Origin: Nitrosopumilus sp.
Lineage (GTDB): Archaea > Thermoproteota > Nitrososphaeria > Nitrososphaerales > Nitrosopumilaceae
Assembly (NCBI GenBank): GCA_029864235.1
Contig: JAOTTW010000004.1
Location: forward strand, 21,765 to 53,764
Length of the DNA: 32,000 nt
Direction of reading: 5' to 3'
Shown: positions 1 through 32,000 of the stretch, piece after piece
Layout of the letters: the number at the start of each line of letters is the position of its first letter
How positions within the stretch are numbered: position 1 is the first letter of the stretch
Notes under the pieces: generated by a model
Databases searched by the model: none
What the model saw: only the letters and a program-made list of their open reading frames with translations
What the model was told of the DNA's origin: nothing
Program-made: the position numbers and the translations under genes

Positions 1-2
1 GT

Positions 3-494
3 AAACTGCATGAAAGAGATGCGCAACTCTTTCAGAGAGTCGTGACAGCAATGCAGCAACATGATACTAGCACAAGTAGAGTTTTGTCTAACGAATTAGC
101 TGAAATTCGTAAAGTTACAAAGATGCTCGGCAATGCGAGAATGTCATTAGAACAAGTCCAACTAAGACTGACAACTATTCATGATCTTGGTGACGCTATG
201 GTAGCAATTGGACCAGCGATGTCTACAATGAAGGGATTGAAGTCATCACTAGGAAGATTCATGCCAGAAGCAGATTCAGAATTGAATACAATGACCCAGA
301 CACTCAATGGACTCATGATGGATTCTCTTGCAGGAGACTCATTTAGCATGGAATCTGATGTTTCAAGTGAAGAAACTGAAAAGATTCTACAAGAAGCATC
401 TGCAGTAGCTGAGCAACAGATAGGAGATAAATTTCCATCTGTACCATCACCAACAGGACTTTCGTCTCAATCCTCTACTTCTACCTTTGAGTAG
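3..494 (+). CDS. cdvB: ESCRT-III / Snf7-family cell-division protein (CdvB-like), 5' end outside window
   Basis: The frame is open from base 3 (KLHERDAQLFQRVV precedes the GTG at 42), so the gene enters from upstream. Long helical Snf7-like sequence, acidic tail (SSEETEKILQEA) and a C-terminal proline motif FPSVPSP resembling a MIM2 motif. Confidence 0.6.
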   Translation, partial: KLHERDAQLFQRVVTAMQQHDTSTSRVLSNELAEIRKVTKMLGNARMSLEQVQLRLTTIHDLGDAMVAIGPAMSTMKGLKSSLGRFMPEADSELNTMTQTLNGLMMDSLAGDSFSMESDVSSEETEKILQEASAVAEQQIGDKFPSVPSPTGLSSQSSTSTFE

Positions 495-543
495 CTAGTT
501 GAGAAAGACGACAGTCATTATTTTTATTTTAATATTGAATCTC

Positions 544-1698
544 TTAATTCCACAATTTTTCTTTAAATGTCCATTTTTTATTTAAAATAAAATTCCCAAA
601 TGCTGCAAGTCCTACTGCCCCAACCAGCGAGATAGGATAAGAAATATCATGAACATCCACAAGATAGAATACTATTCCTAGTTGTAATAATGCTCCAAGA
701 GAACTAAATACAACAAATTTTCCATATTGTTTTAGAGTTTTAATTAATGAAAAGTCCTTATCAGAAAAAGTCCAAATTTTATTTAAAAGAAAATTTGTAG
801 TCATTGATACAATAATGCCTATTGTTGTTGCATGAATATACCATAAATTAGAAATTCCATCTGCAAACAATAACGAAACTAAATAGTTTACACCCAATCC
901 TGATGCACCTACAGTAAAAAATCTTGCTGCCTTTGAGAGAAATCTTACAGAAGTTCTCTGTTCTTGTTTTTCCACATTTTTTCCATATCTGTATAATTTG
1001 AAAACTGATTTTATGTAATCAATCACAATACCCGAATCAAGTTTGCTTGAACCAAATTTTCTGTCTTGGAATGTATATGGTATTTCTTGAATTTTTACTC
1101 CTTTCGTTTTTACTAATAATTCTAAAAGAATTTTGTAACCTATGGCATCAAAACTTAATCCCTTAATGAGATTCTTCCTAAATGCAAAAAATCCTGACAT
1201 TGGATCATTACTTTTAACTCCTAAACTTTTTCTTGCAATTAGTGTTGCAACTTTACTAATAATTTTTCTTTTTAGGGACCAACCATCTACAGCCCCGCCT
1301 TTGACATATCGAGATGCTATGGCTATATCATATTGATATTGCTTTATTGCCGAAACAAGTTTAGGTATAATTTGTGGTGGATGAGAAAAATCAGAATCCA
1401 TCACAACAATTGTATCTGCTCTGGCATTTTGTATTCCATTCAAAATTGCAGATGCTAATCCATCCTTTGCTTTTCTATGGATAATGCTTATTTTATTTTT
1501 AGTGAATTTCTTTAAATCTGAAATGTATTCTTCAACAATTTTACCAGTCCCATCTGGAGAATTATCATCGACAACAATTGTTTCTGCAGAAAATCCGTCA
1601 GGAAAACACTTTCTAATAGACTTCAAAACACCAATAATATTTTGTGATTCATTATAAGTTGGGACAATTATTGATACTTGAGGGTTTTCCACTTTCAT
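544..1698 (-). CDS. GT2 glycosyltransferase (dolichyl-phosphate mannose/glucose synthase-like) fused to a C-terminal GtrA-like membrane domain
   Basis: SIIVPTYNE, VVDDNSPDGT and DSDFSHPP are classic Dpm1-type GT-A motifs. The C-terminal ~130 aa are hydrophobic helices with NFxLNKxWTF repeated twice, the GtrA signature. Confidence 0.85.
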   Translation of the reverse strand: MKVENPQVSIIVPTYNESQNIIGVLKSIRKCFPDGFSAETIVVDDNSPDGTGKIVEEYISDLKKFTKNKISIIHRKAKDGLASAILNGIQNARADTIVVMDSDFSHPPQIIPKLVSAIKQYQYDIAIASRYVKGGAVDGWSLKRKIISKVATLIARKSLGVKSNDPMSGFFAFRKNLIKGLSFDAIGYKILLELLVKTKGVKIQEIPYTFQDRKFGSSKLDSGIVIDYIKSVFKLYRYGKNVEKQEQRTSVRFLSKAARFFTVGASGLGVNYLVSLLFADGISNLWYIHATTIGIIVSMTTNFLLNKIWTFSDKDFSLIKTLKQYGKFVVFSSLGALLQLGIVFYLVDVHDISYPISLVGAVGLAAFGNFILNKKWTFKEKLWN

Positions 1699-2083
1699 AC
1701 TCTTATTCTCCCCTAGATTAAAAGAATATTAATTTTTAATTTATTTCTGACTTTAATTTCATCTTTATACATGCAAAAATTTGTAATTCAAAAAATCTAT
1801 CTTTTGTCACTAATAATTTATCGTTGTTTGAAACTAGATTAATATTCATTGAAAATGAAAATCTGTGTATTATTTTTCTAAAAATATGAGCTATTCAAAA
1901 TCATAATATTCTTAGATAAAATATTCTATCTTAAATCTTTAAGATATACAATTAACGTGTACTCATATTTATACAAAAAAGAAAATAATTTAATGAGCAT
2001 TACAATAAATATATGAAAAATTTTGTAAAAAATTTATTATTTAATTTAGAAACAAAAAATTAAACTTAAAAATTTTAAATTAT

Positions 2084-3541
2084 TTATGGATATGCAAGTG
2101 ATTCTGTCAAAATTGAATCAAGTTCTGAAATCTTTATTCTATTTTGTTCCATTGAATCTCTTTTTCTAATTGTAACAGTATCATCCTTCAAAGTTTCATG
2201 ATCAATCGTTATTGCAAATGGAGCTCCAATTTCATCTAGTCTGCGGTATCTTCTTCCTATTGCTCCAGAATGATCTAAAAATGCATCAAATTTTCTTTTA
2301 ATTTGAAGATAAATTTCATCGGTTTTCTCTTTTAATCCATCTTTTTTTATCAAAGATAAAACTCCAACATGAATTGGAGATAAATACGGTTTAATAGATA
2401 ATACAATTCTTTCATGCTCTTTGTCGTCATTAAGACTGTGCTCAAGAATTGTGTAAAGACTTCTGTCAATTCCCATAGAAATTTCAAAGACATGTGGTAG
2501 TACCTTTTTATCATTATCCATAACTTCAAATTTTTCTTTGCTTTTTTCTGCATGACTTGAAAGATCATAATCTGATCTATAATTACATGCAACAAGCTCA
2601 AGCCAACCTATTGTTGTCTCTACTTCAAAATCAAAAGCAGCTTCTGCATAGAATGCTTTTTCTTTCTCTCCAAGCTTTCTGAATCTACTCTTTGTAATGT
2701 CAATTCCTGTTTTTTCATAAAATTCTGTTAGTATTCCCAAATAATATGCCACAAACTTATTTGGAACTATTTCTGATTCAATTGCTTCTTTACATGTCAT
2801 TGCAAAAGGTTCAGAATCTGTCTGGATTCTAATTATGGTATTTTGAATCTCTGAAAACTTTTCTACATCATTTAATCTTGAAGGATTACAAAACACTTCA
2901 ATTTCTGCCTGATAAAACTCACGAAGACGAAGCAGACTTTGGCGTGGTGAAATCTCATTTCGAAAACTTTTTCCAACCTGAGCAATTCCAAATGGTAACT
3001 TTCCACGCATTATCTTAAACAATCTTGGAAAATCGACAAAGATTGATTGACATGTTTCTGGTCTGAGATATGCTTCTTCCTCTTCAGGTCCAATTCCAAC
3101 TCTGAACATCATGTTGAATTTCTTGGTATTTTCAAAATCTCCTTTGCATTTTGGACACTTGATATTGCTTTGTAAAATTGCTTTGTCAAATTCTATCAGA
3201 TCTGCACTTTCAGGAATTTCCATATTTGAAATCTCAGATATAGTCCTATCTGCCCTAAAAGTTGATTTACATTTTTTACATTTTATGATAGGATCTGCAA
3301 AGCTTCCTAAATGACCTGATGCTTCAAACACAGATTTTGACATAATTTGTGAACCATCAATCTCAAACATACCATCTCGTCGAATTAACTCTCTTCTCCA
3401 TAATTCTAAAAATTTATTTTTCAAACTCACACCGGATGGTCCATACTCCCAAAACCCCGCTTGTGCATCACTATATACTTCACAACTTGGAAAATAAAAT
3501 CCACGCTCAAGTGCTAATTTCATCACATCTTCATAATTCAT
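2084..3541 (-). CDS. glyS: Glycine--tRNA ligase (archaeal/eukaryotic alpha2 type)
   Basis: The N-terminus LERGFYFPSCEVYSDAQAGFWEYGPSGVSLKNK, class II motifs (FRNEISPR, GIDR) and the C-terminal anticodon-binding region are typical of GlyRS. Confidence 0.92.
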   Translation of the reverse strand: MNYEDVMKLALERGFYFPSCEVYSDAQAGFWEYGPSGVSLKNKFLELWRRELIRRDGMFEIDGSQIMSKSVFEASGHLGSFADPIIKCKKCKSTFRADRTISEISNMEIPESADLIEFDKAILQSNIKCPKCKGDFENTKKFNMMFRVGIGPEEEEAYLRPETCQSIFVDFPRLFKIMRGKLPFGIAQVGKSFRNEISPRQSLLRLREFYQAEIEVFCNPSRLNDVEKFSEIQNTIIRIQTDSEPFAMTCKEAIESEIVPNKFVAYYLGILTEFYEKTGIDITKSRFRKLGEKEKAFYAEAAFDFEVETTIGWLELVACNYRSDYDLSSHAEKSKEKFEVMDNDKKVLPHVFEISMGIDRSLYTILEHSLNDDKEHERIVLSIKPYLSPIHVGVLSLIKKDGLKEKTDEIYLQIKRKFDAFLDHSGAIGRRYRRLDEIGAPFAITIDHETLKDDTVTIRKRDSMEQNRIKISELDSILTESLAYP

Positions 3542-3574
3542 CTAATCACTTTCTTAAAATTTCCGAATAAATTC

Positions 3575-4414
3575 CTACACAAGCCCCTTCACAATTCTAA
3601 TATTTTCAAAATCATCTCTAACATCATCAATTGGGGTTTCTAAAATTATTGGTACTTTTTCCTTGTTTACAGTCTTAATCACTGCCCCAAGACCTTTCTC
3701 TCCAATATTTCCCAGTCCTATGTGATAATGTCTATCTAAATTACAACCGATTTCTCCTTTAGCATCATTAAGATGTAAAATCTTTAAATTTTCTATTCCC
3801 ACACTGTCATCAAATTCTGAAAAAGTTTCTTTTACAGCTTTATCAGTTCTTAGGTCATATCCTGATACAAATGCATGACATGTATCAAAACACACTCCAA
3901 ATTTCTTTACTGGTTTTAACTGATTAAAAATTTCTGCAAGCTGTTCAAAATTAGCCCCAACAGAATTTTTTTGCCCAGCAGAATTTTCAAGTAAAATTTT
4001 CACATCATTTTTCGTTTGACCTGCCTTTGAAAGTCCTTTAACAAGTCGTTTAATTCCTTCTTCTTCTCCTGTTCCTAAATGACTACCCAAATGAGTTACC
4101 AAATATGGAATTCCAAGCTTTCCACATCTTTCAACCTCACTTATCAAAGTATTTACAGATTTTTCAAACCCATCTTTTTTTGGGGTGGATAAATTTGGTA
4201 AGTATGGCATATGTGCACAAATTGCCATTCTATCTATCTTGCTGTTTTCTAGCTTGCCTTTAAAATTTTCAATGTCTTGTTCTACTAGTTCCTTTGCATT
4301 CCATCCCCTTGGATTTCTTGTAAATATTTGAAAAGCTGAGCAATCTCTTTCAACTGCATTATCTACTGATTTATCAATCGATCCAGAAATTGATACATGA
4401 CAACCAATCTGCAT
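3575..4414 (-). CDS. nfo: Endonuclease IV (AP endonuclease, TIM-barrel)
   Basis: Metal-ligand motifs are present: HxSISG at the N-terminus, VTHLGSH, LENSAGQ, CFDTCHAF, HLNDAK and ILETP. Confidence 0.92.
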   Translation of the reverse strand: MQIGCHVSISGSIDKSVDNAVERDCSAFQIFTRNPRGWNAKELVEQDIENFKGKLENSKIDRMAICAHMPYLPNLSTPKKDGFEKSVNTLISEVERCGKLGIPYLVTHLGSHLGTGEEEGIKRLVKGLSKAGQTKNDVKILLENSAGQKNSVGANFEQLAEIFNQLKPVKKFGVCFDTCHAFVSGYDLRTDKAVKETFSEFDDSVGIENLKILHLNDAKGEIGCNLDRHYHIGLGNIGEKGLGAVIKTVNKEKVPIILETPIDDVRDDFENIRIVKGLV

Positions 4415-4505
4415 TTATGAAAATTTCTCCTAAACATAATTTAAATTAGCATAAAGCTCAAAAACAGAAAACCAGATTTTTATGTAAATATCATTAATCA
4501 ATGTC

Positions 4506-5534
4506 ATGCTTGCATTAGGCCAAGATGAAATTGCAAAATATCCTTTTCTAGCCGATGCTGGTCAGTATTTAAAAGAACAAGGATTTACACTAGAACAATT
4601 TGGAACCGATCCTGATCTAATTCCCTTGATTGAAAAAGCATATAACAGAATCTATGCTGCATGCGAAGGCGATCCGCAATCTTACAAATCTGATATCATT
4701 GAAAATCAGGCATCAAATACTGCATCTCTTCCAAGAGAGGTCTTTTCTTTCTTACTGTCAATTGTACTACTAAAATTAACTGGAATTCCAACATTAGCTA
4801 AACGTTTTGCATTAAATGAGGCTATGCGTGCTGAAGCTTTTCTTGAGAAAGATTTGAAAAATATTTCAACTGATTCAAATGAATTACCAATTAAAATAAT
4901 TGAAGATTTATTTTCAATAAAAGTAAAAAAACATAATGATTTCTTTGTCATATCCGTTTCAGATTACATAAAACATTCTATTCATTTTCATGAAAGAGAA
5001 TGGAAGTTAATCAACAGACATGTTGAAGATGGATTCGTATTTCTTACTCCACATCAAACTGTTAGACTAGTTAGAAAGGAATTAGGAACTTTTATCACTT
5101 CAAAAATCTTAACTGGAAAAAAACCATCTATGATTTCTGGCTTTGAAAAATTTGTAAATAATTTAATTTCTTATTCAAAAAAATTTTCTATTTCTATTGT
5201 TGATAGTGGAGAATATCCTCCCTGTATTAAACACGCAATAGAAATTCTTGAAAAAGGAGAAAATCTCCCACATTCAGGGCGATTCATGCTTGCAACATTT
5301 CTGTTATCAAAAGGACGATTAGTACAACAAATTGCACCATTATTCAAAAATGCACCTGACTATAATGAAAAAACTACCCTCTATCAGTTGAATCATCTAG
5401 CAGGAACGTCTGGCAGTGGAACTCAATACTCGTGTCCTTCATGTGAAAAATTAAAGACTCAAAATCTGTGTTTTATAATACCAGAATGTAATAATATCAT
5501 AAGCCCACTTCAATTTGGAAAAAAGAAAAACTAA
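4506..5534 (+). CDS. priL: DNA primase large (regulatory) subunit PriL
   Basis: Archaeal PriL-like helical protein with C-terminal Fe-S cysteines (PPCIKHAI ... YSCPSCEKLKTQNLCF). Its stop overlaps the priS ATG (TAATG). Confidence 0.85.
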   Translation: MLALGQDEIAKYPFLADAGQYLKEQGFTLEQFGTDPDLIPLIEKAYNRIYAACEGDPQSYKSDIIENQASNTASLPREVFSFLLSIVLLKLTGIPTLAKRFALNEAMRAEAFLEKDLKNISTDSNELPIKIIEDLFSIKVKKHNDFFVISVSDYIKHSIHFHEREWKLINRHVEDGFVFLTPHQTVRLVRKELGTFITSKILTGKKPSMISGFEKFVNNLISYSKKFSISIVDSGEYPPCIKHAIEILEKGENLPHSGRFMLATFLLSKGRLVQQIAPLFKNAPDYNEKTTLYQLNHLAGTSGSGTQYSCPSCEKLKTQNLCFIIPECNNIISPLQFGKKKN

Positions 5535-6655
5535 TGAATGAAAATGATGTTAAATTTATTGAAGATTCTTTCAAGAAATACTATTTTAATCACTTTGAAT
5601 TAATTCATGTTCCTGAGAGAACAGCTGAAAGAGAATTTGGATTTCAGAAATTTAATTCTGGAATGACTCGTCACATTTCAATAAAAGATGATAAAGAACT
5701 ACATCTTTTATTAATGAAAAATATTCCTTCTGATGTTTACTGTTCTAATGCATACTATTCTTTTCCTAATTTACCAATGAACGAAAAGGATTGGAAAGAA
5801 GCTGATCTAATTTTTGACATCGATGCTAAAGATTTGAATTTAAATTGTAGATCTAATCATACTGTATCTATTTGTAATGATTGTAAAACAATTTCAAATA
5901 AACAAATTCAATGGAAAAAATGTAATTCAACAAAGTTAGAAGAAAAATCACTTACATGTAAAAACTGTATTGAAAAATCAAAACTTGAAGTAAAAAAATT
6001 ATTCGAGATATTAATTGAAGATTTTGCGATTGATAAAAATGATATTCATATTTACTTTTCAGGAAATGAGGGATTTCATGTTTATGTATATAACTCACAA
6101 TTCCAAAAACTTGGTTCTAGAGAAAGATCTGAGTTAGCTGATTATATTTTGTTCAATGGAGTAATTCCTGAAACTTTTGGAATGAAAAAATTTAAACCAA
6201 ATCGTGCTTTATTTCCAAATTTTGATGAGAGAGGATGGAGAGGAAGATTTGCAAAAGATGTTTTTGATTCAAAATCAAAGCGCTCCAAAATAATATCTGA
6301 ATTAATTACAAACGGATATTCATCCTTTCAAAAAAAACTAGAAGATGTGTCTACCAGAATTGGGGTTAAAATTGATCCTAATGTTACAATGGATATACAT
6401 AGAATTTTTAGACTTCCTGGTTCCATAAATAGTAAAAGTGGTTTGACAAAAATTTATTGTAAAAATATTACAAAATTTGATCCATTCTTGGAGGCTTCAT
6501 TTCTTAATGAAGATACCATAGAAATAATTGCAGATTGTCCTATTGAATTTAAGCTGAAAAACAAAAAATTTGGTCCTTATGACAATGAAAAAGTCACTGT
6601 TCCAACATATGCTGCAGCATACATGATTTGCAAAAAACTGGCATCAATTTCCTAG
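5534..6655 (+). CDS. priS: DNA primase small (catalytic) subunit PriS
   Basis: AEP primase motifs DLIFDIDAKD, SGNEGFHVYV and FRLPGSINSKSG, plus an internal Cys-rich zinc knuckle (CNDCK...CKNC). Confidence 0.92.
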   Translation: MNENDVKFIEDSFKKYYFNHFELIHVPERTAEREFGFQKFNSGMTRHISIKDDKELHLLLMKNIPSDVYCSNAYYSFPNLPMNEKDWKEADLIFDIDAKDLNLNCRSNHTVSICNDCKTISNKQIQWKKCNSTKLEEKSLTCKNCIEKSKLEVKKLFEILIEDFAIDKNDIHIYFSGNEGFHVYVYNSQFQKLGSRERSELADYILFNGVIPETFGMKKFKPNRALFPNFDERGWRGRFAKDVFDSKSKRSKIISELITNGYSSFQKKLEDVSTRIGVKIDPNVTMDIHRIFRLPGSINSKSGLTKIYCKNITKFDPFLEASFLNEDTIEIIADCPIEFKLKNKKFGPYDNEKVTVPTYAAAYMICKKLASIS

Positions 6656-6740
6656 ATTTTACAAAAAACAGTCACTTCAAGCATAATCCTAGATCTTCAT
6701 TTTACCGGTAAGACATTAATTTACCTAACCACAACGAACG

Positions 6741-9602
6741 TTGATTTTGTATAGCGCCTCTACTGATAAGCAAGCTCCACCTCCTGATACTGGAAAATAC
6801 ATCAGATTAGGAATTATTGCCATAATTGGTATTGTAATTTTTGCTATTGTGGGAAATCAAGCTGTTATTTTATCAATGAATTTTACAGAATTCGGGGATC
6901 AATTCACCAAACCTCTATTTTATACACTGATTTCAACCATAATTCTTTCAGCTATAGCACTTGTTAGAGTTAACATTGCCGCTCGCTCATCAATTTTTTG
7001 GTATGGAATTAATACAGCAATAGGCTTTCTAGGACGAAATGCTCAACAAAACATCTCAACAAACGTTCCTAACTTTAGAGACTACAAGCTAAGTTCTCCC
7101 CAATTTATTATCTGGCAAATTACAAAGATTCTCCTTTTTGGTGCATTCTTTGCAAATATCATGTTTGGTTTTGCTGCTATGACGTTTCTTGATGGAAATA
7201 ATTTAGGAATTGAACATTTATCAAAATTATTTTCACTACCCTTTGTGACTCCTGATACTGATCCAAATTATGCAACTGAAAATGTAGTTCCAATGATTCC
7301 AGCACTAGTAATTCTAATTCCTCCTATGCTTGCAGCAATTGGGCTTCGACTGGTACTGTATGTTGGAATTCACAGAATCATTGATGTGATAATCTCTTTT
7401 CTAAAAGATTCTAACGAGGGAAAACCTAGATATCTTAATTATGTCTCAACAATTGAAGCCATTTTAGGAATAGGCGTTCTATGGGCAGGCTTCAACCTTT
7501 TCTTTACTGATCAAATTGATTACAATACTAGATATGTCATTGGTGGAACTTTAGTAATTGGTTTTGCCCTAATTGCATTTTCTTTTGTTGATAGAATTAG
7601 AGCCCGTGTTTTAACTCATATGTTTAAACGTGATGTTATAATACGATTTGCAACCATTTTTGTAATCATACTTATTGTTGCTGGGGTTGTAGGAGTAAAC
7701 AACAGTATTGCAGATGCAAAAAAAATAGAGTTCTTGGGTCCATATACTGCACAACAAATTGGTGTCAATAGGTATCTTGGTGAATTAAACAACGTTCAAG
7801 AAAATACTCATGATGTTAAACTACAATCAGTATCTCCAAATAACATTAAAAATTATGTTGGTAAAAACAGTGATATTCTAGACGTTATCAGAGTTTGGGA
7901 TTGGGAGGCAGCATTTGCCAAACTAAAGCCAGAGATTGGTTTGATTCCTTATGTAGACTTTGAAGACAATGATATTCTTCGTTTTAATAATACTCTATAT
8001 TGGACAGCGTCCATGAAACCAATTCTACCCACATCTGTCAGTCTTGAAAATAGATGGTATAACGAACATTTGGTATACACACATGTGCCTAATGGATTTC
8101 TGACACTAGAGGCTACTGATGGACAAATTGTAGATAGCAGTGTATTTTTCAAACAAAGAGAAATCTACTATGGAGAAGGTGGACTTTTTGAGCAAACATG
8201 GTCTGCGTATCCAAATTCACGTGGAGATACTAGTGCGGAATTGGGAGGTGCATTATACAGTGGACAAGGCGGATTAGATGTTTCTCCACCTCTTAGTTGG
8301 ATCTTTGAGCCAAACTTTCTACTATCATTTCCAGGCGAATCTGTTCATATTATGAGATATAAAGATGTCAAAGATAGAATGGAAACTCTATATCCTTATT
8401 TCCTCTATGATCTATTTGGTAAAGAACTTGATTCTCTTCCAGTTACTGACGGTAAAAATTCATACTGGTTAGTTCCATTGATAATTGGATTTGATACACA
8501 TGATGTTCCATGGTCTGTAGGAAATCCATATTTGAGATTAGTAGGATACGCCTTAATTGATTCGTATAATGGTGAAATTCAGTTATTGAAAACAGGTGAT
8601 GACTTCTTTACTGAAATGTTTGCTAGTCAATATTCAGAACAATTTCAACCAATGCCAACATGGCTTGAAGAACAAATCAGATATCCTGTAGAACTATTTA
8701 ATTGGAAAACAGAAATGTACAACATTTACCATGTAACTGATGTTGAGACATTCATTCAGGCAAATCAATTTTATGAAATACCTCGAGGATTAGATACATA
8801 CTATGTAGAAGCAAAACCACCTGGTTTTGATAAAACTGAGTTCTTGGGTTTACTTTCATTGGAATTACGAGGTTCTCAAGGAAGAAATTTGGCAGGATAT
8901 ATGGTAGTTCAAAATGATTTGACGAATCTTGGTAACTTACAATTCTATGAGGTTCCACTAAATTCTACAACAAAATTAATCGGCCCAACAGCAGTTAGAG
9001 AGGCACTAGATAGAGATCCAGAATTTGCACAATTAAAGACGCTTTTGAGAAACCCTAGAATTGGAGATAATATTCTGTACCGTGTAGGCGAACATGATAT
9101 TTACTTTATTCCAGTTTATACTGCTGGAGCAGGAGGCGTTGTTGCTCAACTAGGAACCATCGCTGCAGTAGGTGCTGCATTTACTGGAGAATATTATGTA
9201 GGCTTGGGCAATACTCAGGAAGAAGCATTTGAAGCATATCTAAAAAAAGTATCAGGTGTTGCACCAGCTTCAACTACAGCTGATTTAGATTATGTTGAAT
9301 TAGATAAATCTGATAGAATTGATATCATTAAACTGATATTTACTCAGGAAGGAATTACAATTTCAGAGCCTACATCAATTCAAGTTCCCCTATCTTTTAA
9401 GGAAGGAGAAATTTTCTTCTTTACTGAAAATGATAGATCTGAAACTGAAGAATTGTTAAATAACTTCATTGGTGACTTTGTCAAACCCAGAAGTGATAGG
9501 GTATTCATGTGGCAAGAAGAGAATAATCTCAATATTGGTACAATAATTGTTAAAGACAGTATACCTGAAATGCATTATGTCTCAATAGAAGTAGGCAGTT
9601 AA
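6741..9602 (+). CDS. UPF0182-family large integral membrane protein (function unknown)
   Basis: 953 aa with a TTG start. About 7 N-terminal TM helices are followed by a ~600 aa soluble region, and size and architecture match UPF0182. Family assignment is from recollection, not a search. Confidence 0.55.
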   Translation: MILYSASTDKQAPPPDTGKYIRLGIIAIIGIVIFAIVGNQAVILSMNFTEFGDQFTKPLFYTLISTIILSAIALVRVNIAARSSIFWYGINTAIGFLGRNAQQNISTNVPNFRDYKLSSPQFIIWQITKILLFGAFFANIMFGFAAMTFLDGNNLGIEHLSKLFSLPFVTPDTDPNYATENVVPMIPALVILIPPMLAAIGLRLVLYVGIHRIIDVIISFLKDSNEGKPRYLNYVSTIEAILGIGVLWAGFNLFFTDQIDYNTRYVIGGTLVIGFALIAFSFVDRIRARVLTHMFKRDVIIRFATIFVIILIVAGVVGVNNSIADAKKIEFLGPYTAQQIGVNRYLGELNNVQENTHDVKLQSVSPNNIKNYVGKNSDILDVIRVWDWEAAFAKLKPEIGLIPYVDFEDNDILRFNNTLYWTASMKPILPTSVSLENRWYNEHLVYTHVPNGFLTLEATDGQIVDSSVFFKQREIYYGEGGLFEQTWSAYPNSRGDTSAELGGALYSGQGGLDVSPPLSWIFEPNFLLSFPGESVHIMRYKDVKDRMETLYPYFLYDLFGKELDSLPVTDGKNSYWLVPLIIGFDTHDVPWSVGNPYLRLVGYALIDSYNGEIQLLKTGDDFFTEMFASQYSEQFQPMPTWLEEQIRYPVELFNWKTEMYNIYHVTDVETFIQANQFYEIPRGLDTYYVEAKPPGFDKTEFLGLLSLELRGSQGRNLAGYMVVQNDLTNLGNLQFYEVPLNSTTKLIGPTAVREALDRDPEFAQLKTLLRNPRIGDNILYRVGEHDIYFIPVYTAGAGGVVAQLGTIAAVGAAFTGEYYVGLGNTQEEAFEAYLKKVSGVAPASTTADLDYVELDKSDRIDIIKLIFTQEGITISEPTSIQVPLSFKEGEIFFFTENDRSETEELLNNFIGDFVKPRSDRVFMWQEENNLNIGTIIVKDSIPEMHYVSIEVGS

Positions 9603-9666
9603 GATTAATACTGCTCTCAATTTTTCTTTTAATAATACTAAATTATCTCTATTTTAGAATTTAATT

Positions 9667-10209
9667 ATGTTGTTGGTTGTTGATAACGGTTCTGTCTATA
9701 CAAAAAATCTAATTGATTTTTTAAATTCAAAAAAAATTCAATTTGAAAAACAAACTCCTGAAAATTTGAATGTAGAATTTCTTGAAAAATATGACTCTTT
9801 TATTCTCTCGGGAAGAAGAAAAAATGAAAAAAATACTAACAAAATCAATTCCAAAATAGTAAAACATTCAATAGATAACAATAAAAAGTTATTAGGAATT
9901 TGTTACGGTGCAGAAATTTTGGCTTTGACTTTGGGTGGTACCATTAGAAAAATTGACTCCATTCAAAAAGGTAATGAAAATATCAAAATTTACAAGGAAA
10001 ACATGATTTGCAATAATAATATACATGTTTTTGAGAGTCATAGTTATGAAATTTCAAAACTTCCAGATTTACTAATTCCAATTGGAGAATCTGATAACTG
10101 TAAATATGAAATTATTCAATATAAAAAAAAGCCAATTTTTGGAACTCAATTTCATCCTGAAATGAGCAAAGACGGTCATCATTTAATTGAAAAATTCTGT
10201 TCTCTCTGA
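9667..10209 (+). CDS. Class I glutamine amidotransferase (stand-alone GATase1 domain)
   Basis: Nucleophile elbow GICYGAE and the His-Glu pair in FGTQFHPE. The partner synthase cannot be identified from sequence. Confidence 0.8.
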   Translation: MLLVVDNGSVYTKNLIDFLNSKKIQFEKQTPENLNVEFLEKYDSFILSGRRKNEKNTNKINSKIVKHSIDNNKKLLGICYGAEILALTLGGTIRKIDSIQKGNENIKIYKENMICNNNIHVFESHSYEISKLPDLLIPIGESDNCKYEIIQYKKKPIFGTQFHPEMSKDGHHLIEKFCSL

Positions 10210-11205
10210 TTGATTTTAATAACTCTAAAAATTTTATTTTTCATGGAACAACCAGATCACGAGCTTTTATTACCTCTAGTTGATGAAGAAAATATTTGCC
10301 TTCCCCTACCTATCAATGTTGTCTCCAAGTATTGGAATGTTGAACTATCCATGGCTGAAGCCATTGAAACTGCGAAACAATATCCTGATTTTAATGGCAG
10401 CATTTTGATTGAAGGAATTGAATCTGCTGAAAGACATGGACTTACATGCAAAATCATCCATTCCTCCTTACATGAATTAAAAAAAATTATTGATTCAGGA
10501 ATTCCTCCAATTGTACTTCTTCCTGGTATACCAGAAATAACACAACATGCATCAGTGATTAGTGGGTATAATGATGAAGTCAAAACCATTTTTCATTATG
10601 TTCAGAAAGGAAATAATGAAGGAGAGCAACAACAAGGAGCTATTCCTCAGGATCTCTTTGATCAAGAATGGTCCGAAGAAGGAAGACTGATGATAATCTT
10701 GGGCCCTTCTGAAATTTTATCTTCTATTAAACTTGAAAATGAATCTAGTGTAAAATCAAATAGACTTTGTTTGATATCTGAAAGATTTGAAATTCAAAAA
10801 AATTACACTAAAGCACTGGAATCTCTAAAAAAAGCAATTGAGTTTGATCAAAACAATTCAACTGCAATATATCTAACTGGTGCAATGCTTAATAAACAAA
10901 ATTCTCCTGACTGTCTAAACTTTTATGAAAAGTGTCTCAAAATCAATAACAGATCATATTTGTCTCACAATGGAATGGGCAATTTTTATCTTAAATCTAA
11001 CCAATTTGAAAAGGCTGAAAATTCTTACAATCAAGCAATCAAAATTAACCCAAAAAGATCTGCAAAAATTTACAAAAATAGAGCATACATTAGAGAAAAA
11101 TTAAACAAAAATTCTGAAGCAAAAAAAGATCTTCAAACATATTTAAAATTATTTCCCAAAGCTCCAGACAGAGGAATTATAGAACAAGCAATTAGGGAAT
11201 TATAA
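10210..11205 (+). CDS. Papain-like (peptidase C39-like) domain fused to TPR repeats
   Basis: The N-terminal half has a candidate Cys (ENICLPLP) and a His strand (HASVISGYNDE) like C39_2-type domains. The C-terminal half has at least 3 TPR-like repeats (ALESLKKAIEFDQNN, YEKCLKINN, YNQAIKINP). The real start is probably ATG at 10243 (MEQPDHE); the TTG at 10210 directly abuts the upstream stop. Confidence 0.55.
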   Translation: MILITLKILFFMEQPDHELLLPLVDEENICLPLPINVVSKYWNVELSMAEAIETAKQYPDFNGSILIEGIESAERHGLTCKIIHSSLHELKKIIDSGIPPIVLLPGIPEITQHASVISGYNDEVKTIFHYVQKGNNEGEQQQGAIPQDLFDQEWSEEGRLMIILGPSEILSSIKLENESSVKSNRLCLISERFEIQKNYTKALESLKKAIEFDQNNSTAIYLTGAMLNKQNSPDCLNFYEKCLKINNRSYLSHNGMGNFYLKSNQFEKAENSYNQAIKINPKRSAKIYKNRAYIREKLNKNSEAKKDLQTYLKLFPKAPDRGIIEQAIREL

Positions 11206-11207
11206 AA

Positions 11208-11281
11208 TGCGGAATGCGGGATTTGAACCCACGACCTTCAACTTGGGAAGCTGACGTCATACCGAGCTAGACTAATTCCGC
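11208..11281 (-). tRNA. tRNA-Gly (anticodon CCC)
   Basis: Folded by hand from the reverse complement: acceptor GCGGAAT/ATTCCGC, anticodon stem TCAGC/GTTGA with loop TTCCCAA, T-arm GTGGG-TTCAAAT-CCCGC, discriminator A, and no encoded CCA. Confidence 0.9.
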
Positions 11282-11333
11282 CTACCTCAAAAACATTGAT
11301 TATGATTAAATATCTTAATTTTATTATCCAATT

Positions 11334-11507
11334 ATGGATGCTCGATGTCCTGAATGTGAAAATGTTGCAATATTAGATGAGAACATCTCTAATGTAAAAT
11401 GTCCTCATTGTAATTTTGAAGCAGATTATGATGCTTATCTTGAAATCATGAAAGATCAAGCAATTAACATGGCCTCTGACTATATTCCAAAAAGACCTGG
11501 TATTTGA
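11334..11507 (+). CDS. Small zinc-ribbon protein (57 aa), function unknown
   Basis: MDARCPECENVAILDENISNVKCPHCNFEADYDAYLEIMKDQAINMASDYIPKRPGI has a CPxC-x15-CPxC ribbon. It is below the ORF-track length cutoff. Confidence 0.5.
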   Translation: MDARCPECENVAILDENISNVKCPHCNFEADYDAYLEIMKDQAINMASDYIPKRPGI

Positions 11508-11630
11508 TTACCAAAAATTTCCCTTATCTGAACAATCTAAATGGGCTCCGCATCTTGGACAAAACATATGACATGCTTGCATGTCTACCATTTTATTATC
11601 ACATCTGGGGCATGTAATCTCATCTGCCAT
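11508..11630 (-). CDS. Small zinc-ribbon protein (40 aa), function unknown
   Basis: MADEITCPRCDNKMVDMQACHMFCPRCGAHLDCSDKGNFW has CPRC-x12-CPRC. Its stop codon is immediately adjacent to the stop of the convergent 11334-11507 ORF. Confidence 0.45.
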   Translation of the reverse strand: MADEITCPRCDNKMVDMQACHMFCPRCGAHLDCSDKGNFW

Positions 11631-11651
11631 GACTATATTGATTAATCTTAA

Positions 11652-11659
11652 TTTAAAAA
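11652..11659 (+). promoter_or_regulatory. TATA-box-like element upstream of rps6e
   Basis: TTTAAAAA lies 37-46 nt upstream of the candidate TTG starts (11696 or 11705). Pattern only. Confidence 0.3.
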
Positions 11660-11695
11660 TACTGCCCAAAGATTAATTAGTCGTTCAACGATTTT

Positions 11696-12106
11696 TTGGA
11701 ATACTTGGCAAATTTCAAGTTAACCATATCGGATGTAAAAGGAAAGTCTATCACTAAAGAGTTGAAAGACAGCGATGCAAATCCTTTATTGGGTTTACAA
11801 CTAGGTAATGAAACTAATGCAACAATTGTAGGTTTGACTGGCAACCTAAAACTTACGGGTGGCAGTGATAAATCAGGGGTCCCTATGAGAAATGATGTTC
11901 ATGGTTCTGCAAGAAAATACATTCTTCTATCAAAAGGAGTTGGATTACAAAATGCCGAAACTGGACAAAGGGTAAGAAAACTTATGAGAGGAAATACCAT
12001 CTCTGAAGAAATATACCAAATTAATTGCAGATTTGATGGAGAATTACCAGTTGAAGCTCCAACAGAAGAACCTACTGAATCATCAGAAGAAAATAAAAAA
12101 GAATAG
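11696..12106 (+). CDS. rps6e: 30S ribosomal protein S6e
   Basis: ANFKLTISD...GKSITKEL...GLTGNLKLTGGSDKSGVPMR...RKLMRGNTIS is typical S6e. It needs a TTG start, and 11705 (M-ANFKL) is at least as likely as 11696. Confidence 0.88.
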   Translation: MEYLANFKLTISDVKGKSITKELKDSDANPLLGLQLGNETNATIVGLTGNLKLTGGSDKSGVPMRNDVHGSARKYILLSKGVGLQNAETGQRVRKLMRGNTISEEIYQINCRFDGELPVEAPTEEPTESSEENKKE

Positions 12107-12137
12107 CTTAACATATAGCAGTTTTATATTTTGACTC

Positions 12138-13400
12138 ATGCATTGGAGAGATACACTTCCTGAGTGGTATATCAAAAAATATGGTTATCAACCATGTGTA
12201 AATATTGGAACTGCTGGACATGTTGATCATGGAAAAACTACTCTCATTCAGGCATTAACAGGTTCATGGACTAGTGTTCATAGTCAAGAATTAAAACGTG
12301 GAATTACAATTCGTGTTGGATATTCTGACGCTGCATTTTACAAATGTAAAAACTGTGAAGAGCCATTAGGATATTCCACTACTCCAAAATGCAACAATTG
12401 CGGAAAAGAAAGTGAGCTATCACGAGTTGTAAGTTTTGTAGATAGTCCTGGACACGAAAGTTTAATGGCAAACATGCTTTCAGGTTCTGCCTTGATGGAC
12501 GGTGCATTACTATTAGTTGCAGCAAATGAAAAAGTACCAAAACCACAAACAAAGGAACATCTATTAGCACTTCAAACACTTGGAATTCAACAAATTGTTA
12601 TTGTTCAAAACAAAGTTGATTTACTTTTGTATAATGAGGCACTTCAGAATTATCAAGACATTATAAAATTTGTTAAAGGAACACATGTAGCAAATGCTCC
12701 AATTATCCCTATATCTGCTCAATCTGGATTAAACATTGATGCATTAATTGGGTCAATAGAAAATACCATCAAAACTCCACAACGAGACGAATCCAAAGAT
12801 ACTGTAATGCATGTTTTACGTTCCTTTGATGTCAACAAACCTGGCACAAAGTTGAAAAACATCAAGGGAGGTGTTATTGGAGGAAGTTTAACACAGGGAA
12901 TCTTCAATGTAGGTGATGAAATTGAAATAAAACCTGGAATTATGGATGAAAAAAAGAAAAAATATGAACCACTACTAACCGAAATTACTTCTTTAGGAAC
13001 AGCAGCTGGAATTGTTGATACTGTAAAACCTGGTGGATTGGTTGCTATTGGAACCAAATTAGATCCTGCAATGACCAGAAGTGACTCTTTTATTGGCTCT
13101 GTAATTGGAAAACCCGGAATTCTTCCTGAAAACTCCACTGACATCAAATTAGAAGTAAATCTTTTTGATTCTGCTGTTGGTGCTACTGAAGATACAAAAG
13201 TAATGCCTATTCAATCAGGAGAACTTTTAAGATTAAACATTGGTACTGCACCTGTTTTAGGCCAGGTATCTAAAATTAAATCAAAAACTGCTGAAATTAA
13301 ACTCCGAAGACCTGCATGCATTTTTGAAGGTGGAAATGTTGCAATTAGCAGAAGAATTGCTGACAGATGGAGATTAATCGGAGCAGGAATACTTGGTTGA
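12138..13400 (+). CDS. eif2g: Translation initiation factor aIF2 gamma subunit
   Basis: G-domain motifs GHVDHGKTTL, DSPGHE and NKVD, the zinc knuckle CKNC...CNNC characteristic of a/eIF2-gamma, and its position downstream of rps6e as in many archaea. Confidence 0.95.
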   Translation: MHWRDTLPEWYIKKYGYQPCVNIGTAGHVDHGKTTLIQALTGSWTSVHSQELKRGITIRVGYSDAAFYKCKNCEEPLGYSTTPKCNNCGKESELSRVVSFVDSPGHESLMANMLSGSALMDGALLLVAANEKVPKPQTKEHLLALQTLGIQQIVIVQNKVDLLLYNEALQNYQDIIKFVKGTHVANAPIIPISAQSGLNIDALIGSIENTIKTPQRDESKDTVMHVLRSFDVNKPGTKLKNIKGGVIGGSLTQGIFNVGDEIEIKPGIMDEKKKKYEPLLTEITSLGTAAGIVDTVKPGGLVAIGTKLDPAMTRSDSFIGSVIGKPGILPENSTDIKLEVNLFDSAVGATEDTKVMPIQSGELLRLNIGTAPVLGQVSKIKSKTAEIKLRRPACIFEGGNVAISRRIADRWRLIGAGILG

Positions 13401-13761
13401 AGTAATCTGTGATACTAGCTTTTTAATTCATCTAGCTACAAAGCGAATTAAGAATATTAATAACATTGATGTTGAAATAGGTTCAATCTCTTTTGTCGTT
13501 CCAGAAGTTGTCAAGAATGAATTATCTAAGTTACAAAATAATCCTGAAAAAAAACAGGATATAACTGCTACATTAAATTTTATAAAATTTTTTAAAACAA
13601 TTTCTATTTCTGGAGATTTTGCAGATAAAGAGTTGTTAAATTATGTCAAAGCTAAAAGTTCTATAATTGGAACAATGGATAAGGCATTGAAAAAACAGAT
13701 TAAACAAGCCGGCGGTTCTGTAATTTCTTTCTCAAATGATAAAATTATCTTAGAATCTTAG
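13393..13761 (+). CDS. PIN-domain protein (Fcf1/Utp24-like, COG1412-type)
   Basis: N-terminal VICDTSFLIHL with the PIN acidic residue and C-terminal IGTMDKALKKQIKQAGGSVI. It overlaps the end of eif2g by 8 nt, a gene order conserved in archaea. Confidence 0.75.
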   Translation: MVEVICDTSFLIHLATKRIKNINNIDVEIGSISFVVPEVVKNELSKLQNNPEKKQDITATLNFIKFFKTISISGDFADKELLNYVKAKSSIIGTMDKALKKQIKQAGGSVISFSNDKIILES

Positions 13762-13793
13762 AAAAATTTAACTTAGAGACCCTTTGAATTATT

Positions 13794-14249
13794 ATGATTA
13801 CATTGATTTTATCAAGTACTGCTTTTGAAAACAAAGGAATCATTCCAAGAAAATATGGATATAAAAATGAAAATTATAATCCTCCACTAAAAATTAGTGA
13901 AGTTCCAGAAGGAACAAAATCATTAGCTTTGATTATGGATGATCCTGATGCTATGGGTGCAGTCGGAAAAATTTGGGTTCATTGGATTTTATGGAATATA
14001 TCTGCAGATACAAAAGAAATTGCTGAAAATTCTATTCCTACTGATTCAATTGAAGGTAAAACCGATTTTGGTGAAATTGGATATGGTGGACCCGCACCAC
14101 CTGACAAAGAGCATACATACATTTTCAAATTATATGCCTTAGATACAAAACTTAGTCTAGAAAAAGGCTCAACAAAAATGGATATAGAAAATTCTATGAA
14201 AAATCATATTATCGATGAGACAAAACTAGAAGGCAAATACGCACCATAA
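13794..14249 (+). CDS. PEBP-family protein (YbhB/YbcL, Raf-kinase-inhibitor-like)
   Basis: MDDPDA...WVHWILWNI and GYGGPAPPDKEHTYIFKLYALD are the PEBP signature segments. Confidence 0.88.
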   Translation: MITLILSSTAFENKGIIPRKYGYKNENYNPPLKISEVPEGTKSLALIMDDPDAMGAVGKIWVHWILWNISADTKEIAENSIPTDSIEGKTDFGEIGYGGPAPPDKEHTYIFKLYALDTKLSLEKGSTKMDIENSMKNHIIDETKLEGKYAP

Positions 14250-14444
14250 TTTTATCTAATTTTACAAATCAATGGTTATCCAGCAACTTGTTTCTCTAGA
14301 TTTCCACCAAACGTGCAAAACATGTCATAGTTTCAATAGATGTGAGTCTACTTCAATTAATTTGTACTTAGAATTTTGAAACCAAAAAATATTAGAATAT
14401 TTTTATGAAACAAAGATTTTGTACCAAATAATTGGTTTTTCATT

Positions 14445-14600
14445 CTAATTGTATCTTTCAGCCAATCTATATCTCATATATTTATCATCAGGAGAAAATT
14501 TTGCTGGATGAGCAGAAATTGTTTCTTCATTACATCTGGGACATTTTTCCTTAAGTGTATATTGATTACATTTGATACATTTTCTTAGCTGAAATCTCAA
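14445..14600 (-). CDS. nop10: H/ACA RNP component Nop10
   Basis: Not in the ORF track. (M)RFQLRKCIKCNQYTLKEKCPRCNEETISAHPAKFSPDDKYMRYRLAERYN has the Nop10 zinc ribbon and the PAKFSPDDKY motif. The TTG start lies 1 nt after the aIF2-alpha stop, the conserved aIF2alpha-Nop10 arrangement. Confidence 0.85.
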   Translation of the reverse strand: MRFQLRKCIKCNQYTLKEKCPRCNEETISAHPAKFSPDDKYMRYRLAERYN

Positions 14601-14601
14601 T

Positions 14602-15414
14602 TCAACCCTCTCTAGTTTTTTTGGATTCTTCTCTAGTGAATTTAAATGAGCCGTTACTTTTTTCTATACTCTTTTGTATCTCTTCAATTATTGGTTTTAA
14701 GGATTTTTCAGCTGTTTTGAAATCTTCTGCTTTTATAGATAATCTATATTTTGGTGCACCTAAATAAGTAATATCAATTTTTGAGTTTTTTTTCATTGCA
14801 TCAAGTAATATCTTTTTAATAATTTCAATACCATTAGATTTGTTATTTGTAATTTCCATTATGCCTCGAATTTCTACTGAAGGTAATTTGATTTTTGAAC
14901 AAATTTCTTCAATAGCTGCTGCTGTTTTTTTATTTAATTTGAGTTCCTTTATTGAACTAATTCCATTTCTGCCTATTTCGATAAACGCATCATAAACTGA
15001 ATCATATTTTGAATAAATACTGTCTTCCAATTTTTCAATTTCACTGTCAGAAAGCTTGATCTTTTCTTGAACACTTTGTAAAAGAGTCTTTCCTTTTTCA
15101 TATTTTTTAACCTCCTTAAGTTTCTGTTTTTTCTGGTCATTAGATACCTGTTTTAAAGAAAGATCAATATCTCCTCTTTCAAGATTTATTTTTTTTACAA
15201 GTAGAACTTTTTTCTCCCCCTCTCTTACAAATCTACTAACTGAGCGTATCCATCCTGGTGCAATTTCAGAGATGTGTAAAAATCCCTGAATTCCATCATA
15301 CTCATCTAATGTAACATATACACCATGATCCATAATTTTGGTTATGGTAGCTAGAACAATTTCACCTTGCTCTGGCATCTCTTGAATTTCAGTAGACATT
15401 TCTTCTAAAACCAT
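14602..15414 (-). CDS. eif2a: Translation initiation factor aIF2 alpha subunit
   Basis: N-terminal S1 domain (GEIVLATITKIMDHGVYVTLDEYDGIQGFLHISEIA), then a helical domain and the alpha-beta C-terminal domain. Confidence 0.92.
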   Translation of the reverse strand: MVLEEMSTEIQEMPEQGEIVLATITKIMDHGVYVTLDEYDGIQGFLHISEIAPGWIRSVSRFVREGEKKVLLVKKINLERGDIDLSLKQVSNDQKKQKLKEVKKYEKGKTLLQSVQEKIKLSDSEIEKLEDSIYSKYDSVYDAFIEIGRNGISSIKELKLNKKTAAAIEEICSKIKLPSVEIRGIMEITNNKSNGIEIIKKILLDAMKKNSKIDITYLGAPKYRLSIKAEDFKTAEKSLKPIIEEIQKSIEKSNGSFKFTREESKKTREG

Positions 15415-15439
15415 TTCTTATGTAATTTAATGTTGCTGG

Positions 15440-15973
15440 TTAGAAATCAATTCCTTTTCTAGCTTTAATGCCACGTTGAAAAGGATGCTTTATCTCCTTC
15501 ATCTCAGTTACCAAATCAGCCAAATCTATTATTTCCTCTCTTGCATAATTTCCTGTTAAAATAAGATCCAATTTATCAGGTTTGGATTTAATCAAATTTA
15601 TAGCATCTTCTACTTTTACCAATCCCAAATTAATTGCATAATTTATCTCATCTAAGACTATGATATCATATTTTCCCGTCTGAATTTTCTCTAAACAAAT
15701 TTTGATAGCCTCTTTTGCAATTCTTGCATGATCCTCTTTTGGGCTTTTATCATCTATTATTCCAACAAATCCCTTACCTATAGCAACCATCTCAAATTCA
15801 GGTTCTAATCTTTTTGATGAATACATCTCTCCATAATGCCAAGAACCTTTGATAAACTGAATCATGCAAATTTTTTTCCCATAACCTACTGCCCTTAACA
15901 CAAGACCTAACGCTGCAGTGGTCTTGCCTTTACCTTTTCCAGTATATACAATGGTCAGGCCTTCTTTTTCCAC
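15440..15973 (-). CDS. cobO: Cob(I)yrinic acid a,c-diamide adenosyltransferase (CobA/CobO/BtuR family)
   Basis: VYTGKGKGKTTAALGLVLRAVGYGKKICMIQFIKG and the DEINYA Walker-B-like segment. Confidence 0.9.
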   Translation of the reverse strand: MEKEGLTIVYTGKGKGKTTAALGLVLRAVGYGKKICMIQFIKGSWHYGEMYSSKRLEPEFEMVAIGKGFVGIIDDKSPKEDHARIAKEAIKICLEKIQTGKYDIIVLDEINYAINLGLVKVEDAINLIKSKPDKLDLILTGNYAREEIIDLADLVTEMKEIKHPFQRGIKARKGIDF

Positions 15974-16029
15974 GTATTTTTTAATTATTATCTAAGTAAA
16001 AACATTCAGAATTTTGATGAATGTATCAA

Positions 16030-16037
16030 TTTAAATA
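16030..16037 (+). promoter_or_regulatory. TATA-box-like element for cbiA (divergent cobO/cbiA intergenic region)
   Basis: TTTAAATA ends 23 nt before the TTG start at 16060, which is consistent with a leaderless archaeal transcript. Pattern only. Confidence 0.3.
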
Positions 16038-16059
16038 AAAAATAATTCTAGATATACGA

Positions 16060-17415
16060 TTGAAAATACCTAGAATTGTTTTAGCAGGCACAACTAGTGG
16101 AGTTGGAAAAACTTCGATTACATGTGCTATAATATATGCATTAAAGAAAAACGGTTTTTCGGTACAACCATTTAAGGTAGGTCCTGATTATATAGATCCA
16201 ACTTATCTTTCCAGCATATCAAAAACCAAAGCTTTCAATCTAGATGTATGGCTTATGGGAAAAAATCAACTCTTGGAAAGTTTTATTGAAAATTCCAAAT
16301 CAGACATTTCAGTTATTGAAGGCGTTATGGGTTTCTATGATGGTTTTGAAGGGGGTTCAAATTTTGCAAGTACTCACCATGTGGCTGAATTGACCAATTC
16401 ACCTGTAATATTGGTTTTAGATGCCAGTAAAACAGCCAGGTCTATTGCTGCAACGACATTGGGTTTTCAGAAATTTCACAAAAACTCTAGAATTTCAGGA
16501 ATAATACTAAACAAAATTGGCAGTCAAAAACATGAAAACTTATGCAAACAAGCCCTTGAAAAAACAAAACTTCCTATTGTGGGTATAATTCCAAAAAATA
16601 CTGATCTTGCTTTAGACTCACGTCATTTAGGTTTAATTTCAACAATGAGTGAAAAACCTTTACAAAAAACAATTCAAAAAATATCAAGAATAATTGCTGA
16701 TTCACTAGATATTGAAAAAATTATTGAAATTATAAAAAATCAAACTTCACTAAAAAAGAAAAGAAAACTAATCTATAAAAAATCAAATACGACAATTGCA
16801 GTTGCACTAGATAATTCATTTAATTTCTATTATTATGACAATCTTGAATCATTAAGACGTAATGGAGCAAAACTGCAATTTTTCAGCCCGATAAAAGATA
16901 AAAAAATTCCTAACTGTGATGGAATTTACATTGGTGGTGGATTTCCAGAAATTTTAGGAGATTCGCTAGAAAAAAACTCCACAATGAGACAATCTTTAAA
17001 AAAATTATCAGAACAAAATATGCCTATTTATGCTGAGTGTGGAGGTTTAATGTATCTTACAAAATTAATTGATTATGGTAATAAGAAATACAGAATGATA
17101 GGTCTCTTTGATGCAGAAACAAAGATGACCAAAAAAATGAAATTAAACTATACAAAAGGGAAAATCCTCTCAAAAAATATTATTTCTGATAAATTGCATT
17201 TATTACGTGGACATGAATTCCATTATTCAGAATTAACTTCAATATCTTCTGATTCCAAATTTTCCTATCAATTGGAAATAGGCGATGGTATTAAAAATTA
17301 TCAAGATGGAATGACTCAATACAATACACTTGCCTCTTATGGACATCTCTATTTTGATAGTTCTGATTATGCTAAAATTTTCATAAAAAACTGTATAAAA
17401 TATTCAAGAAAATGA
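16060..17415 (+). CDS. cbiA: Cobyrinic acid a,c-diamide synthase
   Basis: N-terminal ATP-binding GTTSGVGKTS and a C-terminal GATase domain with AECGGLMYL and GHEFHYS. TTG start. Confidence 0.9.
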   Translation: MKIPRIVLAGTTSGVGKTSITCAIIYALKKNGFSVQPFKVGPDYIDPTYLSSISKTKAFNLDVWLMGKNQLLESFIENSKSDISVIEGVMGFYDGFEGGSNFASTHHVAELTNSPVILVLDASKTARSIAATTLGFQKFHKNSRISGIILNKIGSQKHENLCKQALEKTKLPIVGIIPKNTDLALDSRHLGLISTMSEKPLQKTIQKISRIIADSLDIEKIIEIIKNQTSLKKKRKLIYKKSNTTIAVALDNSFNFYYYDNLESLRRNGAKLQFFSPIKDKKIPNCDGIYIGGGFPEILGDSLEKNSTMRQSLKKLSEQNMPIYAECGGLMYLTKLIDYGNKKYRMIGLFDAETKMTKKMKLNYTKGKILSKNIISDKLHLLRGHEFHYSELTSISSDSKFSYQLEIGDGIKNYQDGMTQYNTLASYGHLYFDSSDYAKIFIKNCIKYSRK

Positions 17416-18045
17416 CTCTGCCTTTACAAGCTTATATAATGCATTAATTATTGCAGCCGCAGAAGAGCTTCCTCCCTTCCTACCAATATTTGTAATAAAT
17501 GGCACCTGTTTCAACTTACATAGTTCTTCCTTTGATTCTGATGCACAAATAAAACCTACGGGAATTCCAATAATTAATGCAGGTTTTACAATTCCTTCCT
17601 TAACCATTTGAATCACCTCTAAAAGAGCAGTTGGAGCATTTCCTATAGCCACAATTCCACCCTCAATTTCTGATTTTGCTGTTCTCATAGATACTTGGGA
17701 ACGAGTCTTGTTTTCTTTTTTTGCCAATTCCATTATTTCAGGATCCGAAATTTTACATACTAATTTATTTCCAAAATCTTTTGGATTTTGCTTATTTAAT
17801 AATCCGATCACACCATTGACATCCACTATAATACTACATCCATTTTTTAGTGCATTAATTCCACTCTTAATTGCCTCTTTGTGAAAAATTAGTTTATTTT
17901 TTCCAACAAAATCAAAATCTGCAGTTGAATGAATTATTCGTCTTACTATAGCCCATTCTTTTTCATTATAGTGATGTTCTCCAACTTCATCTTCAATCAT
18001 TTGCATACTTGCATCTTCGATTGATTGACCTTTTTTAGTTTGCAT
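17404..18045 (-). CDS. cbiC: Precorrin-8X / cobalt-precorrin-8 methylmutase
   Basis: RIIHSTADFD, GNAPTAL and IGIPVGF are typical CbiC/CobH segments. The gene sits in the operon with cbiX, cbiG and cbiD. Confidence 0.88.
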   Translation of the reverse strand: MQTKKGQSIEDASMQMIEDEVGEHHYNEKEWAIVRRIIHSTADFDFVGKNKLIFHKEAIKSGINALKNGCSIIVDVNGVIGLLNKQNPKDFGNKLVCKISDPEIMELAKKENKTRSQVSMRTAKSEIEGGIVAIGNAPTALLEVIQMVKEGIVKPALIIGIPVGFICASESKEELCKLKQVPFITNIGRKGGSSSAAAIINALYKLVKAESFS

Positions 18046-18787
18046 TCTCTACCTCTTTTGCTCTTTCAACTATCAAATCAATCATTTTTTCATCTATTCC
18101 CAAATGTTTAGTGATATAGACATTTTTCATATTTGATTTTTTAAGAGCAGGTAAAAGATCATTATTGATATCTGTTTTTACATGTGCCCCTTCATGCAAG
18201 AAATAAAAGACAATCACAAGTACTTTGGGATTATTTTTTTCACATGTTTTAATACCTTCAAAAATATCTGGCTGTTCTATTTCTAACCAGCATCTATTAA
18301 CATTACGATAACTTTCTTTTAATCCATTTACAACATAATTTAATGACATTTGTGCATTGGGATCTTTACTTCCATGTCCAATAACTAGTACATCTATTTC
18401 TTTGTGGGGAGTTGATACGTTATTCTCATTTAGTGATGTAGATATTCTATTTTGTACTAATTCTATCAAAGTTTTATGCATACTCATAGGTTTTGTTATG
18501 ACAAATTTTACATTGGTATCCTTTTGATATTTCATGGCATCTGTAACTGCAATCTTTACTTTTTTCCCTGGATATAGAAAATAGGGAACTATAGTTAATG
18601 CATCAATATCTTGCTTCATACATTTTGTAATTCCATCCTCAATAAAGGGTGGTTCTACTTCCAGGAAACAAAAATCAGTAAAAATATAATTACCTTTATC
18701 TTTTATTCGCTTACAAATTATCTCAAGTTCTTCAGATGCTTCTCTTTCACGACTTCCTCTATCTATTAACAATAATCCACGCTTCAA
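18035..18787 (-). CDS. cbiX: Sirohydrochlorin cobaltochelatase (two-domain CbiX)
   Basis: Two tandem CbiX-like halves (LLIDRGSRE... and VIGHGSKD...FLHEGAHV). The gene overlaps both of its neighbours. Confidence 0.8.
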   Translation of the reverse strand: MKRGLLLIDRGSREREASEELEIICKRIKDKGNYIFTDFCFLEVEPPFIEDGITKCMKQDIDALTIVPYFLYPGKKVKIAVTDAMKYQKDTNVKFVITKPMSMHKTLIELVQNRISTSLNENNVSTPHKEIDVLVIGHGSKDPNAQMSLNYVVNGLKESYRNVNRCWLEIEQPDIFEGIKTCEKNNPKVLVIVFYFLHEGAHVKTDINNDLLPALKKSNMKNVYITKHLGIDEKMIDLIVERAKEVENAN

Positions 18788-19839
18788 TCTAATTTCCTCG
18801 CTATTGCTATAGTCAAATTTGGTGGAAATTTCTGTTTTTCTACAATTAACTCTCCTCCAGATATCTTTATTGCAGCTGCCTCTGAAACACTACTAGTTCC
18901 TTCAAATGCCTTTACTCTTTCTGAGGGATTTGGTGCACAAATTTTGGCCAAATCTTCTCTATTCACATACTCTACAGGAACTTTCATTTCTTTTCCAACT
19001 TCAACTAGTCCCTGAACATCTTCAGGCTTCTTGATTGATACTAGTTTTGCAATTGATTTTGGACTAAGTTTAAATCTATTCATGCAAAAATCAATACCTT
19101 CCTTGATTGTTTCCTTTCTAGTATCCCAATGTAAACCCACGCCAACAACTAGACTTGGAGGACGATAAACAACAGACTCTCTCAGAAACTCTCCATCAAG
19201 CATTCTATCTGTAACTACTAAAAATCCTTTTGAATCAGAATTTATCAATTCTTCTAAACTATCAAAAATTTTGACATTATTTGGTATTTCTTTATACCAA
19301 TTTTTATTACCTGCATCCTGAAAAACTCCTATCTTTTCTTCATTTACCATATATGCACTAACTTTAGTAACTGTAGACTCATCATCTATCCTCCAACCAA
19401 AATCTCGTCCTAAAAGATCAACTGCAATTGTCTTGTTTACATCTGCAGCTGTTGTAATTACTGGAATTGCATTTAATTTTCCAGCAATCTGATGAGTTAG
19501 TTCATTTGCACCTCCAATATGTCCTGACAACACACTTATCACAAAATTAGTTTTGTCATCAATTACAATTACTGCAGGATCAGTTTTCTTATCTTTCAGA
19601 TGTGGTGCAATTAATCGTATAACTGCTCCTAATGAGAATAAACAAATCAATGCATCATTACTTTTGAAAAGTTTGACAATTTTTTCAGCTGTAGATTCTG
19701 AATACCATTCTATTTTATGTTCATTTTCAAATTTAGATGGTGCATAAATTCTCCAAGATGGAAAATTTTCTTTTAATTTTATGCCTATATTTACACCATT
19801 TTTTGTTATTGCAAGAACTGAAACTTTGTCCATAATCAA
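18784..19839 (-). CDS. cbiG: Cobalt-precorrin-5A hydrolase
   Basis: Length and N-, middle- and C-terminal segments are typical of CbiG (VGVGLH..., GTSSVSEAAA). Confidence 0.85.
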   Translation of the reverse strand: MIMDKVSVLAITKNGVNIGIKLKENFPSWRIYAPSKFENEHKIEWYSESTAEKIVKLFKSNDALICLFSLGAVIRLIAPHLKDKKTDPAVIVIDDKTNFVISVLSGHIGGANELTHQIAGKLNAIPVITTAADVNKTIAVDLLGRDFGWRIDDESTVTKVSAYMVNEEKIGVFQDAGNKNWYKEIPNNVKIFDSLEELINSDSKGFLVVTDRMLDGEFLRESVVYRPPSLVVGVGLHWDTRKETIKEGIDFCMNRFKLSPKSIAKLVSIKKPEDVQGLVEVGKEMKVPVEYVNREDLAKICAPNPSERVKAFEGTSSVSEAAAIKISGGELIVEKQKFPPNLTIAIARKLD

Positions 19840-19864
19840 AACTTTCTAAATTTAATAAAATACC

Positions 19865-20956
19865 TTACTCCCTAGATTTTCTAGCCAAAATACTTCCATC
19901 GAAATCAAACAATATGATCTCTAAAGGAATATTTTTCTCAGAATGCTTTCTCATATGCCTGTAAGTTTCTTTACAAATTTCATCAAAAAACCCCTCAACA
20001 TTACTCTCTTTGATTATTTCTGCTACATGCCTGGCAGTATTTGCCTCTCTTATTTTTTCAATTACGTCATTACTTGCATTACATTTTTTGGCAATATCTG
20101 ACAAGAAATTCATATCTACTTTTGAGCCTTTAACATGAGTCTGTTTTACACCTGCAGCCATTTTAGCCAATTTTCCAATAAACCCTACAACATACGCCTT
20201 CTTGATCCCTTTTTTCCCACATTGCTGAATTGTATATCCTGAAAAATCTCCCATCTGAACAAAACAATGTTCTGGCAAATTCACAATTTTCTTTGCAAAA
20301 TCCTCACTCCTTCCACCTGTTGTAAGAACAACTGTATCATTTCCCATTGCAATAGATACATCTAGATTTTGTCTTATAGATGCAGCATATGATGCAGTTG
20401 AGAATGGAATTACAATCCCACTTGTACCTAAAATCGAAATTCCATTTAAAATCCCTATTCTAGGATTATCTGTTTTAGGACCCAATTCTTTTCCTTTTGG
20501 AACTGAAATGACCACTCTGATTCCCTTTTTTTTAAGAACTTCACTACCTACGTCTCTAAGATTTTCATTAATCATTTTTTTTGGTACTGGATTAATTGCT
20601 GGTTTGTTTAATTCAAGACCCAATCCAGGTTTTGTAACAATACCTACTCCCTCACCACCATCAATTTCTATCTCATTAACTTTATCTGTAAATGACAACT
20701 CTGCTATGATTTCTGCACCATGTGTGACATCGGGATCATCACCACCATCTTTTATCACAGAACATTTTGAGGTGTTTTCCCAAAAATCACAAGAATGAAT
20801 TGGAATTTTGATTAAAATTCCTTTAGGTAATTTGACATCTATCAACTCAATTTTTTTTTGATGAATTATAGACAATAATGCAGCCTTTGAGGCTGCAGTA
20901 GCTGAAGTGCCAGTCGTATAACCTGTCCTAAGTTTTTCTTTTCTGATCTCTTCCAC
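19865..20956 (-). CDS. cbiD: Cobalt-precorrin-5B (C1)-methyltransferase
   Basis: LRTGYTTGTSATAASKAAL at the N-terminus, GGDDPDVTHG, and GILGTSGIVIPFS. Confidence 0.9.
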   Translation of the reverse strand: MEEIRKEKLRTGYTTGTSATAASKAALLSIIHQKKIELIDVKLPKGILIKIPIHSCDFWENTSKCSVIKDGGDDPDVTHGAEIIAELSFTDKVNEIEIDGGEGVGIVTKPGLGLELNKPAINPVPKKMINENLRDVGSEVLKKKGIRVVISVPKGKELGPKTDNPRIGILNGISILGTSGIVIPFSTASYAASIRQNLDVSIAMGNDTVVLTTGGRSEDFAKKIVNLPEHCFVQMGDFSGYTIQQCGKKGIKKAYVVGFIGKLAKMAAGVKQTHVKGSKVDMNFLSDIAKKCNASNDVIEKIREANTARHVAEIIKESNVEGFFDEICKETYRHMRKHSEKNIPLEIILFDFDGSILARKSRE

Positions 20957-21076
20957 AAATTTAATAATTTTTTTGATGTATTAACTCTTGTTTGATTCAG
21001 TTACAAAATTTTAAACATCCTGAAAATCTTGATAAAATCTTTAGATTATATTTGAAACAAAAGCAGTAATTACAAT

Positions 21077-21946
21077 ATGTCTGATAATTTTCAGGTTGTG
21101 GTAACAGGTGCTAGTGGATTTGTAGCAAGAAATGTAAGAAAATTTCTGTTTGAAAATAATATAAAAACTATTTCTATATCTCGAAATAATTTTAAAAAAT
21201 TTAAAAATGAAACTAAAATTGTCTCAAAAAACTATGATGAAAAAAATATTTTACCTAAAATTAGAAAGTCACATGCATTAATTCATTTGGTTGGTATTGG
21301 AAAACAGACCGTTAATAATGATTATTCTTTAATTAATCTTGAATTTACAAAAAAAATTATTAATTTATGTAAAAAAGCAAATATTAAAAAAATAGTTTAT
21401 ACAAGTGGTTTAGGAGTTTCAAAAAATACTACATTAGGTTACTTTATTTCTAAATATAGGGCTGAACAACAAATAATTAACTCAAAATTAGATTTTACTA
21501 TATTTCGACCATCATATATTGTAGGAAAAGATGATCTTTTTACAAAATTTCTTAAATTACAAACTAAAAATGGTATAATCCAAATCCCTGGTTCGGGAAA
21601 ATATTCCATACAACCTATATTCATAAACGATGTTTGTAAAATTCTTTTCAAAGCAATACAAGAAAAAAAATTTACAAAGAAAATTTTGGATCTTGTAGGT
21701 GATGAATCAATCACATTTGAAAAATATGTAAGAGAATTTTCACGTGGAACAGGAACTAAAATCAAAAAAATTAATCTAGAAACTGCATACTATGAAGCAA
21801 TTTTAAATTCCAAAAATGGTTTTGGCGTTGATGATTTAAATCTCTTAATAGGTAGTTTTAAAGGAAATCACAAAAAATTAAAGAATCTTTCTAAAATGAA
21901 ATTTCAATCTATAATTGAACTACTGCAGTCGGGCAGCCTGCTTTAG
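21077..21946 (+). CDS. NAD(P)-dependent epimerase/dehydratase-family (atypical SDR, NmrA/NDUFA9-like) protein
   Basis: N-terminal Rossmann motif [13 protein letters not shown] and the YxxxK-type segment YFISKYRAE. Substrate unknown. Confidence 0.7.
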
Positions 21947-23098
21947 TGCATCTGCTTTATCAGTTTTTTCCCAACTAAATTCTGGCTCGTTTCTTCCAAA
22001 ATGTCCATAAGCTGCAGTTTTTCTATAAATTGGCCTTTTCAAATCAAGATGTGATATTATTCCAGAAGGTTTCATATCAAAATTCTTTCTAACTATTTCC
22101 TCGATGTCTTTTTCTGAAATCTTGTTTGTTCCAAAAGTATTAACATAAAGTGATACCGGTTCTGCAACCCCTATTGCATATGCTATTTGAACTTCACATC
22201 TGTCAGCTAATCCTGCAGCAACTAAATTTTTTGCAATATATCTGCACATATAACATGCTGATCTGTCTACTTTGGAAGGATCTTTTCCAGAGAATGCACC
22301 ACCTCCATGTCTTCCAAAACCACCATATGTATCAACAATGATTTTCCTTCCTGTTAATCCCGCATCTCCATGCGGACCACCTATTACAAATTTTCCCGTG
22401 GGATTTATGTGAATTTTTATTTCATTATTCCAAAGATTTCCCAAGACTGGTTTGATCACTTTGTCAATTACTTGTTTAGATATTTCTTCTTGAGAAATAT
22501 CAGGTGCGTGTTGTGTTGAAACAACAACAGTTTCGATCTTTGTTGGTTTATTATCTACATATCTAACAGATACCTGAGTTTTTCCATCTGGCCTTACCCA
22601 AGAAAGAACCTTGCTTTTTCTTACTTCAGCTAGTTTCTGTGCAAGTTTTTGTGCTAGTAAAGCTGGCATAGGCATAAGCTCTTCTGTCTCGTTTGATGCA
22701 TATCCAAACATTAACCCCTGGTCTCCTGCCCCTTGTTCATGATCCTCGGTAGGAGTTACACCCTGACTAATATCTGGACTTTGAGCATGCAGGCGTAACG
22801 TTATTTCACAAGATTCTGTATCAAACTTCAAATCTTTATTGTTATATCCAATCTCTCTGATTGTTTTTCTAATCAATTCTTCTTGTGCTTTTTTATCAAA
22901 ATTGGCTTTGGAAGTAACTTCTCCTGCAACAACTACAAAATCAGTGGTTACCATTGTTTCAACAGCCACTCTGGAATCAGGATCTTGTCTAAGAAATTCA
23001 TCTAAAAATGCATCTGAGATCTGATCACAAATTTTGTCAGGATGACCTTCAGTCACTGACTCTGACGTAAATAGAAAATTGTTAGTCATAAGAACCAC
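21920..23098 (-). CDS. metK: S-adenosylmethionine synthase, bacterial/eukaryotic MetK type
   Basis: [38 protein letters not shown] and [16 protein letters not shown] are canonical MetK motifs. The 3' end overlaps the convergent epimerase gene by 27 nt. Confidence 0.95.
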
Positions 23099-23104
23099 TA
23101 ATTG

Positions 23105-23347
23105 TTAGAGTTCATTTTCTAGTTTAATAAATAATACATTATTACCTCGGACTATTACTCTTCCATAATTTGCAATAACTTTACCATCATGAAGTTCTTC
23201 AGCATCTGTCATAATCAAATTCATGTAAGAATCCACATTATCCATTTTACCTTTGTATTCAACTTCATTTTTCAGTCTAACTGTTACTTTCTTCTTTGTA
23301 CTTTTCTGAAGTGTTGTTAATGGTCTTTTTGCACTTGTTTGCGACAC
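23105..23347 (-). CDS. Sm-like archaeal protein (LSm/SmAP)
   Basis: Sm1 (VTVRLKNEVEYKGKMDNVDSYMNLIM) and Sm2 (RVIVRGNNVLFI) motifs. Confidence 0.9.
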   Translation of the reverse strand: MSQTSAKRPLTTLQKSTKKKVTVRLKNEVEYKGKMDNVDSYMNLIMTDAEELHDGKVIANYGRVIVRGNNVLFIKLENEL

Positions 23348-23411
23348 TAATTATTCACTTGTTTTGCATACGTTGTTCTCTAGAATAAAAGCCTTACCTC
23401 GTTTGTAAATC

Positions 23412-24113
23412 ATGAAATTCCTTAAATTTTTTCATCATTTTCTGATAATTAACCAAATGTTCTCTACTGGATTAGAAAAATTAGATGAATTTCTTTTAGG
23501 AGGAATTCATAATGGCGTCATTACTGACATCTATGGTGCTAATGGAACCGGAAAAACTCAACTACTATTACAAATCTGCATAAACTCGATTAAAAATGGA
23601 GGAAATGTTCTCTATGTGGATACGACAGGAGGTTTTAGACCCGAACGAATTCTTGAAATGCAAACCCATCAAAATATAGAATACAATTTACTTGAGAAAA
23701 TCACGGTTTTACGAGTAACAAATACTTCTGAACAAATCAACTCTATAGCAATCATGAATGAACAAAATTTCTCTCTTATTGTAATTGATAACATTACTGA
23801 TTTATTTTCATATGAATATCAAAATGAAGACTCTATATTTCAAAAAAATTCATTATTCATGAAATTTATGCGTCAGTTATCACTTGTTTCAATTAACAAA
23901 AAAATTCCGGTTGTTATAACAAACATGATTAGAAATATTGAAGGTAAGGAAGTGGAAAACATGAAATCAGCAGTTGATCCATTTACACATATCAAAATTA
24001 AACTCTCAAAAATTTCATCAAAATTTAAAGGTGAAACACAATGGTTGACAAACAAAAACTATTTTTCTTATAAAATTACTAAATCGGGATTAACTCATAC
24101 TGAAGATATTTAA
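23412..24113 (+). CDS. RecA-superfamily ATPase, RadA paralogue (RadB/aRadC-like, no N-terminal HhH domain)
   Basis: STGLEKLDEFLLGGI, Walker A GANGTGKTQ, FRPERI and Walker B LIVIDNIT. The ATG at 23457 (MFSTGLEKLD) is a more typical start than 23412. Confidence 0.75.
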   Translation: MKFLKFFHHFLIINQMFSTGLEKLDEFLLGGIHNGVITDIYGANGTGKTQLLLQICINSIKNGGNVLYVDTTGGFRPERILEMQTHQNIEYNLLEKITVLRVTNTSEQINSIAIMNEQNFSLIVIDNITDLFSYEYQNEDSIFQKNSLFMKFMRQLSLVSINKKIPVVITNMIRNIEGKEVENMKSAVDPFTHIKIKLSKISSKFKGETQWLTNKNYFSYKITKSGLTHTEDI

Positions 24114-24135
24114 TGATCATTTACCTAGTTTACAA

Positions 24136-24246
24136 ATGGCAGGAATTTTTGATTCTATTCCCATAATTATAGTTGTCCTATTTGTGCTTGGTTTAGTTGG
24201 CGTAATAGTTTATGAAAGAACACAATCAAATTCAGCAGGAGAATAA
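24136..24246 (+). CDS. Possible 36-aa single-TM micro-protein
   Basis: MAGIFDSIPIIIVVLFVLGLVGVIVYERTQSNSAGE has one clean hydrophobic helix. It overlaps the lhr start in another frame, and I see no other support. Confidence 0.25.
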   Translation: MAGIFDSIPIIIVVLFVLGLVGVIVYERTQSNSAGE

Positions 24247-26962
24247 AATTTCTGATTCTAAGATTTATTCTTTGTTTACAAATTTTGGATTCATTAATCT
24301 CACAGAGATTCAAAAAAAAGCATCACCTCTAGTATTACAAAAAAAGGACTGCCTGATAATTGCTCCAACTGGCTCAGGGAAGACAGAATGTTCAGTAATA
24401 CCGATTTTCTCTCTTGTAAAAAATTCAAAAAAAATTGGTCAAATTAAAGTACTTTACATAACTCCACTAAGAGCATTAAACCGAGATGTATTTAGAAGAA
24501 TAACAAAATATGCACAGACAAATGATTTGTCTATAGAAATTAGACACGGAGACACGACACAAACTGCCAGAAAAAAAATCACTGAAAACCCTCCAGATGT
24601 TTTAATTACAACTCCCGAGACTCTGGTGATTTTACTTACGCAACCAAAGATATTGAATGCATTGTCTGAACTAGAGTGGATTGTTATTGATGAAGTTCAC
24701 GAATTACTTGCCAGCGAACGAGGTACTCAGTTGTCACTAAGCATAGAAAGACTACAACTAGCCTCAAAATTGCCACTAACAAAGATTGGACTGTCTGCAA
24801 CAGTTGGAAATTTTGAAGAAGCAGGCAAGTTTGTAGTGGGTTCAAAAAGAAAGTGCCAAATTGTCAGGGATACATCAATTAGAAAATATGACGTTGAAGT
24901 AAAGTTTGTTGATGGCACAATATCTGATGTGGCAGAAGAGATAATCAAATATGTCCAAGAACAAAATTTGGATTCTCCTGTACTTCTCTTTACAAATACA
25001 AGAGGCGAGGCCGAATTCTTAGCATCAATTCTTAAAGAAAAATCTTCTATAAACATTGAATTACATCATGGTTCATTATCAAAAGAAGTAAGAGAAGACA
25101 CAGAGATTACATTAAGAGAGGGAAAACGTGGAATTGTTGTATGTACTTCTTCTCTAGAATTAGGTTTGGATATAGGATCTATTGAATTAGTCATTCATTA
25201 TGGCTCACCACGTCAAGTATCAAAACTTATTCAAAGAATAGGAAGAAGTAGACATAACAGAGATGCATCTGCAAAAGGTTTGATTATTACAAATAACTCT
25301 GATGACGAATTTGAAGCAAGAGCAATTCTTGATAGAATTCAAGAAGGTTCTATCGAAGAGCAAAAAATTCATGATGGCTCTTTAGATGTTCTTGCACATC
25401 ATCTAGTAGGAATGACAATGCAGATGGGTGAGATCTCTGTTGACTTTGCATTTGAAACTATAACTCATGCATTTCCATTTAGAAATTTACATCTAGATGA
25501 ATTAACTGGAGTTTTAGATTTACTAGACTCTAACTATTTGATTTTTTTTGATAGAACCAAAATGGCTTTTTGGAAAAAAGGCCGTTCTTTCAAATATTAC
25601 TTTGAGAATCTTTCAACCATACCTGACATTTTAAAATTTAAGGTTTTTGATAGTGTGGGAAAGAAAATCATTGGTACCTTGGATCAAAGATTTGTTGGTG
25701 ATTTTGGTGATTCAGGAAATATCTTTGTTCTGAAAGGCTCTCAATGGAGAATTCTTAGCGTAGACGAAAAATCATTATCAGTTAATGTTGAACCGTTTAG
25801 AGGAGGCGGAATCACTGTTCCATACTGGGAGGGTGAAACAATCCCCATTGATTACAATACGGCCAAGAAAGTTGGCCTGTTTCGCACCAAAGTAAAAAAT
25901 GGTTCATTGACTCTAATCAATAAAACTATTGAAAACCTAAGTTTTGAAATACCAAATGAGAATCTCGTAGTAATAGAATCAAGTAAAACACAGGGTTCAA
26001 TTGTAATCCATTCATGTTTTGGAACAAAAATTAACGCGACATTATCAACTTTACTTTCTTCAATGCTTTCTTCAATGTTAGGTTCAATGGTAGATTCAAG
26101 AAGTGATGGATATCGAATAGTTTTGTCTTCCAGATCTAGAATATCTGAAAAACTTTTCTTAGAAGTCTTAAGGGATGATTATGATCTCTATTCTATGGTT
26201 ACTGCTTCCTTAGCAGGAACTCATAATGTTAATTGGAGAACTTGGTGTGTTGCAAAAAAATTTGGTGTTGTTGGACGAGGTGCAATATATGAAAAAAAGT
26301 CTGCTCGATTTTTGTATGAAAGGTATTCTAAAACATCTCTTGTTAAAGAAGCATTACGCGAATTATTCCATGATAAATATGATTTGTCAAATACTGATAA
26401 AATTCTAAAAAAGATAAGAGACAATGAAATTTCTACACAATGGATAGAAGTTGATAAATTTTCAAAACTTGCCGAGCCAATTTTAGATCATACTACAAAA
26501 TATTATTCATCTCCTACAAATCTTGACAAAGGAATTCTTGATCTTGTCAAAGCCAGACTTGAAAAGACCAAGCATCGATTGATATGCGCAAGATGTGGAA
26601 AATGGGAAAAGGTCATTGAAACAAATGAGGTCAAAAATATCTTGATTTGCCCATATTGTAAGGGAAGACAAATCACTGCAACATTCTACTCTGACTATGA
26701 TCTGCCTAAAATTATTCGTAAAAAGCATGATGGAAAAAAGCTTACCTCTGAGGAAAAACACAAGTTTGATCGAGCCTGGAAGGTATCCTCCTTAATTGAA
26801 AATTTTGGAAAGACTGCAATTACTGTAATATCTGGATACGGTGTAGGAGCAGATACTGCAGCTAGAATTTTGCGAAATATGGTTGATAAAGAACACTTAT
26901 TCAAACAAATTTACGAAGCAGAAAGACAGTATGTTGTAACTCGAGGATTTTGGGATTCTTAG
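24212..26962 (+). CDS. lhr: Lhr-type ATP-dependent SF2 helicase (DEVH box) with C-terminal zinc ribbon
   Basis: APTGSGKTE, DEVHEL, SATVGN, TSSLELGLDIG and QRIGRSRH. A long Lhr-style C-terminal extension contains CARCG...CPYCKG. Confidence 0.85.
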   Translation: MKEHNQIQQENKISDSKIYSLFTNFGFINLTEIQKKASPLVLQKKDCLIIAPTGSGKTECSVIPIFSLVKNSKKIGQIKVLYITPLRALNRDVFRRITKYAQTNDLSIEIRHGDTTQTARKKITENPPDVLITTPETLVILLTQPKILNALSELEWIVIDEVHELLASERGTQLSLSIERLQLASKLPLTKIGLSATVGNFEEAGKFVVGSKRKCQIVRDTSIRKYDVEVKFVDGTISDVAEEIIKYVQEQNLDSPVLLFTNTRGEAEFLASILKEKSSINIELHHGSLSKEVREDTEITLREGKRGIVVCTSSLELGLDIGSIELVIHYGSPRQVSKLIQRIGRSRHNRDASAKGLIITNNSDDEFEARAILDRIQEGSIEEQKIHDGSLDVLAHHLVGMTMQMGEISVDFAFETITHAFPFRNLHLDELTGVLDLLDSNYLIFFDRTKMAFWKKGRSFKYYFENLSTIPDILKFKVFDSVGKKIIGTLDQRFVGDFGDSGNIFVLKGSQWRILSVDEKSLSVNVEPFRGGGITVPYWEGETIPIDYNTAKKVGLFRTKVKNGSLTLINKTIENLSFEIPNENLVVIESSKTQGSIVIHSCFGTKINATLSTLLSSMLSSMLGSMVDSRSDGYRIVLSSRSRISEKLFLEVLRDDYDLYSMVTASLAGTHNVNWRTWCVAKKFGVVGRGAIYEKKSARFLYERYSKTSLVKEALRELFHDKYDLSNTDKILKKIRDNEISTQWIEVDKFSKLAEPILDHTTKYYSSPTNLDKGILDLVKARLEKTKHRLICARCGKWEKVIETNEVKNILICPYCKGRQITATFYSDYDLPKIIRKKHDGKKLTSEEKHKFDRAWKVSSLIENFGKTAITVISGYGVGADTAARILRNMVDKEHLFKQIYEAERQYVVTRGFWDS

Positions 26963-28356
26963 TTCTTCTTTGTGACTTTTGAAAACGGTGTTAGAAACAA
27001 CTCTATTCTTCCTTCTAAACCTGCTTTTGCACTCAAACCTGTTACAGAAATGATTTCACCCAACTCACATTTGTCAACAAGTCTAGCCTGATTTCTCCAG
27101 CCTTTGATCCAAATTTGACCCGTATCATCTTCAACAAATACTTCAGATAATGAAATTGATTCTCCAGACTTTGTTTGAACTTCCCTCCTTTCAGGGACTC
27201 TCAAAACTATTGCTTCGATACAATAGTCTCTATCTACTTTAACATCACTAATTTTTGTTCTAATCTGAGACAATGATGGAATGGATTCATCGTTTTCTAG
27301 CTTTCTTACAAATGAATTACTATCTAAAGTAACTGAATTTCCATATACTTTTGATGGCATACATTCTATCACGTCTCCCTCATTGCAAATACTTGTTGAA
27401 TTAGAATAATCACTAATATTGTACAGATTTTTCTTGTTATCAACTGCTAAAATCATATTGTTTCCATTATCTGCTGTAGCAATAGACAAAACTCTTGTAA
27501 TGAGTGGTTCTGCTTCTTTTCCTCCTTCTATATTGATCATAGTAGATTCATTACCATGAATCTCTGATCCTTGATTCCCTGGTCTTACTTTGACTCCTAA
27601 CAATCTTACTTTTGCTCCTTGGGAAATCATATTTGGTAATTCACTCTCATCTTTCCCCCAAAGAACAACTCTCATACTTGTTCCATCCTTGCCTTTTAGT
27701 CTCATTCTAAGTGCCTTCCCAGGCTCACCACGAGAATTTGTAAAGTTCATAGTATTTACCATACCGTCAATAATACCTGAAACTACTAGATCTTTTTGGC
27801 CTTCCTGAATCTCACTTACATCTTTTGCAATTTTCTCTATTGTAGGAATGTCACTATCGTTATCGACTGCTTCGATATTAGAGCCAGAACCTATGTTGAT
27901 TGTTGGAGAACCATTAAGGTCTGATTTCACATAGGCCTTGATAATTTTTATCAAATCACCTGGCTTCAGATTTTCAATTCCTGGAAGATTTGCTTTTTCA
28001 TCCCAAAGTTTTACGCTTGCTGTAGAGTTTGCATCATACACTGTCATTGATCTGAGATAAAATGGTGAACCATCTTTTCGGGAATATTGTTTTGCTGGCG
28101 ATACATTAAGAACTCTAGTTTCAAGTGAAATTTCCTTTGCACCTGCATAAAGATCCTTTAATCCCATCTCGACTTTTAGTGGTTCTGATAATGAAATTCC
28201 ATAATCTGATGCGATCAGAAACAGTGCTCCTTGATCTGTCAGATATCCTGCACCAATCTTTTCTTTCTTTTGTTTAATTTGCTCTTCAATATCAGAACGG
28301 GTTAATTCTGGTTTTTGTTCTAGTAATTTTTGTAAAAGTTCATCAAATTCAGACAA
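26959..28356 (-). CDS. Replication protein A (multi-OB-fold ssDNA-binding protein)
   Basis: N-terminal helical segment (LTDQGALFLIASDYGISL) like euryarchaeal-type RPA, followed by about 3-4 repeated OB-fold-like units (e.g. VKLWDEKA, VVLWGKDE, IWIKGWRNQA). TTG start. Confidence 0.65.
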   Translation of the reverse strand: MSEFDELLQKLLEQKPELTRSDIEEQIKQKKEKIGAGYLTDQGALFLIASDYGISLSEPLKVEMGLKDLYAGAKEISLETRVLNVSPAKQYSRKDGSPFYLRSMTVYDANSTASVKLWDEKANLPGIENLKPGDLIKIIKAYVKSDLNGSPTINIGSGSNIEAVDNDSDIPTIEKIAKDVSEIQEGQKDLVVSGIIDGMVNTMNFTNSRGEPGKALRMRLKGKDGTSMRVVLWGKDESELPNMISQGAKVRLLGVKVRPGNQGSEIHGNESTMINIEGGKEAEPLITRVLSIATADNGNNMILAVDNKKNLYNISDYSNSTSICNEGDVIECMPSKVYGNSVTLDSNSFVRKLENDESIPSLSQIRTKISDVKVDRDYCIEAIVLRVPERREVQTKSGESISLSEVFVEDDTGQIWIKGWRNQARLVDKCELGEIISVTGLSAKAGLEGRIELFLTPFSKVTKKN

Positions 28357-28380
28357 ATCATTGTGTCTAAACTAGGTGTA

Positions 28381-28388
28381 TTAATAAA
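28381..28388 (-). promoter_or_regulatory. TATA-box-like element for the RPA gene
   Basis: The minus strand reads TTTATTAA, ending 25 nt upstream of the TTG start at 28356. It lies inside the 46-nt gap before the polB fragment. Confidence 0.3.
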
Positions 28389-28402
28389 AATTTCATCTTT
28401 AT

Positions 28403-29152
28403 TTGAATATTTTACTGGATATTCGATCGTTAGATCGCAAGAAAACTTGCTCTGTTACATTACAAGAACTTCAAGCCTGCGAAAGTAAAACCTTCTACAG
28501 GATTCTTGAAGGATACCAGTTTATACCCAATTCAGATATTTATCCATACCGTGAATTTATTCAAAATCTATATCAGAAAAGAATGGAACTAAAGGAACGG
28601 AACAATCCTTTACAATTACCAATCAAGATTATTCTGAATTCTATTTACGGTAAGACAGGACAAAGTATAGACCATAAGATTGGAAATTTGTTCAATCCTG
28701 TGATTTTTGCCTTTATCACTGGGTTTACACGTGCCCAATTGTATGATTTTGTGCGTAAACATGACATTGAGAAGGATGTGGTGTTCTTTGCCACTGATTC
28801 CATATGTACAACCAAGAAATTAGATGTGAATTCTACCATGCTAGGTGATTTTTCGTTTGACAATGAGTCTGATGATGTGTTTGTGCTACAGAATGGGTTC
28901 TATAGATTCAATGGTAAATGGAAACAAAGAGAATTAGGAAAACTAAATGGAAAAGAAATTGAACATCTAGAAACATTTGAGAAGAATGGTAGATTGTACT
29001 ATAGTTTTGTTGTAAATAGAAATAATAGACTACGTTCTTCTATTCTTCAAAATAGAATCAAAGATATTGGGAAGGTTAAACCAGAGATACGAGAGTTTAA
29101 TCTAAATGCAGACAGGAAGAGGTTTTGGTTGGGAAGGATTAAGTATGGATGA
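28403..29152 (+). pseudogene. Orphan C-terminal fragment of a family-B DNA polymerase (protein-primed/MGE type); exonuclease domain missing
   Basis: Motif B is KIILNSIYGKTGQ. Motif C is degenerate, FFATDSICT, where the expected YxDTDS has lost its first Asp. The open frame begins only at 28388, after a TAA, with LDIRSL at the edge, possibly a decayed motif A. The only start is TTG, and 249 aa compares with at least 550 aa for intact enzymes. Confidence 0.7.
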
Positions 29153-29217
29153 TAGAATTATGAATGAGTCTGTGCCTTTATCTATGAATTATTTCAAGAG
29201 AGAAATTCTGAAAAAAA

Positions 29218-29580
29218 TTAAATCGCGTTAATAGAATTCTCAAGATCGCTTTCTAGTTTTGTCCACCCATTTTCATTGTCGGCATATTTAAAATGTCTAA
29301 TGTGTTTAACGTCAAAAGGTATATCGTCTTCATTTTGAGTAATCATTATTACTTTTTTTCCTATAGTATGGGCAATTCCAAGTTCATAGAAAACATTTGG
29401 GTTTCTACCTGTAACATCAGCTATGATGAATTTGGCTTTGTTGAGCTGTTCCCAAATATCTTCGATTATCACCGTAGGTGTAAAAATATCATCTGCTCTT
29501 AGTACTCTGTAGTCAAGTTTTGTAGCAATAGGTTTAACATTATTTTTATAAATCCTATCAAAATTTTCACGAAATGGCAT
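29218..29580 (-). CDS. Nucleoside 2-deoxyribosyltransferase-like / TIR-like Rossmann domain protein (frame actually open up to 29730)
   Basis: ADVTGRNPNVFYELGIAHTIGKKVIMI...IPFD matches the NDT/TIR-like family core with the conserved Glu. The annotated ATG sits inside the conserved first strand CFVIMPF, so the true N-terminus lies upstream. Confidence 0.65.
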   Translation of the reverse strand: MPFRENFDRIYKNNVKPIATKLDYRVLRADDIFTPTVIIEDIWEQLNKAKFIIADVTGRNPNVFYELGIAHTIGKKVIMITQNEDDIPFDVKHIRHFKYADNENGWTKLESDLENSINAI

Positions 29581-29730
29581 AATTACAAAACATAAATTAT
29601 CTTCAATGGAAAATTCTCTTCCTTGAAAAATAGGATTAATTCTAACAAGTTTTGCGTTCTTTTCTGCCTGTAATATTGTCGTATTAATTGCATTATCTGC
29701 AACTTGTGTTAATAATTTTTCTCTAGAATT

Positions 29731-30105
29731 TTAATCCATTTCTATAATGTTAAGTGGAAAATGAACATACCAAACTTTATCCCATCCTAATTGTTGTGCA
29801 ATACTTTGATTTAATGACTCAATTGTAGGTTCCGGAATATTATCTCGAAAATCATGCCATAATTGTGAGGATGTTCCACCAGACAAAGTTGAAAATGCAA
29901 AAAATATAGTATTCTTTGTAAGTATACCTATGATGTTAAATGGTTTGAAAATAGTAAAAACAAATTTGTTAATCCCTTTCTCAGTACATTTGTTCTCGAG
30001 TGTGTTTCCAAATTCATTTATAATTTTCGTCATTTCGTTACGTAACTTTTCATCGTTTAGTGAACCTCCCACTGATGAAATTGAACTCCAACTAACAGGT
30101 GACAT
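29731..30105 (-). CDS. Hypothetical protein (124 aa), same frame as the downstream NDT/TIR-like ORF and separated from it by one TAA
   Basis: ATG-initiated ORF with no motif I recognise. It ends at TAA 29733-29731, and the frame continues stop-free into 29218-29580. Confidence 0.45.
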   Translation of the reverse strand: MSPVSWSSISSVGGSLNDEKLRNEMTKIINEFGNTLENKCTEKGINKFVFTIFKPFNIIGILTKNTIFFAFSTLSGGTSSQLWHDFRDNIPEPTIESLNQSIAQQLGWDKVWYVHFPLNIIEMD

Positions 30106-30189
30106 ATACTTCCGTTAAATTATAGATAATTATTGATTTTCTTTTGTGAACCTTACCTTTCAAAACATAGCACAAATTTACGCCTGTGA

Positions 30190-30199
30190 GGGGGGGGGG
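30190..30199. repeat. G10 homopolymer tract in a divergent intergenic region
   Basis: The sequence is gtgaGGGGGGGGGGaattc. It is the only long G/C run I saw in this AT-rich window. Confidence 0.9.
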
Positions 30200-30316
30200 A
30201 ATTCTATTTTTACTCTTTGTCGATGAATTCGTTAACCCTTGAATGCACAGTTCTAGATTAGGATTATCCAGATTAACCACAGTAACTACTTTAGTAAGAA
30301 GACTGGAAAACGCATC

Positions 30317-31255
30317 GTGAATTGTATTTCAGCTAAAAATCTATCAAAATCTTACGGTTCAGTAAGGGCAGTTAATGAGATCAATCTATCTGTAAAATCA
30401 GGTCAAGTCTTTGGATTTTTAGGACCAAATGGAGCTGGAAAATCTACTGCAATAAAATTACTAACAACATTAATCCCACCTTCAAAAGGCTCTCTTTCTA
30501 TTCTTGGGGTTGATGCTATCAAAAATCCTCTAGATGTACGTCATAAAATTGGAGTTGTTTTACAGCAACCAAGCTACGAGCCAACTCTTTCTGTTGAAAA
30601 ATCTCTTGAAAAATATGGAATGATGTGGGATGTACCAAAAGCTGAGCGAATAAAAAGAATGGAGCAGCTAATACAAGATTTTGATCTAGGTGAAATTAGA
30701 AAGAAAAGAAATGAGGATCTCTCAATTGGTCAGAGACGACGAGTACAGGTAGCTCGAGAATTTATGCATGACATGGATTTACTATTCCTTGATGAACCAA
30801 CTGTAGGTTTGGATCCTAGTACAAGAAGAAAATTACTAGACTATCTGAAAAATAAGGTAAGTACTGGACTGACCATCTTTTACACCACTCACGTATTGAC
30901 TGAAGCTGAGTATCTGTGCGATGAAATTGCAATTATTGATAAAGGAAAAATCCTTACAGTAGCTTCCCCAGATTCACTAAAAACTAAATTTGGAAAAGAA
31001 AAAACAATCAAAATTCATATAATTACTAAAGAAGATGAAATTTCTCACGTTCTCTCAGGTATCAAGGATTGTAAAATAGACTTTAACAGTGGAACAAACA
31101 TTACTATTCATTCTCATGAATCAGAGCTAGTCTTACTCCAAGTTCTTAAGGCTCTCAATGAAAATGAGATTGAAATTGAAGACCTTTCTGCAGTACCAAC
31201 AAATCTCGAAGAAATATTTCTAAAAATGGTGGAGGACAATGCATCCAATCATTAG
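30317..31255 (+). CDS. ABC transporter ATP-binding protein (ABC-2/DrrA-like exporter type)
   Basis: Walker A GPNGAGKST, signature LSIGQRRR, Walker B LLFLDEPTVGLD and H-loop TTHVL. GTG start. Confidence 0.92.
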   Translation: MNCISAKNLSKSYGSVRAVNEINLSVKSGQVFGFLGPNGAGKSTAIKLLTTLIPPSKGSLSILGVDAIKNPLDVRHKIGVVLQQPSYEPTLSVEKSLEKYGMMWDVPKAERIKRMEQLIQDFDLGEIRKKRNEDLSIGQRRRVQVAREFMHDMDLLFLDEPTVGLDPSTRRKLLDYLKNKVSTGLTIFYTTHVLTEAEYLCDEIAIIDKGKILTVASPDSLKTKFGKEKTIKIHIITKEDEISHVLSGIKDCKIDFNSGTNITIHSHESELVLLQVLKALNENEIEIEDLSAVPTNLEEIFLKMVEDNASNH

Positions 31256-32000
31256 GCTAGTAAACAGAAATCTTACAATTTCACTAAATCCTGGATTTCT
31301 GATTTGGCAAATAATATTTCCTCTAATCTATATTTTTGTCGCAGGTTTTGCTTACACTTCGTTAATTAAAGAAGTTCCATTTGGAACCAAAGATCTTGCA
31401 TATCCTGCATTTCTTGCGTCAGGAATGATTGGATTTAACATTATGAACAGCACTCTTGTATCTGGAATAATAATTTGGAATGATCGTAGGCATGGAATGT
31501 TTGAGCAAATCATGTCAGGACCATTTACGAGGGCTCATTATGTACTCAGTAATATCTGCACCATTGGAATTGTTGGCTTGATTAGTGCTACACTAATTGC
31601 ATTTGTAGGATATCCAGTATTTTTTGAATCAATTGAATTTTCTTTATTTACAATTCCAATGATAATTTTTGCAGCGATTACAGGTTCGATTCTATTTGGC
31701 TCTATTGCCTCAATAATTTCGACCAGGATACGCTCAAGTGAGGGTTTCAATGTAATTATTAATACGGCATTTCTTTTCTTTGCCTTTGTTAGCACTGCAT
31801 TTTATCCTGTAGAGGGAACACCTGAACCTCTTGCAAGTATTTTCTATGTAAATCCGTTAACCTATCTCGTTGATGTAGTTAGAGCAGGGATTTTTGGCAA
31901 TATTACTGATTTTGTAATTATTGAGATGGGCGTTTTAGTTGGTCTGGCATCTATTTTATTTGTTGTTGCAACAAAATTGTTAACAAGATTAGATTTCTGA
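31239..32000 (+). CDS. ABC-2 type transporter permease
   Basis: About 6 hydrophobic helices. It overlaps the ATPase gene by 17 nt, and its TGA stop is the last codon of the window. Confidence 0.85.
   Translation: MHPIIRLVNRNLTISLNPGFLIWQIIFPLIYIFVAGFAYTSLIKEVPFGTKDLAYPAFLASGMIGFNIMNSTLVSGIIIWNDRRHGMFEQIMSGPFTRAHYVLSNICTIGIVGLISATLIAFVGYPVFFESIEFSLFTIPMIIFAAITGSILFGSIASIISTRIRSSEGFNVIINTAFLFFAFVSTAFYPVEGTPEPLASIFYVNPLTYLVDVVRAGIFGNITDFVIIEMGVLVGLASILFVVATKLLTRLDF

What the first reader, a model, noticed from the sequence alone, without database searches (positions are those of the whole stretch)
29218..30105. Unknown N-terminal domain plus NDT/TIR-like effector domain, split by a single in-frame TAA
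On the minus strand, the 124-aa ORF starting at 30105 ends at TAA (29733-29731). The same frame then stays open for 50 more codons (NSREKLLTQVADNAINTTILQAEKNAKLVRINPIFQGREFSIEDNLCFVI). These contain no in-frame ATG, GTG or TTG, and they run straight into the ATG at 29580. That ATG sits in the middle of CFVIMPF, the first beta-strand normally conserved in nucleoside-2-deoxyribosyltransferase-like/TIR-like Rossmann domains. The core NPNVFYELGIAHTIGKKVIMI follows. The locus therefore reads as one ~295-codon two-domain gene, an uncharacterised putative sensor domain, a helical linker and an NDT/TIR-like domain, broken by one nonsense codon. The alternatives are a sequencing error or an unusual two-piece expression. 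TIR and NDT-like domains are recurrent NAD+/nucleotide-processing effectors in prokaryotic conflict systems, and the N-terminal domain matches nothing I recognise. This is my best candidate for an undescribed, possibly decaying, defence-type module in an ammonia-oxidising archaeon.
Basis: partly seen in the sequence, partly recalled or inferred. Interest (0 to 1): 0.72.

Follow-up and report, generated by a model that had tools for sequence, protein, structure and literature searches.

The report
Broken NDT/TIR-like defence gene in Nitrosopumilus
The two short reading frames are one two-domain gene, an unknown sensor-like domain joined to a nucleotide/NAD-cleaving NDT/TIR-like domain. A real single-base nonsense mutation recently broke it, and it sits in a swap-in/swap-out slot that holds other defence-type genes in sister strains.

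Summary
Window 30105-29218 (minus strand) is one 295-codon gene cut by TAA at 29733-29731.

- **An intact allele exists.** It is 99.7% identical in DNA, has TCA (Ser) at that codon and lies in the same gene neighbourhood. Most of the 120 best-scoring homologues are uninterrupted two-domain proteins.
- **The stop is real.** Seven further contigs from seven samples carry it.
- **The C-terminal domain.** It has the NDT/DNPH1/TIR fold with an invariant Glu at the catalytic position, but scores below Pfam's NDT cut-off.
- **The N-terminal domain.** It models confidently but matches no Pfam, PDB or viral structure, and occurs almost only with this C-module.
- **The location.** Gene and a protein-primed DNA polymerase remnant fill a variable slot between an ABC-transporter gene and an RPA-like gene. 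In most of 80 related loci these genes lie 74-326 bp apart. In sister strains the slot holds a DUF4062 (TIR-like NADase family) gene, a DUF4145 (HEPN) gene, or nothing.
- **Selection and decay.** The gene evolved under purifying selection (dN/dS 0.18), yet three independent lesions occur in this clade.

Most likely it is a recently inactivated single-protein sensor-effector defence gene. Its function remains untested.

The parts
29218..30105 (-). The whole interrupted gene: 295 sense codons plus the terminal stop, with one internal TAA
   Evidence: Translation. The 99.7%-identical uninterrupted allele P0001 in L001/L002. Full-length homologues.
29734..30105 (-). N-terminal domain (residues 1-124), uncharacterised, topology beta-alpha-beta-beta-beta-alpha-beta. 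This is the only part the broken allele can still make intact.
   Evidence: AlphaFold pLDDT 91.2, pTM 0.83. No Pfam, NCBIfam or PADLOC hit. No PDB or BFVD Foldseek match. Only 22 hits among 1.84 billion representatives.
29731..29733 (-). Premature TAA at codon 125. The intact allele has TCA (Ser), a C->A change at 29732. The stop falls at the boundary between the N-domain and the linker helix.
   Evidence: The same TAA is present in L010-L016.
29605..29730 (-). Linker, residues 126-167: a long helix (125-150) followed by the conserved motif V-R-I-N-P-I-F-x-G-R-x-F, which always precedes the C-domain, including in proteins with other N-domains.
   Evidence: Secondary structure. Conservation of P158, F160, G162 and R163. 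dN/dS 0.16 against L178. The motif is also present in P0072, P0077 and L020-L058.
29221..29604 (-). NDT/DNPH1/TIR-like Rossmann domain (residues 168-295) with core motif NPNVFYELGIAHTIGK. The predicted catalytic Glu241 is at 29385-29383.
   Evidence: Foldseek pdb. Profile against PDB. PF05014 at 18.3 bits, below the cut-off. PADLOC PDLC00733. Invariant columns. Coordinates.
29218..29580 (-). The 120-codon ORF left downstream of the stop. It starts at Met176, just after strand 1, so its product would lack the first strand of the fold.
29575..29577 (-). Codon 177, CCA (Pro) in the window. Pro is invariant across 53 family members. The otherwise intact allele has TCA (Ser) here.
28403..29152 (+). 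[quoted passage not shown] It shares the variable insert with the gene and is taken as a relic of a mobile element.
   Evidence: PF03175 at 33 bits, profile positions 335-393 of 468. tblastn to Acidianus bottle-shaped virus and Streptomyces phage polymerases. Frameshifted tail compared with L178.
28357..30199 (.). The variable insert between the RPA-like gene (26959-28356, minus strand) and the ABC-transporter ATPase gene (30317-31255, plus strand). Its left edge is at the C-rich tract 30190-30199.
   Evidence: The gap is 1,961 bp here and 74-326 bp in most of 80 related loci. Sister strains carry other cargo.

Best explanation
The locus is a recently inactivated copy of a single-protein sensor-effector conflict (antiviral defence-type) gene.

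Intact form (295 aa). It has three parts: (i) an N-terminal domain of about 124 aa with unknown fold affinity, proposed to be the sensor; (ii) a long helix plus a conserved PIFxGRxF segment; and (iii) a C-terminal Rossmann domain of the NDT/DNPH1/TIR ('TIR-DrHyd-SLOG') class with an invariant Glu.

Proposed mechanism (inferred). The protein is held inactive until the N-domain meets an infection cue, such as a viral protein or a nucleotide-like ligand. The C-domain, probably as an oligomer, then cleaves the N-glycosidic bond of NAD+ or of a nucleotide. This depletes the pool and arrests the infected cell.

In this genome. A C->A change turned Ser125 (TCA) into TAA exactly at the domain boundary. 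Only the isolated N-domain can still be made, and the effector cannot. The gene arrived as cargo of, or next to, a mobile element carrying a protein-primed polymerase. It sits in a strain-variable slot where sister strains hold other defence-type genes.

What is shown: the single-gene nature, the reality of the stop, the fold of the C-domain, the conserved Glu, the hot-spot location, past purifying selection and the independent lesions. What is inferred: defence function, sensing by the N-domain, the substrate and the abortive outcome.
For: Single gene and real stop. The uninterrupted allele differs at 3 of 888 nt and is in identical synteny. The TAA is present in 7 further contigs from 7 samples. 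Most of the best 120 homologues cover both halves.

Past function as one unit. dN/dS against the 79%-identical orthologous locus L178 is 0.18 overall (dS 0.58), 0.16 in the linker and 0.13 in the C-domain.

Effector domain. Foldseek gives NDTs, DNPH1 and then TIRs, with E 1.6e-4 and upward and target-normalised TM 0.6-0.73. Glu241 aligns with the Rcl/DNPH1 'YELG' Glu. E241, N237, H246 and K250 are invariant. The PADLOC TIR-effector model matches 52 of 52 members.

Modularity typical of conflict systems. The same C-module is fused to AbiJ_NTD5, Schlafen AlbA_2, REC, TPR and DUF2321 zinc-ribbon domains. It is found on 104 plasmid and 47 phage records. The N-domain once occurs with two predicted TM helices instead (TM helices judged by eye).

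Context. The slot between the ABC and RPA genes is a tight 74-326 bp gap in most related loci, but in sister strains it carries DUF4062 or DUF4145 (HEPN) genes. Homologues elsewhere lie beside a CBASS operon, a methylase/HNH pair and transposases, or beside a Fic gene.

Turnover. There are three independent lesions in this clade: TAA125, P177S at an invariant Pro, and TGA97 in L178. A frameshifted copy occurs elsewhere.

Precedents in the literature. AbiJ-NTD fusions to NDT/TIR effectors (PMC3710099). DrHyd/TIR NADase effectors (PMC9503650). The DUF4062 'Swarozyc' system, a TIR-like NADase activated by a phage portal (10.64898/2026.05.01.722283). The retron Ec86 NDT-like effector that depletes adenine derivatives (10.1101/2023.08.16.553469).
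Against: No experiment or expression data bear on this protein or family.

No conserved partner or trigger was identified. Some homologues sit among housekeeping genes, for example between recR and recO.

The C-domain fails Pfam's gathering thresholds for both NDT and TIR, so substrate and even catalysis are extrapolated from one conserved Glu and the fold.

The sensor role of the N-domain rests only on architecture and on its faster divergence (26% mean identity against 55% for the C-domain).

Guilt by location comes from a handful of sister contigs.

Confidence: 0.62

Rival explanations
1. The split is functional. After the stop the cell makes a free N-domain (124 aa), and perhaps a separate C-piece by re-initiation or TAA read-through. 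The two act together or the N-domain acts alone, for example as a decoy, a regulator or a dominant-negative partner of paralogues.
For: The stop falls exactly at the domain boundary, so the 124-aa product is a complete, confidently modelled domain. The TAA allele was seen on more contigs than the intact one, 8 including the window against 2. No further lesions have accumulated downstream.
Against: The linker holds no in-frame ATG, GTG or TTG. The only start, Met176, yields a product without strand 1 of the Rossmann fold. The best 120 homologues are mostly single chains. The other split copies are broken at different places: TGA97 inside the N-domain in L178, and a frameshift in the linker in L177. 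That pattern is decay, not a conserved two-gene design. Only 3 substitutions separate the alleles, so the absence of further decay carries no information.
Confidence: 0.1
2. The TAA is a sequencing or assembly error, and the gene is intact in the organism.
For: It is a single-base difference from an intact allele.
Against: The identical TAA is present in seven other contigs, assembled independently from seven samples by JGI, ENA submitters and Logan. They carry small differences elsewhere in the gene (positions 105 and 559), so they are not copies of one assembly. TAA and Pro177 always travel together, as do TCA and Ser177, which is the behaviour of true haplotypes.
Confidence: 0.02
3. It is, or was, a housekeeping nucleotide-salvage or nucleotide-cleansing enzyme (NDT or DNPH1-like) with a regulatory N-domain, and has nothing to do with conflict.
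For: The closest solved structures are metabolic NDTs and DNPH1. One bacterial homologue lies between recR and recO.
Against: It is absent from most of the 80 related Nitrosopumilaceae loci and sits in a strain-variable insert beside a mobile-element relic. Its distribution across phyla is patchy. The C-module occurs on plasmids and temperate phages and is fused to AbiJ_NTD5 and Schlafen domains. It has been lost repeatedly. It scores below the NDT family threshold.
Confidence: 0.1
4. It is the effector or toxin subunit of a multi-gene system, such as a nucleotide-signalling system of the CBASS or Thoeris type or a toxin-antitoxin pair, rather than an autonomous single-gene system. The N-domain would then bind a second messenger or a partner protein.
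For: The best defence-library match is to an 'Effector TIR' model. One homologue is 5 kb from a CBASS operon. In 4 of about 21 two-domain loci a small Mrr_cat-like nuclease gene follows directly. Conserved GG, Trp and Asp positions in the N-domain could form a ligand pocket (my inference).
Against: All-against-all clustering of neighbours in 87 loci found no partner shared by more than 4 loci. The CBASS operon in L006 already has its own patatin effector. In the window and its sister contigs the gene stands alone between a polymerase remnant and core genes.
Confidence: 0.12

Closest known systems
Nucleoside 2-deoxyribosyltransferase / DNPH1 (Rcl) superfamily (Pfam PF05014, clan Nribosyltransf; 'DrHyd' of Burroughs and Aravind)
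   Same: The C-domain has the same three-layer Rossmann-like fold. These are the best Foldseek hits (6evs, 2a0k, 8rpt). The invariant Glu241 in 'FYELG' aligns with the 'GYELG' Glu of Rcl/DNPH1. That this Glu is the catalytic residue is established knowledge for NDT Glu98 (cited in PMC3710099).
   Different: It scores 18 bits against a 28.8-bit family threshold. It lacks the Gly-rich or phosphate-binding loop after strand 1 and has 'MPFxEPF' instead. It carries a conserved PIFxGRxF lead-in and a foreign N-domain. It is mobile and strain-variable rather than metabolic.
Swarozyc (DUF4062 TIR-like NADase plus auxiliary domain; preprint 10.64898/2026.05.01.722283)
   Same: One polypeptide combines a TIR/NDT-class domain bearing a catalytic Glu with a non-catalytic auxiliary domain, and is reported to be activated by binding a phage structural protein. 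A DUF4062 gene occupies the very same genomic slot in a sister strain (L099).
   Different: The window protein has no PF13271 match. The domain order is reversed, with the enzyme C-terminal here. The auxiliary domain is unrelated. No activity or trigger is known.
AbiJ-type and related Abi proteins (variable N-terminal domain plus toxin domain; PMC3710099)
   Same: The logic is the same: a variable N-terminal 'NTD' fused to a C-terminal enzymatic toxin. Close homologues of this C-module carry AbiJ_NTD5 (P0072, 38 bits). The paper lists fusions of AbiJ NTDs to NDT and TIR domains.
   Different: The N-domain here is not an AbiJ NTD: it has no Pfam hit and is alpha/beta rather than mostly helical. 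The effector is not HEPN.
NDT-like or CMP-hydrolase-like effectors of multi-component systems (retron Ec86/Eco1 effector, 10.1101/2023.08.16.553469; Thoeris type VIII ThsI, 10.64898/2025.12.03.692087; PADLOC 'Effector TIR' PDLC00733)
   Same: An NDT-superfamily domain is used as the killing or depleting module. PDLC00733 matches at E about 1e-14 over most of the C-domain.
   Different: There is no reverse transcriptase, ncRNA, TIR signal-maker or CD-NTase next to the gene in the window or its sister contigs. No PADLOC model other than PDLC00733 matched at E up to 10, so no retron effector model did either. Only profile positions 260-359 of 388 are matched.

Membership tests
NDT/DNPH1 superfamily (PF05014 and clan) | Rossmann-like NDT fold | tested here: met
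   The AlphaFold model has pLDDT 91.9. Foldseek pdb top hits are NDTs and DNPH1, at E from 1.6e-4 and TM (target-normalised) 0.49-0.73.
NDT/DNPH1 superfamily (PF05014 and clan) | Catalytic Glu at the start of the helix after strand 3 | tested here: met
   E241 is invariant in 53 sequences. It aligns with the Glu of 'GYELG' in Rcl/DNPH1.
NDT/DNPH1 superfamily (PF05014 and clan) | Score at or above Pfam's gathering threshold for PF05014 | tested here: not met
   18.3 bits against 28.8. 38 of 52 relatives match weakly, with a best E of 1.9e-4.
NDT/DNPH1 superfamily (PF05014 and clan) | N-glycosidic bond cleavage or transfer activity | not testable with these tools
   Needs an enzyme assay.
TIR domain (STIR clan) NADases | TIR fold similarity | tested here: met
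   TLR1, TLR10, MAL, SPARTA TIR-APAZ and SARM1 chains appear at E 1.3e-3 to 3e-3, ranking below the top NDT and DNPH1 hits.
TIR domain (STIR clan) NADases | Match to a TIR sequence model | tested here: inconclusive
   Pfam TIR_2 matches only 1 of 52 members, at E 0.009. The PADLOC 'Effector TIR' model PDLC00733 matches 52 of 52 at about 1e-14, over profile positions 260-359 of 388.
TIR domain (STIR clan) NADases | NAD+ hydrolysis or cyclisation | not testable with these tools
   Needs an enzyme assay.
Swarozyc / DUF4062 | PF13271 domain | tested here: not met
   The window protein has no PF13271 hit at E up to 10. The positive control L099 scores 39 bits.
CBASS, Thoeris or retron effector | Adjacent signal-generating or RT partner gene | tested here: not met
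   Neighbours in the window and in L001/L010 are the ABC transporter, the polymerase remnant and the RPA-like gene. No neighbour is shared by more than 4 of 87 loci.
AbiJ-like Abi proteins | AbiJ N-terminal domain (NTD1-5) | tested here: not met
   The N-domain has no Pfam hit. AbiJ_NTD5 is present only in other proteins that share the C-module.
Pseudogene (recent, unitary) | Premature stop relative to intact orthologues, in the same synteny, present in the organism and not an artefact | tested here: met
   TCA->TAA relative to L001/L002. The same stop is present in 7 other contigs. The family is single-chain.
Defence island or variable hot-spot cargo | The same flanking core genes hold alternative defence-type genes, or nothing, in related genomes | tested here: met
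   The gap is 74-326 bp in most of 80 loci. L099 holds DUF4062; L104 holds DUF4145, which is split in L106 (judged by eye); L102 is empty.

The most novel reading that the evidence does not exclude
The 124-aa N-domain may be a new sensor fold. Together with the PIFxGRxF-NDT/TIR-like module it would define an undescribed, autonomous single-gene antiviral system spread patchily across bacteria and archaea. The ABC/RPA intergenic slot of marine Nitrosopumilus would be a small defence hot spot seeded by an element carrying a protein-primed polymerase. That would offer a first handle on how ammonia-oxidising archaea exchange and lose immune genes.
Probability: 0.4. Interest if true: 0.62.

Novelty: new variant of a known kind. 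Interest (0 to 1): 0.45.

Why it matters
Ammonia-oxidising archaea are among the most abundant microbes in the ocean, yet their antiviral repertoire is poorly charted. Most defence catalogues are built from bacteria.

This locus gives three things. First, a well-populated but unnamed protein family: an NDT/TIR-class effector with a conserved lead-in motif, fused here to a domain with no recognisable relatives. It can be tested directly with intact homologues. Second, a concrete strain-variable slot in Nitrosopumilus where DUF4062, HEPN and NDT/TIR-like genes replace each other next to a polymerase relic. Third, a clean natural example of defence-gene turnover, with strong past constraint followed by independent recent knock-outs.

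For genome annotation, the two 'hypothetical proteins' of 124 and 120 aa should be merged and flagged as one pseudogene.

Tried and rejected
- **Major capsid protein link.** P0001 gave a weak PF09950 hit (24.1 bits, below the cut-off). Only 1 of 52 family members shows it. Foldseek against PDB and BFVD shows no significant match of any kind, capsid proteins included. I rejected it as chance.
- **Wider search for the N-domain.** Both the word-indexed search with the single sequence and the search with a 30-sequence profile returned only the query's own cluster. This is a limit of the tool. The exhaustive phmmer search gave 22 hits.
- **Conserved partner gene.** Clustering neighbours over 87 loci found only a Mrr_cat-like gene in 4 loci. 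It is not present in the window.
- **Predicting the exact fused window protein.** I used P0001 instead.
- **Look-up of P0030's contig.** Not on record.
- **Casposon identification of the polymerase remnant.** The literature shows that thaumarchaeal family-1 casposons carry such polymerases (PMC6563490). I did not annotate the rest of the window, so I did not look for a Cas1 gene, and I ran no search for terminal inverted repeats. The nearest phage-database hits are distant (about 33% identity). The origin is left open.
Full report
**1. The observation.**
On the minus strand, ATG 30105 opens a 124-codon ORF that stops at TAA 29733-29731. The same frame continues open for 50 codons and reaches the ATG at 29580, which starts a 120-codon ORF ending at 29218. 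None of the 50 linker codons is ATG, GTG or TTG. With a window GC content of 32%, 50 codons stay open by chance with probability about 0.02. The description is accurate. The only correction concerns Met176: it lies just after the first beta strand of the C-domain (residues 168-175 in the model) rather than in its middle.

**2. It is one gene, and the stop is real.**
A search with the conceptual fusion returned 1,790 proteins. Most of the best 120 are single chains of 290-310 aa covering both halves.

The top hit, P0001 (295 aa, 99% identical), is uninterrupted. Its contigs L001 and L002 are 99.3% and 99.7% identical to the window. L001, the longer one, shows the same gene order: ABC permease, ABC ATPase, the gene, a polymerase fragment and an RPA-like gene.

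Within the 888-nt gene the two alleles differ at three bases:
- a synonymous ACA/ACG at codon 35;
- TAA against TCA (Ser) at codon 125, window position 29732;
- CCA (Pro, window) against TCA (Ser) at codon 177.

The exact 124-aa product is on record as 'hypothetical protein OEM18_00615 [Nitrosopumilus sp.]'. It occurs on seven further contigs from seven samples (two JGI, three ENA, two Logan). All carry TAA125 together with Pro177, and they show small differences elsewhere. A sequencing error is therefore excluded. TAA/Pro177 and TCA/Ser177 behave as two haplotypes.

**3. Structure.**
An AlphaFold model of P0001 with 51 homologues is confident (pLDDT 91.9). It has four parts:
- residues 1-124 form an alpha/beta domain with topology beta-alpha-beta-beta-beta-alpha-beta;
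- residues 125-150 form one long helix;
- residues 151-167 form a lower-confidence segment that nevertheless carries the strongly conserved motif VRINPIFxGRxF;
- residues 168-295 form a Rossmann-like domain.

The stop at codon 125 therefore falls exactly at the end of the N-domain. The 120-codon downstream ORF would lack strand 1.

**4. The C-terminal domain.**
Foldseek against the PDB returns nucleoside 2-deoxyribosyltransferases (6evs, 2a0k, 7o62, 8qc0) and DNPH1/Rcl first, at E from 1.6e-4 and target-normalised TM of 0.49-0.73. TIR domains follow: TLR1, TLR10, MAL, SPARTA TIR-APAZ and SARM1.

A family profile against PDB sequences finds only Rcl/DNPH1, weakly (E 0.04). That alignment places the family's invariant Glu241 ('NVFYELG') on the 'VGYELG' Glu of the enzyme.

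Invariant or near-invariant positions are P158, F160, F173, P177, N235, N237, V238, Y240, E241, G243, H246, T247, G249, K250, P263, F264, D265 and Y274.

Sequence-model membership is weak:
- PF05014 scores 18.3 bits against a 28.8-bit threshold.
- TIR_2 appears in 1 of 52 members.
- There is no NCBIfam hit.
- The PADLOC model PDLC00733 ('Effector', TIR) matches all 52 members at about 1e-14, but over only part of the profile.
- Four PHROG families of unknown function match the C-module.

This is thus a divergent, unnamed branch of the NDT/TIR class. That class is the 'TIR-DrHyd-SLOG' grouping of PMC9503650.

**5. The N-terminal domain.**
Modelled alone it is confident (pLDDT 91.2, pTM 0.83). 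It has no Pfam, NCBIfam or PADLOC match. It has no Foldseek neighbour in the PDB (best E 0.12, TM below 0.3) or in BFVD (best E 0.035), and no meaningful PDB sequence match.

An exhaustive phmmer search of 1.84 billion representatives gave only 22 hits. Most of the sequences I inspected (11 fetched, plus P0029 and P0048) have the same two-domain architecture or are truncated copies of it, and three very long multi-stretch hits look spurious. The exceptions are informative:
- P0048 adds a Schlafen AlbA_2 domain in front.
- P0127 and P0130 add unknown N-terminal extensions.
- P0134 replaces the enzyme with two hydrophobic, TM-like helices, judged by eye.

The N-domain diverges much faster than the C-domain, with mean identities of 26% and 55% across the family. 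Near-invariant G77 and D85 and a PLFRPFN motif stand out in the consensus. They could line a binding site, but that is my inference.

**6. The C-module is a promiscuous, mobile effector.**
It always comes with the PIFxGRxF lead-in. It is fused to AbiJ_NTD5 (P0072), REC (P0091), TPR arrays (L039), a DUF2321 zinc ribbon (L036) and many unannotated domains. In a Nitrosopumilaceae MAG (L034) it is N-terminal.

It was detected in at least 576 matched stretches in species-representative genomes, spread across bacterial and archaeal phyla. It was also found on 104 plasmid records and in 47 phage records, mostly temperate Streptococcus and Staphylococcus phages. Wherever it is annotated there, it is called 'hypothetical protein'.

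The full two-domain form is patchy. It occurs in Chloroflexota, Bacteroidota, Alphaproteobacteria, Nitrospirota, Bacillota, Planctomycetota, Methylobacter, Magnetococcales and Polyangiaceae.

Clustering of neighbours over 87 loci found no conserved partner. A small Mrr_cat-like gene follows the gene in four loci only. Individual contexts include a CBASS operon with a methylase/HNH pair and transposases (L006), a Fic gene (L008), and a position between recR and recO (L003).

**7. Genomic setting in Nitrosopumilus.**
I fetched 80 related metagenomic loci with the RPA-like protein as query. In about 60 of them the ABC ATPase gene and the RPA-like gene are divergent neighbours, 74-326 bp apart. 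In the window they are 1,961 bp apart.

In the closest relatives (ABC ATPase 91-96% identical) the same slot differs from strain to strain:

| Locus | Content of the slot |
|---|---|
| L102 | empty (270 bp) |
| L099 | a 331-aa DUF4062 protein (PF13271, 39 bits) |
| L104 | a 218-aa zinc-ribbon/DUF4145 HEPN protein (PF13643, 54 bits) |
| L106 | apparently the same kind of gene split in two (judged by eye from a zinc ribbon and a HEPN-like motif) |
| L098, L100, L105 | other ORFs plus polymerase remnants |

DUF4062 was recently reported as a TIR-like NADase defence system (10.64898/2026.05.01.722283). DUF4145 is a HEPN family linked to abortive infection (PMC3710099).

The flanks of the slot are conserved. 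On the ABC side they run up to a C-rich motif, which in the window is C10 at 30190-30199, the only G/C run of 8 or more in 32 kb. On the other side they cover the roughly 40 bp upstream of the RPA-like gene.

The companion ORF at 28403-29152 is the C-terminal part of a protein-primed family-B polymerase (PF03175, profile positions 335-393 of 468). Its relatives are distant, in Acidianus bottle-shaped viruses and Streptomyces phages. Thaumarchaeal family-1 casposons are known to carry such polymerases (PMC6563490).

**8. Selection and decay.**
L178 is an orthologous locus at 79% nucleotide identity, with the gene and the polymerase remnant in the same arrangement. It has Ser at codon 125 but TGA at codon 97, where the window has TCA.

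Over codons 93-295, dN/dS between the window and L178 is 0.18 (dS 0.58). By segment:

| Segment | dN/dS |
|---|---|
| C-domain (168-295) | 0.13 |
| Linker (126-167) | 0.16 |
| Last 32 codons of the N-domain (93-124) | 0.62 |

The linker would be non-coding if the two ORFs were separate genes. Its low dN/dS shows that the gene was maintained as a single coding unit for most of that divergence.

Three independent lesions are now seen in the clade. They are TAA125, Ser at the invariant Pro177 in the otherwise intact allele, and TGA97. A frameshifted copy exists in an unrelated lineage (L177). Strong constraint followed by repeated recent loss is what is expected of costly, intermittently useful defence genes. 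That last statement is an inference.

**9. Interpretation.**
The best-supported reading is a recently inactivated single-protein sensor-effector gene. It belongs to the broad class in which a variable sensing domain controls an NDT/TIR-type N-glycosidase that depletes NAD+ or nucleotides.

Published analogues include AbiJ-NTD fusions to NDT or TIR domains (PMC3710099) and Swarozyc (10.64898/2026.05.01.722283). The retron Ec86 NDT-like effector (10.1101/2023.08.16.553469) and Thoeris VIII ThsI (10.64898/2025.12.03.692087) are further examples.

The defence function, the role of the N-domain, the substrate and the outcome are all inferred and remain untested. Rival readings are listed separately with their weights: a functional split, a sequencing artefact, a housekeeping enzyme, and an effector of a multi-gene system.

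**10. Verdict.**
In this window the feature itself is a pseudogene, which is ordinary. The family behind it and the hot spot around it are the interesting parts.

The family is widespread and unnamed in Pfam, and the only PADLOC model that matches it is a generic 'Effector TIR' model. It combines an unrecognised N-domain with a divergent NDT/TIR-like module. I rate it a new variant of a known kind, of moderate interest (0.45).

Noticed in passing
window 28403-29152 (+), and 29106-29231 (+): [quoted passage not shown] Compared with L178 its tail is frameshifted in the window: the 41-aa ORF at 29106-29231 carries the continuation '...MNESVPLSMNYF...'. Despite being a fragment, it shows low dN/dS (about 0.08, with dS saturated) against L178. 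That is odd for a relic.
   Followed up: partly
window 30190-30199: A G10 run on the plus strand (C10 on the gene's strand) is the only G/C homopolymer of 8 or more in the 32-kb window (GC 32%). It lies exactly where homology to empty or differently loaded sites ends. A C-rich motif is conserved at this boundary in L098-L105, and one contig (L013) has C8. It could be an attachment or recombination site, or a site where assemblies slip.
   Followed up: partly
L099:1087-2082 (-), L104:545-1201 (-), L106:235-862 (-), L100:515-1435 (-), L102:5731-6001: The same ABC/RPA intergenic slot in sister Nitrosopumilus strains differs from strain to strain. L099 holds a DUF4062 (TIR-like NADase family) gene and L104 a zinc-ribbon/DUF4145 (HEPN) gene. 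L106 holds an apparently split copy of a similar zinc-ribbon/HEPN gene (judged by eye). L100 holds an unannotated 306-aa gene with an RxxxxH-like motif, and L102 is empty. The slot looks like a miniature defence hot spot.
   Followed up: partly
L178:1-614 (ENA ERZ23499443 contig): An orthologue at 79% nucleotide identity carries an independent premature stop: TGA at codon 97, where the window has TCA. It keeps Ser125 and Pro177. This rests on a single 1-kb contig, so the stop is not independently confirmed.
   Followed up: partly
L001:1989-2876 and L002:132-1019: The only uninterrupted allele of this lineage has Ser in place of Pro177. [quoted passage not shown] The 'intact' allele may therefore also be impaired.
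   Followed up: partly
L177:333-1188: In an unrelated lineage the two-domain gene is split by a frameshift or deletion inside the linker. The N-part is P0123 (155 aa), and the C-part follows in another frame.
   Followed up: partly
L005:8886-9407, L018:6865-7386, L031:2661-3188, L030:7136-7357: In a Bacteroidota/Polyangiaceae subgroup a gene of about 173 aa follows the two-domain gene directly. It has a weak Mrr_cat (PD-(D/E)xK restriction endonuclease) match and a 'D...ECK' motif. This may be a two-gene variant of the system.
   Followed up: partly
P0134 (201 aa): The N-domain occurs once with two hydrophobic TM-like helices in place of the NDT/TIR-like domain. This suggests the N-domain can be combined with a different, membrane-type effector.
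   Followed up: no
P0001 residues 41-152: There is a weak Pfam hit to PF09950 'Major capsid protein' (24.1 bits, cut-off 26.8). It was not reproduced in the other 51 family members and not supported by fold search, so it is probably chance.
   Followed up: yes
L034:5989-7143 (uncultured Nitrosopumilaceae MAG): Another ammonia-oxidiser relative carries the same PIFxG...NPNVFYE module at the N-terminus of a 384-aa protein, with an unannotated C-terminal extension of about 250 aa. The domain order is the reverse of the window gene.
   Followed up: no
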